The position numbers and the translations under genes were made by a program. Positions 1 to 64,000 of a DNA stretch of 64,000 nucleotides are shown here, piece after piece (positions within the stretch are counted from its first letter, which is position 1; each line of letters begins with the position of its first letter). This DNA comes from Opitutales bacterium. Its GTDB lineage: Bacteria; Verrucomicrobiota; Verrucomicrobiia; Opitutales; UBA2987. Location of the stretch: contig CBDDEL010000015.1 in NCBI GenBank assembly GCA_965226885.1, positions 192,001 through 256,000 of the forward strand. Reading direction: 5' to 3'. Below the pieces are notes generated by a model, which worked only from the letters and a program-made list of their open reading frames with translations, had not been told where the DNA came from and searched no databases.

Positions 1-210
1 CACGCCACGGTTTTCCTGAACAACCAGTTGAACAACTGGAAATTCTCTAGCCACCATTTCGGCGCTCCCATCAGTCGATCCGTCATCGACGACGATGATA
101 TCCTGCGGCTTCCAGGTTTGGTTAAGAACCGCACCTATTGCCCGCGGCAGCAACTCGCGGCGGTTGCAGGTTGGAATGACCACGGAGATGGCGGAATTCC
201 ACTCATTCAT
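1..210 (-). CDS. Glycosyltransferase family 2, N-terminal part (runs off window start)
   Basis: Not in the ORF track. Manual translation from ATG at 210 gives MNEWNSAISVVIPTCNRRELLPRAIGAVLNQTWKPQDIIVVDDGSTDGS, the classic GT2 N-terminal SVVIPxxN and VVDDGSTD motifs. Confidence 0.9.
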   Translation of the reverse strand, partial: MNEWNSAISVVIPTCNRRELLPRAIGAVLNQTWKPQDIIVVDDGSTDGSAEMVAREFPVVQLVVQENRGV

Positions 211-339
211 GTCATATTACCGCTGCGCCCGGAAACACCGGCTATTGAGCGAGCCTACTGGCATACTCTCCCACCGGAGAGGCCGGGGCGACAGGTCCCC
301 GTTTTTACCAGGAATGCGAAAATAATTGCTTTGAAAGAT

Positions 340-1248
340 TCAGGAAATGCCTTTGGCCAGGAGTTCCCGGGCCTCGTCTTTATTGCGGGAGTGTTTGATG
401 TGCGGCGGCACTTCCCGAACGTCCCACACCAATCCCACCCAGGAAAGCATTTTGATGATATAGTAAGTGAAGTCGATTTCCCACCAGTAAAAACCCTGGC
501 GGGTGGCGGACTTGTAGTAATGGTGGTTATTATGCCAGCCTTCCCCCAAGGTGATCAACGCCAGCCATAGGCTGTTTTTCGATTCATCCCCCGTATCGTA
601 GCGGGGTTTGCCGAACTTGTGCATGATGGAATTGATGGAGAATGTGCCGTGCCAGAGAATTACCGTACTAAGACCAAACCCGACCACCAAGGTGGACCAC
701 CCATGCGTAAGCAAAGTGGCCATGGAACCTCCATTGACATAGCCGCCCAGCAACATGACTGCAGTGCCCAGCACAATCGGCGGGATGATGTAAAACCGAT
801 TCAGCCAGACCAGTTCCGGGAATTTGGCAAAATCCTTGATGGCCTTAAATTCGGTCTTTTTGTAATCGGGACCGAGAATCCAGCCCACATGGGAATACCA
901 AAAACCGTAGAGCTTCATGGAATGAGGGTCTTCCGGCGTGTCGCTGTGTTTGTGGTGGTGGCGGTGGTGCGCGGCCCACCACAAAGCGCCCTTTTGAACC
1001 GAGGTTTCGGCCGCAAAGGCCAGAAAAAATTGAAAGGCCCGCGAGGTGCTGTAGGTGCGATGGGAAAAATACCGGTGATAGCCCCCGGTGACAAAAAACA
1101 TCCGTACCCAGTAAAGGGTGATACAAACAATCCAATCGAACAAAGTCGCCCCAGTCCAGATCATGGCCAGCGGCAAAAGATGCAGCAAAATGAATTCTGC
1201 TTCATAGATGTAGGAGGGTTTTTTCCGTACTTGTTTTTCGATTTCCAT
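340..1248 (-). CDS. Membrane fatty-acid (delta-9 acyl-CoA/acyl-lipid) desaturase
   Basis: Three His boxes HRYFSH, HHRHHH and GEGWHNNHH; hydrophobic segments. Confidence 0.92.
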   Translation of the reverse strand: MEIEKQVRKKPSYIYEAEFILLHLLPLAMIWTGATLFDWIVCITLYWVRMFFVTGGYHRYFSHRTYSTSRAFQFFLAFAAETSVQKGALWWAAHHRHHHKHSDTPEDPHSMKLYGFWYSHVGWILGPDYKKTEFKAIKDFAKFPELVWLNRFYIIPPIVLGTAVMLLGGYVNGGSMATLLTHGWSTLVVGFGLSTVILWHGTFSINSIMHKFGKPRYDTGDESKNSLWLALITLGEGWHNNHHYYKSATRQGFYWWEIDFTYYIIKMLSWVGLVWDVREVPPHIKHSRNKDEARELLAKGIS

Positions 1249-1384
1249 GGTTAAAGGTAAGTGATTGCTTATTTGAATTGTTTTGCCCTTGCTGTTGAGA
1301 ATGGCCAGAAATTAGGTACCGGGAGAAAAAGGGCAATAACAAATTTCCCGGAGGTAGAGGGCCGATTCAGTGGCGCTGGCGCCA

Positions 1385-1855
1385 TTACCATACGGCTTCA
1401 TAGTCTTCGCTCAGTAGATTCCAGTTTTTTTTGAATACATGCACACGCCGGCATTCTCCATGGCGGTCTTGAAACTTTTGCCCTTGCAATGCCCAGGCGA
1501 TGACACCACCGACCAGGTTGAGCACGGGTTGGTTCCGTCCCTGTAGTTTTTTTGCGTATATTCCGCTTCGATGCCCTGCCGTGCAATAGGTTATTACGGT
1601 GTGATCCGCATATCGACTCGGGTTTTCTTCAAAATCTTCGGGGGTCAAGGCGCCGGGGATGATTGAGACATCGCGTTCCTTTTCAGACCTCAGGTCGATG
1701 AGGACATATTTCCCCGTCTCGCGCCGTTGCAAGTATTGCTCCACGGAAATATCGCTGGTTTGCGGAAAATCCTCTTTCTTGAATTCCCGGAACTTCTTTT
1801 CCACGAAAGCCATGCGCTCTGGCAGGGTCTTCAATTTGCTTTTTTTAAAAAACAA
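1385..1855 (-). CDS. Rhodanese-like domain protein
   Basis: LIDLRSxxE and SIIPGA motifs, active-site loop YCTAGHRS, NLVGGVIAW. Confidence 0.85.
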   Translation of the reverse strand: MFFKKSKLKTLPERMAFVEKKFREFKKEDFPQTSDISVEQYLQRRETGKYVLIDLRSEKERDVSIIPGALTPEDFEENPSRYADHTVITYCTAGHRSGIYAKKLQGRNQPVLNLVGGVIAWALQGQKFQDRHGECRRVHVFKKNWNLLSEDYEAVW

Positions 1856-2042
1856 GGCTCAGATGGATTGTTGGATTTTGGCTCGAAAGCGCTTCCCGGC
1901 ATGGTATTCGCTCCGCAGTACTCTGGGAGTTTGCCAGACATTGGTAATTTCGTACGAAATTAAAAAATTTATAGTCTCTTGTCAATCGTCAATCCCGCCT
2001 CGACCATTTTGCCGGAGAACGGTGAACGGCAGGGCAGCGCCC

Positions 2043-2936
2043 TCAGCGGCTCAAGATGTCCTTGGCTTTATCCAGAGTGCGTTTTTCTTCCTCCGTCAGT
2101 GAACCGAAGCCCTTGCTGTTGATTTTATCGAGAATGCGATCTACCTCGCTTTTTAAATGGTTGCGATTGGAGATGTTTATAGTGAATTTATTGCTTCGGG
2201 AAGGGCTTCTGCTCCGCTTTTTCACCCATTTGGGCAATTCCACAGCCGTAGAGCTGGATTTGAAAAGAGGTTCCCTGTTGTGCACATATTTAATGAATAG
2301 CCATCCGCACAGCATCCCGCCCAGATGGGCCGAGTAGGCCACGCCGCTTCCCATGCCCTGGGGCGAAATTTCGTAAAACAAAAATCCGAAGAGGTTGATA
2401 AAGAGCGAAAACCAAAGGATGTATTTGGGAAGTATGGATAATGGGATGATAAAAAAGAGCAAAAATTGCACCCGCTGGTTCGGGTAGAGCAGGCAGTAAA
2501 CCGTCAAAAATCCGAGGGCTGCGGCCGAAGCGCCCATGACCAGGCCGCCCTGGTAATTGAATACCAGCCAAAAAAGGCCCCCCATGACGGCTGACGCTAT
2601 ATAAAGACCGAGCAGCCGATGCGATCCCACGACCGGCTGGAGAATCCGCCCGAACAGGAAAATTCCCAGCAGATTTCCCAAAATATGAAAAAGCATTTGG
2701 GTCGAATGCAAAAAACTGTAGGTCAGCGGTGTCCACAGGTAACCACTACTGAATCCCTTGCCGGTCAACGCAAAATACTTGAGAAAGGTGTTGTAAGGGG
2801 CCGGGCTGCTCATCCACCGCTCCAGAACGCATTGCACGATGAATACCGCGATATTGGCAATAATAAGCCATTTGAGGACCGGCTTTTCTCGCCGGTACTC
2901 TTCCTGGCGACGCATATATGGCCTATCGTATAACAT
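2043..2936 (-). CDS. Rhomboid-family intramembrane serine protease
   Basis: FLH...HILGN, catalytic GASAA and AHLGG motifs, multiple TM segments, C-terminal VDRILDKI...LTEEEK tail. Confidence 0.92.
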   Translation of the reverse strand: MLYDRPYMRRQEEYRREKPVLKWLIIANIAVFIVQCVLERWMSSPAPYNTFLKYFALTGKGFSSGYLWTPLTYSFLHSTQMLFHILGNLLGIFLFGRILQPVVGSHRLLGLYIASAVMGGLFWLVFNYQGGLVMGASAAALGFLTVYCLLYPNQRVQFLLFFIIPLSILPKYILWFSLFINLFGFLFYEISPQGMGSGVAYSAHLGGMLCGWLFIKYVHNREPLFKSSSTAVELPKWVKKRSRSPSRSNKFTINISNRNHLKSEVDRILDKINSKGFGSLTEEEKRTLDKAKDILSR

Positions 2937-3096
2937 CGGGACTAGTGGCTATTCAACAATCAGGCCAGCTTTCACCGCCCGCAGGGTCCTGGCTGATGGC
3001 ACAGCTTCCCTCTTATTGCCCCGGGTATAAGACATAATCTCGCGGACTCTGTCAAAGCAAACTGCAATTGATTCCTTAAGTATTTAGATAACAATA

Positions 3097-3156
3097 AATT
3101 ACACATCATTTAAGGTCTTCTGTGGCAATTACACATCATTTAAGGTCTTCTGTGGC
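3097..3156. repeat. Perfect 30-bp tandem duplication upstream of the ferredoxin gene
   Basis: aattacacatcatttaaggtcttctgtggc occurs twice back to back. Confidence 0.95.
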
Positions 3157-3218
3157 TGTCCAAGTTTTTTTCAATCCTTCTTGACACCCAACAGGAAATA
3201 ACAAACTTTTCCGGTGTT

Positions 3219-3464
3219 ATGGCTGATATAGATGATAAATGGCCGCTCAATGCGGTAGGCAAATTTTATGTGGACGAGCAATGCATCGATTGCGACCTGT
3301 GCCGTGAAACGGCGCCCGATTTCTTCAAACGCGACGACGATGGCGGATATTCCTATGTCTACAGCCAGCCCAATTCGGACAACGAGGACGATATCGCCCT
3401 CTGCATGGAAGCCCTCGAGGGCTGCCCCGTAGAAGCCATCGGCGATGATGGCGGCGATGACTGA
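3219..3464 (+). CDS. Single-cluster ferredoxin
   Basis: CIDCDLC...CPVEAI motif, small and acidic. Confidence 0.92.
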   Translation: MADIDDKWPLNAVGKFYVDEQCIDCDLCRETAPDFFKRDDDGGYSYVYSQPNSDNEDDIALCMEALEGCPVEAIGDDGGDD

Positions 3465-3527
3465 TTTCCTGGTCTTGGTAATTTACGCTGGAAAACCTGG
3501 TTTCTTCTCAGTCAAGTGTAGTGTTCC

Positions 3528-5003
3528 TCAGGAAAAACGCTTCCACAAGGAGGGCGAAAAGAGGACCAGGATGGCGAAAAGCTCTAGCCTCCCCATGATC
3601 ATAAGAAGGGAAAGGGCGTATTTTGTGTAATCGTGGAAAAATGCGTAGCTTTTAGCTGGGCCGATCTCCTGTAAACCCGGCCCGACATTGAACAGGCAAG
3701 CCAAAACGGTGGAAATGGCCCCTTCCACTGACAAATAGGGCTCAAAAAATACCACCAGAAAAAGACTCAAATTAGCTAACAGCGCAGCGAGTACCAAGTA
3801 GCTGATAATGCCTTCCTGGGCGGGCCGGTCGAGATTTCTCCCATTGATTTTCACCGAGCGGACCACGTGGGTGCGAAATGCTTTTTCGATATTGATCAGG
3901 GAGACTTTGACCGCCACCACAACGCGAATTACCTTGAGACCTCCGGCGGTGGAACCGGAGCTTCCCCCAATCATCATGAGTATCAGGAAAATGGCATGGG
4001 CAAAGGGTGGCCAAGAGTTAAAATCGGCGGTGGAATACCCGGTCCCGGTCAATAAGGAAACCACTTGAAAAGTGCCCAGCCGAATCGCCTCCTGCCAGGA
4101 CTCATTTACCTCGAAAACGATCAGATGCCAACTGATCAATAGAGATACGAACACCAAAATGAGGTAAAAAGCACCCGTCTCGGTGCTTTCGCGAACCGCC
4201 CTCCAATGACCCTTAATGATGTGCAGCATGACTATGAAACTGGTTCCTCCAAGGACCATGAAGAGGACCACCATCCATTCCAGAAGAGGATTTTGAAAGG
4301 CTCCCACACTGGCGCTCCTGGTGCTGAAACCGCCCGTCGCCACAGATGTGAACATGTGGCATACAGCGTCGTACCATTCAAGCCCGCACAACCGGTAGGT
4401 TACAGCGCAGATTGCCGACAGGCCCCCGTAGAGGCCCATGATCTGCAATACTCCCGTTTGCACTCGTCCCGAATCGAGGTCCGTGGAATGGGCTGAAGAT
4501 TCACTCGAGTAGAGGATTTTCGCGCCCACCCCCAGGAAGCTCAAAATGGCCACAAAAAAGACCACCACGCCCAGGCCACCGATCCATTGGCTGAGGCTGC
4601 GCCAGAATAACAGGCTGTGGGGCATTTTCTCCAAATCGGAAAAAACCGAAGCCCCGGTGGTGGTTAAACCGGAGGTCGATTCAAAAATGGCATTGGCCAG
4701 AGAACAACCCGGAATGATAAGAAAATACGGTAGCGAGCCGATCAGGCTGGCCAATATCCAGCCCAGCCCGATTACACAGAGGGCCTCCTTGCGGAACATT
4801 TTCAAATTTCCCTCTCTGCCCAGAAAAATAAATCCGATGGACGTGGCAAAAGCGATGACGGCGCTTATCCCGAACCCCCTCAAAGCATCTTGCTCTATGC
4901 TCAATGCACGATAGGGATAACCAACCCCCAAGCTGGCCAGAAAAGCGATGGCCTCAATCAGCAAGATAGTGCCCAGCAGCCTGAATATTATGGGGTAATT
5001 CAT
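3528..5003 (-). CDS. trkH: TrkH-family potassium uptake membrane protein
   Basis: Four pore-loop Gly motifs (TTTGAS, ATGGFS, TGTGYS, NVGPG), GSTAGGLK and MGRLE; adjacent to trkA. Confidence 0.93.
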   Translation of the reverse strand: MNYPIIFRLLGTILLIEAIAFLASLGVGYPYRALSIEQDALRGFGISAVIAFATSIGFIFLGREGNLKMFRKEALCVIGLGWILASLIGSLPYFLIIPGCSLANAIFESTSGLTTTGASVFSDLEKMPHSLLFWRSLSQWIGGLGVVVFFVAILSFLGVGAKILYSSESSAHSTDLDSGRVQTGVLQIMGLYGGLSAICAVTYRLCGLEWYDAVCHMFTSVATGGFSTRSASVGAFQNPLLEWMVVLFMVLGGTSFIVMLHIIKGHWRAVRESTETGAFYLILVFVSLLISWHLIVFEVNESWQEAIRLGTFQVVSLLTGTGYSTADFNSWPPFAHAIFLILMMIGGSSGSTAGGLKVIRVVVAVKVSLINIEKAFRTHVVRSVKINGRNLDRPAQEGIISYLVLAALLANLSLFLVVFFEPYLSVEGAISTVLACLFNVGPGLQEIGPAKSYAFFHDYTKYALSLLMIMGRLELFAILVLFSPSLWKRFS

Positions 5004-5060
5004 TTATTTAATTAATTAGGGGAGGAAAGCTCCGCTCTCTTTTCATCAAGAGGCGGTTTG

Positions 5061-6434
5061 TCAGTCCTCCGATAACAGATTTTGTAGTTCCTTGGTTTTG
5101 CCCCCCTGGGAAATCAGCACAATACGGTCCCCTCCCAATATGATATCATCGGCTCCCGGCACTTTGGCCTGAAACTTGTGCAACAGGGCTACCATGACAC
5201 AGCCCTTGGGCAAAGGGATATTGCGCAGCGGCTGGCCGGCGAATCGATTGTTGTGACTCAGGTGGATCTCCAGGACTTTGCCTACTCCATCCGGTAGGGT
5301 GGCCAGCTCCAGTATTGGTTCCGTGGAAAGGTAGCGCAGCACCTCACGGGCTGTCGTCACGCGTGGAGAAACCATCATTTCAACCCCCAGAGAGCTTTTC
5401 AGTCCATCCAGAACATCTTCGTAGTCGGTTTTGTGGATGACCAGCTGCACATGTGCCGCACCCAGTTTGGAGGCCTGCAATCCGGTCATGATATTGTCCT
5501 CGTCGTCCTTCGTGGAGGCCACAAAATAATCGGCGCTGCCAATCTGCTCCTCCTCCAGAAGCCGTAGCGAGGTGGCGTCGCCGTTGATCACTGTGACCCT
5601 GGGAAATTTTTCCGCCAGCTCCCGGCATATGGCGCCATCCTTCTCAATAATGCGGATTTTATAACGCGGATTGGCCAATAGCCGGGCCAGGGCCACAGCC
5701 GTTTCGCCGCCGCCATAAAGGGCCACCCTGACCGGTTCCTCTTTGCTCTCCGGATCGAATTTGGTTTTCATTTTCAAAAGGACGTCCGGATGGCCGAAAA
5801 GAGTCACCCGGTCATCCCCCTCCAGCACCGTGTCGGCGGAGGGCACTTCCACTGCCTTGCGGCGCTGGATAAAAGCCTTGCGGCGCTGGATAAAACCGAT
5901 GCGGACATGATCCAGCCGTATGTCCCGCAACTTTATACCGATTAAGCGGGAGCGTCTGGAAACCGTAACCTGTTGTGCTTCGATTTGCCCGCGGGAGAAA
6001 TACTCCACTGCCACACGCCCGGGGTTGCGGATCGATTTAGCCAACTGCACCGCGCACAAACCCTCCGGATTGATCATATGGTCAATGCCGAAGTGCAACT
6101 GGTAATTGACATAAGAATTGTCCGTATAAGTCTGATCGTGCACACGGGTGATGGTGACCTGCGCCCCCAGCACCTTGGCCAGCGAGGAAGCCACCAGGTT
6201 GGTCCGGTCCTCACTCGTCATGGCCAGAAAAAAGTGGCATTCACGCACCCCTGCCTTGACCAGTGTCTCGGCCGAACTGCCATTTCCGACCAGCACCTTG
6301 GCATCGATCAACTCATCCACCCTTTGGGCGATGGCCTCGTCCGATTCGATGACGGTCACATCGTGAGCCTTACCGCTCAACAACCCGCAAAGGTAGCTGC
6401 CCACCTCCCCGGCTCCCACTATTATGATTTTCAT
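5061..6434 (-). CDS. trkA: Trk system potassium uptake protein TrkA
   Basis: MKIIIVGAGEVG Rossmann start (ATG at 6434 preferred over the upstream start in the track), second RCK domain YGGGETA; contains an in-frame 21-bp duplication. Confidence 0.93.
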   Translation of the reverse strand: MKIIIVGAGEVGSYLCGLLSGKAHDVTVIESDEAIAQRVDELIDAKVLVGNGSSAETLVKAGVRECHFFLAMTSEDRTNLVASSLAKVLGAQVTITRVHDQTYTDNSYVNYQLHFGIDHMINPEGLCAVQLAKSIRNPGRVAVEYFSRGQIEAQQVTVSRRSRLIGIKLRDIRLDHVRIGFIQRRKAFIQRRKAVEVPSADTVLEGDDRVTLFGHPDVLLKMKTKFDPESKEEPVRVALYGGGETAVALARLLANPRYKIRIIEKDGAICRELAEKFPRVTVINGDATSLRLLEEEQIGSADYFVASTKDDEDNIMTGLQASKLGAAHVQLVIHKTDYEDVLDGLKSSLGVEMMVSPRVTTAREVLRYLSTEPILELATLPDGVGKVLEIHLSHNNRFAGQPLRNIPLPKGCVMVALLHKFQAKVPGADDIILGGDRIVLISQGGKTKELQNLLSED

Positions 6435-6540
6435 ATTATCTATAATAAAAAAGGGGAAGAGCGTTACCGCCCAACTCCCCAATGACCTTTTGATGGCGTG
6501 TGTGCAATGGCTTGAAAAACTCGATGAGCCGTGGCGCTAA

Positions 6541-8108
6541 CCCGGATATTTCGTAAAAAAAAGTATCGTTGATATGCTTAACTGCTGATATACAGCAGGA
6601 TAGATCAATAATTAAAGCAATATCAGCGATGACAAAAGGTAAACAATTAAAGCTACAGTTGACAAGGGTAAAAGGCCGCCGTGTGCGGGTTGATTTCAAG
6701 GGCGGAGAGGTTACTTCGGATGCCGGACTGCTTTTGATCCGGGAAGTGGATCGGCAGTTGGGCTTGACCGAACGAGCGGCCCGACAGTTAGTGGACAAAC
6801 GGCAGAAGGGCAAAGTACGCCATGAGGTATTGGGGATGCTGCGGCAGCGCGTTTACGGGCTGGTGGCGGGCTATGAGGATTTGAACGACTTTGATACCCT
6901 GCGCCACGATCCATTGTTGCAAACGGTAACGGGGCGCATTGAAACGTTGGCCAGCGCGCCGACTTTGTGTCGTTTTGAAAACGGGCAGGATCGGCGGGCG
7001 GCCTTTGCGGTAAACGAGCTGTTGGTCGAACAGTTCATGGGCTCCTTTGCCGAGGAACCCGAAGAGATCATCCTGGACTTTGACGCCACCGACAATCCGG
7101 TGCACGGGCTCCAGGAGGGACGTTTTTTCCACGGTTATTATGATCATTACTGTTTTCTGCCGCTATATGTTTTTTGCGGTGATCAGCTGCTGGTGGCCTA
7201 CCTGCGGCCGAGCAAGATCGATGCCAGCAAGCATGCCGGGGCCATCCTCAAATTGCTGGTTAAACGGATTCGCCAAAGCTGGCCCCGTAAGCGGATTATT
7301 TGGCGCGCCGACAGTGGATTTTGTCGAGACCGGATACTCTCTTGGTGCGACCGCAACGAAGTTAGTTACATCGTGGGGATGGCTCGCAATGCACGCTTGC
7401 AGCAAGACGCCCAGCAGTTGCAAAAGCAGGCCAAAGAATGGTTCGAACTAAGGGGTAAAAAACAACGGTTATTCCAGGACTTCGTCTATGCTGCCGATTC
7501 GTGGCGATGGCTGCGGTTGGTCATCCATAAAGCCGAACACACCGCACAGGGGTCCAACCCGCGCTTCGTGGTGACGAACCTGCCGGGCGATCCCCAGGAG
7601 CTTTACGACAAGGTATACTGTGGCCGCGGTGAAATGGAGAACCGAATCAAGGAACAGATGCAATTGTTCAGCGAGCGCACCAGCGCCCATCAATGGTGGG
7701 CCAATCAGTGGCGATTGCTCTTGTCGGCGCTGGCCTACACCTTGATGGAAGCCATGCGCCGGCTAGCCTTAAAAGGGACGAAGTGGGCGCGGGCCCAATG
7801 CCACACCCTGCGGCTCAAATTAATCAAGATCGGAGCGGTCATCGTGCGCAACACCCGAACGATTCACTTTCACCTAAGTGAGAGTTATCCTTGGGCCAGT
7901 CTTTTCAACCATGCGGCCCGCCGATTGGTGCCAACCTAAAGGGTGCATTGGTGCTGCCCCCGGCACTACCGAACCAATGGGGGAAAGGGGGCAGTGTCTC
8001 TACACCCTGAAAAACACCTAAAAATCAAGACGATCTGCTCAAAATACAAAGAAATCCATCTCCAATAGCAATAACGAGCCAAACTTTACCCTTCATGAAA
8101 TATCCGGG
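6541..8108 (+). mobile_element. IS1380-family insertion sequence, copy 1 (intact)
   Basis: Terminal IRs CCCGGATATTTC...GAAATATCCGGG, flanked by a CTAA duplication (6537-6540 and 8109-8112). Confidence 0.95.
6629..7939 (+). CDS. IS1380-family DDE transposase
   Basis: TSDAG, LDFDATD...HGxQEG.F.HGYY, RADSGF and RGEMENRIKE motifs. ATG at 6629 preferred because the upstream TTG is lost in copy 5. Confidence 0.93.
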   Translation: MTKGKQLKLQLTRVKGRRVRVDFKGGEVTSDAGLLLIREVDRQLGLTERAARQLVDKRQKGKVRHEVLGMLRQRVYGLVAGYEDLNDFDTLRHDPLLQTVTGRIETLASAPTLCRFENGQDRRAAFAVNELLVEQFMGSFAEEPEEIILDFDATDNPVHGLQEGRFFHGYYDHYCFLPLYVFCGDQLLVAYLRPSKIDASKHAGAILKLLVKRIRQSWPRKRIIWRADSGFCRDRILSWCDRNEVSYIVGMARNARLQQDAQQLQKQAKEWFELRGKKQRLFQDFVYAADSWRWLRLVIHKAEHTAQGSNPRFVVTNLPGDPQELYDKVYCGRGEMENRIKEQMQLFSERTSAHQWWANQWRLLLSALAYTLMEAMRRLALKGTKWARAQCHTLRLKLIKIGAVIVRNTRTIHFHLSESYPWASLFNHAARRLVPT

Positions 8109-8312
8109 CTAACCGGTATCCGCCGGTACGGTTTTAGAACGCTCCTTCACTGAGCACATGTTTATGCCAGTCTCAATGTTAGCGCATACATTGCATTTGA
8201 AAAGCATATATTTTGCCTCCCGATTCGAGCGCCGACAGTCAAAAATTCCATTGCCGGGCTCTCTTCGGAACCATAGCTTCGCTCCTTTTATCACTGGAAT
8301 TCTATTTATAAT

Positions 8313-9317
8313 ATGTCTAATCTCGTCTCCGCCAAACTGGTCCTGGTCGCCATGTATGAACCCTCCGATGAAGAATTCGGGGAACTCGGCGTATTTCTCA
8401 AGGGCGAAAATCTCAATCCTGTGCAGGCGGATACTGCCGGGCTGCCGGGCCGCCTTTACGAGCGCGAGGACGGCCTGCTCGCCATCCATGCCGGAGTGGG
8501 CAACCCCAACACCGCCGTATCCATCATGGCCCTGGGCCTGGCCGGCGGTTACGATTTGAGCAAGGCATACTGGCTCATTTCCGGCATCGCCGGGGGCAAC
8601 CCCCGCAACTGTCCACTGGGTAGCGCGGTCTGGACCGATTGGGCCGTGGACGGCGATCTGGCCTTCGAAATTTCCCCTGAAGACAAACCCCAGGACTGGT
8701 CAACGGGCATTCTCCCCATGGGGGCCAAGGAACCCTACGGCCCTCACTCGGTGGACGATGCCGCCTTCGGCCAAAGGTATGAAGTCAGCCAATTAAACCC
8801 GAAACTCTGCCAGTGGGCCTTTAACCTGACCAAAGACATTCCCCTCATCGATAATGAAGAAATGAAAGCGGCACGCCGGGCCTATACCGGCTTTCCCCAT
8901 ATCCAGGGCCCGCCCCAGGTCTTGTGCGGGGGCAACCTGACCACCGGACGCTACTGGCACAGCCGCCAATTAACGGAATGGGCCGAACGCTGGGTCGATT
9001 ATTGGACGGAAGGCAAAGGAACTTTCTACACCTCGGCCATGGAAGACACCGGCACCCTCCACGCCCTCTGCTACCTCTCCCGCATGGGCAAAGTCGATTA
9101 CGACCGCGTCCTCCTGCTGCGGGCGGCCAGCAACTTCACCTACCCCCCGCCCGGCAAAACGGTCCTCCAAAACCTCTTCGGCGACGCCCAGGGAGACGCC
9201 CACTACCCCGGCTACATCCCCTCCCTCCAAAACGCCCAAAAAACCGCCACCACCATCATCCAAAAAATCCTCACCAACTGGCCAACCTACCGGGACAGGT
9301 CGCCAAATCCCGGCTAA
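8313..9317 (+). CDS. Purine nucleoside permease (NUP)-like / nucleoside phosphorylase-fold protein
   Basis: YDLSKAYWLISGIAGGNP, VDGDL, SAMED and RVLLLRAASNF motifs typical of the NUP family. Confidence 0.8.
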   Translation: MSNLVSAKLVLVAMYEPSDEEFGELGVFLKGENLNPVQADTAGLPGRLYEREDGLLAIHAGVGNPNTAVSIMALGLAGGYDLSKAYWLISGIAGGNPRNCPLGSAVWTDWAVDGDLAFEISPEDKPQDWSTGILPMGAKEPYGPHSVDDAAFGQRYEVSQLNPKLCQWAFNLTKDIPLIDNEEMKAARRAYTGFPHIQGPPQVLCGGNLTTGRYWHSRQLTEWAERWVDYWTEGKGTFYTSAMEDTGTLHALCYLSRMGKVDYDRVLLLRAASNFTYPPPGKTVLQNLFGDAQGDAHYPGYIPSLQNAQKTATTIIQKILTNWPTYRDRSPNPG

Positions 9318-9719
9318 TTTTCCCGTAAAACCCGCAAATCTTCGCTTTGTTCATTTAGCGTTTGATAAATAACGTCCTTTGTGTATCTTTACACTGGCTA
9401 TGTTTCATCAGCGCCGACATCTGCCTCCGCTATGCAAGTTTTGGATATTCTTCATCACTGGTTTTATGGCTTTCAGTGCTTTTTCAGCCGAGGAGCCTCA
9501 AAACCTTGCCAAACTCCAATCTCAGGCTAAAGAGGGCTATGCCGTAGCCCAAAGTGAATTGGCCCTTGGCCCTATTGTAGAGGCTGTCCCAAAAATATAA
9601 AAATTTTATAGTCAACTGGATGACGTTGATAAAAAGAGCCGGAAAGAGCAAGTTTTTGCTCGATCCGGCCAAAAAAGGGTTCTATAATTGAGTTAGCGAA
9701 AATCAATATAGCCCTTTCT

Positions 9720-11201
9720 ATGAAAAATATAGCCATCCAATGCCTCCTGCGTCCAGCTTTAACTGTGGTCGACCGGTGCCTCGATTACGATAACTTCCGC
9801 GCCACCATTGATCGAATCGATCGGCTGCTGATCGACTCGGAGGTGGAATCGCAGGCCATTGAGCTGGCCTTGGAGGGGTGGCCGCCAATGGGTCTAAAGG
9901 CCCGGCGGCAGCGGGCCAGTTTTGCCATCAAGGCACTGCGCATGGATACGCTGGGCCGTCTGCTCGGAGGGATTTCGTTTCGGCATTTGTCGCGGGCTCT
10001 GGGCAGCAGCGATCTGTTGGCCGACTTTTGCTGTGTCCGGCAGATCGATGGCATCAGGGGCATCTCCAAAAGCACCCTGGAGCGGGCCTCGAAGTTTTTC
10101 AGCGAAGAGCAGTTGAGGGCCTTGCACCGGACCTTGACTGAGGTGGTGGGCGATGCCCTTCTGGCCCGGCAGGTGGGATTGGACAAGCCGATTGACACCA
10201 CCATTTGCCTGATCGACGGCACCTGTTTGGAGGCTAACATTCATTGGCCGACGGACTGGGTATTACTCAAGGATGTAGCCGGCACGTTGCTCAAAGCGAT
10301 CCGGCTGATCCGCGAGAAGGCCGGTTTGCGCCATCGCATGCCGATCGAACCGGAGCCCTTGGCTCGGCAGATGAATCGGCTGTGCATACAGATGACCCAC
10401 AGCCGGCGGCGAAAGGACAGCGCGCGGCAGCGCAAGGGTATCTTGAGGCAGATGAAAAAGCTGCTCAAACGGATCGGGGAGCATGCCCGCAGTCACCGGG
10501 AATTATTGCAAGCCTGCTGGGAGCAAAGCGATTACAGCGAAAAACAGGTCCAACAGATCCTCGCCCGGATGGAGCGCATGAGCGAGCAAATCCCGGTGGT
10601 CATCAAACAGGCGCACGAGCGGATCATTGGCGGCCGCCAGGTGAAAAACGCAGAGAAAGTCTTGAGTGTTTACGAACTCGATGGGCAGGTGATTGTGCGA
10701 GGTAAAGCGGGCCAAGAGGTCGAGTTCGGCAACACCCTGTTTTTGGGAGAAAGCGTTGAAGGGTACCTGCTGGACTGGAAACTCTACGGCAGCCGAACTC
10801 CAAGCGAAAATGAACAAATGCAAGAGAGTTTGCAAAGACAGAACCGCTTCAACCTGGAAGAACCCATAGCGGCCATGTGCGCGGACCGGGGATTTGCCTC
10901 CCAGCGGGCCCGCCGGCAGTTAGCCCAGGAGGGAATCTACGACGCGCTCTGTCCACGCGATCCGAAGCAGTTGAAAAAACGGATGGAGGAACCACTGTTC
11001 AGACAATTGCAAAAGCGCCGGGCCAGCACCGAAGGGCGGATCGGGGTATTGAAGAATCGCTGGCAGGCCGGGCGGTTGCGCAGCAAAGGCTTTGCCAACC
11101 GCTCGATCAGCGTAGCCTGGTCGGTACTCTCGCACAACCTATGGAAAGTAGCCAAGATGCTGGCCCAGCAAGACGAACTAAAAACCAAAGCGGCGGCCTA
11201 G
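9720..11201 (+). CDS. DDE transposase, ISNCY/IS5-like
   Basis: IDGTCLEANIHWPTD, GKAGQEVEFG, ADRGF and RRASTEGRIGVLK motifs. Confidence 0.88.
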   Translation: MKNIAIQCLLRPALTVVDRCLDYDNFRATIDRIDRLLIDSEVESQAIELALEGWPPMGLKARRQRASFAIKALRMDTLGRLLGGISFRHLSRALGSSDLLADFCCVRQIDGIRGISKSTLERASKFFSEEQLRALHRTLTEVVGDALLARQVGLDKPIDTTICLIDGTCLEANIHWPTDWVLLKDVAGTLLKAIRLIREKAGLRHRMPIEPEPLARQMNRLCIQMTHSRRRKDSARQRKGILRQMKKLLKRIGEHARSHRELLQACWEQSDYSEKQVQQILARMERMSEQIPVVIKQAHERIIGGRQVKNAEKVLSVYELDGQVIVRGKAGQEVEFGNTLFLGESVEGYLLDWKLYGSRTPSENEQMQESLQRQNRFNLEEPIAAMCADRGFASQRARRQLAQEGIYDALCPRDPKQLKKRMEEPLFRQLQKRRASTEGRIGVLKNRWQAGRLRSKGFANRSISVAWSVLSHNLWKVAKMLAQQDELKTKAAA

Positions 11202-12768
11202 CCCGGATATTTCATGAAGGGTAAAGTTTGGCTCGTTATTGCTATTGGAGATGGATTTCTTTGTATTTTGAGCAGATCGTCTTGATTTTTAGGTGTTTTT
11301 CAGGGTGTAGAGACACTGCCCCCTTTCCCCCATTGGTTCGGTAGTGCCGGGGGCAGCACCAATGCACCCTTTAGGTTGGCACCAATCGGCGGGCCGCATG
11401 GTTGAAAAGACTGGCCCAAGGATAACTCTCACTTAGGTGAAAGTGAATCGTTCGGGTGTTGCGCACGATGACCGCTCCGATCTTGATTAATTTGAGCCGC
11501 AGGGTGTGGCATTGGGCCCGCGCCCACTTCGTCCCTTTTAAGGCTAACCGGCGCATGGCTTCCATCAAGGTGTAGGCCAGCGCCGACAAGAGCAATCGCC
11601 ACTGATTGGCCCACCATTGATGGGCGCTGGTGCGCTCGCTGAACAATTGCATCTGTTCCTTGATGCGGTTCTCCATTTCACCGCGGCCACAGTATACCTT
11701 GTCGTAAAGCTCCTGGGGATCGCCCGGCAGGTTCGTCACCACGAAGCGCGGGTTGGACCCCTGTGCGGTGTGTTCGGCTTTATGGATGACCAACCGCAGC
11801 CATCGCCACGAATCGGCAGCATAGACGAAGTCCTGGAATAACCGTTGTTTTTTACCCCTTAGTTCGAACCATTCTTTGGCCTGCTTTTGCAACTGCTGGG
11901 CGTCTTGCTGCAAGCGTGCATTGCGAGCCATCCCCACGATGTAACTAACTTCGTTGCGGTCGCACCAAGAGAGTATCCGGTCTCGACAAAATCCACTGTC
12001 GGCGCGCCAAATAATCCGCGTACGGGGCCAGCTTTGGCGAATCCGTTTAACCAGCAATTTGAGGATGGCCCCGGCATGCTTGCTGGCATCGATCTTGCTC
12101 GGCCGCAGGTAGGCCACCAGCAGCTGATCACCGCAAAAAACATATAGCGGCAGAAAACAGTAATGATCATAATAACCGTGGAAAAAACGTCCCTCCTGGA
12201 GCCCGTGCACCGGATTGTCGGTGGCGTCAAAGTCCAGGATGATCTCTTCGGGTTCCTCGGCAAAGGAGCCCATGAACTGTTCGACCAACAGCTCGTTTAC
12301 CGCAAAGGCCGCCCGCCGATCCTGCCCGTTTTCAAAACGACACAAAGTCGGCGCGCTGGCCAACGTTTCAATGCGCCCCGTTACCGTTTGCAACAATGGA
12401 TCGTGGCGCAGGGTATCAAAGTCGTTCAAATCCTCATAGCCCGCCACCAGCCCGTAAACGCGCTGCCGCAGCATCCCCAATACCTCATGGCGTACTTTGC
12501 CCTTCTGCCGTTTGTCCACTAACTGTCGGGCCGCTCGTTCGGTCAAGCCCAACTGCCGATCCACTTCCCGGATCAAAAGCAGTCCGGCATCCGAAGTAAC
12601 CTCTCCGCCCTTGAAATCAACCCGCACACGGCGGCCTTTTACCCTTGTCAACTGTAGCTTTAATTGTTTACCTTTTGTCATCGCTGATATTGCTTTAATT
12701 ATTGATCTATCCTGCTGTATATCAGCAGTTAAGCATATCAACGATACTTTTTTTACGAAATATCCGGG
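11202..12768 (-). mobile_element. IS1380 copy 2, inserted at the stop codon of the ISNCY transposase (tnp 11371-12681)
   Basis: Same IRs as copy 1; CTAG duplicated at 11198-11201 and 12769-12772. Confidence 0.95.
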
Positions 12769-13442
12769 CTAGAGAGCGGAAAAGCAAGGACAATACTTTT
12801 TCACAGCCGTACTGTCGGCTCATACAAAGAAAACCAGGCAACCGGACCCCAAAACCAGTATCCTAACGTCATAGGAGAGCAAAGTTGATACTCTCCCAAA
12901 TGCAAATACCTCTAAAATGAGCGCCTATCAAAAGCCCTCGCAAAAATCACCCTTTTGGGACAGCCTCTATTGTATTATGAGGGCGAAGGTGTGCCGCAGG
13001 ATTTCAAACTAGCCCAAAAGTGGTTTTTAAGAGCAGCCAAGCAGGGCTACCCGGAGGCACAGGTAAATATTGCTTTGATGTTTTACATTGGCGAAGGTGG
13101 ATCCAGAAATTATCGAGCCGCGCTCAAATGGTTTCGCCATGCGGCCGATCAAGGTCATCTGGAAGCCCAACGGGATGTGGCCTGGATGTATTTCGAGGGC
13201 GAGGGCGTATCCCGCAATTATAAAAAAGCGCTTCAATGGTTTACCCATGCGGCTGAGCAAGGTTACTCCGTTGCCCAATACAATCTCGGTGTAATCTACC
13301 TCAACGGTGATGGCGTGGATCAGGATTTAGAACTGGCACTTAATTGGATTCAACGGTCAGCAGACCAGGATTATCCGATGGCGCAACTCACTCTAGGGCA
13401 GATGTACGCCCAAGGACAGGGTGTTGCCCAGGACACAACTAA

Positions 13443-14480
13443 CCCGGATATTTCATGAAGGGTAAAGTTTGGCTCGTTATTGCTATTGGAGATGGATTTC
13501 TTTGTATTTTGAGCAGATCGTCTTGATTTTTAGGTGTTTTTCAGGGTGTAGAGACACTGCCCCCTTTCCCCCATTGGTTCGGTAGTGCCGGGGGCAGCAC
13601 CAATGCACCCTTTAGCCCGGATATTTCATGAAGGGTAAAGTTTGGCTCGTTATTGCTATTGGAGATGGATTTCTTTGTATTTTGAGCAGATCGTCTTGAT
13701 TTTTAGGTGTTTTTCAGGGTGTAGAGACACTGCCCCCTTTCCCCCATTGGTTCGGTAGTGCCGGGGGCAGCACCAATGCACCCTTTAGCCCGGATATTTC
13801 ATGAAGGGTAAAGTTTGGCTCGTTATTGCTATTGGAGATGGATTTCTTTGTATTTTGAGCAGATCGTCTTGATTTTTAGGTGTTTTTCAGGGTGTAGAGA
13901 CACTGCCCCCTTTCCCCCATTGGTTCGGTAGTGCCGGGGGCAGCACCAATGCACCCTTTAGCCCGGATATTTCATGAAGGGTAAAGTTTGGCTCGTTATT
14001 GCTATTGGAGATGGATTTCTTTGTATTTTGAGCAGATCGTCTTGATTTTTAGGTGTTTTTCAGGGTGTAGAGACACTGCCCCCTTTCCCCCATTGGTTCG
14101 GTAGTGCCGGGGGCAGCACCAATGCACCCTTTAGCCCGGATATTTCATGAAGGGTAAAGTTTGGCTCGTTATTGCTATTGGAGATGGATTTCTTTGTATT
14201 TTGAGCAGATCGTCTTGATTTTTAGGTGTTTTTCAGGGTGTAGAGACACTGCCCCCTTTCCCCCATTGGTTCGGTAGTGCCGGGGGCAGCACCAATGCAC
14301 CCTTTAGCCCGGATATTTCATGAAGGGTAAAGTTTGGCTCGTTATTGCTATTGGAGATGGATTTCTTTGTATTTTGAGCAGATCGTCTTGATTTTTAGGT
14401 GTTTTTCAGGGTGTAGAGACACTGCCCCCTTTCCCCCATTGGTTCGGTAGTGCCGGGGGCAGCACCAATGCACCCTTTAG
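13443..14480 (-). repeat. Tandem array of six 173-bp units, each the IS1380 right end (IRR plus 3' UTR plus CTAA)
   Basis: Units start at 13443, 13616, 13789, 13962, 14135 and 14308. Each runs cccggatatttcatgaag...gcaccctttag; the last continues into the transposase. Confidence 0.97.
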
Positions 14481-15784
14481 GTTGGCACCAATCGGCGGGC
14501 CGCATGGTTGAAAAGACTGGCCCAAGGATAACTCTCACTTAGGTGAAAGTGAATCGTTCGGGTGTTGCGCACGATGACCGCTCCGATCTTGATTAATTTG
14601 AGCCGCAGGGTGTGGCATTGGGCCCGCGCCCACTTCGTCCCTTTTAAGGCTAACCGGCGCATGGCTTCCATCAAGGTGTAGGCCAGCGCCGACAAGAGCA
14701 ATCGGCACTGATTGGCCCACCATTGATGGGCGCTGGTGCGCTCGCTGAACAATTGCATCTGTTCCTTGATTCGGTTCTCCATTTCACCGCGGCCACAGTA
14801 TACCTTGTCGTAAAGCTCCTGGGGATCGCCCGGCAGGTTCGTCACCACGAAGCGCGGGTTGGACCCCTGTGCGGTGTGTTCGGCTTTATGGATGACCAAC
14901 CGCAGCCATCGCCACGAATCGGCAGCATAGACGAAGTCCTGGAATAACCGTTGTTTTTTACCCCTTAGTTCGAACCATTCTTTGGCCTGCTTTTGCAACT
15001 GCTGGGCGTCTTGCTGCAAGCGTGCATTGCGAGCCATCCCCACGATGTAACTAACTTCGTTGCGGTCGCACCAAGAGAGTATCCGGTCTCGACAAAATCC
15101 ACTGTCGGCGCGCCAAATAATCCGCGTACGGGGCCAGCTTTGGCGAATCCGTTTAACCAGCAATTTGAGGATGGCCCCGGCATGCTTGCTGGCATCGATC
15201 TTGCTCGGCCGCAGGTAGGCCACCAGCAGCTGATCACCGCAAAAAACATATAGCGGCAGAAAACAGTAATGATCATAATAACCGTGGAAAAAACGTCCCT
15301 CCTGGAGCCCGTGCACCGGAGTGTCGGTGGCGGCAAAGTCCAGGATGATCTCTTCGGGTTCCTCGGCAAAGGAGCCCATGAACTGTTCGACCAACAGCTC
15401 GTTTACCGCAAAGGCCGCCCGCCGATCCTGCCCGTTTTCAAAACGACACAAAGTCGGCGCGCTGGCCAACGTTTCAATGCGCCCCGTTACCGTTTGCAAC
15501 AATGAATCGTGGCGCAGGGTATCAAAGTTCGTTCAAATCCTCATAGCCCGCCACCAGCCCGTAAACGCGCTGCCGCAGCATCCCCACTCATGGCGTACTT
15601 TGCCCTTCTGCCGTTTGTCCACTAACTGTCGGGCCGCTCGTTCGGTCAAGCCCAACTGCCGATCCACTTCCCGGATCAAAAGCAGTCCGGCATCCGAAGT
15701 AACCTCTCCGCCCTTGAAATCAACCCGCACACGGCGGCCTTTTACCCTTGTCAACTGTAGCTTTAATTGTTTACCTTTTGTCAT
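14477..15784 (-). pseudogene. IS1380 transposase, damaged
   Basis: Relative to the other copies: 4-bp deletion near 15586, 1-bp insertion near 15528, and DFDATDNP changed to DFAATDTP in the first catalytic motif. Confidence 0.88.
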
Positions 15785-16536
15785 CGCTGATATTGCTTTA
15801 ATTATTGATCTATCCTGCTGTATATCAGCAGTTAAGCATATCAACGATACTTTTTTTACGAAATATCCGGGCTAAATTTGTATCAAGAAGCTGCTCTGCA
15901 GGGTTCAGCTCTGTCACAAAAATATTTAGGAGGTTTGTACTACACGGGGAGAATTGTCAGTCAAGATTATGATGTGGCTTTGAAATGGTATCACATGGCC
16001 GCCGAGCAGGGAGATGTCATAAGCGAATTCCAATTAGGCCTAATTTATAAAGATGGTCATGATGTGGAGCGGGATCTCGTTGAAGCGGTCAGATGGTTAA
16101 GTCCAGCCGCCGACCAGGGACACGCGAGTGCTCAAAATGCCCTCGCCTGGCTGTTGGCAACCTCTGTGGATGATAACATTCGAGATGGACAATTGGCTAT
16201 CCAATACGCCCTTGGAGCGGTCGAAAACAGGAAAGATTTCGGATTTGTGGATACCCTGGCCGACGCCTATGCGGAGGCGGGTCAGTTTGAGAAGGCGGTG
16301 GAAACCCAGAAAGAAGTTATTTCCATGGTAACCGAAGATCATTCTACCTTTGAGGAATTTGTGGAGAGGCTTAAGGGTTATGAGAATAGTGAGCCCTGGC
16401 GGGAGGATAGGTAAACAAAGGTATATTTGCAGCTTATTGGCCAATCTCCGGCTATTGACCCTTGCGGTGGAGGCCGGTTAATTTGTCTCCTTTTCCCCTT
16501 CAATTCAGATAATGTTTTTAATCGGGATGGTAAAAT

Positions 16537-18198
16537 TTGATTGTTGCTCATAAATTGGATGCGGAGTCGGCCAATGTAGCGCGATTTCTTCCGCGGATGG
16601 CCCGGCGGGTTCCGGGGCATTGCGCGGTTAAGGTTCCTCTTGGCTTGAAAGGGGATCGCATCGTGTATCTGGAACGTTCCTTTGCCGAGTTGGAGGCCGA
16701 TTGCGATGCCGTGGCCCGGTTTTTTCAGGAGAAAGGCATTGTCCGGGGAACGCGGGTCTTGCTCATGGTGCGGCCGGGGCTGGACCTCATCCTGACGACT
16801 TTCGCGCTCTTTAAAATGGGCGCCGTACCGGTGGCCGTCGATCCGGGCATGGGTTTGCAATCATTCCTCAACTGTGTCCGCCGGTCGCAGCCGGAAGCCC
16901 TCGTCGGCATACCGCTGGCCCTTGGAATCAGCCGAATCTTTCGGAGGGCGTTCAGGACGGTCCGCATTCGTATCAAAGCGGGCCGCAACAGTTTCCTGAA
17001 ATTGGGGGAAAACTACGGTAGCTCAGGTCAAGCATTTCCAATGGCGGCGACGAAGACCGATGACCTGGCCGCCATACTCTTTACCTCGGGCTCCACCGGA
17101 CCGCCCAAGGGCGTCTGCTACGAGCATGGCATGTTCGACGCCCAGGTGCGGTTGATTCGCGACCAATACGGAATCGAGCCGGGGGAGGTCGACCTGCCCA
17201 TGCTGCCCATTTTTGCCCTTTTCAATCCCGCTTTGGGAATGACCACGGTGGTTCCGCAAATGAATCCCGGCAAACCGGCCGCAGTCGATCCGGAAAAGAT
17301 CGTCCGGGCCATCCGCCAATGCGGGGTCACCACCAGCTTCGGCTCGCCGGTTCTCTGGCAAAAAATTGGCCGTTATTGCGCGCAGCGGGAAATTCAGCTG
17401 CCTTCCATGCGGAGGGTTCTCATTGCGGGCGCACCGGTTTCACCCGAATTGGTTCGGCTATTGCAGCCCGCACTTCCCCATGCGCAAGTGCATACGCCCT
17501 ACGGCGCCACCGAATGCCTGCCGGTCAGTTCCCACCGTGGGCCGGACATTCTGGAAAAAACCTGGCAGCATACGAAAAAGGGAAAAGGAACTTGCGTCGG
17601 CCGTCCCGTTCACGGGATGCAGGTAAAAATCATCCGCATTGAAGAAAAAATTCTTCCCTCATGGGAGCCATCAATGGAATTGGGAGAAGATGAAATCGGC
17701 GAAATCATCGTCAAGGGCCCGGTCGTAACCAAGAGCTATGACCAGTTGGAAAAAGAGACCGCCGAGGCGAAAATAAACGAAAATGGCGAGGTTTGGCACC
17801 GCATGGGCGATCTTGGTTACCTTGATTCCGAGGGGCTGCTCTGGTTTTGCGGGAGGAAAGCCGAACGCGTCGTCACGTCCGACGGGGTTTATTTCACTGA
17901 TTGCTGCGAGGCCATTTTCAACCATCATGCATGCGTTTTCCGGTCGGCCCTGATTGGAGTTGGCCGCCTGGAAAACAAAATTCCCGCCATCGTGGTCGAA
18001 CCGGAAAAAGGAAAATATCCACGCAGCGCCGGGGCGAAAGAGGAATTTATCTCCAAACTGCGCGCATTGGGGGCGGCCAATCCCATTACCCGGAAAATTG
18101 AATACTTTTTCTTCACCAAAAAATTTCCCGTTGATGTGCGTCACAACGCCAAAATTCACCGCCTCACACTGGCCCATAAATTTCAGTCGCGCCGATGA
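16537..18198 (+). CDS. oleC: OleC-like AMP-dependent ligase / beta-lactone synthetase
   Basis: FTSGSTGPPKG, TPYGATE, WHRMGD and the OleC-type C-terminal FPVDVRHNAKI; 4-bp overlap with an oleD-like gene. Confidence 0.8.
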   Translation: MIVAHKLDAESANVARFLPRMARRVPGHCAVKVPLGLKGDRIVYLERSFAELEADCDAVARFFQEKGIVRGTRVLLMVRPGLDLILTTFALFKMGAVPVAVDPGMGLQSFLNCVRRSQPEALVGIPLALGISRIFRRAFRTVRIRIKAGRNSFLKLGENYGSSGQAFPMAATKTDDLAAILFTSGSTGPPKGVCYEHGMFDAQVRLIRDQYGIEPGEVDLPMLPIFALFNPALGMTTVVPQMNPGKPAAVDPEKIVRAIRQCGVTTSFGSPVLWQKIGRYCAQREIQLPSMRRVLIAGAPVSPELVRLLQPALPHAQVHTPYGATECLPVSSHRGPDILEKTWQHTKKGKGTCVGRPVHGMQVKIIRIEEKILPSWEPSMELGEDEIGEIIVKGPVVTKSYDQLEKETAEAKINENGEVWHRMGDLGYLDSEGLLWFCGRKAERVVTSDGVYFTDCCEAIFNHHACVFRSALIGVGRLENKIPAIVVEPEKGKYPRSAGAKEEFISKLRALGAANPITRKIEYFFFTKKFPVDVRHNAKIHRLTLAHKFQSRR

Positions 18199-19205
18199 AA
18201 ATACTGGTTACCGGCGGCGGCGGATTTCTGGGCCGTTCCATTGTCAAAAAGCTACTCCGGCGCGGCTGCGAGGTCGCCATCCTGGGCCGCTCGCCCCAAC
18301 CGGACCTGCAAAAACGAGGCATTAAGCTATTTCAGGGCAACCTGACGGACGTTGCTTTGGTCGAGTCCGCCTGCAAGGGGCGGGACGCGGTTTTTCACGC
18401 CGCCGCCAAAGCAGGAATATGGGGCAGCCTGAATAGTTATTATCAGCCTAATATCGTCGGCACTCACAATGTAATTTCGGCCTGTCACAAACATGAGGTG
18501 GGTCGCCTTGTTTATACCAGCACCCCGAGTGTTGTTTTTAACCGGCAATCCTTTGAAAACGCCGATGAATCGACTCCTTACGGTCGCGATTGGCTCTGCC
18601 ATTACGCCCGGACCAAATCCATCGCAGAACAGGAGGTTCTCTTCTCACACCAGCCAAGGGGTTTGCGAACCATCGCACTGCGGCCGCATTTGATATGGGG
18701 AATCGGTGACCCCCATTTGCTCCCCCGTGTCATAAGCCGGGCCAGGTCGGGCCGGCTGCGCATCGTCGGCGACGGACAAAACCGGGTGGACATCACCCAT
18801 GTGTCCAATGCTGCCGATGCGCATTTATTAGCTCTTGATGCTCTTGAATCCGAATCGGCAGGCGGCAGGGCTTACTTCATTTCTCAAGGAGAGCCGGTGT
18901 GCCTTTGGGAATGGGTCAATGAAATACTGCAAGGGCTTTCGATACCGCCGGTGGTCAAAAAAATTAGCTTGAAGAAGGCCTATGCCGTTGGCGCTTGTCT
19001 GGAGGTAATTTATAAAATTCTCCAACTCAAAGGGGAGCCCCCCATGTCACGCTTCGTCGCCCTGGAACTAGCTAAGGATCATTATTTCAACATCCAGGCG
19101 GCCCGCAGAGATCTCGGTTACGAGCCAAAAGTGTCCACCCGCCAAGGCATGGCCGAATACCTTGAGCATTTTAAATCCTTTGATCGAAAACTGGACTCCA
19201 GTTAG
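18195..19205 (+). CDS. oleD: OleD-like NAD(P)-dependent reductase (3-beta-HSD/epimerase family)
   Basis: TGGGGFLG, AAKAGIWG, TSTPSVV, YARTK and LRPHLIWG motifs. Confidence 0.82.
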   Translation: MKILVTGGGGFLGRSIVKKLLRRGCEVAILGRSPQPDLQKRGIKLFQGNLTDVALVESACKGRDAVFHAAAKAGIWGSLNSYYQPNIVGTHNVISACHKHEVGRLVYTSTPSVVFNRQSFENADESTPYGRDWLCHYARTKSIAEQEVLFSHQPRGLRTIALRPHLIWGIGDPHLLPRVISRARSGRLRIVGDGQNRVDITHVSNAADAHLLALDALESESAGGRAYFISQGEPVCLWEWVNEILQGLSIPPVVKKISLKKAYAVGACLEVIYKILQLKGEPPMSRFVALELAKDHYFNIQAARRDLGYEPKVSTRQGMAEYLEHFKSFDRKLDSS

Positions 19206-19206
19206 G

Positions 19207-20010
19207 TTAAGTGGATCGCTGCCGGACGGTTTCGAAAAGGGCAATGGCGGCGGCCACATTTACATTGAGGGAATCCGAGCGGCCGGCCATGGGTATTTTC
19301 AGCCGATGGGTCGCACTGTTCAACCAGAAATCGCTCAGACCGTCCTTTTCGCTTCCCACCACGATGGCCACGGCGGCCTTGAGGTCGGCTCGCCAGTATT
19401 CCTCGTTGGCCTCCGGCGTGGTGGCCAATACCTGAATCCCTTTTGCCATCAGCCAGGCAAGCGCCGACTCGTTGGCGCAAACGACCACTGGAAATCCGAA
19501 AAGCGCTCCCTGTGAATTGCGGATAACATTCGGGTTGAATATGTCGGCCACTGCATCAGTCAATATGAGAGCGTCCGCCCCGGCCGCCTCGGCGGTGCGG
19601 ATGAGGCTGCCCAGATTGCCCGGTTTTTCCACCCTTTCCACCACCAGCAAGAGGGCCGATGTGGTGAACCGGATTTCTTCAAGTGCGGTTTCCCAAACCT
19701 GAGCCATGGCCAGCAAACCATCCGGGTTTTCCCGATGGGAAGCTTTGGCGAATGCAGCCGATGAAAGCTGAACCACTTCTATGGTTTGTTCTTTCGCTCT
19801 GCGGACAACCTCATGGGCCTCGTCGGATTTAATGTCTTCAGGGCAGTAAAACAAAGTTTGCAATGCCACTCCCCGATCCAGCGCCCGCGAGGTCTCCCGA
19901 TGCCCTTCGATGAGGAAAAGGCCCTGCCGCTTGCGGTGGCGGGCATTACGCAATCGCACCAGGTTTTTCACCCGGGGATTGTGGGGACTCTGGATAACTT
20001 CGATATTCAC
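19207..20010 (-). CDS. TrmH/SpoU-family RNA methyltransferase
   Basis: EKPGNLGSLIRTA, VGSEKDGL and IPMAGRSDSLNV motifs. Confidence 0.92.
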   Translation of the reverse strand: MNIEVIQSPHNPRVKNLVRLRNARHRKRQGLFLIEGHRETSRALDRGVALQTLFYCPEDIKSDEAHEVVRRAKEQTIEVVQLSSAAFAKASHRENPDGLLAMAQVWETALEEIRFTTSALLLVVERVEKPGNLGSLIRTAEAAGADALILTDAVADIFNPNVIRNSQGALFGFPVVVCANESALAWLMAKGIQVLATTPEANEEYWRADLKAAVAIVVGSEKDGLSDFWLNSATHRLKIPMAGRSDSLNVNVAAAIALFETVRQRST

Positions 20011-20128
20011 TTTAAAAATGAAATTAATTTCAACAAAGTCTTAACATAGGATGCTTTGATAAGAGGCGTCACGAATTTTTATTTCCTTAACAAGCTTTTG
20101 TCTTCATGAATGACTTTCCAAAAACACT

Positions 20129-21349
20129 ATGAGACCGAGACTGCCTAAAGATTTTGTGGATGAGCCTTTTTCCTACCACCAGGAGGTGGTGGTCGATATT
20201 TCGGCTTTGACGAATCTTGGCTCCGGCTTGGGGCGGGTGGATGGCTGGGTTGTCATGGTCCCCTACGCCCTGCCCGGTGAAAAGGTGCGGGCCCGCGTCT
20301 GGCGGAACAAAAAAAATTACTCGGAGGCCGATTTAATCGAAATACTGGAACCCTCCGTGGATCGTGTGGAGCCGGGTTGCCCGCTGTTTGGGGAATGCGG
20401 CGGCTGCCAATACCAGCATCTCGATTATGCCGCCCAGTTGCGTTGGAAAAAAAGCCAGGTGGAAGATCTTTTGGAAAAAATTGCCGGTCTTGAAGAGCCC
20501 GTGGTCCAACCGGTGCGCGCTTCACCCCAAAAATACGGTTACCGGTCGAAAATAACGCCCCATTTTCAGAAAAAGCGGGAGGGCAAGCCGCTCAATATCG
20601 GGTTTCTGCGGGCCGCCTCGCGGAGCATTGTCGATGTCCCCCAATGCCCCATCGCCACCGATGCGATTAATGAAGCGCTTCCGCAAGAAAGAGAGTCGGT
20701 GCTCTCCGGACGGCGAAAATTCCGCAAAGGGGCTACCCTCCTGCTGCGGGATTCCTATGATGGCGTGGCCACCGATCCCAAAAAAATCATCTCGCAAAAA
20801 GTGGGCTCGCTTCTTTTCCAGGTCCAGGCCGGAGAGTTTTTCCAGAACAACCCATTCATCCTGCCCGAAATGGTCGATTATGTCATTAACGAGGCTCGCG
20901 GCGATGGCATCCGTTTCCTGGTCGACGCCTATTGCGGGGTGGGAGTGTTCTCATTGTCGGCCAGCCCCTATTTTGAAAAACTGGCCGGGGTGGAAATCAA
21001 CCCCCAAGCCATCAACCTGGCCAACGCCAATACAGTCCTCAACAAAGTGGAAAATTGCCAATTCACCATCGGTGAGGCCGAGACGTTATTTTCCTCCATC
21101 GACTTCGACCCTGAATGCACCTCGGTTATCATCGATCCCCCGAGAAAAGGCTGTGGCAACCATTTTCTTGAGCTGTTGGCCGCTTACGGACCCAAAAAAA
21201 TCATCTACGTCTCCTGCGACCCCGCCACCCAGGCCCGCGACCTGAAATTATTGGCAAATTCAGGCTACAAATTGAAAAAAATGCAGCCCTTCGACCTCTT
21301 CCCTCAAACCCGCCACATCGAAACCATCGCCACCCTGGGGAAAAGTTAA
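20129..21349 (+). CDS. TRAM-domain RlmD/TrmA-family uracil-C5 RNA methyltransferase
   Basis: CPLFGECGGCQ Fe-S motif, FFQNN, DAYCGVG, DPPRKG, YVSCDP and DLFPQTRHIE. Confidence 0.9.
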   Translation: MRPRLPKDFVDEPFSYHQEVVVDISALTNLGSGLGRVDGWVVMVPYALPGEKVRARVWRNKKNYSEADLIEILEPSVDRVEPGCPLFGECGGCQYQHLDYAAQLRWKKSQVEDLLEKIAGLEEPVVQPVRASPQKYGYRSKITPHFQKKREGKPLNIGFLRAASRSIVDVPQCPIATDAINEALPQERESVLSGRRKFRKGATLLLRDSYDGVATDPKKIISQKVGSLLFQVQAGEFFQNNPFILPEMVDYVINEARGDGIRFLVDAYCGVGVFSLSASPYFEKLAGVEINPQAINLANANTVLNKVENCQFTIGEAETLFSSIDFDPECTSVIIDPPRKGCGNHFLELLAAYGPKKIIYVSCDPATQARDLKLLANSGYKLKKMQPFDLFPQTRHIETIATLGKS

Positions 21350-21589
21350 TACCCCAAAGTGAACGCTCATCAAAATCTTTCTGTTAAACCGCTCTTTCTT
21401 TTGGGATAGTCTCTAAATACCCTATAGGTATTCATCCAGAGCACGAAGAATACCGACCCCATTGGCAGAATCAGACCTAATATGATTTATGATCGTAAAT
21501 TTTTTACATACTAAATCATAATCCTGTGACGTGTACTGGATTTGTTGGACACGGGATTCTCTTATATTCATTGTTTATTGATTAGTGTG

Positions 21590-22484
21590 TCAGGCGGCTT
21601 GTTTTGGTAAAGGGTTTTGTTTTCTCGTTGCCCCCCATGGGGGGCAAATATTTTCCTCGAATTGGACTGGGCTTTGGTAACTCAGAGAGGAATGTTTGCG
21701 ATATCGGTTGTAGAAGATTTCCACGTATTCGAAGACAGTTGATCGCAGTTCGCGCTCGTCGGCAAAGTGGCGGCCTCGAATCGTGCTGGTCTTGAAGCGG
21801 CCGTAGAACGATTCCATGGCCGCGTTGTCGTAGCAGTTGCCTTGGGCGCTCATGCTCGGCTTCATGCCTAGTTCAGAGACCAGCCTCTGATAGTCGTCGC
21901 TGGCGTAGGGGCTGCCCCGATCGCTGTGATGAATAATCCCGGTGCGCAGTGTGCCGCGGGTCATGGCCGCGGCTTTGAGGGCCTTGCCAACCAGCTTCGC
22001 GTCGTTGTGGTTGGAAACGCTCCAGCCTAGCAGGCGTCGGCTGAACAGGTCCATCACCGTGGCCAAGTACATCCAACCGGCCAGGGTCCGTAGGTAGGTC
22101 GTGTCCGCCACCCAGACCTCGTCGATATGGGTCGGCTGGCCATGCTTTTTAAGCACATTGGGGCTGTAACCATAGGGATGGTTACTGTTGGTTTTTAATG
22201 GCTTAAAGCGTTTACTCTGGGTGCTTTTGATTCCCATTTCACGCATCAGACGCAGAGCCCGGTCACGGCCGCAATCGATGCCCTCATCATCCTTCAGATG
22301 GCGGTGCATTGGCCTCTTTGTGTACCTTCAGGATCGCCCCCTTGATTCCCTCGTCCTCGATCCGCCGGGCCGAGGGCGCTCGGTGCCTCCAGCAGTAATA
22401 GCCACTGCGACAAATCCCCATCGCCGAGCATATTTCCTCGATCTTGAAGCGCCCCTCGTTGTCTTTGACAAACTGGTACTTCAT
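21590..22484 (-). pseudogene. IS3 OrfB (rve integrase), frameshifted near 22310
   Basis: WVADTTY, HHSDRG and DNAAMESF motifs. The N-terminus (MKYQFV...) is out of frame and the expected YG..R segment is missing. Confidence 0.82.
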
Positions 22485-22789
22485 TGTTCGTCCTTGGCAA
22501 AGTAGCCCACCGTTTTTTTTAGTATCTGGTTGATCCGCTCCGAGCGGCGCAGCTCTTTGCGAAGACGATCTATCTCGGCCGCCATCTCCTTCGGACTGCT
22601 CTGTCGCTTTGAGGTGGCTTCGCCCTGCTGATCGTCCAGATAGAGCCTCTTCCACCTATACAATTGGTTGGTGTTGACCCCAAGTTTGGTCGATACCTCG
22701 GTGGCGCTCAGACCATCGAGTATCATCAGTTGAACTGCCTCATTTTTGAACTCTATACTGCGTCTTCTTCCCATGCTTCGATTCTCCAT
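22481..22789 (-). CDS. IS3 OrfA (helix-turn-helix)
   Basis: EFKNEAV...LYRWK...ILKK..GYF pattern; ATGA overlap with OrfB; alternative start at 22774. Confidence 0.85.
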   Translation of the reverse strand: MENRSMGRRRSIEFKNEAVQLMILDGLSATEVSTKLGVNTNQLYRWKRLYLDDQQGEATSKRQSSPKEMAAEIDRLRKELRRSERINQILKKTVGYFAKDEQ

Positions 22790-22937
22790 TTAGGAGAATC
22801 TCGTGTCCACTTTTTCCAGTGCACATCACCTGTGACATTAAAAGTGATCAATATAGAAATTATAGACATTGCACCGTTTGAATTCTCTGTCCCTATACTT
22901 TAATGAGTGTCTATCAGTAGTAGTTACAACTTAGTTA

Positions 22938-25278
22938 GAGGCTGTCCCAAAAGGGTGATTTTTGCGAGGGCTTTTGATAGGCGCTCATTTTAGAGGTATT
23001 TGCATTTGGGAGAGTATCAACTTTGCTCTCCTATGACGTTAGGATACTGGTTTTGGGGTCCGGTTGCCTGGTTTTCTTTGTCTGAGCCGACAGTAAGGCT
23101 GTGAAAAAGTATTGTCCTTGCTTTTCCGCTCTCTAGCCCGGATATTTCATGAAGGGTAAAGTTTGGCTCGTTATTGCTATTGGAGATGGATTTCTTTGTA
23201 TTTTGAGCAGATCGTCTTGATTTTTAGGTGTTTTTCAGGGTGTAGAGACACTGCCCCCTTTCCCCCATTGGTTCGGTAGTGCCGGGGGCAGCACCAATGC
23301 ACCCTTTAGGTTGGCACCAATCGGCGGGCCGCATGGTTGAAAAGACTGGCCCAAGGATAACTCTCACTTAGGTGAAAGTGAATCGTTCGGGTGTTGCGCA
23401 CGATGACCGCTCCGATCTTGATTAATTTGAGCCGCAGGGTGTGGCATTGGGCCCGCGCCCACTTCGTCCCTTTTAAGGCTAACCGGCGCATGGCTTCCAT
23501 CAAGGTGTAGGCCAGCGCCGACAAGAGCAATCGGCACTGATTGGCCCACCATTGATGGGCGCTGGTGCGCTCGCTGAACAATTGCATCTGTTCCTTGATT
23601 CGGTTCTCCATTTCACCGCGGCCACAGTATACCTTGTCGTAAAGCTCCTGGGGATCGCCCGGCAGGTTCGTCACCACGAAGCGCGGGTTGGACCCCTGTG
23701 CGGTGTGTTCGGCTTTATGGATGACCAACCGCAGCCATCGCCACGAATCGGCAGCATAGACGAAGTCCTGGAATAACCGTTGTTTTTTACCCCTTAGTTC
23801 GAACCATTCTTTGGCCTGCTTTTGCAACTGCTGGGCGTCTTGCTGCAAGCGTGCATTGCGAGCCATCCCCACGATGTAACTAACTTCGTTGCGGTCGCAC
23901 CAAGAGAGTATCCGGGCTCGACAAAATCCACTGTCGGCGCGCCAAATAATCCGCGTACGGGGCCAGCTTTGGCGAATCCGTTTAACCAGCAATTTGAGGA
24001 TGACCCCGGCATGCTTGCTGGCATCGATCTTGCTCGGCCGCAGGTAGGCCACCAGCAGCTGATCACCGCAAAAAACATATAGCGGCAGAAAACAGTAATG
24101 ATCATAATAACCGTGGAAAAAACGTCCCTCCTGGAGCCCGTGCACCGGATTGTCGGTGGCGTCAAAGTCCAGGATGATCTCTTCGGGTTCCTCGGCAAAG
24201 GAGCCCATGAACTGTTCGACCAACAGCTCGTTTACCGCAAAGGCCGCCCGCCGATCCTGCCCGTTTTCAAAACGACACAAAGTCGGCGCGCTGGCCAACG
24301 TTTCAATGCGCCCCGTTACCGTTTGCAACAATGGATCGTGGCGCAGGGTATCAAAGTCGTTCAAATCCTCATAGCCCGCCACCAGCCCGTAAACGCGCTG
24401 CCGCAGCATCCCCAATACCTCATGGCGTACTTTGCCCTTCTGCCGTTTGTCCACTAACTGTCGGGCCGCTCGTTCGGTCAAGCCCAACTGCCGATCCACT
24501 TCCCGGATCAAAAGCAGTCCGGCATCCGAAGTAACCTCTCCGCCCTTGAAATCAACCCGCACACGGCGGCCTTTTACCCTTGTCAACTGTAGCTTTAATT
24601 GTTTACCTTTTGTCATCGCTGATATTGCTTTAATTATTGATCTATCCTGCTGTATATCAGCAGTTAAGCATATCAACGATACTTTTTTTACGAAATATCC
24701 GGGCTAGCCCGCCGCTTTGGTTTTTAGTTCGTCTTGCTGGGCCAGCATCTTGGCTACTTTCCATAGGTTGTGCGAGAGTACCGACCAGGCTACGCTGATC
24801 GAGCGGTTGGCAAAGCCTTTGCTGCGCAACCGCCCGGCCTGCCAGCGATTCTTCAATACCCCGATCCGCCCTTCGGTGCTGGCCCGGCGCTTTTGCAATT
24901 GTCTGAACAGTGGTTCCTCCATCCGTTTTTTCAACTGCTTCGGATCGCGTGGACAGAGCGCGTCGTAGATTCCCTCCTGGGCTAACTGCCGGCGGGCCCG
25001 CTGGGAGGCAAATCCCCGGTCCGCGCACATGGCCGCTATGGGTTCTTCCAGGTTGAAGCGGTTCTGTCTTTGCAAACTCTCTTGCATTTGTTCATTTTCG
25101 CTTGGAGTTCGGCTGCCGTAGAGTTTCCAGTCCAGCAGGTACCCTTCAACGCTTTCTCCCAAAAACAGGGTGTTGCCGAACTCGACCTCTTGGCCCGCTT
25201 TACCTCGCACAATCACCTGCCCATCGAGTTCGTAAACACTCAAGACTTTCTCTGCGTTTTTCACCTGGCGGCCGCCAA
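22938..25278 (-). mobile_element. Truncated ISNCY-like copy (3' part only), with nested IS1380, cut off by IS21
   Basis: Right IR at 22938; transposase C-terminus at 24704-25278 matches the other copies; the 5' half is absent beyond the IS21. Confidence 0.88.
23137..24703 (-). mobile_element. IS1380 copy 4 (tnp 23306-24616)
   Basis: IRs present; CTAG duplicated at 23133-23136 and 24704-24707. Confidence 0.95.
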
Positions 25279-25352
25279 TGTAAACGCCGGGGAAAAACCG
25301 GTACGGTAAAGAGGGCGCTTTAAAACCGGTACGCTTATCCTAGAAAGGAGGA

Positions 25353-26858
25353 GTGTATCGAGATATGAAGCAATGGACAAGAGTGCGGCACAAAGTGCTG
25401 CGGGACAAGCAGAGCAAGCGCTCTGTAATGCGAGAAGAGGGACTGCACTGGGAGACCCTGGGAAAGATGCTGGCCTATTCCCAGCCGCCGGGATACCGGC
25501 GCAAGAAGAGGCGAGAGCGCAAGATCGATCCGTATGTGGGCTGGATCGAGGAGGTGCTCAAAGCGGACCGGAACGTGCCCAAGAAGCAGCGCCATACGGC
25601 CAAACGGATCTACCAGCGTTTGGGTCGGAAGAAGGGCTACCAAGGGGGCTACACGGCGGTCAAGGAGGTGGTGGCCGAGCTGCGAGCGAGGCGGCGGGAA
25701 GTGTTCGTGCCGCTGGAGCACCGCCCCGGGGAGGGACAGGTGGACTTCGGTCATGCCCTGGTGAAGGAGGCGGGGCAATTGCGTAGGCGGCCATTTTTTG
25801 CCATGAGCCTGCCCTACAGCGATGCCTTTTTCGTGCAGGTGTTCGAACGGGAGTGCACGGAGAGCTTCTGGGAGGGGCACCTGCGAGCTTTTGAGTTTTT
25901 CGGGGCGGTGCCCCGGCGCATCAGCTATGACAACTCGAAGGTGGCGGTGGGTAAGATTATCGGTTCGCGTGAACGCAAGCTGACCGACGGGTTTCTGCAG
26001 CTACAGAGCCATTACCTGTTCGAGGAACACTTCTGTCTGCCCGCCCGGCCCAACGAGAAGGGCGTGGTCGAGGGGATCGTGCGTTATGCCCGGGCCAACT
26101 TCCTGGTACCGGTACCGCAGGTTCGGGACCTGGAGGAACTCAACGCAAAGCTGTTGGAGGCATGTGAGCGGGACATGGAGCGTAAATTACGCGGGAAAAG
26201 GGCGGTGAAAAAGGAACTGCTGGCCGAGGAGCGCGCCGTCATGCTGGCGTTGCCGCCCATACCCTTTGAAGCGAGCCGCAAACGCTCGACCTGCGTCAGC
26301 AGCCTCTCGCTGGTGCGCTTCGAGTGCAACGACTATTCGGTGCCGGTGCGCTGCGCCCACCATCCGGTGGTGGTGGAAGGGTCCTGTCGGCAGGTGGTGA
26401 TCTTCTGTGGGGGCCAAGAGGTGGCCCGGCACCGCCGCATTTGGGATAAAGAGCAAGTCTCTTTCGAGCCGGTGCACTACCTGGCTTTGCTGGAGAAAAA
26501 ACCGGGCGCTTTGGACTTCGCCCGCCCACTCTCGGGCTGGCAGTTGCCGCAGTGCCTGCAGGTCCTCAGACGCCGGCTCGAAAGCCAATGCGGGGGCGAA
26601 GGCACCCGGGAGTATATCCGGGTGCTGCGGCTGTTGGAGAAACACCCCATGGCGGCCTTGCAGCAGGCCGTCGTCTCGGCCCTGCGGGTGGGGGGACTGA
26701 CTCGTGAGGCCATCGCCCAGTATCTCTATCCTCAGGAAGACTACGGGAGCAGAACCTTCCGGCTGGACGGCCATCCACACCTGCGTCACGTCCGTGTGGC
26801 CGCCCCTGACCTCGGTGCCTACAGCGAACTGCTCAAGATTCCAGGAGGGGCTTTATGA
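25353..26858 (+). CDS. istA: IS21 transposase IstA
   Basis: KQRHTAKRI, GQVDFG, SYDNSK and EKGVVE motifs. Confidence 0.93.
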   Translation: MYRDMKQWTRVRHKVLRDKQSKRSVMREEGLHWETLGKMLAYSQPPGYRRKKRRERKIDPYVGWIEEVLKADRNVPKKQRHTAKRIYQRLGRKKGYQGGYTAVKEVVAELRARRREVFVPLEHRPGEGQVDFGHALVKEAGQLRRRPFFAMSLPYSDAFFVQVFERECTESFWEGHLRAFEFFGAVPRRISYDNSKVAVGKIIGSRERKLTDGFLQLQSHYLFEEHFCLPARPNEKGVVEGIVRYARANFLVPVPQVRDLEELNAKLLEACERDMERKLRGKRAVKKELLAEERAVMLALPPIPFEASRKRSTCVSSLSLVRFECNDYSVPVRCAHHPVVVEGSCRQVVIFCGGQEVARHRRIWDKEQVSFEPVHYLALLEKKPGALDFARPLSGWQLPQCLQVLRRRLESQCGGEGTREYIRVLRLLEKHPMAALQQAVVSALRVGGLTREAIAQYLYPQEDYGSRTFRLDGHPHLRHVRVAAPDLGAYSELLKIPGGAL

Positions 26859-27622
26859 AGGAAGAAAAAAACCAGCTGCTGTTACACCATCACCTCAAGA
26901 AACTGAAGTTGCCCACCATCCTGCGCGAATGGCCGGCGGTGGCCGCGGCTTGTTCCCGGGACCGGCTCGATTACGCCGCCTTTTTGTTGCATCTGGTCGA
27001 ACGGGAGCTCATTGAACGCGAACAGCGGGCCGCCCAGCGGCGGATCAAAAACGCCCGTTTCCCCGTGCTCAAGACCCTCGAGAGCTTCGCCTTTGAAGCG
27101 CAGCCCTCGCTCAACGAAGCGCTCATCCGAGAGCTCATGCGCGGGGAGTATGTCGACCAGCGCGAAAACGTGCTGCTCCTCGGTAACGCCGGTACCGGTA
27201 AAACGCACCTGGCCACCGCCCTGGGCTTTGCCGCCTGTGCCCAGGGCCGGCGGATCCGTTTCTTCGGGGTCACCGCCCTGGTTACCCATATGCTCGAGCA
27301 ACGCGACAACCACGACCTGCAGCGCTTCATGAAGCAACTCGAAAGGCTCGACCTACTCATCCTCGACGAACTCGGTTACGTCCCTTTTTCCAAGACCGGT
27401 TCCGAACTGCTCTTCGACGTGGTCAGCCGCGCTTACGAGCGCACCAGTCTCATCGTCACCACCAACCTGCCCTTTGAGAACTGGATCGAAGTGCTCGGTT
27501 CCGAACGGCTCACCGGAGCTCTGCTGGACCGACTCACCCATCGGGTGCATATCCTCGAAGCCAACGGGCAAAGCTACCGCTTGCGCGATGCTCGACGCCG
27601 TCGCCGTGGCACAAAACAATAA
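26855..27622 (+). CDS. istB: IS21 helper ATPase IstB
   Basis: Walker A GNAGTGKT, Walker B LLILDELG and LDRLTH. Confidence 0.95.
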   Translation: MKEEKNQLLLHHHLKKLKLPTILREWPAVAAACSRDRLDYAAFLLHLVERELIEREQRAAQRRIKNARFPVLKTLESFAFEAQPSLNEALIRELMRGEYVDQRENVLLLGNAGTGKTHLATALGFAACAQGRRIRFFGVTALVTHMLEQRDNHDLQRFMKQLERLDLLILDELGYVPFSKTGSELLFDVVSRAYERTSLIVTTNLPFENWIEVLGSERLTGALLDRLTHRVHILEANGQSYRLRDARRRRRGTKQ

Positions 27623-27863
27623 ACACCTTGGGCCCGCCTTGGGCCCGGCTCGTCGGCCTCCGGCCTCCTCACCGACCCCAAGCCAATCCCCAAAACCAAC
27701 TCCCAAACCCTAAACCTTGACGTACCTGCAATTACTAACCTAAACCTTATTCCAAGCGTACCGGTTTTACCCCGACCCCCGTACCGGTTTCATCCCGGCG
27801 TTTACATTTCTTTGATCGTGGCTTTATAATATAGCTAAATGGCCGGTAAGTTGTTCTTCCTAA

Positions 27864-27970
27864 CCCGGATATTTCGTAAAAAAAGTATCGTTGATATGCT
27901 TAACTGCTGATATACAGCAGGATAGATCAATAATTAAAGCAATATCAGCGATGACAAAAGGTAAACAATT
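27864..27970 (+). mobile_element. IS1380 left-end fragment truncated by IS1
   Basis: CTAA followed by the IRL and the first codons MTKGKQL, then an abrupt switch to the IS1 IR GGTAGTGTAT. Confidence 0.9.
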
Positions 27971-28772
27971 GGTAGTGTATAAAAAAAGAATGTTATTTTG
28001 TATTTTTAGCTGTACAAATAGCGTTAGGCAGTTTATTCTTAGTGCATGGTTACTAAAATTATTAATTGTCGGCACTGTGGAAGAGAAGATATCATTAAAT
28101 TTGGCAAGACGCCCAACCATAAACAGCGCTACCGCTGCCATGATTGTGGTAAACAAAGCCGCGAAAACCCCACAGTGAAATACACCGAAGAGCAAAAAGA
28201 AATGATCCTTCGAGTCTATCAGGAACGCAGCAGTCTACGCGGTTTACAGCGCGCCTTCGGGGTGAGTCCCAACACCGTTTTGAGTTGGTTAAAAAAAACG
28301 ACAATCGCTGCGACCGCTCAAAAGCACGATTCTTGCGGCCCGCCGCCATGATGTCATTGAACTGGACGAACTGTGGTCTTTTGTGGGGCGCAAGAGCGAT
28401 GCCCAATGGGTTTGGATCGCTCTTTGCCGACGCACCCGTCAAATCCTCTCCTATGCCATTGGGCCTCGGGATTGGTATCGTTGCCGGGAACTTTACGAGC
28501 GTCTGCCACGGGCCTACAAAAGATGTGCCACCTACAGCGACTTTTGGAGCACTTATGATGAAGTCTTTCCTCATAACCGATCCGTGGGAAAAGAAACCGG
28601 TGAAACGGCCCATGTGGAACGATGGAACAATACCCTGCGCCAACGACTGGGTCGTTTCACACGCAAAACCCTCTCCTTTTCCAAGCTTAAGAGTATGCAT
28701 GAAACCTGTCTGAGACTTTTCATTCATCAATATAATCAAGAATTAGCCACCATTCCTACTTAATACACTACC
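27971..28772 (+). mobile_element. IS1-family element, 802 bp (insA from 28046, insB to 28763, probable -1 frameshift)
   Basis: IRs GGTAGTGTAT...ATACACTACC; InsA zinc finger CRHC...YRCHDC; A-run slippery site near 28290; InsB ELDELWSF...SDFW...HVERWN; no target duplication. Confidence 0.92.
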
Positions 28773-28809
28773 CATCCATAGGAAAATCCTCCCGGGCGCC
28801 ATTGACGGC

Positions 28810-28853
28810 GCCAGTTAACATTAGCATTAAAGCCAGTTAACATTAGCATTAAA
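28810..28853. repeat. Perfect 22-bp tandem duplication
   Basis: gccagttaacattagcattaaa occurs twice back to back. Confidence 0.92.
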
Positions 28854-28969
28854 ATAAGGAATGAAAAATAAAACATATAACCGTAAATTTCCGGGTTAGT
28901 CTTGCTATGCTGTGCGATTCTATGTTGAAAACAGATGGGTGTTATGGCGAACGCAAAAGGAGAAAAATT

Positions 28970-31305
28970 ATGAAAAAAATTAAATATGACGATACGTTGC
29001 AAAATCAACATGAACCTGTGGATTGGGCGGCGGGCAAATCAAAGTCCTGGAACAGGCGAAAATTCATAAAAGCTTCCGCCAACGCTGGTGTAGCGGCCAT
29101 GCTTTCCCAGTCGCCAATACTTTCGGAGGTCGAATCGGGTAACCGTAAAAAGCGTTATGTCATTGTCAGAACCGGTTCGCGCTCACGCATGTATCAAAGG
29201 TCGATTGAAAACGATTATGCCAAATACGCGGAGTTGGTTGGATTTTGCGATGTGAACACGGGCCGGCTGAAATTGTCGCAGGAAAGGTCCCGGCAGCATG
29301 GCAAACCGGTGCCCCCTATTTTTATGGCCAAGGAATTCGACCGCATGATCGCCGAGCAAAAACCGGACACCGTGATCGTGACAACCGTGGATGGGTATCA
29401 TCACCTCTACATTATCCGGGGGATGGAGCTTGGTTGCGACGTTATCAGTGAAAAACCAATGACCATAGACGCGGGCAAATGTCAAAAAATTATCGATACC
29501 CAAAGCAAAACCGGAAAGCGATGCACGGTAGCGTTTAATTATCGTTATTCGCCGCCCAGAACCCAAGTCAAAGATATCCTTATGAGCGGTGAAATCGGGG
29601 AAATCCTTTCAGTCGATTTTCACTGGATGCTGAATACTTTTCACGGGGCCGATTATTTTCGCCGCTGGCATAGCCAGAAGAAATATTCGGGCGGCCTGAT
29701 GGTGCACAAGGCGACCCATCATTTCGATCTTGTGAACTGGTGGTTGTCGGCTGTTCCGGTGGCTGTCAGCGCGACCGGCAAACGCGAGTTTTACACCCCG
29801 AAAATGGCCAAACGGTTTGGGTTGTCGAGTCATCATGAGCGCTGCCATACCTGCCCGGAAAAGGACCTTTGCGGTTTCGAACTGGACATGGCGGCGAGTG
29901 AATCGCTCTAGGCCCTCTACCTCGACAATGAAAAGTATGACGGTTATTTCCGCGACCGCTGCGTATTCCGGCCGGATATCGATATTGAGGATACCATGAA
30001 TGTGCTGGTCGATTATGACAACGGGGTGACGCTTTCCTACTCGCTCAATGCCTTTAATTCATGGGAGGGCTACACCATCGTTTTCAATGGCACGAAAGGG
30101 CGCCTCGAGCATACAAGCAAAGAAAAAATATACGTTAGCGGTACCGATACTGAACAAGGTGGAATTATCAAAGGCGGCATAAGCACAGTTATAATTCCAC
30201 TTCGCGGCCCCACTCGCAATATGGAAGTTTGGACGGGTGAGGGAAGCCATGGCGGGGGGACAGACATTTACTGGACGACCTGTTTCTACCCAATCCGCCG
30301 AAGGATAAGTATTTGCGGGCCGCTGACCAACGTTCCGGCGCTTATTCAATACTCACGGGGGTGGCGGCCAACCGCAGTTTTGCTTCAGGTAACAGCGTAA
30401 AAATACCGGATTTAGTCCAGGAAATTGGGGTAGTGTATAAAAAAAGAATGTTATTTTGTATTTTTAGCTGTACAAATAGCGTTAGGCAGTTTATTTTTAG
30501 TGCATGGTTACTAAAATTATTAATTGTCGGCACTGTGGAAGAGAAAATATCATTAAATTTGGCAAGACGCCCAACCATAAACAGCGCTACCGCTGCCATG
30601 ATTGTGGTAAGCAAAGCCGCGAAAACCCCACAGTGAAATACACCGAAGAGCAAAAAGAAATGATCCTTCGAGTCTATCAGGAACGCAGCAGTCTACGCGG
30701 TTTACAGCGCGCCTTCGGGGTGAGTCCCAACACCGTTTTGAGTTGGTTAAAAAAAACGACAATCGCTGCGACCGCTCAAAAGCACGATTCTTGCGGCCCG
30801 CCGCCATGATGTCATTGAACTGGACGAACTGTGGTCTTTTGTGGGGCGCAAGAGCGATGCCCAATGGGTTTGGATCGCTCTTTGCCGACGCACCCGTCAA
30901 ATCCTCTCCTATGCCATTGGGCCTCGGGATTGGTATCGTTGCCGGGAACTTTACGAGCGTCTGCCACGGGCCTACAAAAGATGTGCCACCTACAGCGACT
31001 TTTGGAGCACTTATGATGAAGTCTTTCCTCATAACCGATCCGTGGGAAAAGAAACCGGTGAAACGGCCCATGTGGAACGATGGAACAATACCCTGCGCCA
31101 ACGACTGGGTCGTTTCACACGCAAAACCCTCTCCTTTTCCAAGCTTAAGAGTATGCATGAAACCTGTCTGAGACTTTTCATTCATCAATATAATCAAGAA
31201 TTAGCCACCATTCCTACTTAATACACTACCGAAATTGGATTGCCCGCTTATCCTGCCATGCCCCCAAGGAAAGGACCTTTGCCTATGCCCGCAAAGATCA
31301 GTTAG
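28970..31305 (+). pseudogene. Tat-exported Gfo/Idh/MocA oxidoreductase, inactivated
   Basis: RRKFIK Tat motif, SEKPM and GGLMVHKATHHFD. In-frame TAG at 29909-29911, frameshift in a G-run near 30255, IS1 insertion at 30429; tail ends at 31305. Confidence 0.87.
30429..31230 (+). mobile_element. IS1-family element
   Basis: Near-identical to 27971-28772; 8-bp duplication GAAATTGG at 30421-30428 and 31231-31238. Confidence 0.94.
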
Positions 31306-31457
31306 GACAATTACCGCGTACGTGTTAAAGCATAGTTTGGATTCCTTGCCTTTTTTGAGCAGACGACCTCTGCATCGGTGCCGCTCATCCCACTGAGCAC
31401 CTCGTCCAACATCGCCTTGATGCGGCGAATCGGGTGTTTCGCAGGGATGCGATCTTC

Positions 31458-31714
31458 GGTGGTGTATAAAAAAAGAATGTTATTTTGTATTTTTAGCTGT
31501 ACAAATAACGTTAGGCAGTTTATTCTTAGTGCATGGTTACTAAAATTATTAATTGTCGGCACTGTGGAAGTGAAAATATCATTAAATTTGGCAAGACGCC
31601 CAACCATATACAGCGCTACCGCTGCCATGATTGTGGTAAACAAAGCCGCGAAAACCCCACAGTGAAATACACCGAAGAGCAAAAAGAAATGATCCTTCGA
31701 GTCTATCAGGAACG
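31458..31714 (+). mobile_element. IS1 left-end fragment (257 bp)
   Basis: IRL variant GGTGGTGTAT and the 5' part of insA; ends abruptly at the IRR of the inverted copy. Confidence 0.9.
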
Positions 31715-32516
31715 GGTAGTGTATTAAGTAGGAATGGTGGCTAATTCTTGATTATATTGATGAATGAAAAGTCTCAGACAGGTTTCATGCATACTCTTAA
31801 GCTTGGAAAAGGAGAGGGTTTTGCGTGTGAAACGACCCAGTCGTTGGCGCAGGGTATTGTTCCATCGTTCCACATGGGCCGTTTCACCGGTTTCTTTTCC
31901 CACGGATCGGTTATGAGGAAAGACTTCATCATAAGTGCTCCAAAAGTCGCTGTAGGTGGCACATCTTTTGTAGGCCCGTGGCAGACGCTCGTAAAGTTCC
32001 CGGCAACGATACCAATCCCGAGGCCCAATGGCATAGGAGAGGATTTGACGGGTGCGTCGGCAAAGAGCGATCCAAACCCATTGGGCATCGCTCTTGCGCC
32101 CCACAAAAGACCACAGTTCGTCCAGTTCAATGACATCATGGCGGCGGGCCGCAAGAATCGTGCTTTTGAGCGGTCGCAGCGATTGTCGTTTTTTTTAACC
32201 AACTCAAAACGGTGTTGGGACTCACCCCGAAGGCGCGCTGTAAACCGCGTAGACTGCTGCGTTCCTGATAGACTCGAAGGATCATTTCTTTTTGCTCTTC
32301 GGTGTATTTCACTGTGGGGTTTTCGCGGCTTTGTTTACCACAATCATGGCAGCGGTAGCGCTGTTTATGGTTGGGCGTCTTGCCAAATTTAATGATATTT
32401 TCACTTCCACAGTGCCGACAATTAATAATTTTAGTAACCATGCACTAAAAATAAACTGCCTAACTCTATTTGTACAGCTAAAAATACAAAATAACATTCT
32501 TTTTTTATACACTACC
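31715..32516 (-). mobile_element. IS1-family element, inverted, full length
   Basis: 802 bp, reverse complement of the other IS1 copies. Confidence 0.93.
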
Positions 32517-32637
32517 CGATCTTCCAGGTTGACCAAGACCAGTCATGCCATCCCCGGAATTGGCTGCCTTAGATTTGGCCAAAAAAAGCCCTTCCCTTAT
32601 GGCGAACGAAACTTCTATGCACAACTGCCAGCCAGGT

Positions 32638-35500
32638 TGATCGGACCCCATCTTTGCTACCACTTTAAGTGAGAGTATTTCCTTAGGTTTGGTATTGTAG
32701 GTTTTGCAGCGGGTGGCGCAATGAGGCCGTAGGCCGAATGGAGCCAGCCGCTGCTTTGTTGATTGTTCGCCAGAGTCTGGCAAATGTATTTGGGGAGAGA
32801 AAGCCTAACCCGGATATTTCGTAAAAAAAGTATCGCTGATATGCTTAACTGCTGATATACAGCAGGATAGATCAATAATTAAAGCAATATCAGCGATGAC
32901 AAAAGGTAAACAATTAAAGCTACAGTTGACAAGGGTAAAAGGCCGCCGTGTGCGGGTTGATTTCAAGGGCGGAGAGGTTACTTCGGATGCCGGACTGCTT
33001 TTGATCCGGGAAGTGGATCGGCAGTTGGGCTTGACCGAACGAGCGGCCCGACAGTTAGTGGACAAACGGCAGAAGGGCAAAGTACGCCATGAGGTATTGG
33101 GGATGCTGCGGCAGCGCGTTTACGGGCTGGTGGCGGGCTATGAGGATTTAAACGACTTTGATACCCTGCGCCACGATCCATTGTTGCAAACGGTAACGGG
33201 GCGCATTGAAACGTTGGCCAGCGCGCCGACTTTGTGTCGTTTTGAAAACGGGCAGGATCGGCGGGCGGCCTTTGCGGTAAACGAGCTGTTGGTCGAACAG
33301 TTCATGGGCTCCTTTGCCGAGGAACCCGAAGAGATCATCCTGGACTTTGACGCCACCGACAATCCGGTGCACGGGCTCCAGGAGGGACGTTTTTTCCACG
33401 GTTATTATGATCATTACTGTTTTCTGCCGCTATATGTTTTTTGCGGTGATCAGCTGCTGGTGGCCTACCTGCGGCCGAGCAAGATCGATGCCAGCAAGCA
33501 TGCCGGGGCCATCCTCAAATTGCTGGTTAAACGGATTCGCCAAAGCTGGCCCCGTACGCGGATTATTTGGCGCGCCGACAGTGGATTTTGTCGAGACCGG
33601 ATACTCTCTTGGTGCGACCGCAACGAAGTTAGTTACATCGTGGGGATGGCTCGCAATGCACGCTTGCAGCAAGACGCCCAGCAGTTGCAAAAGCAGGCCA
33701 AAGAATGGTTCGAACTAAGGGGTAAAAAACAACGGTTATTCCAGGACTTCGTCTATGCTGCCGATTCGTGGCGATGGCTGCGGTTGGTCATCCATAAAGC
33801 CGAACACACCGCACAGGGGTCCAACCCGCGCTTCGTGGTGACGAACCTGCCGGGCGATCCCCAGGAGCTTTACGACAAGGTATACTGTGGCCGCGGTGAA
33901 ATGGAGAACCGAATCAAGGAACAGATGCAATTGTTCAGCGAGCGCACCAGCGCCCATCAATGGTGGGCCAATCAGTGGCGATTGGTGGGCCAATCAGTGG
34001 CGATTGCCTACACCTTGATGGAAGCCATGCGCCGGTTAGCCTTAAAAGGGACGAAGTGGGCGCGGGCCCAATGCCACACCCTGCGGCTCAAATTAATCAA
34101 GATCGGAGCGGTCATCGTGCGCAACACCCGAACGATTCACTTTCACCTAAGTGAGAGTTATCCTTGGGCCAGTCTTTTCAACCATGCGGCCCGCCGATTG
34201 GTGCCAACCTAAAGGGTGCATTGGTGCTGCCCCCGGCACTACCGAACCAATGGGGGAAAGGGGGCAGTGTCTCTACACCCTGAAAAACACCTAAAAATCA
34301 AGACGATCTGCTCAAAATACAAAGAAATCCATCTCCAATAGCAATAACGAGCCAAACTTTACCCTTCATGAAATATCCGGGCTAATCGGCTGTGGGGGTG
34401 TTTCGCGTTGTATTTGTGTCGCCATTGTTCGACCACCACACGCGCTTCGGTCACGCTCAGGAACAGTTCCTGATTAAGGCATTCATCGCGCAAACGATTA
34501 TGAAAGGATTCTATATGTCCATTCTGCCAAGGGCTTCCTGGATCAATGTATGCAATGGCAATTTCCTGCCGCTGCAGTTCTTCTTTGACTTGGTGGGCTA
34601 TAAACTCCGATCCGTTGTCCGAGCGGATGCACTGAGGTTTGCTGTTCTCCTTTATGGCTTTGTTCAATACCTCTACCACATCGGTACTTTTCAGTGAGCG
34701 CGCAACCTTAATGGCCAGGCATTGTCGGGTATGTTCATCGATCAGTGTCAAGAGCCTGAGCGGACCGCCCCGGTCGGTGCGATCCGCCACAAAGTCCCAA
34801 CTCCACACATGGTTGGGCTGCACTGCTCGGGTCAGGGTAGCTGTAGAGTGGCCCTGCCGGCGACGGCGCTTGCCAGGCGGCCGGCACACCCAGTCCTTCG
34901 AAACGACGCACTTTTTGGACGAATTTGCGACTCACGGGCCAGCCTTCATGGGCCAACAAAGCGCGGATCCGACGATAGCCATAGCGAGGGTGCTTCTTCG
35001 AAAAGGCAATGATGCGTGTCACCAGTTTATGCCTATACTCAGTAGCTTTCTTGGGTTCATACAGGTAGGTTGAGCGATGCAACCCAAAATACTGACAGGC
35101 CCGACGCAGCGAGCACGACCCTTGGGCCAATACATGCTTCACCGCTTCCTTTTTCTGCTTCGGGCCTACCATTTTTTTGCGTTCACCTCCTTGAGCACAC
35201 GGTTCTCCAGCATCTGCTCGGCTACTATCTTCTTAAGCTGCGTGTTTTCGCGCTCCAGCTCCTTCAGCCGCTTGGCGTCACGTAACTCCATCCGGCCATA
35301 CTTTTTACGCCAACGATGATAGCTTTGAGGACTAATATTGTGGGACCGACAGACATCCTGGATGCCTTTGCCTGCGTCTACTTCGCGCAGTATCGTTATG
35401 ATCTGTTCAGGTGTGTATCTTTTTTGCTTCATATGTCTTTCCGGTAATTTCTCCAGAAAGACTCTCACTGGCAATGGTCATGTTTTTGGCGGTCACATCA
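32638..35500 (-). mobile_element. IS3-family (IS407-like) element interrupted by IS1380; orfA 35166-35432, orfB frameshifted
   Basis: Ends TGATCGGACCCC..GTGAGAGT and ACTCTCAC..GGTCACATCA; OrfA MKQKRYTPEQI; OrfB WSWDFV, SDNGSEF and PWQNGHIESF. The C-terminus HPHSRLGFLSP continues across the IS1380; extra frameshift near 34890. Confidence 0.85.
32809..34381 (+). mobile_element. IS1380 copy 5 (tnp 32896-34212)
   Basis: IRs present; CTAA duplicated at 32805-32808 and 34382-34385; internal duplication plus deletion near 33961-34010. Confidence 0.95.
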
Positions 35501-35885
35501 TGAGGCATTCCGGTTTGCGTTTGAAACGGGATAATGCTGGGAAGTTAGGCGTTAGGCAAGCGAAAATGCTTTATTTTTCGGAATTTTGGTGGTTTTTCCT
35601 TTTTCCGGGAATGGAGTCTCGGGCGCCGCTGGCGGATTTTGTCAGGTTTCTTAAAAAAGAATTGAGCCCGGCGGGAAAATGAGTCATCTTGTCTTTCAAA
35701 ACGGAAATCCTGGTCTCAAATCTCAACATTTCAAAAAAAATTAAAAAAGTCCCGGATTTCAATTCTGGACTTCAAGCAGAGATTACCCGCCGCGGACCGC
35801 ATCTTGCTGGCCGGGAACTACGATTCCCACATTAAAATAAATTAATATAAATAATTAAAACCTTCTTCAAAACGAATTTCTTTCC

Positions 35886-36641
35886 ATGCCAGTATTTGAA
35901 AATATTGAGAATCAACAGGTTGCCTCTCCGGTAGAGGAACGGGGCCGAAGCCGCAAATCCAGGTACAAGCGTAACGACGCCTTCATACCTATGACACCCA
36001 GCGCCCCCCATGACGGTGAAATTATTGAATATTCACCCAACCGCACGGGCAATCGCCCGCCCGACCATGCCGCCATTTCACGCCGGGAGCAACGAATGCA
36101 CCGATCGAAAAAATATACCCAAAAAATAAATACTGGGCTGATCAATCCTTTTTCGGACCTTATGCTTTCTTTGGGCGACGATGGCCTGAAGTCTTTTTTC
36201 CTGGAAGGAGTAAAAAATATTCTCAAAACCCTCCGCGGTCTCTGGCCGACCAAAAAAAAGAAATCTACTCCGAAAAGCGGAGACTTCCAGAGAAGAAAAA
36301 GGCGGCCACGCAACAGAGGAGACTATCAAAAGAGGCGCAAGCAAAATGGAAACGAGGGAAAAGAGAAGCGGAACCAGGAACGGCCCAACCGCAATCGAAG
36401 GAGGGGGTCGAAAGGTAGATTGCCCCAACAAGGAAAATCCGAAAACCAGGGCAATTCAAGACAAGGCAATTCAAGAGATGGATCTGCAAACCGGAGGGGA
36501 AACAATGCCAACCCCAACTCCCAAGCCAACCCCAACGCCAATTCAAATTCCAATTCCAACTCAAAACCCAACCGCAATCGCCACCGTCGAAGAAGACCAT
36601 CCTCCGACCCCACAGGGGCCCAATCTCCCCGCAAGGACTGA
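35886..36641 (+). CDS. Hypothetical protein with an Arg/Asn-rich low-complexity C-terminus
   Basis: Long ORF co-oriented with murA and ending 18 bp before it; poly-basic and NS/NPN repeats. Confidence 0.65.
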   Translation: MPVFENIENQQVASPVEERGRSRKSRYKRNDAFIPMTPSAPHDGEIIEYSPNRTGNRPPDHAAISRREQRMHRSKKYTQKINTGLINPFSDLMLSLGDDGLKSFFLEGVKNILKTLRGLWPTKKKKSTPKSGDFQRRKRRPRNRGDYQKRRKQNGNEGKEKRNQERPNRNRRRGSKGRLPQQGKSENQGNSRQGNSRDGSANRRGNNANPNSQANPNANSNSNSNSKPNRNRHRRRRPSSDPTGAQSPRKD

Positions 36642-36659
36642 GCTTCGTCCTCCAGAGCT

Positions 36660-37958
36660 ATGGAAGTTCTGAGAATCCGGGGCGGAAATCCCCTGCATGG
36701 CGTTGTCACCGTGAGCGGAGCCAAAAATGCGGCCCTGCCGATTTTTGCCGCCACCCTCCTGACCGATGAGGAATGTGTCATAGACAACGTTCCCGACCTC
36801 AGCGATGTGCGTTATCAAGCGGAAATCTTGCAAAGCCTGGGCGCCGGAGTGTCGCGGGAAGGAGCCCACCGGTGGAAATTCAAGGCCGAGTGCCTGAACC
36901 CGCGGGCACCCTACGAACTGGTTCGCAAAATGCGGGCATCGGTTTGTTTAATGGGTCCCCTCGTGGGCCGGCTGCGCCGGGCGGAAGTCTCCCTGCCGGG
37001 TGGGTGCGTCATTGGCCCGAGACCCATCGACCTTCACCTCAAGGGCCTCGGCAAGCTGAATTGCGCCATCGAAATAGCCAATGGCTATGTGCACATAGAC
37101 GGCAGTTCCATGCGCGGTGCGGATATCTTTTTGGGCGGCCGCCATGGCCCCACCGTGACCGGCACAGCCAACATTTTGATGGCATCGGTATTGGCCCCCG
37201 GCCGCACCCGGATCGAAAGCGCAGCCTGTGAACCGGAGATTGTTGACCTATGCGGTATGCTCAACGCGATGGGCGCCGATATCAATGGTGTGGGCAGTCA
37301 TCACCTGACGGTGGAGGGAGTGGAGAAATTGCATGGCTGCCACTACCGAATCATTTCCGACCGCATTGAGGCGGGCACTTTTCTTCTCGCCGGAGCCATT
37401 ACGGGGGGCGATCTGACGGTCTCCGGCGCGCAGCCAAAACACCTCAGCGCTCTTTTCGACAAGCTGGAGGAAGCCTGCATCGGAACCGAAATCAGCCCGC
37501 ATGGCGATATACGGGTGATGGGCGGGGGCAAGCGCAAACCGGTTGATTTGATTACCTTGCCCCACCCCGCATTCCCCACCGATTTGCAAGCCCAGATGTG
37601 CGCCGTCATGAGCCTGACTCCCGGCCTCAGCATTCTGACCGAAAAAATCTACCCCAACCGCTTCATGCACGTACCCGAACTTCAACGCATGGGGGCGGAT
37701 ATCGCCATCGAAGGGCCCAGCGCAATCATCAACGGCAAGGAAACCTTGTCCGGAGCCCCTGTCATGGCCTCGGATCTGCGGGCCAGCGCGGCCTTGATTT
37801 TAGCCGGTTTGGCCGCCCGGGGGGAAACCTGGATACAGCGCATTTATCATATCGACCGCGGTTATGAACACATTGACGAGAGGCTTCATGCGCTCGGCGC
37901 GGACATCGTCCGCATGCCCGCCTCGGAAATGCCAAAAGATATGCTGGTGGAGGCCTGA
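36660..37958 (+). CDS. murA: UDP-N-acetylglucosamine 1-carboxyvinyltransferase
   Basis: SGAKNAALP, PGGCVIGPRPIDLH, FPTDLQ, DLRASA and HIDRGYE. Confidence 0.97.
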   Translation: MEVLRIRGGNPLHGVVTVSGAKNAALPIFAATLLTDEECVIDNVPDLSDVRYQAEILQSLGAGVSREGAHRWKFKAECLNPRAPYELVRKMRASVCLMGPLVGRLRRAEVSLPGGCVIGPRPIDLHLKGLGKLNCAIEIANGYVHIDGSSMRGADIFLGGRHGPTVTGTANILMASVLAPGRTRIESAACEPEIVDLCGMLNAMGADINGVGSHHLTVEGVEKLHGCHYRIISDRIEAGTFLLAGAITGGDLTVSGAQPKHLSALFDKLEEACIGTEISPHGDIRVMGGGKRKPVDLITLPHPAFPTDLQAQMCAVMSLTPGLSILTEKIYPNRFMHVPELQRMGADIAIEGPSAIINGKETLSGAPVMASDLRASAALILAGLAARGETWIQRIYHIDRGYEHIDERLHALGADIVRMPASEMPKDMLVEA

Positions 37959-37963
37959 AACCG

Positions 37964-38995
37964 ATGAGTGAGATGGAAAAAGGGACCCATTATCTGCAAA
38001 CCGCCCTGGAGCGGGACGAGAACATGGAGGCAGCCTTGCGGCCGACAGTTTTTGCCGATTTCACGGGCCAGAGAAAATCCGTCGAGCGTTTGCAGATCAT
38101 GGTCGGGGCGGCGCGAGACCGCCAGGACGTCCTCAACCACATCCTCATCAGCGGGCCGCCGGGACTGGGTAAAACCACCCTGGCCTGCATCCTCGGGCAC
38201 GAAATGAACAAAAAGGTGATCATCACCTCGGGGCCGGTCATCGAGAAACCGGGGGACGTGGCCGGGATGCTGACCAATCTGGAGGAGGGAGACATACTTT
38301 TCATTGACGAAATCCACCGCATACCGAAAACCGTAGAGGAATACCTCTACTCGGCGATGGAGGATTTTCGCATCGACATATTGCTCGACCAGGGCCCCAA
38401 TGCCCGCAGCGTGAGGCTGAACATTGCCAGGTTTACACTGGTCGGCGCTACCACCCGCCTGGGTTTGCTGACAGCCCCCTTGCGCAGCCGCTTTACTCTG
38501 CAAACCCGACTCGATTACTATAACAGGGAACAAATGCTGGCCATCGTCCTGCGCAGTTGCGGCCTGCTACATGTGGAGACCGATGATAAAGGGGCCGCTG
38601 AAATTGCCGGCAGGGCGCGCGGCACACCCCGCATAGCCAACAACCTGATCCATTTCGTGCGCGATTTTGCTCAACAAAGGGCGGATGGAAAAATCAATGT
38701 CAAAGTCGCCGCCGGGGCCCTCGAAATGCTCGAAATCGACCAAAACGGCCTCGACGAAATGGACAAGCGCATCCTCCGCCTGATGGCCGAAAATTACAAG
38801 GGAGGCCCGGTCGGGCTGAGCACCATCGCCGTCGCCGTGGGGGAGGAGGAACATACCCTGGAAGAAGTCCATGAACCCTACCTCATCCAGGAAGGTTATC
38901 TGCAACGCACTCCCCAGGGCCGCATTTTAACCGAAAAAGCCTACCACACGATTGGAATGGCCAAACCCGAGGACGGCCAGATGGCATTCTTTTAA
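37964..38995 (+). CDS. ruvB: Holliday junction helicase RuvB
   Basis: GPPGLGKTT, FIDEIHR, GATTR, RGTPR and RTPQGR. Confidence 0.97.
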   Translation: MSEMEKGTHYLQTALERDENMEAALRPTVFADFTGQRKSVERLQIMVGAARDRQDVLNHILISGPPGLGKTTLACILGHEMNKKVIITSGPVIEKPGDVAGMLTNLEEGDILFIDEIHRIPKTVEEYLYSAMEDFRIDILLDQGPNARSVRLNIARFTLVGATTRLGLLTAPLRSRFTLQTRLDYYNREQMLAIVLRSCGLLHVETDDKGAAEIAGRARGTPRIANNLIHFVRDFAQQRADGKINVKVAAGALEMLEIDQNGLDEMDKRILRLMAENYKGGPVGLSTIAVAVGEEEHTLEEVHEPYLIQEGYLQRTPQGRILTEKAYHTIGMAKPEDGQMAFF

Positions 38996-39148
38996 CCGAA
39001 GAGAGCGGGAGAAGGATGCAGGTGTCAGGTTTCAGGACCCGACGCGTAAATCACTAATAAAGGAAATTCTATCCTCCATCCCGGACCCCGATACCCTAAA
39101 ACGATTAAAACTTGCCGCATAGGCAATTTTGTCGATACTTTCCAGTTT

Positions 39149-39355
39149 ATGAGACAGGTTTTGGTCTATCCTGGAGAAGATGGCTACTGGGTAGCGGAAT
39201 GCCCCAGCCTGCCAGGCTGTATTTCCCAAGGGAGCACAAAGGAGCAGGTCCTATCGAATATCAAAGAAGCGATCACCGTTTACATCGACGCTCTGGAGGA
39301 AGACAATCTGCCCGTCCCGCCCGATAATCAAAAGGCTGCTGTGATTAGTATATGA
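39149..39355 (+). CDS. hicB: HicB-family antitoxin (short form)
   Basis: YWVAECPSLPGCISQGSTKEQVLSNIKEAI motif. Confidence 0.88.
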   Translation: MRQVLVYPGEDGYWVAECPSLPGCISQGSTKEQVLSNIKEAITVYIDALEEDNLPVPPDNQKAAVISI

Positions 39356-41399
39356 GCAAGCTGCCTCGAATTTCGGGCCGCAAACTCATTACCGTACTTG
39401 AAAAAGCGGGATATTACAAGAAAAGACAAAGCGGAAGCCATATCGTCATGCGCCGAGACAAACCCTTTGGGCAAACGATTGTGCCCGATCATCGGGAATT
39501 GGACCGTGGCACTTTACGGGCTATTCTAAGGCAGTCGGGGCTAACTAGAGGCTGTCCCAAAAATATAAAGATTTTATAGTCAACTGGATGACGTTGATAA
39601 AAAGAGCCGGAAAGAGCAAGTTTTTGCTCGATCCGGCCAAAAAAGGGTTCTATAATTGAGTTAGCGAAAATCAATATAGCCCTTTCTATGAAAAATATAG
39701 CCATCCAATGCCTCCTGCGTCCAGCCTTAACTGTGGTCGACCGGTGCCTCGATTACGATAACTTCCGCGCCACCATTGATCGAATCGATCGGCTGCTGAT
39801 CGACTCGGAGGTGGAATCGCAGGCCATTGAGCTGGCCTTGGAGGGGTGGCAGCCAATGGGTCTAAAGGCCCGGCGGCAGCGGGCCAGTTTTGCCATCAAG
39901 GCACTGCGCATGGATACGCTGGGCCGTCTGCTCGGAGGGATTTCGTTTCGGCATTTGTCGCGGGCTCTGGGCAGCAGCGATCTGTTGGCCGACTTTTGCC
40001 GTGTCCGGCAGATCGATGGCATCAGGGGCATCTCCAAAAGCACCCTGGAGCGGGCCTCGAAGTTTTTCAGCGAAGAGCAGTTGAGGGCCTTGCACCGGAC
40101 CTTGACTGAGGTGGTGGGCGATGCCCTTCTGGCCCGGCAGGTGGGATTGGACAAGCCGATTGACACCACCATTTGCCTGATCGACGGCACCTGTTTGGAG
40201 GCTAACATTCATTGGCCGACGGACTGGGTATTACTCAAGGATGTAGCCGGCACGTTGCTCAAAGCGATCCGGCTGATCCGCGAGAAGGCCGGTTTGCGCC
40301 ATCGCATGCCGATCGAACCGGAGCCCTTGGCTCGGCAGATGAATCGGCTGTGCATACAGATGACCCACAGCCGGCGGCGAAAGGACAGCGCGCGGCAGCG
40401 CAAGGGTATCTTGAGGCAGATGAAAAAGCTGCTCAAACGGATCGGGGAGCATGCCCGCAGTCACCGGGAATTATTGCAAGCCTGCTGGGAGCAAGGCGAT
40501 TACAGCGAAAAACAGGTCCAACAGATCCTCGCCCGGATGGAGCGCATGAGCGAGCAAATCCCGGTGGTCATCAAACAGGCGCACGAGCGGATCATTGGCG
40601 GCCGCCAGGTGAAAAACGCAGAGAAAGTCTTGAGTGTTTACGAACTCGATGGGCAGGTGATTGTGCGAGGTAAAGCGGGCCAAGAGGTCGAGTTCGGCAA
40701 CACCCTGTTTTTGGGAGAAAGCGTTGAAGGGTACCTGCTGGACTGGAAACTCTACGGCAGCCGAACTCCAAGCGAAAATGAACAAATGCAAGAGAGTTTG
40801 CAAAGACAGAACCGCTTCAACCTGGAAGAACCCATAGCGGCCATGTGCGCGGACCGGGGATTTGCCTCCCAGCGGGCCCGCCGGCAGTTAGCCCAGGAGG
40901 GAATCTACGACGCGCTCTGTCCACGCGATCCGAAGCAGTTGAAAAAACGGATGGAGGAACCACTGTTCAGACAATTGCAAAAGCGCCGGGCCAGCACCGA
41001 AGGGCGGATCGGGGTATTGAAGAATCGCTGGCAGGCCGGGCGGTTGCGCAGCAAAGGCTTTGCCAACCGCTCGATCAGCGTAGCCTGGTCGGTACTCTCG
41101 CACAACCTATGGAAAGTAGCCAAGATGCTGGCCCAGCAAGACGAACTAAAAACCAAAGCGGCGGCCTAGAGAGCGGAAAAGCAAGGACAATACTTTTTCA
41201 CAGCCTTACTGGCGGCTCATACAAAGAAAACCAGGCAACCGGACCCCAAAACCAGTATCCTAACGTCATAGGAGAGCAAAGTTGATACTCTCCCAAATGC
41301 AAAAACCTCTAAAATGAGCGCCTATCAAAAGCCCTCGCAAAAATCACCCTTTTGGGACAGCCTCTAACTACAAAACAGCTCGAATCATTCCTGAAGTAA
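39352..41399 (+). pseudogene. hicA: HicA-family toxin, interrupted near its C-terminus by an IS
   Basis: RQSGSH, IVPDH and GTLRAILRQ. The native tail TTKQLESFLK* resumes after the IS at 41365-41399. Confidence 0.87.
39548..41364 (+). mobile_element. ISNCY-like (ISDol1-type) IS, intact 1817-bp copy (tnp 39688-41169)
   Basis: IRs GAGGCTGTCCCAAAA; 6-bp duplication TAACTA at 39542-39547 and 41365-41370. Confidence 0.92.
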
Positions 41400-41605
41400 A
41401 ATTACGAATTTTCAAAAAAATAGGCTTCGCTTGAATGTCGATGGATTGCACCCCCCGGCACGGCACATTTCCAAACGGAAACACCCCGTTTCCTTATACA
41501 TTTCTTGTAGCAGATCTTTAAACGAGTAAGTATATTCTTTGTCCAAAAGATATATCGAAATTGAAAAGCGAAGATCGTTGTTTTACACAGCTCGAAATCC
41601 TTTTT

Positions 41606-42217
41606 ATGTTAAGCCTGAAATTGTTCACTGAACACCGGATTGCGTTCTCCCGGCTATTGATCTTGTTGTGGATCACCCTCTTATTATTTTCCCATCACAA
41701 ATGGAGTGAAGGCGGGCTGATGGACAGCTCAATGACTTGGCTGGCGGTTATCCTGCTCGGGCTTGCCATGCTGGGGCGCATATGGTGCTCCATTTATATT
41801 AGCGGTTATAAAAACCGGGAACTGGTGCATCACGGACCTTATTCTATTTGCCGGCACCCTCTTTATTTTTTCACTTTTCTGGGAGTGATGGGCATAGGGC
41901 TTACCACGGAGAGCATGATGTTGACGATGCTTCTCGCGCTATTCTACTGGCTATATTATCCGGCCGTGATGAAGGAAGAAGAGGTTGCCCTGACCACACT
42001 CTTTGGCAAACATTATACCAGTTATTGCCGAAAAACCCCTCGGTTTTTTCCTAACCTGAGGCGGTTTCGTCAAGCCGATCCATTTTTGGTGAAACCCGCC
42101 CTGTTGCAAAGGCGTTTGTGGGAATCATTCTGGTTTCTGATCGCATTCCCCATTGCCGGAATCATCGAGTATATGCACCTGCACGGCTTTTTGCCAATTT
42201 TGTTTTTGAGCTATTGA
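41606..42217 (+). CDS. Isoprenylcysteine carboxyl / phospholipid methyltransferase-family membrane protein
   Basis: GPYSICRHPLY, EE..L...FG..Y..Y...TPRFFP motifs; TM segments. Confidence 0.85.
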   Translation: MLSLKLFTEHRIAFSRLLILLWITLLLFSHHKWSEGGLMDSSMTWLAVILLGLAMLGRIWCSIYISGYKNRELVHHGPYSICRHPLYFFTFLGVMGIGLTTESMMLTMLLALFYWLYYPAVMKEEEVALTTLFGKHYTSYCRKTPRFFPNLRRFRQADPFLVKPALLQRRLWESFWFLIAFPIAGIIEYMHLHGFLPILFLSY

Positions 42218-42269
42218 AATCTAAAAAGGCCGTCCCGCCACCGGGCTATATAGCTCAAGTAAATTCCAA

Positions 42270-43250
42270 TCAGCACACGAGGCTGCCGAAATCATCCACC
42301 TGGCCGGTGAATCCGCCCGGCGCTCCCTTGTTCATAACGGCCACCGCATCGTGTGAATGGAGCGACTCCAGATGCGCGCATGCGATCTGGAAGTCAACTA
42401 TACGGTCATCGCCCTGAAGCTGTTCGTAAACCAGCCGCACGGCGTCCTCCACAAATTTGGGCTGCTCGCCGTTCATTTCGGCAAAAGCCTGCTCGTCGTC
42501 CCTCCGGACCATGACCTGGGTTTCTGTCGGCAATGCCTTCCGGCAATGGCGCAAAAGGTCCTCGATGCAGAGCAATGCACCGGGCCTGACTTCCACGCTG
42601 AGGCGCGCTTTGCTTCTTTGCGAATGCGGAATGGCATAGACATTGCGCGTCTGGCGGGAATGTTCCGCCAATTCGGATGAGGATGGACAGGCCGACGAAT
42701 AAACAAAGTCGAAATGGAGGCGTTTGCGAAAGCGGTCCAGATCGTCAAGAATCCCCTCGTAAACCACCTCGTAATATTGATAGCCCTCAAGATTGCTGCG
42801 CAGGCTTTTCTGCAATACTGGATAAGAAAAGGAGAGCCGCACACAGGCCCGGCTGCTGCCGATGTCCGCTTTGTAACGCAGGAGTATTTCCTCCAGTAGT
42901 TCTAGGGTAAATACGCGGTCCTTGAAAACGTAAAAAGTCCGTATAATGCGGGACATGTTGATGCCCTTGGTTTCCGCCGCCACGGACACCGAGCCAGTCA
43001 CCGAAACTTCAATTTTCAAAGTCTCATTTTTCTCTGTGAGGATACTCAAGGGCTGCCGAAAATTGGATATGCCGGTCTGCAAAATGGGCACATTGGCCCC
43101 CCTGATCTCCGTCGAGGGAGCATTCTGCACATCGGGCAGGCTGTGGCGGTATTGTTCGGTAGCCATCAACTTCTGCTCCTCATTAGGCAACTGCGATTTG
43201 CTTTCTCCAGACGGATTGATGGCAAACGGACTCTTTTGTGAATCTTTCAT
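42270..43250 (-). CDS. folE2: GTP cyclohydrolase I type B
   Basis: [27 protein letters not shown] and ESLHSHDA. Confidence 0.93.
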
Positions 43251-43404
43251 AATATATGATATATAGGAACGTCAAATTACCGAAAAATTTCCAAATAGCA
43301 AGTTTTGGTATGATCCATAAATTGACGATTTTTAGAAATGATCGAAGAAATTAAAAAAACATTTGCCCCCGGCTACACCCCTGATTAATTGGTGGACCCC
43401 GAAG

Positions 43405-44214
43405 ATGGCTATACAATTTCAAATCCTGGGTAGCAGCAGTTCCGGCAACTGCGCCCTTTTGATGACCGAGAACTGCAAAATTCTCATCGATGCCGGTTTT
43501 TCCTGCCGTCAACTAGGCGCTCTTCTGGATTCCTGCGGCCAATCGATGGATCAAATCGATGCTATTTTCCTCACCCACGAGCACACCGATCATTGCAAAG
43601 GCATCGGCGGACTCAACCGGCATGGCCCCCGCAAAGTTTTTGCCAATCACGGAACGGCCAGCGCGGTACAATGTAAACTGGCCTGGCGAGTGGGATGGAA
43701 TTTATTCGAAACCGGCAGTGCGTTTCGCTTCCGGGACCTCGAGGTAACGGCCTTTTCCGTGCCCCACGATGCCTCCGATCCGGTCGGTTATCTCTTTCGC
43801 CAATGCCGGGAGGAGGGCGATCCATCGGGCGGAAGCGTCGCCTGGTGCACCGACCTCGGGCACCTCTCCCATCTCGTCAAGGAGCGGCTACGCAATGCCC
43901 AAATCCTCGTCCTCGAAGCCAACTACGAAACCCGTCTGCTGGACGAAGATCCGCGGCGGCCCTGGTCCGTCAAGCAACGTATAAAAAGCCGCCACGGCCA
44001 CCTCTCCAACGACGCCACCCTCGAATACCTGAAAAGCGCGGAAGACACCGCTTGGCAAAAAGTTTACCTCGCCCACCTGAGCAAAGACTGCAACCAGGTA
44101 AACCTCCTGCAAAACCGCTTGGCGGACTACCCCCTCCGCCAAAAAAACGGAAACCCCCTTGATATAACCGTCGTCGATCCAGCCAACGGCCTCATGCCCC
44201 CCTGCCGAGTTTAA
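43405..44214 (+). CDS. MBL-fold metallo-hydrolase (YycJ/WalJ-like)
   Basis: GSSSSGN, THEHTDH, PHDA, TDLG, GHLSN and AHLS. Confidence 0.88.
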   Translation: MAIQFQILGSSSSGNCALLMTENCKILIDAGFSCRQLGALLDSCGQSMDQIDAIFLTHEHTDHCKGIGGLNRHGPRKVFANHGTASAVQCKLAWRVGWNLFETGSAFRFRDLEVTAFSVPHDASDPVGYLFRQCREEGDPSGGSVAWCTDLGHLSHLVKERLRNAQILVLEANYETRLLDEDPRRPWSVKQRIKSRHGHLSNDATLEYLKSAEDTAWQKVYLAHLSKDCNQVNLLQNRLADYPLRQKNGNPLDITVVDPANGLMPPCRV

Positions 44215-44257
44215 ATACCTGTGAGTGGGGTTTAAGGGTTTATTTTCAAATAAATAT

Positions 44258-44290
44258 TTGACGAGGCCAAATTGTACATTATTTTGTACG
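44258..44290 (+). promoter_or_regulatory. yefM-yoeB promoter/operator
   Basis: TTGACG at 44258-44263, then TGTACA (44273) and TGTACG (44285) 12 bp apart, like the paired TGTACA palindromes of the E. coli yefM-yoeB operator. Confidence 0.7.
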
Positions 44291-44293
44291 CTT

Positions 44294-44545
44294 ATGAAAT
44301 CGATTACCTACACCGCCGCGCGGGAAAATCTGGCGCGGACGATCGATCGGGTTTGTGAGGACCGCGCCCCGGTGATCATTACCAAGAAGAACGACAAGTC
44401 GGTGGTGATGATGGCTTTGGAGGATTTTGAGTCTCTTGAGGAGACCGCCTATTTGCTGCGCAGTCCGAAGAACGCCCGAAGGCTTCTGGAATCGATTCAT
44501 AAACTCGAATTTGGCGAGGGCATGGAAAAAGATTTGGCCGAATGA
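44294..44545 (+). CDS. yefM: Phd/YefM antitoxin
   Basis: YTAARENLA, PVIITK and SLEETAYLLRSPKNARRL. Confidence 0.93.
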   Translation: MKSITYTAARENLARTIDRVCEDRAPVIITKKNDKSVVMMALEDFESLEETAYLLRSPKNARRLLESIHKLEFGEGMEKDLAE

Positions 44546-44546
44546 G

Positions 44547-44801
44547 GTGAAAATCGTCTTCTCCGAACTATCCTGGGAGGATTACCTGCATTGGCAAAAA
44601 ACCAATCGGTCAACCTTGCGCCGCATCAATCGGCTTATCAAAGCAATAACGCGGGATCCGCATGAGGGAATCGGCAAACCCGAATCGCTCAAGCATGCCC
44701 TCTCCGGTTACTGGTCGAGACGGATCGACTGGGAGCACAGGATCGTTTACCGAGTCGCAGGAGACAGGCTCTACATCGCCCAGCTTCGCTATCACTACTA
44801 G
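44547..44801 (+). CDS. yoeB: Txe/YoeB toxin
   Basis: WEDYLHWQ, GIGKPE.LKH, WSRRI..EHR.VY and terminal RYHY; GTG start. Confidence 0.93.
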   Translation: MKIVFSELSWEDYLHWQKTNRSTLRRINRLIKAITRDPHEGIGKPESLKHALSGYWSRRIDWEHRIVYRVAGDRLYIAQLRYHY

Positions 44802-44829
44802 CTTTGGAGCCTGGAGATGCCTCTGTCGC

Positions 44830-45453
44830 TTATTCCGCTACGGCGATGAGTTTGCCCATGTAGGCTTCGGCCCGGGTGAGGCTTTGCAGGTCGTCCACGT
44901 CTTCCAAGGTGGGCAAGATTTTGACCGTCAAGCCCTTCTCTTTAATTCTTTCCAGAGTGACGGGAAAAACGGTTTCGGTACTCCAGGCGATGTCTTCGAA
45001 TAGCCTTGGTTCCGGCCGGTTCAACCCCAGCAGGTAATAACCGCCATCCACCGCCGGGCCGATGACGACTTCGTGCTTTTCGAGTTCCCCGGCGGCCATA
45101 TGGATAAGGTCCGGCGTGACATAGGGGCAGTCCCCGCCCAGAATGATTGCCGAATGGGTCCCTCGTGCGAATGCGTCTTGGGCTGCTTTGGCCATGCGGT
45201 GGCCGAGATCGCCTTCGGGCTGGGGGAAATAGGGGTGGTCCGGCCCCAGCCAGGAATGCATGATGTCCTCGGCCTCAAGGGGCGTGTAATGAATCTCGAA
45301 CGGCCAGCGGGCAGCCAGATTGTCAAAGAGGTGTTCGACCATGGCCCGATAGGCGGCCAGGGCACGCACTTCTCCGATGTCTTCGGCAAGCCGGGTTTTC
45401 ACCCGGCCGACAACGGGTGCCTTTAGGATGAAAAGCAATCTCGGTTTTGGCAT
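44830..45453 (-). CDS. DUF2064 / TIGR04282-type glycosyltransferase-like protein
   Basis: GRVKTRLA, GDLGHRM, GGDCP, GPAVDGGYYLLG and DVDD. Confidence 0.82.
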   Translation of the reverse strand: MPKPRLLFILKAPVVGRVKTRLAEDIGEVRALAAYRAMVEHLFDNLAARWPFEIHYTPLEAEDIMHSWLGPDHPYFPQPEGDLGHRMAKAAQDAFARGTHSAIILGGDCPYVTPDLIHMAAGELEKHEVVIGPAVDGGYYLLGLNRPEPRLFEDIAWSTETVFPVTLERIKEKGLTVKILPTLEDVDDLQSLTRAEAYMGKLIAVAE

Positions 45454-45527
45454 TTTTAAGGATTTAACACAAATCATTCATAAACAAAGAACATCGGGAA
45501 ATTTATTTTATTCCAAATGACACAATA

Positions 45528-46688
45528 TCAGTCGACCCGAAGGTAGCATCCTTTCAAATATTCGCTCTCTGGCATAGTCAACAACACCGGGTGATCGGCT
45601 GGCTGGCCGGTCTGGGCAATGACCTCCACGCGGCGTCCGGCGTCCCCCGCTGCCTGGGCCAAAACCTCCCTAAACAAGGCCCGGTCCACATGGAGGGAGC
45701 AGGAATAGGTGGCCAGAATCCCTCCCGGCTCAAGCATCCGCAAGGCCCGCAGGTTGATTTCCTTGTATCCGCGCAAGGCACCCTCGACCGCCCTGCGATT
45801 GCGGGCGAAAGAGGGAGGGTCGAGGATGATGAGCCCATATTTTTCCTTCCGACGCGCAGTGAAATAGTCGAACAAGTTTTCTTGCACAAAATCCACTTTG
45901 AGGCCATTCCGAACGGCATTCTTATTAGCCAGAGCGACACACTCCGCGGAAATTTCCACCGCCGTGACCGATGCCGCTCCGACCCGCGCGCAATGCAATG
46001 CGAAGGACCCCTGGTTGCAAAAGCCATCGAGCACGTTTCGGCCCTTGGCAAAACTCGCCACTTTTGTGTGCTCTTCCCTTTGGTCGAGGTAAAAGCCCGT
46101 TTTCTGGCCCTTTTGCAGGTCGAGGAAATATTCCATGCCCTCAATGGCAAACCATCCGGGGGACAAATCCCGGCCATCGGCTGTTTTCACTTCCAGGGAA
46201 AGCCCCTCGTGCTGGCGAGTAGGGGCATCGTTACGAAACAGTATCGTTTCGGGCTTTAGCAGGTCTGACAAAATTTCACTAATTACTGGCAGCCGCTGAT
46301 CCACTGCCAGGGTGACGGCTTGAACCACCAGCACTTTATCGAACTGGTCCACAATCAGACCCGGAAGGTCATCGGCCTCCGACCAGACGAGACGACGAAA
46401 AGAGCCATCCGGGCGGCGGCTGACCGCTTTATTAATGGTTCTTTGCAGAAATTCCCGATCAAAAACAGCCCTCGAATCCCGGCTGAACCGGCGCCACACG
46501 ATTTGTGACTGGCTGTTGTAAATGCCGACGCCGAGAAACCGGCCCCGCTCATCTTTCAAGACAACGGACTGGCCATCGAATTCGGGATTGGGTTGGGAGC
46601 GGATTTCACCGGCAAATACCCAGGGATGCCCTTGCCATATTCGCTGACGCCGACCGCTTTTGAGCGTAATTTGAGATGTGTTTTTCAT
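45528..46688 (-). CDS. RlmI-like SAM-dependent rRNA methyltransferase
   Basis: GHPWVF PUA start, GQKTGFYLDQRE, LDPPSFA, TYSCS and EYLKG. Confidence 0.88.
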   Translation of the reverse strand: MKNTSQITLKSGRRQRIWQGHPWVFAGEIRSQPNPEFDGQSVVLKDERGRFLGVGIYNSQSQIVWRRFSRDSRAVFDREFLQRTINKAVSRRPDGSFRRLVWSEADDLPGLIVDQFDKVLVVQAVTLAVDQRLPVISEILSDLLKPETILFRNDAPTRQHEGLSLEVKTADGRDLSPGWFAIEGMEYFLDLQKGQKTGFYLDQREEHTKVASFAKGRNVLDGFCNQGSFALHCARVGAASVTAVEISAECVALANKNAVRNGLKVDFVQENLFDYFTARRKEKYGLIILDPPSFARNRRAVEGALRGYKEINLRALRMLEPGGILATYSCSLHVDRALFREVLAQAAGDAGRRVEVIAQTGQPADHPVLLTMPESEYLKGCYLRVD

Positions 46689-46728
46689 TAAAAATGTTTT
46701 TTAGGACTATTTGTTGCCTTGCCAAGAA

Positions 46729-47841
46729 TTAAATGGCCTTGCGGTGCAGCCAGAGGGCCAGAAGGAGCATGGCCCCGATCGGCAGCCAGGCGGCCGCCAA
46801 GGGGGCCAGTAGTCCGCGTTCTCCCATAATCGTGCACAAGGTGGAGCCGAGGTAATAAAGGAAAAAGAGTCCGAAAGACTTGGCCACCCCAATCATGGCG
46901 TTGACGCGCACCCCGGAAACGGCGAACGGCGCCGCCAACCCGACCACGATCAAGGCGCTGAAGGGATTGGCCAATATGCCGTTGTAACGCACCTCGTAAG
47001 CGCGCAGGCGCGGATCGTCGCCCGCCGACAATTTATCCAAGACTCTCCTCAATTCGAAAAAGGAGAGATCCTTGGGCCGTTTTTCGAGAGCTTTCATGAG
47101 ATTGGGGTCTTCCTGGAAAGCAGGTTCAATTTTGCGATCGAAGGGCAGGGAGCGAATGGGGTCGGAGCCGTCCTTTCCAAAGGTGATCTCCCTGCCATTG
47201 AGAAAAACCCAATGCCCCTCAATATCGTCGAAAAACCCCTCACCAGCCACCAGCCGGGCAGTCTCCCGATTACGCTCATCGAAGGTTGAAACCGTAATGC
47301 CGTAACCCTGGTAGGTGTATTCGCTGAAACGGTTCATGAACCACAGCCGCCGCTCCTGTCGATTGTGGAAGGCGAGGTTGTGAATCAGCCCGACTTGATC
47401 CTCCGGCTGTTCGGAAAGCTGGCTGGAAAATTCCAGGTTTTCCCGAAGCAGACGGGATTGCTCCACCGACCAGGGAACCAGGTGGGCGTTCAGGTAAAGC
47501 AGCAAACCGGTAAAACAGATGCCGGCCAGCCAAAGTGTGCGGGTAATGCGCAGTAGGCTCAGGCCACAGGAATGCATGGCGATAATCTCGTTTCCACTAT
47601 GAAGCCCGCCCAGGCTCATGAGAATGGAAACCAGCAAAGCCAGCGGCAAAACGGTGGGCAGGAAACTCGGTACGAGCAGCCAATAATAGCGGACGATCTC
47701 TCCCGGGCCGGCCCCGAAGCCGAGAAAGTCCGGCAAATCGTCATAGAGGTCTTCGAGCAGGAGCAGGCCAAGGGTCACTCCCAGGGCAAGGACAAAAGTT
47801 TTCAGCCATTCGCTGAGGATGTGGCGGTCGATAAGATTCAC
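46729..47841 (-). CDS. LptF/LptG-family LPS export permease
   Basis: IDRHI, NEIIAM..CGLSL and 3+3 TM layout ending AAWLP. Confidence 0.88.
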   Translation of the reverse strand: MNLIDRHILSEWLKTFVLALGVTLGLLLLEDLYDDLPDFLGFGAGPGEIVRYYWLLVPSFLPTVLPLALLVSILMSLGGLHSGNEIIAMHSCGLSLLRITRTLWLAGICFTGLLLYLNAHLVPWSVEQSRLLRENLEFSSQLSEQPEDQVGLIHNLAFHNRQERRLWFMNRFSEYTYQGYGITVSTFDERNRETARLVAGEGFFDDIEGHWVFLNGREITFGKDGSDPIRSLPFDRKIEPAFQEDPNLMKALEKRPKDLSFFELRRVLDKLSAGDDPRLRAYEVRYNGILANPFSALIVVGLAAPFAVSGVRVNAMIGVAKSFGLFFLYYLGSTLCTIMGERGLLAPLAAAWLPIGAMLLLALWLHRKAI

Positions 47842-47860
47842 AAAATACTATCTAGCTATG

Positions 47861-47896
47861 GGCATGGAGCAGGATGCGGCATGGAGCAGGATGCGG
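47861..47896. repeat. 17-bp tandem duplication in a divergent promoter region
   Basis: ggcatggagcaggatgc occurs twice back to back. Confidence 0.9.
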
Positions 47897-47975
47897 TTAT
47901 AAGCGCAAAAGTGAAAACCTGGCGAGGTAATTTTTTGCTGGCCAACAGGTTGGGAGCCGCTTGAATGACGCCAGT

Positions 47976-49712
47976 ATGGCAAGAGTAAAGGAGTCCTGGA
48001 ATTCTCAATTCGGAGTCATTCTGGCGGTTTCAGGCAGCGCCGTGGGACTAGGGAATTTCCTTCGTTTCCCCGGCCAGGCGGCCCAATATGGGGGAGGGGC
48101 TTTTATGTTGGCCTACTTTGTCGCCTTTCTCCTCATCGGCCTACCCATTTGCTGGGCGGAGTGGACGATGGGTAGGCGGGCTGGTCGAAACGGTTTTAAT
48201 TCCTGCCCCGGCGTCTATGCTTACATTACCCGTCATCCGTTGGGGAAATACGTTGGGGGCTTGGGCATCGTCATACCCATCATTGTTTACGTTTACTATG
48301 TTTATATTGAGGCCTGGTGCCTAGGCTATGCGGTGAACTTCGCCCGCGGGGAGATGGCTTTCCCCACCGCCGCCGCGGCCGGAGAGTTTTGGGGCAATTT
48401 CATCGGTATTGCCAAAAATGGCTCCGCTTTGGGTTTCGGTATCAAAGAAGTGGGCGTTTACCTGTTATTGGCCTTTGCGCTCAATTTTTACTTGATTTAC
48501 CGGGGGTTGGCCAAGGGCATCGAACTTTTTTGCAAATTCGCCATGCCCACCCTCATCGTGCTGGCCTTTATCGTCCTGGTGCGAGTACTTACCCTGGGGT
48601 CGCCGGACCCGGCCAATCCCGGCAACAGCGTTTTCAATGGTCTGGGTTATATGTGGAATCCTTCCAAAATAGTCGTGCAGGAAGCGCGGGAAGATGCCAG
48701 CGGAAAGAGGGTATGGGTCAAAGTGGACGAGTTGATGGAGGCGGAAATCATCGCGGCGAAAAAAGCCGAGTTGGAGGGCTCGAAAGACAAACGTATCGTC
48801 ACAATCACGGTCTGGCGGCAATTGAAAAATCCGCAATTGTGGCTGGCCGCCGCCGGTCAGATATTTTTCTCCCTCTCGGTCGGTTTCGGCATCCTCATGA
48901 CCTACGCCAGTTATCTTAAAAAGACCGATGATGTGGTCCTCAGCGGGCTGACTGCTACCAGCACCAACGAACTTTGTGAAGTGGCCCTGGGCGGACTCAT
49001 TACGATACCGGCGGGATTCGCTTTTTTGGGAGTGGCCGGAGTGGCCGGCCAGAGTACCTTTGCCCTGGGTTTCAACGTGCTGCCGATGGTCTTTTACAAT
49101 ATGCCCGCGGGGCAGTTTTTCGGTTTTCTCTTTTTCTTCCTCTTGTTTTTGGCGGCGGTCACCAGTTCACTTTCCATGGTGCAGCCGGGCATCGCCTTTC
49201 TGGAGGAGGCCATGGATATTAACCGCAAACAATCGGTCGCTATTCTGGGAATCATCACCGCTTTCGGGACCGGTTTCGTGGTTTATTTCAGCGAAAACAT
49301 CAAGGCCCTCGACACCCTCGATTTTTGGGCCGGCACCTTTTTGATTTTTATTTTGGCCACCCTGCAGATCATCACCTTTGCCTGGATTCTGGGACTGGAT
49401 GAGGGCTTCAAGGAAGCCCATCAGGGCGCAGCCATACGCATCCCGCGAATTTACAGGGTGATTATGAAATATATCTGCCCTCTGTTCTTGCTGACCGTTT
49501 TTGTTCTTTGGGTGATCGTCAATGTATTCGGATACAGCTTTGAAACGGGGGAAGCCAACGTCAGCGGGTACATCAAGGATCTGGTGGGAAAAGACTCCGA
49601 CGTGGTTGCGCAAATGAGCATCGGTCTTATTTTGGCTGTGGCCGCCTTCGTGGCCATCATCATATCGCGAGTCAAACGTTATAAAGATATAATTTCGATA
49701 AAACAGCAATAA
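47976..49712 (+). CDS. Sodium-dependent transporter, NSS/SNF family
   Basis: GSAVGLGNFLRFP, GGGAF, QIFFSLSVGFG and AAVTSSLS. Confidence 0.93.
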   Translation: MARVKESWNSQFGVILAVSGSAVGLGNFLRFPGQAAQYGGGAFMLAYFVAFLLIGLPICWAEWTMGRRAGRNGFNSCPGVYAYITRHPLGKYVGGLGIVIPIIVYVYYVYIEAWCLGYAVNFARGEMAFPTAAAAGEFWGNFIGIAKNGSALGFGIKEVGVYLLLAFALNFYLIYRGLAKGIELFCKFAMPTLIVLAFIVLVRVLTLGSPDPANPGNSVFNGLGYMWNPSKIVVQEAREDASGKRVWVKVDELMEAEIIAAKKAELEGSKDKRIVTITVWRQLKNPQLWLAAAGQIFFSLSVGFGILMTYASYLKKTDDVVLSGLTATSTNELCEVALGGLITIPAGFAFLGVAGVAGQSTFALGFNVLPMVFYNMPAGQFFGFLFFFLLFLAAVTSSLSMVQPGIAFLEEAMDINRKQSVAILGIITAFGTGFVVYFSENIKALDTLDFWAGTFLIFILATLQIITFAWILGLDEGFKEAHQGAAIRIPRIYRVIMKYICPLFLLTVFVLWVIVNVFGYSFETGEANVSGYIKDLVGKDSDVVAQMSIGLILAVAAFVAIIISRVKRYKDIISIKQQ

Positions 49713-49727
49713 CGGGAGAAAAGAAAA

Positions 49728-49883
49728 ATGACATTGGGAGGCTGGATAATATTACTGACTTCGGTGACCTGCGTAACGGTTCTCTTTGTCTGGTGCGTTT
49801 ATAAGGTATTTTCCATTCCGGGTGAAACGGAACACATGTACGGTGTCGAGTTTCAAACCCCGGATGAAAAAGACGATGAGTAG
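49728..49883 (+). CDS. 51-aa single-TM protein, candidate small subunit of the NSS transporter
   Basis: Not in the ORF track. GGAG Shine-Dalgarno, then MTLGGWIILLTSVTCVTVLFVWCVYKVFSIPGETEHMYGVEFQTPDEKDDE. Confidence 0.72.
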   Translation: MTLGGWIILLTSVTCVTVLFVWCVYKVFSIPGETEHMYGVEFQTPDEKDDE

Positions 49884-49894
49884 CCCAGCCTGGA

Positions 49895-50584
49895 TCAGGC
49901 TCCATTGAGGAGGGCAAAAACCTCAGCTGTTTGAGTAAAATCGTCCAGCAATAAGGTAGGGTGGCAGGCGGCCAGTTTTTCCCTGCTGTGAAAACCGGTG
50001 GCCACGGCTATGGTGGAAGCCCCGATGGCCTTGCCGCACGAGATATCCCTGGTCGTGTCTCCAATCACATAGACCCTGGATGGCTGCGTTTCAAAATCGT
50101 GGTTATGGACCCGCCGCGCCCGTTCCAGGGCGATGGGCCCGAGTGCATTGCGGTCGGAGCTGTCCTCCCCGAACGCACCGAAGTCAAAGTAATGGTTCAG
50201 ATCAAAGCAATCGAGCTTGACCCGGGCCGCCTCGCTCAGATTTCCCGTCAATAAACCCTGAAAGATATTCGGGCGCCGGGCGGCTGTTTGCAAAAAGGAT
50301 TCCACCCCGTCATAGGTGTGAATTCTCCCCAGGCCCATTTCCGTTTTTAGGCGTTCAATGTAACGAGCGCCACATTTCCGGATATGATTTTCCGAATTTT
50401 CCACATTGTGCCGGGGAAGAAGCCATTCCAACAGTTGGCGGTCGGTGCACCCGGCTATCTCGAACCCATCAAAAGAAGCCTCCACCGCGAAGCAATCTTT
50501 CATGGCCTGGAGCATGGCCCTCCGGCCGGCCCCATCGGCATTGACGAGGGTTCCGTCAATATCCCAAAGAAGGAGTGAATTCAT
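49895..50584 (-). CDS. HAD-family hydrolase
   Basis: WDIDGTL, LLTGN and IGDTTRD. Confidence 0.9.
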   Translation of the reverse strand: MNSLLLWDIDGTLVNADGAGRRAMLQAMKDCFAVEASFDGFEIAGCTDRQLLEWLLPRHNVENSENHIRKCGARYIERLKTEMGLGRIHTYDGVESFLQTAARRPNIFQGLLTGNLSEAARVKLDCFDLNHYFDFGAFGEDSSDRNALGPIALERARRVHNHDFETQPSRVYVIGDTTRDISCGKAIGASTIAVATGFHSREKLAACHPTLLLDDFTQTAEVFALLNGA

Positions 50585-50590
50585 TGTTTG

Positions 50591-51913
50591 TTAATCGATC
50601 ATTTCGAGGATGGTTCCTTCGACAAATTCGGCTCCGGCCCGGTCGAGCTTCACCCGGGCCCGGCGGTTGGTTAAATCTTTTGCCGAGGAGCAAACCACCC
50701 GGATGTAATTGCCGGTGTAGCCGGGCCAAAGACCGTCGCGCCGGTCCTCGAAGAGAACCTCCAGGGTCCGGCCCACATGCCTTTCATAATAATCATACCT
50801 TTTTTGAGCCCCCAAACGGCGCAGGTAAGCGCAGCGGCGGCGGCGTTCGGCCACAGGCACCTGCTCTGCCCGCTTGGCCGCAATGGTACCGTCTCTCTCC
50901 GAATACGGGAAAACATGGCAATAGGCTAAAGGGTTGTTGAGAAATGTGCGGCAAGTTTCTGCAAATTCCTCCTCTCCCTCGCCGGGAAACCCGACCAGGA
51001 TATCGGTCCCGATGCACAGGTCCGGCACAGTTTCAGCGGCTTGTGCAATAAATTCCGTGAATTCCTCCACCGTGTATTTGCGTCTCATTTGCCGCAGTAC
51101 CTTGTTGCAGCCGCTTTGCAATGGGATATGCAGGTAAGGAAGCAAGGCATGGTGCGACGAGCCCATCCGCTCGAAAAGCGCGGTCGGGATAGTGGTCGGC
51201 TCGATGCTGCTGATGCGGATACGCTCAATGCCCTCAATGGCATCCAGGCGGTCAACCAGGGAAACGATGTCCTGCCCATGGCTGGAATAGGTGCCTATAT
51301 TGACTCCGGTGAGCACAATCTCCCTGACTCCCCGCGCGCCCAGAGATTGAGCCTCGGCCAGAAGGTTGTGGCAATCCCGGCTGCGGGCGCGGCCCCGGGC
51401 AAAGGGTATGACGCAGAAGGAGCACATAAAATCGCAACCGTCCTGGATTTTAAGGTTGGCCCTCTTGTTGAATGGCTGATCGCCGACGAACGAGATGGAA
51501 AAATCGCCGCGGTCGATACGCTCGCGCACGATGACCGGCCGTTCGTTTTTACCAAATTCCACATAATCGAGCACACTGAGCTTTTCCTGGTTGCCGATGA
51601 TGAGGTCCACCCCCGGAATTTCGGCAATGGCGCGGGCTCCCATTTGGGAATAACAGCCCACCACGGCGGTGAAGGCTTGAGGGTTGCGCCGGATGAATTG
51701 GCGGATGGCCTGCCGGCACTTGGCCTCGGCCTCTCGGGTGACGGTGCAGGTGTTGATGATGCCCAAATCGGCCCACTCCCCGAAGGGCGCCATGTCATAA
51801 CCGGCCCCGGCCAGTTTTTCCCGAATCAACTGGCTTTCGGACTGGTTCAACCGGCAACCCAGGGTATGTACAGAGGCCCGCCGGGTTCGGATCTGGGTCA
51901 AATTAGAAACCAT
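50591..51913 (-). CDS. mtaB: tRNA t6A37 methylthiotransferase
   Basis: TLGCRLNQSES, INTCTVT, KIQDGCDFMCSFC radical-SAM motif, HVFPYS; C-terminal TRAM-like region. Confidence 0.9.
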   Translation of the reverse strand: MVSNLTQIRTRRASVHTLGCRLNQSESQLIREKLAGAGYDMAPFGEWADLGIINTCTVTREAEAKCRQAIRQFIRRNPQAFTAVVGCYSQMGARAIAEIPGVDLIIGNQEKLSVLDYVEFGKNERPVIVRERIDRGDFSISFVGDQPFNKRANLKIQDGCDFMCSFCVIPFARGRARSRDCHNLLAEAQSLGARGVREIVLTGVNIGTYSSHGQDIVSLVDRLDAIEGIERIRISSIEPTTIPTALFERMGSSHHALLPYLHIPLQSGCNKVLRQMRRKYTVEEFTEFIAQAAETVPDLCIGTDILVGFPGEGEEEFAETCRTFLNNPLAYCHVFPYSERDGTIAAKRAEQVPVAERRRRCAYLRRLGAQKRYDYYERHVGRTLEVLFEDRRDGLWPGYTGNYIRVVCSSAKDLTNRRARVKLDRAGAEFVEGTILEMID

Positions 51914-52025
51914 GATCGGATGCTAAGATAACTCGGGCCGGTTTTTCAAAGAGAAATCTCACTCATTGCCCGGCCGGCTGGAAACGGATTGCCTCCCGAA
52001 TCCGGTTTAAACTGGCAAAAATAAA

Positions 52026-52418
52026 TCAGGAAGGAATGAGCAATTCCCGAAAAGCCTCAATGGTGAGGGCGAATTCTATTTCAATCTGTTCGGCAATAGC
52101 GTCGAGATCGGCTAAGCTTCCATCATTGATGTTGTTTTCCAGCAATATGGAGAGCTTGGAAATCCTATTGCCGCCCATATTAGAACTGCTTCCGGCAACC
52201 GCATGGGCAAGTTTAGCCGCCTCAGCCCAGTCTCCTCTGGCAATTGCCGGGCGAATCCGTTCCACCCGCGCAGTGTTGTCCTGGCAATAAAGGTCGAGCA
52301 GTTCCTGCAATAGTTCCGGCTCGCACTCCAACGCCGTTTCCCGCAACATTTCCACCTGATTATTGTCTAGAAGGGGTTCATCGCTTTCAATGAAAGCCGC
52401 TGCCACAGATGTATTCAT
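52026..52418 (-). CDS. Stand-alone Hpt (histidine phosphotransfer) protein
   Basis: AHAVAGSSSNMGG motif in a helical acidic protein. Confidence 0.82.
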   Translation of the reverse strand: MNTSVAAAFIESDEPLLDNNQVEMLRETALECEPELLQELLDLYCQDNTARVERIRPAIARGDWAEAAKLAHAVAGSSSNMGGNRISKLSILLENNINDGSLADLDAIAEQIEIEFALTIEAFRELLIPS

Positions 52419-52614
52419 TTCTAAGAGACATCGTATTTTTCAGCACTAAATTAAGAATTATTGCCATTTATTAATGCCCCACAAAGCGCTTCAGGTTCGA
52501 CGGGACAGGCAAAACAAAGTCCTTGCATTTGCTTGAAATCGAGGGAAACCCTATTAATTTCGCAATAAAACCAATCCGTCTGCTCGATTCATTACAACTA
52601 GTGATTTGCCCGCA

Positions 52615-53052
52615 ATGAGTGATTCAGCCAAAAAAGAAGCGATAGATATTCTGCGTCTCACGAATCAGGATACGCTCAAGGCTCTGGAAATCATTGAGCG
52701 GCAGCTATTTGTCATTTATACGCGGGCCCAGGTGTTGGTCAGTCTGGCCGGGGTGGTAATAACCGTAACGGGTTTTTCGGGCCGCACAATTGCCGGCACA
52801 TCCCTGCCTGCCCAATTGCTCATCATCGGCGGCTTGGCAACGGTACTGGGCTGCGTCATCTGGATTTACATGAATGTGATGAAAATCAACTGGTCCACAT
52901 CGGCCTTGTGTGAGGATCCCGTGGATTGCCTGATGAATCTCATTGAGCGCCGAAACAAAAAAACCCAAGCTTATTTGGTGGGCGGACATATTTTCTTTAT
53001 CGCCCTCTACTGCATTTCGGTTTCCCTCATGCTGCTCAGTCCGGGAAATTGA
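52615..53052 (+). CDS. Hypothetical membrane protein
   Basis: About three hydrophobic segments; no family recognised. Confidence 0.6.
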   Translation: MSDSAKKEAIDILRLTNQDTLKALEIIERQLFVIYTRAQVLVSLAGVVITVTGFSGRTIAGTSLPAQLLIIGGLATVLGCVIWIYMNVMKINWSTSALCEDPVDCLMNLIERRNKKTQAYLVGGHIFFIALYCISVSLMLLSPGN

Positions 53053-53090
53053 GAAATGACCCGTCCCCCCGAGTGGGGGAAAAATCAAAA

Positions 53091-53993
53091 TCAAACCGCC
53101 CGCAGTCTGGGGTGTATATCGTCCAGGCTTTTGCGAAACCCAGTCGGAGTGGCGCCGGTGATTCGCTTGAATGACCGGTTAAATTGGGAAAGCGACTCGA
53201 AACCGACATCGAATGCAACCTCACTGACTCGTTTGTTGGGGTTATAGAGGAGATTTTTGGCCTTCTCGACTCGGATGCGGGTGAGGTAATCGGTAAAAGT
53301 CATACGGGTTGATTTTTTGAACATTTTGCAAAAATAGTGGGCGCTTGTATTGACCGCCCGGGCAGCCCTGTCGAGGGTCAAGGTAGATTCGTAATTATCG
53401 AGTATGAACCGACGCGCTTTGGCCACCATTTCCGGTTCGGAATTTTTTTCTTTGACCATAATGGCATTGCTGATGGAGGCCAGATGCTGGGCAAAAGTCG
53501 CCAGCAGTTGCACAAAAGCTTCATACTGTTCCGGACTCAACACCTTGGTTTGGTAGTAGGCTTCCTCCAGACGCTTCAGGTTTATGCGTGTGCCGAGGGC
53601 GAGGATTTTGCGGGTAATTTTGCTGAAATGTTCGTCGTTCGGCTGATGCAGGAGCACTTGGCCGGTTTTTAAAAATGCGACCACATTTTCTCCCACCCTA
53701 ATGGGGACGGCGGAATCGCAAAGACCGGCAAAACATTTGAGGGTGCGCGGTTTGAAATTGGCCTCGCGCTCCAGTTTTTCCTGCACCCTGAGGCATTCGA
53801 GGCAGCTTTCATTGCTGTCCGCCATCAGGGAGCAGAACGGATTGGTGTTCTCCGACTGCAACCACTCAAGATTGAGAGAACCGGCGATACTCAAGGCCAG
53901 GGGCAAACCGGTGGCAGTGGAATAGGCCTTTTTATAATCGCGATAGATGGCGGTACGTGAAAGTTTTCGCGAAAATTCACGCTTTTGCGTCAA
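53091..53993 (-). CDS. AraC-family regulator with PocR-type sensor domain
   Basis: NPFC...C...CFAGL...AVPI...GQV sensor region; C-terminal AraC HTH (VAFDVGFESLSQFNRSFK). Confidence 0.9.
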   Translation of the reverse strand: MTQKREFSRKLSRTAIYRDYKKAYSTATGLPLALSIAGSLNLEWLQSENTNPFCSLMADSNESCLECLRVQEKLEREANFKPRTLKCFAGLCDSAVPIRVGENVVAFLKTGQVLLHQPNDEHFSKITRKILALGTRINLKRLEEAYYQTKVLSPEQYEAFVQLLATFAQHLASISNAIMVKEKNSEPEMVAKARRFILDNYESTLTLDRAARAVNTSAHYFCKMFKKSTRMTFTDYLTRIRVEKAKNLLYNPNKRVSEVAFDVGFESLSQFNRSFKRITGATPTGFRKSLDDIHPRLRAV

Positions 53994-54343
53994 ATGATTC
54001 TACGTGCCTAGTATTGGCTTCCACAACAAATATCCAGTCCTGAACTTTAATTATGGCAGGAATTCCGCTAAGTCAAAGGAATCAGTCACATTCTAGAAGA
54101 ATTTATACACTTAAGAAACAAAAATTGACCGGATAAAGAGAATTTTTGCTGAGTTTTTTATCCCGAAATTAGCGATAATAAGGATATGAACGGGCAGCTT
54201 GTGGATTTTTTGCTGTGAAAGAGGAAAAGATTTTGGACGACTGGAAGACGGAACTGGAATTGGCCCCGCCCTGTGATATTTTCACCCATTGAGAACTTTC
54301 ATATGAAAACCTGGCCGAGCTTTTTGAAAATGTCCTCAATCTT

Positions 54344-54688
54344 ATGAATATAAAATCGGAGGGGCCCGCGAACCATCCAGGCCTACACCATTACATGGAT
54401 TTTACCTTCACTTTCTCCCCGCAAAGATCCGCTTGCGTGGAACTTCAGCAGGCCGAGCAAACGGCATTTTTCAGAGCGCTCAACGAAAGCGGCGTCCCGC
54501 GGTTCGCATTTACCCAAAATCAATTCAGGGCCTGCTCCACAATATTGCAAAACGCGCTGGCCATCGCCTTGCACAGAGAAATCGAAACGTGCAGCGAAGT
54601 GAGCGCCAAAGAATTTTGTCCCTTCAAACCGGGCGATGAATCCCCATACCAATTTCTCAGCTCAAAAGTCCATTTATTAAATAACTAA
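54344..54688 (+). CDS. Hypothetical protein, possibly the 3' part of a degraded gene starting near 54186
   Basis: Protein-like sequence (EKILDDWKTELEL) extends upstream through an in-frame TGA and an apparent frameshift. Confidence 0.35.
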   Translation: MNIKSEGPANHPGLHHYMDFTFTFSPQRSACVELQQAEQTAFFRALNESGVPRFAFTQNQFRACSTILQNALAIALHREIETCSEVSAKEFCPFKPGDESPYQFLSSKVHLLNN

Positions 54689-54714
54689 CCTTTTTTAAAT
54701 AATTTTAAATAAAT

Positions 54715-54870
54715 AATTTTCCTGGCGGCCCGTGGGAGAGCCGTGTAAAAGCCGGTCCCGGAACCTACCGGGGACGGCTTCTAATACAGGGTAATCCACC
54801 ATCAGTCCCGCAACGACATCCAGCCAGTAGTCAAAGTGGCAATTACTTCCACGGGCGCCAGGTAACTTTC
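54715..54870 (-). ncRNA. Candidate 6S RNA (SsrS-like)
   Basis: GC-rich island among AT-rich flanks. Long closing stem cctggcgcccgtggaag/ctcccacgggccgccagg, central bubble, apical stem ctactgg-ggatg/cgtcc-ccggtag. Confidence 0.55.
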
Positions 54871-54931
54871 TCTCAGACACTTTGGCAGGTCTATCCGATT
54901 TTAATATCGAATCCAGGTTGAGCGGAGTGAG

Positions 54932-56485
54932 TTACTTGGGTTGTGGATAGCGGAGAAGGACGGGGATATCGCTCAGTCGGCTGACCAGACGAAAAGTCCC
55001 GCTACGCGTATCGCGATACAAATAGGGCGCCCAGTATCCGATGTCCTCCCGGCGCCACCATTGGCCCGTTTCTTTTTTCTCCGAAAGGATTGTAAAAGAA
55101 TACCTGTACAATTTAAACCGAATGATTTGCGGTGGAGATTCCGGGAATGGATTGTGGGCGAACAACGCCGTAACGTCGGCTTCTCCCTCAATCAGCCTGG
55201 CCCCGGCCAAAAGAACGAACCGGTGCCGCTCATTGCCATAGACGCCTAACTGGGCAAACCAGAGATTCCAATCGAAACGCGGCAGGTGCGGCGCCATGAA
55301 ACGCGGCGCGATGCCGGTATCCTGGGCCTGCCATTTGAAGCGGTAAGTTTTCCAACTCAAGCCCCCGTCATTGGAACCCTCATATTCAATATGGTGGCGG
55401 TGGTGAGTCATACTGCCGAAAAGAGCGTAGCGATTGGCCGATCGAAAATTTCCCAGCAAAACCAGCGGCTGCCGGGTAAAGGCGGGAAGGGAATTGACCG
55501 GAACCCGCATGACGGCCAGAAAAATGTATAAGCCGATATAAAAAAAGGGGAGCAGCACAACGGAAGCGGTAACTTTTCGCCACCAGGCAGCGGCAGCCGG
55601 TGAAACGCCGGTTTTCCTTTCAGGCAAAAAAGGCAAGATTTTTCGAATCGCCCTGTCGTCCAAAAGCAGCATTGCCAGGGCAATGGAATTGTAATTGAGA
55701 AATGTATAATTGCCGGTCAGGAGAATTCCGAGGTTCATTCCGCCCCACAACAAACACAACAAGATGCGCCCCTTGCGCCCGAGGAAAAATAAAAATGGAC
55801 CTACCACTTCGACATAGAGAGTGGCCCCCGTCATGCCGGAATGAACCCAATCGGGAAGGTGCTGGGCATACCAGCCCAGCCAGGTCGGGAAAGGACAGTT
55901 CACATAGTAATCTTGAAGGGCGGAAAAGGTTTTCCAGGCCTCGTCGCCCCCCATGCTCTTGGCTATCCCCGGCTCAAAAATCAAACGAAAGCAGAGCCAC
56001 CAGAACAACAGCCTGACCACCACTGAGGACGGCGTCCGCTCCCCCAAACCTGGCCGCAGTCCTCGCGGTGCCAAGAAAACGGCCAGGAGGACCGTCTCCA
56101 GCATGAGACCATCGGATTGGAATCCAGAGAAATTGCGCGCCGCCGAGACAAATGATAGATAAAAAATCCAACAGAATACGAGGGCGGCGCGAGGCCACGC
56201 ATTCAATAGGAGCAATAACCCGGCAATCATGCCGCCATAGCAAATGAGGTTGAGCCCGGCAGCGCCTGCGTCGCACCACAATAAGGTTGGCGCCGACAGG
56301 AAGGCCTTCCACGAGGGCATTTGGCTGGCCAGGGCATTCAGGTAATCCTCTGCCGGCAGAATACCGCGCGGCCCGATGAGCCCGTATATCTGGGTGGAAA
56401 GCGAGAGGAAGGAAGCCAGAAAGCCAATCCCCAGAATTCGTAGAAAAATCCAGCGAGACCAAAAAAAGGTCTCATCCTTGCCCAT
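54932..56485 (-). CDS. Lipase maturation factor (LMF) family membrane protein
   Basis: GLIGPRGILPA, FQSDGLMLE, LTGNY.FLN, Y.LF..MT..R and PHLPRFDWNLWF; TGATG overlap with the sulfotransferase stop. Confidence 0.9.
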   Translation of the reverse strand: MGKDETFFWSRWIFLRILGIGFLASFLSLSTQIYGLIGPRGILPAEDYLNALASQMPSWKAFLSAPTLLWCDAGAAGLNLICYGGMIAGLLLLLNAWPRAALVFCWIFYLSFVSAARNFSGFQSDGLMLETVLLAVFLAPRGLRPGLGERTPSSVVVRLLFWWLCFRLIFEPGIAKSMGGDEAWKTFSALQDYYVNCPFPTWLGWYAQHLPDWVHSGMTGATLYVEVVGPFLFFLGRKGRILLCLLWGGMNLGILLTGNYTFLNYNSIALAMLLLDDRAIRKILPFLPERKTGVSPAAAAWWRKVTASVVLLPFFYIGLYIFLAVMRVPVNSLPAFTRQPLVLLGNFRSANRYALFGSMTHHRHHIEYEGSNDGGLSWKTYRFKWQAQDTGIAPRFMAPHLPRFDWNLWFAQLGVYGNERHRFVLLAGARLIEGEADVTALFAHNPFPESPPQIIRFKLYRYSFTILSEKKETGQWWRREDIGYWAPYLYRDTRSGTFRLVSRLSDIPVLLRYPQPK

Positions 56486-57594
56486 CAACAAATAGATATT
56501 TCGGCAGGAATATTGTAGTTCCAATAATCGAGGGCGAAACCCCATTGATCTTTTATTCTTTCCACTTGGCGTGGCGTCAAGCGATAGACGTTGCGGCGGT
56601 AGTTTCTCTGTCCATGGATATAAGCCTCTATCCCCTTGAAGGCTTCCCGGCGCTCGGAAAGTCCATGGAAATCATATATTTTCTCGATCTCCCGCATTGG
56701 ATTCCGCTCGATTTCCTCATAGCTTACTTCGATCAGGTCCTCCGCCGGTAGTGTGGGTAGTTCCTGCAAATACCGTTCCATGAGAAGACGGTAATTTTCG
56801 AGGGTGATGGTTTCAAAATCGAGATGCTCGTAAGTCTGCCAAGCGAAGGCGGGCATGGTTTGCTCGTAATGCTTCACAGTGGAACAAAAGACATTGTAGG
56901 GGTTGCGAACTATATGAATGAAGCGGGCGTTGGGGAAAACGGTTTTCAGCCACCGGGCGCGGGTGGTGGAAGCGGGATTCTTGAGCAAGAGCCGTTTCCC
57001 CTCATTGGCCAGCGTCAGTTTCCGCAACAGGTAGAGGTAAGCGCTCGCAAAACGCTCCAGTTCACCTTCCTCCAATCCGTCGAGCAGAACCGAGCGGCGG
57101 TAGTGCTGTTGTAATTTTTCCGGAAAATAATAACAATTGTAGTAGCACAGCGGGTTCATATTGCCCAACGCCATCTCCTCTTCCTGGGGCGAGTCCAGGG
57201 TTAGGGAAACGTTATCCATGCCGCGCGTTTCCGGCAAGATCCTTTCGATTATGGGTGGAGCGATTTTCAATTTACCCAAAAAATCCAGCGGCATGGCTGT
57301 CTGCAGAAAGGAAATCCAGGCAAACTGGGGGTCGCGGCTTAAAAGGTTGTGCAAATGGGTGGTTCCGCTGCGCCAATGCCCCAGTATGAAGATGGGTTCT
57401 TTTTCCAGCACCGTGGCATTGATGCGGGAACGATAAAGCAAATGCTCAATCTGGTAAAATGAGAATCGGGCCATAATGGCTAGTAGCCCGATGGCTTGCG
57501 GGAGTAGCGCGGGCCCCTGAAATGCGCGGTGTTCCCGCAGGAGTTCCAGATAGGTCGTAAGATTGCTTCCGGCGAGCGGGTGCAAGAGTCTCAT
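56485..57594 (-). CDS. PAPS-dependent sulfotransferase
   Basis: 5'-PSB motif FILGHWRSGTTHL, LLKNP and 3'-PB motif HIVRNPY...S. Confidence 0.9.
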   Translation of the reverse strand: MRLLHPLAGSNLTTYLELLREHRAFQGPALLPQAIGLLAIMARFSFYQIEHLLYRSRINATVLEKEPIFILGHWRSGTTHLHNLLSRDPQFAWISFLQTAMPLDFLGKLKIAPPIIERILPETRGMDNVSLTLDSPQEEEMALGNMNPLCYYNCYYFPEKLQQHYRRSVLLDGLEEGELERFASAYLYLLRKLTLANEGKRLLLKNPASTTRARWLKTVFPNARFIHIVRNPYNVFCSTVKHYEQTMPAFAWQTYEHLDFETITLENYRLLMERYLQELPTLPAEDLIEVSYEEIERNPMREIEKIYDFHGLSERREAFKGIEAYIHGQRNYRRNVYRLTPRQVERIKDQWGFALDYWNYNIPAEISIC

Positions 57595-57624
57595 GCCACT
57601 AGCCCGATGAAGGAGGGGTAATAG

Positions 57625-60600
57625 TTATACCCCATGCAGGGGATCGCTTATGGTCGGGTCGGAGGATGTCGTTTCTTTAAAACGCTCTATGGACTCCGGC
57701 GAGATGAAATAACCCTCACATTGAGGCCGGGCCGATTCGAGGTCCAGAGTATGCAGCAATTTGTAGTGGGCCAGAGAGTCTTCCAATTTGACCGGGCCAA
57801 GGGTAGGCCGGATGTCCGGCTTGCGCCCAGTGAGAAGGCTGGATAAAATACAACCGGTCATCTCACGAGGATCCCTCCCCACCAGGCTTAACAATCGGTT
57901 GCCTCCCAGTTCCTCGATTCTTTCGACCGCGCCGCTGGGCAGAAAAATGGTTTCTTTCACTTCTTTCTGCAGGCGGATGAGGCCACCGGTGGTAAAGAGT
58001 ATGTCGTGCTCGGATTCGATTCGCTGAATGGCGTCGAGGGTGTGGAAGCAGGGAGGAAAGGAATCGTCCACGATAAGCGTTCCGGGCCGCAGGCGGTTGA
58101 CGTCAAGGATGCCGGGAACATTGGTCGCTCCTAGAATAAAGGAGGCCCTGTAAACAGCATCCGGCAATCGGCCGCGGGTCGGTTCCAGCTTGATTTTGCC
58201 ATCGAAACCCAATTCCTCCACCAACTTGCGGCGGATGCCTTCAAGGGAGTCGATTTTCTGGTAAAGATCGCACAGGATGAATTCCTTGGGGTGAGGCAGC
58301 ACTTCGAGCATCAGCCGCATGGTTGCATAGCCGATGGATCCCAGCCCGACAATTGCCACAGATTCCTCCTCCAGGCTGCGTTCGGCCAGTGTCAACAATC
58401 CCTCCATGGATTTGATAATGGTGGCAGTTGTTGTGGCGTGCCCTGTTGTAATGATGGGCAGATCGGTACGGCCGTCGATTAAATCGGTCACTTGCAACCC
58501 GTAGTTGGTGGCCGAGGGGATCAGACCGGTCAGGGACACTTTCTTTGCCCCCATGTTCTTGGCGATTTCCAGCGATTGCATGATTTGATCGCCCAGAAGA
58601 GTCTGGTTTTTATAAAGCTCGGAACCGAGCCGAGGCAGCATGACAAGCCCGATGCGGCCATAGGGAGTTTCATAAATATTGCTGATAAAGGACCTGTCGT
58701 GCAGCCAGTTATGGGCAATATCGTCTTTGCTCAATCCGGTCAGGGGAAGAAAGGCGTCGGGTATATAAGCGAGGGCGACGGCATCAACCTGGGGCAATGA
58801 ATCGCGGTCGCCGTTAAAGCCTTCGACCACCTCCAGATTGAGGTATTCGGAATTGGCAATCTCTTCGGCCATATTATCCATATAACTGCCGTTGCCGTTG
58901 AAAGCGGAACCGGCGGCGATTTCACGATCATCTGGAATGGTGTCGAGATAACGGGCCAGGTACTCGACGGTGGGGTTGCGCAAGAATACTTCGACTGGAA
59001 ATTGCCGGTTAAAAACCTGCGAGATTTCGGTCAGCAACTGCAGGGCAAGCAGTGAATCACCTCCCAAATCGAAGAAATTGTCAGTGATGCCGACCTCTTC
59101 GCTGGAAAATGCCTTGTTGAGGATATCGACCAAGATTTTTTCGGTCGGAGTTTGCGGAGCGGTATATGCGGCCTGCAACTCGACTCTAACGATTTGCGGG
59201 GCGGGCAGGGCCAGGCGGTCGATCTTCTTGTTCGCGGTAAGGGGAAAATTGTCCAGCAGGACATAAGCGGCCGGACGCATGTAATCGGGCAACAGTTCCG
59301 TGAGATGGCTGCGCAGCTCGGAGGTCAAGCCCTCGGATGGGTCGTTGGCAATGATGTAGGCGACCAAACTGTCGCCGCCCGGCATATCGCCTCTTTTGAC
59401 GACCACTGCTTGGTCCACCTTGCTATGGGAACGCAGGTGTGTCTCGATATCCTCCAGTTCGATGCGATACCCGCGCAATTTGATCTGGGTGTCGCCGCGC
59501 CCCAGAAAATCGATTTTTCCATCGGGCAGGAAGCGGGCTAAATCTCCCGTCTGGTAAACGCGTTCCTTTTTGCCATTGGGCAGTTGCAGTTCGATAAATT
59601 TTTCCGCCGTCAAATCGGGCTGGTTGTGATAACCGCGAGCCAGCCCATTGCCGCCAATATAGAGGTTGCCCGTGAAGCCGGGCGGCAGGGCGTTGTGATT
59701 GTCGTCCAGAATGTAAATCGTGGTGTTGGCGATGGGCCGGCCAATGGGCACGCTACCGGGCTGCGAATCCACCTTATCGACGGTGGACCAGATGGTCGTT
59801 TCAGTCGGCCCGTAGAGGTTCCATACGGCACGGGTGCTGGGTAGCAGGGACTCTGCCAACTCGCGGGGCAAAGCCTCCCCGCCGCAGAATACGCGCAGGT
59901 CGTGCTTGCCGTTCCAACCGGAGTCCAAAAGCATCTGCCAAGTGGCCGGCGTGGCCTGCATGGTGGTGACCGCATATTCCTCCAGAAGCATGGAGAGGCG
60001 GCGGCCATCGGTGGCCTCCTCCCGCGTGGCGATAACGACCTGCGCTTCGGCCACGAGGGGTAAAAAGAGTTCTAGTACCGAAATGTCGAAAGAGAGGGTG
60101 GTGACGGCCAAAAGCGTGTCATCGGTAATCAGGCCGGGGGTTTCCCGCATGGAGGAAAGGAAGTTGACGACAGCGCGATGGGGAATTTCGACCCCTTTCG
60201 GTTGGCCGGTGGAACCCGAAGTATAAATGATATAAGCGAGCGAATCTGGGGAATTGGCGACAACCGGGCCTTTTCTGGCGGCACCCGTATTTTCCACCGC
60301 AAGGAGGCTCCATCCACCCTCCGGAAGGCTCTCCTGGAGATGGCCTTGGGTAACCACAACGGACGGATTGGCGTCTTCCAGCATTTGCCGGATGCGGTGC
60401 TGGGGAAAGGCTGGGTCGAGCGGCACATAACAACCGCCGGCCTTGAGGATGCCCAAGGCGGCGATCAGCATTTCGACGGATCGGTCCACGTACAAGCCCA
60501 CCGGGCAGTCCACATCGATTCCCTGCGAGCGCAATTTCAGGGCCAGGCCGTTGGCCCTGCGGTTGAGTTCGCCATAGGTGAGCGATTTGCCCGCGCTGGT

Positions 60601-63600
60601 TACGGCCGTGCGGTTGGGATTGTGTTCGGCGTGTTCCGTCACCAATTGGTGCAGGCATTTGTCCTCGGGGTATTCCAGTTCGGTATGATTCCATTCCTCG
60701 AGGATAATCTTTTCTTCGTCTCGAGACAAAAATGAAAGCTCGGAAATTTTCTTTTCCGGGTGCACCACCACTTCTTCCAGGATTTGCTTGTATAGCCCGT
60801 TCAGGCGGTCGATGGTGGCCGGCTCGAAGAGGTCGCGGTTGTACTGCCAGCAGCCATAGATATGCCCGCCAGCTTCTTCCACCACGAGGGAAATTTCAAA
60901 CTGGGCCTGGCGCAGGTTCAAATCAATCGATTCCACAGATATATCGCCGACTTTAAAGTTGTGCCCACCTTGTCCGATGAGGAATACGGCGATGCCTTGC
61001 TCGTCCACGCCGGGAATTCGTTCCATAGAAAAAGTTACCTGAAAAATGGGCGAGCGGCTTGGGTCCCGTTTAACTTTGAGAGCATCGACCAAATGGGAAA
61101 CGGGATGCTCCTGGTGCTCTATGGCGGCAACCACCGAATCGCTCATCTGGTTGAGGTATTCGTTAAAGGATGGGTCGTCCACTACCCTGCTGCGAATCGG
61201 AACCGGGTTGATGAAAAAGCCCACCACTTCATGAAATTCCTTTAAGCGGCGACCGGCGAAGGGGCTTCCCACAATCAAGTCGTCCTGGTTGCAATAGCGG
61301 TGTAGGAGCACTTGAAAGGCCGAGAGTAGAGTGGTGTAGAGAGTGACATTGTTCGATTTGGCCAGAGTATCCACCCTCCGCGAGAGGCGGTCATCCAGCT
61401 TGAACCCGTGAGTGGAGCCATTGAAAGACTGCACCGGCGGACGGGCATGGTCGGTAGGCAGATCGAGAACCAGAGGAGCCCCCTGCATCTGGTCCTTCCA
61501 ATACCTGAGCAATTTCTCCTTTTGGGGGCCCTTGAGAAGCGTTTGCTGCCAGTTCACGTAATCCGAATAACGATAGGGCAATTCCTCTAATTTGTGGGTG
61601 AGTCCCGATTTGAGAGCAAAATAACTTTCCATCAGGTCTTGCATGAGGAGCGCCACGCTCCAGGCATCGGAAACAATGTGGTGCATGGAGAGCAAGGTGA
61701 TGTGGGATTGATCGGCGGTGCGAAAGAGTTCCAGCCTGATCACGGGGCCCTTCTTCAAATCGAAGGGCTGGTTGGCGTGCTCGACCAGAAGCTCCTTGAT
61801 TTTTTCTTTGCTCAGGTGCGTGGTATCGTGCTCCCGAAAATCGATGGTCCGGTTTTTACGCAGGGTCTGCAGCGGCTGCCCGGTTTCATCGGAAAAAGTG
61901 ACGTCGAGCATCGGGTGCCGTTGAAAAAGAGCGGCAAAAGCCCTTTTCATGACCGAAATATCGACATAAGGGGTAATCTTGGAGCTGAAAATCAGGTTGT
62001 AAGCCGGACTGTGGGGGGCCAGTCGATTGAGGAACCAGAGGGCGCGCTGCCCCTCCGACAATGAAAAGACCGTCTCTTCCTCTTCCGACCGCTCCACGGT
62101 AGGCATCCCTGAGGATTCGGAGGTCTCGGTTTCATTTGTGGAATCTTCGCCCGCTTTTTGCAAAATGAGTTCTAGCACGGGAGTGGCCAGTTCGATGATA
62201 TTGGGGCCTTGCAGGAATTGCCCCATGGGCAGGTTGATACCCAGGTTGGTTTCCAGCCGGTTCATCAACTCGATGGCCATAAGTGAATCCAGCCCGATCT
62301 GGGTGAGGGGCGTATCGCGATCGATTTGGGCAGCGGTGGTGCCGAATACTTGTGCCACCTGTTCGCAAATATAATCGGCCACCATGGGCAAACGCTCGGC
62401 AGGGGTGGCAGCGATGACTTTGGGCCGGAAAGAATAGGCATCGCCGTAGGCTGAGTCGGCCTTTTTCTCCTTGTTCACCATTTTGGCATAAGTGAGCGAA
62501 CTTGCCGTTGCCGGATTGAGCCGGGCCAAACCCGTCCAATTAATCCTCGAGGCACCCAATTGAGCGGAGTTCTTGGGCAATACGCGGGCAAAAATGCTGA
62601 GGGCTTCACTGGGGGTAAAGCTTTCCAGGCCAAGCTTATCCAGATATTTGGCCACTTTTTCGTTGCGCGCGACATAACCGGCTTCGGAAAGGGCGCCCCA
62701 ATTCATGGCCAGAGCTGGCAGGCCGAGAGCTTTCCGATAGTTGGCGATAGCATCGAGAAAGAAATTGGCGGAAGCGTAATTTCCCTGTCCTGATCCACCA
62801 ATCATGGAGGATGCGGAGGAGAACAGGATAAAATGTTCGAGCGCCAAATCGAGGGTCAGGGTGTGTAAATTCCAGGCCCCGATCATTTTGGGTTCGAGGA
62901 CTTTGTTGAAGCGCTCCGGAGTCAATTGGATGATCCAGTCGTCATCCAGAACCATTGCCCCGTGGATGAGCCCGCGCAATGGCGGCATATCCGTTTCGAT
63001 TAGTTTGAGCACCCGGGCGATGTCTTCCTGGCGGGTCACATCGGCACTGACCACCTCTACTCTGACACCTTTGGCCTGCAATTCCGCAATGGTATCCCGG
63101 GCCAGGTCTGTGCTGGCCCCGCTGCGGCCCATGAGAACCAGGTTTTGCGCTCCGTATTCCACCATCCAGCGGGCCACTTCGAGGCAGAAACCGCCCAAAC
63201 CGCCAGTTATCAGGTAGGTGGCGTCGCCCCGGAACAGCCGGTCAGCCTGCAGGGACGGTCTCACTGGAATGGATTCCACTTGCATGGAGAGTACGTTTTT
63301 CCCGATATGTTTGGCCTGGGCCATATAGCGGAAGGCTTTTTCCGTCTCGCAAATGGAAAACGATTTCAAGGGCAACGGCCGCAGCTTCTTTTCATTAAAT
63401 AATTCGGCCAGTTCCGACAGCATCGAGGTAATAAAGTAGGGCCGATCTTTAAGAAATGAGGCTAGATCGATGGCGAAATAGGAGATATTGTCCTTGAAGG
63501 GTTCCAGGCCAATCTTGGTATTGGAATAAATGTCGATTTTACCAATTTCCAAAAACCTTCCATAGGGCGCCAGTACGGAAAAACTGCGTTGAATGAAATC

Positions 63601-64000
63601 GCCCGCCAACTGGTTGAGGACCACGTCCACCCCCCGGCCTTCCGTAACCTCCAGAATTTCATCGGCAAAGTTAAGTGTGCGTGAATCGAATACATGCTCG
63701 ACCCCCTGGGAGCGAAGCAGATCGCGCTTTTGATCATTTCCCGCCGTGGCAAAGACTTCCGCCCCAACTTGTTGGGCGATTTGAATGGCCGCCTGGCCCA
63801 CTCCACCCGCTCCGGCATGAATGAGGATCATTTCGCCGGGCTGAAGCCGGGCCAGATGATTGAGGGCATAATGCGAGGTTAGGAAAACCACTGGCAGGGT
63901 GGCGGCCTCCTCAAAAGACAGGTGCTTTGGTTTGGAAAATATCAGCGCCTCATTGACGGTGGTGTAGGCACGGCAGCAATAGGGAGCCATTCCCACCACC
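57625..64000 (-). CDS. Hybrid type I PKS-NRPS, 5' end outside window: ER-KR-ACP-C-A-PCP plus an acyl-ACP-reductase-like C-terminal domain
   Basis: ER HAGAGGVG; KR ITGGLGG, LDD and GQGNYAS; ACP GLDSLM; C HHIVSD; A YTSGSTGQPKG, YGPTE and YQTGD; PCP GGDSL; tail TTGHATT, GLGSIG and MTGCIL. Confidence 0.93.
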   Translation of the reverse strand, partial: VVGMAPYCCRAYTTVNEALIFSKPKHLSFEEAATLPVVFLTSHYALNHLARLQPGEMILIHAGAGGVGQAAIQIAQQVGAEVFATAGNDQKRDLLRSQGVEHVFDSRTLNFADEILEVTEGRGVDVVLNQLAGDFIQRSFSVLAPYGRFLEIGKIDIYSNTKIGLEPFKDNISYFAIDLASFLKDRPYFITSMLSELAELFNEKKLRPLPLKSFSICETEKAFRYMAQAKHIGKNVLSMQVESIPVRPSLQADRLFRGDATYLITGGLGGFCLEVARWMVEYGAQNLVLMGRSGASTDLARDTIAELQAKGVRVEVVSADVTRQEDIARVLKLIETDMPPLRGLIHGAMVLDDDWIIQLTPERFNKVLEPKMIGAWNLHTLTLDLALEHFILFSSASSMIGGSGQGNYASANFFLDAIANYRKALGLPALAMNWGALSEAGYVARNEKVAKYLDKLGLESFTPSEALSIFARVLPKNSAQLGASRINWTGLARLNPATASSLTYAKMVNKEKKADSAYGDAYSFRPKVIAATPAERLPMVADYICEQVAQVFGTTAAQIDRDTPLTQIGLDSLMAIELMNRLETNLGINLPMGQFLQGPNIIELATPVLELILQKAGEDSTNETETSESSGMPTVERSEEEETVFSLSEGQRALWFLNRLAPHSPAYNLIFSSKITPYVDISVMKRAFAALFQRHPMLDVTFSDETGQPLQTLRKNRTIDFREHDTTHLSKEKIKELLVEHANQPFDLKKGPVIRLELFRTADQSHITLLSMHHIVSDAWSVALLMQDLMESYFALKSGLTHKLEELPYRYSDYVNWQQTLLKGPQKEKLLRYWKDQMQGAPLVLDLPTDHARPPVQSFNGSTHGFKLDDRLSRRVDTLAKSNNVTLYTTLLSAFQVLLHRYCNQDDLIVGSPFAGRRLKEFHEVVGFFINPVPIRSRVVDDPSFNEYLNQMSDSVVAAIEHQEHPVSHLVDALKVKRDPSRSPIFQVTFSMERIPGVDEQGIAVFLIGQGGHNFKVGDISVESIDLNLRQAQFEISLVVEEAGGHIYGCWQYNRDLFEPATIDRLNGLYKQILEEVVVHPEKKISELSFLSRDEEKIILEEWNHTELEYPEDKCLHQLVTEHAEHNPNRTAVTSAGKSLTYGELNRRANGLALKLRSQGIDVDCPVGLYVDRSVEMLIAALGILKAGGCYVPLDPAFPQHRIRQMLEDANPSVVVTQGHLQESLPEGGWSLLAVENTGAARKGPVVANSPDSLAYIIYTSGSTGQPKGVEIPHRAVVNFLSSMRETPGLITDDTLLAVTTLSFDISVLELFLPLVAEAQVVIATREEATDGRRLSMLLEEYAVTTMQATPATWQMLLDSGWNGKHDLRVFCGGEALPRELAESLLPSTRAVWNLYGPTETTIWSTVDKVDSQPGSVPIGRPIANTTIYILDDNHNALPPGFTGNLYIGGNGLARGYHNQPDLTAEKFIELQLPNGKKERVYQTGDLARFLPDGKIDFLGRGDTQIKLRGYRIELEDIETHLRSHSKVDQAVVVKRGDMPGGDSLVAYIIANDPSEGLTSELRSHLTELLPDYMRPAAYVLLDNFPLTANKKIDRLALPAPQIVRVELQAAYTAPQTPTEKILVDILNKAFSSEEVGITDNFFDLGGDSLLALQLLTEISQVFNRQFPVEVFLRNPTVEYLARYLDTIPDDREIAAGSAFNGNGSYMDNMAEEIANSEYLNLEVVEGFNGDRDSLPQVDAVALAYIPDAFLPLTGLSKDDIAHNWLHDRSFISNIYETPYGRIGLVMLPRLGSELYKNQTLLGDQIMQSLEIAKNMGAKKVSLTGLIPSATNYGLQVTDLIDGRTDLPIITTGHATTTATIIKSMEGLLTLAERSLEEESVAIVGLGSIGYATMRLMLEVLPHPKEFILCDLYQKIDSLEGIRRKLVEELGFDGKIKLEPTRGRLPDAVYRASFILGATNVPGILDVNRLRPGTLIVDDSFPPCFHTLDAIQRIESEHDILFTTGGLIRLQKEVKETIFLPSGAVERIEELGGNRLLSLVGRDPREMTGCILSSLLTGRKPDIRPTLGPVKLEDSLAHYKLLHTLDLESARPQCEGYFISPESIERFKETTSSDPTISDPLHGV

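Follow-up and report, generated by a model that had tools for sequence, protein, structure and literature searches.

Insertion sequences (ISs) of the IS1380 family are elements of approximately 1.5–1.7 kb with short terminal inverted repeats beginning with CC, and a 4-bp target duplication is known for members other than IS1247. The family includes ISEcp1, the mobilizer of blaCTX-M genes, which moves adjacent DNA with one copy of the element and uses alternative right ends. Elements of the IS5 group insert into YTAR/CTAG targets with a 4-bp duplication, and IS30 and IS21 form tandem dimers in which the right and left terminal repeats abut (IRR-IRL junction). As described in passages of PMC3281130, IS1247 is 1672 bp long, has inverted repeats given as 16/13 and produces a 5-bp target duplication, and the transposable modules of ISPme1 and IS1247a mobilize adjacent DNA with one IS copy. 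Self-insertion has been followed in laboratory evolution of Escherichia coli carrying an activated IS1 derivative: in the portions of that report considered here, IS-within-IS insertion occurred at approximately the rate expected from the share of the genome occupied by the IS, recombination in nested ISs yielded structural variants with sub-parts moving on, and internal site preference was proposed to favor the formation of IS variants (PMC12065110). The literature searched, with ISfinder, TnPedia and subscription journals outside its scope, yielded no account of IS ends arrayed without spacers or of YTAR targeting by IS1380-family elements, nor a paper in which IS1380 occurs together with CTAG; the sections of PMC4133298 considered here add nothing to the target information for the family.

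Here, we describe such an array in the genome of an Opitutales bacterium, within a 64,000-nucleotide stretch of DNA analyzed at its full length (hereafter, the window). Like the IS1 derivative of E. coli, the IS1380-family element present here inserts into itself, thereby placing homologous segments side by side, and occurs in variants that recombination would produce. Whereas the IS1 derivative, in the passages available, has little target preference and gives heterogeneous variants (PMC12065110), the strict YTAR target of the present element leads to the same few internal sites and to precise, spacerless and repeatable arrays of up to six ends in a natural genome. With ISPme1, IS1247a and ISEcp1, the element has in common the transposase family and the idea that a left end may pair with a right end that is not the nearest one; those elements use degenerate surrogate right ends in the flanking DNA, whereas the additional ends found here are perfect copies that would derive from self-nesting. 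The likeness to the IS5 group comprises a YTAR target with CTAG preferred and a 4-bp duplication, but is confined to the target, the transposase being of the IS1380 family and not of the IS5 type. The genome also contains 21 head-to-tail pairs of the element, comparable to the dimers of IS30 and IS21, with 4-bp spacers that are YTAR tetramers; any role of these pairs as reactive intermediates is putative.

The reference copy of the element is 1567 bp long, with a single open reading frame (ORF) of 436 codons (positions 88–1398) and a perfect 12-bp terminal repeat, CCCGGATATTTC. Its transposase matches the equivalog model NF033539 (transpos_IS1380) over model positions 1–418 of 419 with 416.1 bits, against a cut-off of 180 bits, and this is the sole NCBIfam model recovered at E ≤ 0.001. 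The match to PF13701 (DDE_Tnp_1_4) is similarly extensive (E = 2.4e-165, 550 bits, positions 3–430 of 435), and that to the generic PF01609 is weak (57.9 bits). By profile match, the element is thus assigned to the IS1380 family, as the first-pass annotation of this DNA had proposed, and its length, one-ORF layout, terminal repeat and 4-bp duplication all lie within the range of the family.

BLAST analysis of the genome (G000; 5.48 Mb in 17 contigs) revealed 479 pieces of the element in 347 clusters, including 151 lone full copies; together, the pieces amount to 514,917 bases, or 9.4% of the genome. The ORF is intact in 137 of the 191 full copies that are more than 98% identical and has been lost in the other 54, and identities reach 99.7% or more among several hundred copies of 1.5 kb. 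The tetramers adjoining 630 tips counted genome-wide (330 right and 300 left) are CTAG in 218 cases, CTAA/TTAG in 369 and TTAA in 31, with 12 others, and a perfect 4-bp duplication flanks 123 of the 151 lone full copies. When related to the sites available outside the IS, insertion is most frequent at CTAG (18.9 per 1000 sites), followed by CTAA/TTAG (5.2) and TTAA (0.28), and no extended consensus was detected outside the YTAR in 116 unique rebuilt empty sites (≤0.12 bit). The target is YTAR with a 4-bp duplication, which bears out and sharpens the earlier reading of the target as CTAA or CTAG. In the window, which contains five complete copies and a 107-bp left-end fragment (27864–27970), each of the five complete copies lies between two CTAA or two CTAG tetramers, and the tip CCCGGATATTTC occurs 17 times with at most 1 mismatch, compared to 0.58 occurrences expected.

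The array occupies window positions 13443–14480 (Table 1), where Tandem Repeats Finder reports a period of 173 with 6.0 copies, 100% matches, 0% indels and a score of 2076. On the element (minus) strand, each 173-bp unit consists of CTAA, 157 nucleotides of 3' untranslated region (UTR) and the 12-bp IRR; it finishes in the 12-bp tip ...GAAATATCCGGG, which the CTAA of the following unit abuts without a spacer. The innermost unit, 14308–14480, is the element's own 3' end (element positions 1395–1567), and the five extra units, which lie beyond that end, are 100% identical to the same segment; neither they nor the element's own end differ from the consensus of the 191 full copies. In the arrayed copy, the reading frame over the internal CTAA is ...CCA ACC TAA. 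A 22-mer spanning the junction occurs five times in the window, always on the minus strand, with 0.01 occurrences expected from shuffled sequences. The six identical 173-bp units and the joining of the exact IRR tip to the CTAA overlapping the transposase stop at each junction were both described in the first-pass annotation, with correct coordinates, and both hold. The count of six is that of the assembly.

Table 1. Features of the array of right ends, the arrayed copy and its surroundings (window coordinates).
Feature	Position	Strand	Remarks
Six head-to-tail 173-bp units	13443..14480	-	Each CTAA + 3' UTR + IRR
Unit boundaries of the array	13443-13615, 13616-13788, 13789-13961, 13962-14134, 14135-14307, 14308-14480	-	
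Outermost IRR tip, 12 bp, CCCGGATATTTC on the + strand	13443..13454	-	Recurs at 13616, 13789, 13962, 14135, 14308
G+C-rich stem-loop, 6 + 12 pairs	13543..13611 (outermost unit)	-	Directly after CTAA; in every unit
Internal CTAA target overlapping the transposase stop	14477..14480	-	TAA = 14477-14479; element positions 1395-1398
Target-site duplication CTAA, IRR side	13439..13442	.	TTAG on the element strand; matches 15872-15875
Target-site duplication CTAA, IRL side	15872..15875	.	Flanks the composite
Body of the arrayed IS1380-family copy	14308..15871	-	1564 bp
C-terminal transposase fragment, 341 aa	14477..15502	-	PF13701 positions 86-430
N-terminal transposase fragment, 103 aa	15533..15844	-	PF13701 positions 3-56; ended by frameshifts
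Left inverted repeat tip of the arrayed copy	15860..15871	-	
Upstream part of the interrupted Sel1-repeat gene	12955..13442	+	4 Sel1 repeats
Downstream part of the interrupted Sel1-repeat gene	15876..16414	+	2 Sel1 repeats
Intact neighboring copy, reference	11202..12768	-	1567 bp; 436-aa transposase at 11371-12681

The arrayed copy departs from the consensus by the loss of 4 bp (286–289), the gain of an A after position 346 and four substitutions, and each of these changes recurs in 2 to 16 other copies. Owing to these changes, its transposase ORF is split into fragments of 103 and 341 aa, in agreement with the damaged transposase gene noted earlier. The composite of array and body interrupts a Sel1-repeat gene, the two halves of which, as read from the sequence after removal of the IS and one CTAA, are 1 nucleotide out of frame.

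The joint between IRR tip and 3' UTR is not confined to the window. A 31-mer composed of IRR tip, CTAA and UTR, used for the genome search that the first-pass annotation had suggested, occurs 20 times in the genome (19 exact and 1 with one mismatch) at 14 loci, and all 20 junctions sit exactly at the IRR tip and the stop-codon CTAA. These loci include intact nests and stacks of right ends. An intact nest, [1-1398][1-1567][1395-1567], is present at C14:420745-423882, where TTAG lies on both sides of the host copy and CTAA on both sides of the insert, and three further intact nests are found at C11:13162, C15:529639 and C15:569070. Stacks of right ends built from 173-bp units occur at 8 loci, with 6, 3, 3, 3, 2, 2, 2 and 2 ends; one of the 3-end stacks includes a 235-bp unit in between. 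The reciprocal type, [1-1398][1-1567] with no trailing unit, occurs at 3 loci. On the element strand, the tetramer that follows the last IRR of a stack is TTAG, CTAG or TTAA in all 8 cases, and never CTAA. Stacks of left ends, [1-824][1-1567], are present at another internal site, 821–824, where the two duplications of a nest are of similar length.

The sequence of the element contains seven internal CTAA/TTAG sites, at positions 247, 821, 907, 1222, 1333, 1395 and 1477, and 44 of the 330 right tips and 43 of the 300 left tips in the genome abut the element's own sequence. Given that the IS holds 15.4% of the CTAA/TTAG sites of the genome, approximately 25 nested insertions are expected for 257 left tips outside the IS; the 43 seen represent an excess of approximately 1.7-fold. 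Selection against insertions into genes makes this unremarkable, and no homing need be invoked. The sites are used unevenly: 19 of the 39 IRL tips at the seven sites are at 821–824, 13 at 1395–1398 and 5 at 1222, with no more than one at any remaining site (chi-square 61, p = 3e-11, a value that overstates the case because the loci are not independent and some are copies of one another). Simple availability of YTAR does not account for the hot spots at 821–824 and 1395–1398; an extended target consensus was considered as their cause and rejected, none being found around the empty sites. The first-pass view of an element that targets its own stop codon is consequently retained insofar as the stop-codon CTAA has been used repeatedly, but special homing is not supported, with self-insertion at approximately 1.7 times the expectation and site 821–824 used at least as much. 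The insertions at 1395–1398 are predominantly in the same orientation as the host copy (11 versus 2, p = 0.02), and those at 821–824 are balanced (10 versus 9). Long inverted repeats that are closely spaced are unstable in bacteria; with a nest in the opposite orientation at 1395, inverted repeats of 1.4 kb would lie only 169 bp apart, and the instability of such a nest would therefore be the likely source of the bias at 1395–1398.

We propose that the array is probably real and a passive by-product of a YTAR-targeting IS1380-family element present in several hundred copies, produced by self-insertion and homologous recombination. A second copy would insert, in the same orientation, into the CTAA at the stop codon and duplicate it, giving a nest of the form X-CTAA-X-CTAA-Y-CTAA-Y, in which X is 1–1394 and Y is 1399–1567, so that a tandem duplication of 1398 bp would lie beside one of 173 bp. 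Removal of the 1398-bp duplication by homologous recombination would leave one body with two right ends and an exact joint between tip and CTAA, and loss of the short duplication instead would leave [1-1398][1-1567]. Longer repeats recombine more often in homologous recombination, which would explain why stacks of right ends are commoner than the reciprocal product. The size of a stack could subsequently change through more nesting into any of its CTAA tetramers, through unequal exchange between units or through recombination with other stacked copies; the six units, all identical, fit repeated nesting and unequal exchange alike. The first-pass annotation had the right end joined by transposase to the internal CTAA of a second copy. 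The insertion that this implies is visible in the intact nests, and the step that it lacked is the recombination that would remove the body. That step, the order of events and the lack of a function of its own for the array are what we infer; the anatomy of the junction, the target rule, the intact intermediates and both kinds of collapsed product are present in the genome, as are 3- and 6-end versions of one ancestral insertion. The evidence for the latter is a 673-bp segment next to the IRR end of the array (C15:204770-205442) that has a 100% identical counterpart at C10:268004-268676; in both places the segment then adjoins another full copy, which on the window side is the copy at 11202–12768. 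The C10 segment flanks a 3-end stack whose outer tetramers are unmatched (CTAA and TTAG), which marks the C10 copy as a recombinant. A single ancestral insertion is thus present in a 3-end and a 6-end form, and either direction of change is possible.

Growth of the stacks might instead be driven by the transposase, with the left end pairing with any IRR, stacked copies nesting and adding up (3 + 3 = 6) and arrays spreading mainly by transposition, an account that we regard as unlikely. One unequal exchange of two 3-unit arrays would give at most 5 units, whereas nesting of 3 into 3 would give 6, and single copies of IS1380-family elements are described in passages of PMC3281130 as mobilizing adjacent DNA. 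Furthermore, some composites appear to have been copied as such. An extra right end of 235 bp, in which the IRR is joined to the CTAA at 1333, is found at three loci with different flanks, and since all three examples carry a G at consensus position 1461 that none of the 191 full copies has, this end has a single origin and was copied whole. Among the 9 fully readable head-to-tail dimers, 4 have a spacer equal to both flanks, as expected for insertion into the duplication of a neighbor, and in 4 the spacer is TTAG and the outer duplications match each other but not the spacer. Two of the TTAG-spacer dimers share an identical haplotype, but the others do not, and a common origin was rejected as a general explanation, only these two of the dimers compared being identical. 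The copied composites fit transposition with outer ends and double crossover between IS copies equally well: the latter (gene conversion) also relocates a composite while keeping the matching duplication of the locus, so the flanks do not discriminate. Moreover, recombination would still be needed to remove the duplicated body, and for the C10/C15 pair a deletion from 6 to 3 is equally possible. In a broader version, the stacked right ends would be working ends, inherited by the copies and added together, and the hot spots and orientation bias would express a preference of the transposase for its own DNA and not a survival bias; this, too, we consider doubtful. Use of stacked ends as alternative right ends is compatible with the three copied composites, which ectopic recombination explains equally well. 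If the stacked ends did work, the 3' end would be a module that amplifies itself, and it would provide a natural setting in which to study end choice in the IS1380 family.

The remaining explanations are less probable still. An error of assembly, either a real junction with a wrong number of units or two forms of a single locus, from a mixed population, that were assembled as C10 and C15, is improbable, even though near-identical repeats abound in the genome (479 pieces) and the 673-bp flank is assembled at two places that differ in unit number. In Logan contigs of two public runs (X15 and X16), from which the assembly may itself derive, the unique flank continues into the IRR at a depth of approximately 4, confirming the presence of the insertion, and the IS interior has depths of 738 and 1068, consistent with several hundred copies. 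None of the contigs listed for these runs bridges the junction, and just inside it no extra contig appears (depth 738.8 versus 738); such contigs show presence and not absence, and contigs built from k-mers cannot count units. On the other hand, resolution of several hundred 1.5-kb copies into 17 contigs would imply reads far longer than the 2.4-kb composite, the array lies within a contig of 743 kb, and the 2- and 3-end stacks and intact nests with correct duplications at 13 other loci are not structures that an assembler would make up; if C10 and C15 were variants in a population, that would itself constitute variation in unit number between molecules. We find it very hard to credit the array with a selected function, as a transposase sink, a multiplied regulatory 3' UTR or an outward promoter, despite its six putative binding ends next to a dead transposase gene in a genome with a heavy IS load, in which more than a quarter of the full copies (54 of 191) lack an intact ORF. 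Stack sizes are mostly 2, the array is antisense to the 5' half of the broken Sel1 gene, and six extra ends among approximately 330 IRRs add less than 2% to the putative pool of binding sites. The structured 3' UTR that the first-pass annotation had suggested found no support, as the unit, notwithstanding its stem-loop (Table 1), folds no better than shuffled sequences (z = -0.26; 67 of 200 shuffles fold equally well); the units contain no promoter-like and no terminator-like sites, and no Rfam family matches the unit at E up to 0.1. Least probable of all is that the array was produced without a transposase, through slippage during replication or a microhomology-mediated tandem duplication at the 3' end. 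Identical tandem units are the usual product of slippage, which can alter their number once two units exist, but a first duplication needs a repeat at both borders, and as the outer tetramer is never CTAA (8 of 8 stacks), there is no microhomology to prime it; the placement of all 20 junctions exactly at the IRR tip and the presence of intact nested intermediates also argue against it. Self-insertion followed by homologous recombination thus remains the reading that we prefer.

We also looked for the junction beyond this genome. It was found in none of 4 congeneric genomes, the assemblies of which are more fragmented and one of which (G004) carries the same IS, and a 38-mer junction probe had no match in metagenome contigs. 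Shorter probes gave 2 matches in genome contigs (L001 and L002; 22-mer) and 6 in metagenome contigs (24-mer). Arrays in other phyla, as these matches might suggest, were considered and rejected in favor of the tips of related elements or miniature inverted-repeat transposable elements (MITEs) with the same tip and target. Four of the contigs encode an IS1380-family transposase of only approximately 40% identity to that of the present element, with the probe at the left or right end of the element and the stop codon not in a YTAR. Two metagenome-assembled genomes (MAGs) contain MITE-like elements of approximately 130 and 245 bp with the same 13-nucleotide tip and YTAR flanks, represented by no fewer than 6 and 26 tips, respectively, and no close transposase was found in these two MAGs (best match, 32 bits). 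The short-probe matches are read as tips of a widespread clade beside flanks that match by chance or recur. A longer flank, GGACAC..., is common to 5 of the 8 short-probe contigs; in one MITE it is present on one side only and therefore speaks against a longer inverted repeat. Runs labeled as sponge, marine or sediment metagenomes contain shares of 0.12–0.47 of the words, and no habitat is drawn from them.

Nested self-insertion followed by recombination is already known, and the array does not represent a new kind of system. A nest with its own target duplication and collapsed derivatives that keep one duplicated part are both present here, as in variants of the type described in the passages of PMC12065110 considered, and the present genome is a case of the internal site preference proposed there. 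What the genome adds is a set of all stages side by side, from the intact nest through both collapsed products to stacks of 2, 3 and 6 ends. Assemblies and copy counts deserve the least trust at loci of this kind, and for annotators the message is that "extra ends" in IS-saturated genomes need no exotic mechanism. The array and its relatives also lend themselves to tests of end choice in the IS1380 family and of the rate at which IS-derived tandem repeats change. They illustrate how, in a natural genome, ordinary self-insertion yields precise and repeatable arrays of ends when a strict target tetramer lies inside the IS.

In the whole-genome census of the 5.48-Mb assembly, the IS1380-family element accounts for 9.4% of the genome in 479 pieces, and a second subfamily, approximately 91% identical, is likewise present. 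Full copies range from 1552 to 1590 bp in length, and 54 of 191 have lost the intact open reading frame, with small indels behind many of the losses. Within the copy at window positions 32809-34381, a 22-bp unit is repeated 2.1 times (33961-34006), an example of the short internal duplications through which copy lengths come to differ.

Copies of the element stand head-to-tail at 21 places in the genome, separated by a 4-bp YTAR spacer. Among the 9 pairs that are fully readable, the spacer is identical to both flanks in 4, which reads as insertion of the IS into the duplication of its neighbor; in another 4, the spacer is TTAG, unlike the pair's own matching outer flanks. TTAA flanks 2 of the 8 right-end stacks, the loci with extra 173-bp units behind the IS body (C9:23196-25183 and C16:51827-53589), versus 4 of the 123 lone copies with a perfect 4-bp duplication, counts too small for interpretation.

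When the IS and a single CTAA are discounted, the reading frames of the two parts of the interrupted Sel1-repeat gene, which border the IS at window 13438-13442 and 15876-15880, are offset by 1 nt; the gene may have been either broken before the IS arrived or altered later.

Elements from unrelated phyla, on contigs from public collections (L001, L002, L021-L026, and L029-L040), carry the same 13-nt tip, CCCGGATATTTCA, and are flanked by YTAR. These elements include MITE-like ones of approximately 130 bp and 245 bp without a transposase nearby, and one MITE pair is arranged head-to-tail with a 4-bp spacer (L035). A flank continuation beginning GGACAC is common to 5 of the 8 contigs matched by the junction probe.

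The IS1380 element also inserts into at least 2 further high-copy repeats, present in dozens of copies in the genome: a repeat of approximately 1259 bp, with an associated 200-bp piece, and a repeat of approximately 950 bp. In the table of sequence matches, IS pieces [1-827] and [822-1567] recur in the genome with approximately 1.6 to 1.8 kb between them. The 6-bp overlap between the two pieces points to another mobile element, with a putative 6-bp duplication, as hitting the same hot spot of the IS at positions 821-827.

Copies of the IS1380-family element in the window, examples of its head-to-tail pairs and of its separated pieces [1-827] and [822-1567] (Split IS), and neighboring repeats (C10-C17, contigs of the genome)
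Feature	Location
IS copy	window 6541-8108
IS copy	window 11202-12768
IS copy	window 13443-15871
IS copy	window 23137-24703
IS copy	window 32809-34381
IS fragment	window 27864-27970
Head-to-tail pair	C14:106933-110070
Head-to-tail pair	C17:67005-70143
Head-to-tail pair	C16:824220-827358
Split IS	C10:394940-398338
Split IS	C11:1335-4526
Split IS	C14:237556-240636
Split IS	C12:85794-88874
Other high-copy repeats beside IS	window 12769-12969; many places in the genome; flanks of C11:343346 and C16:847565
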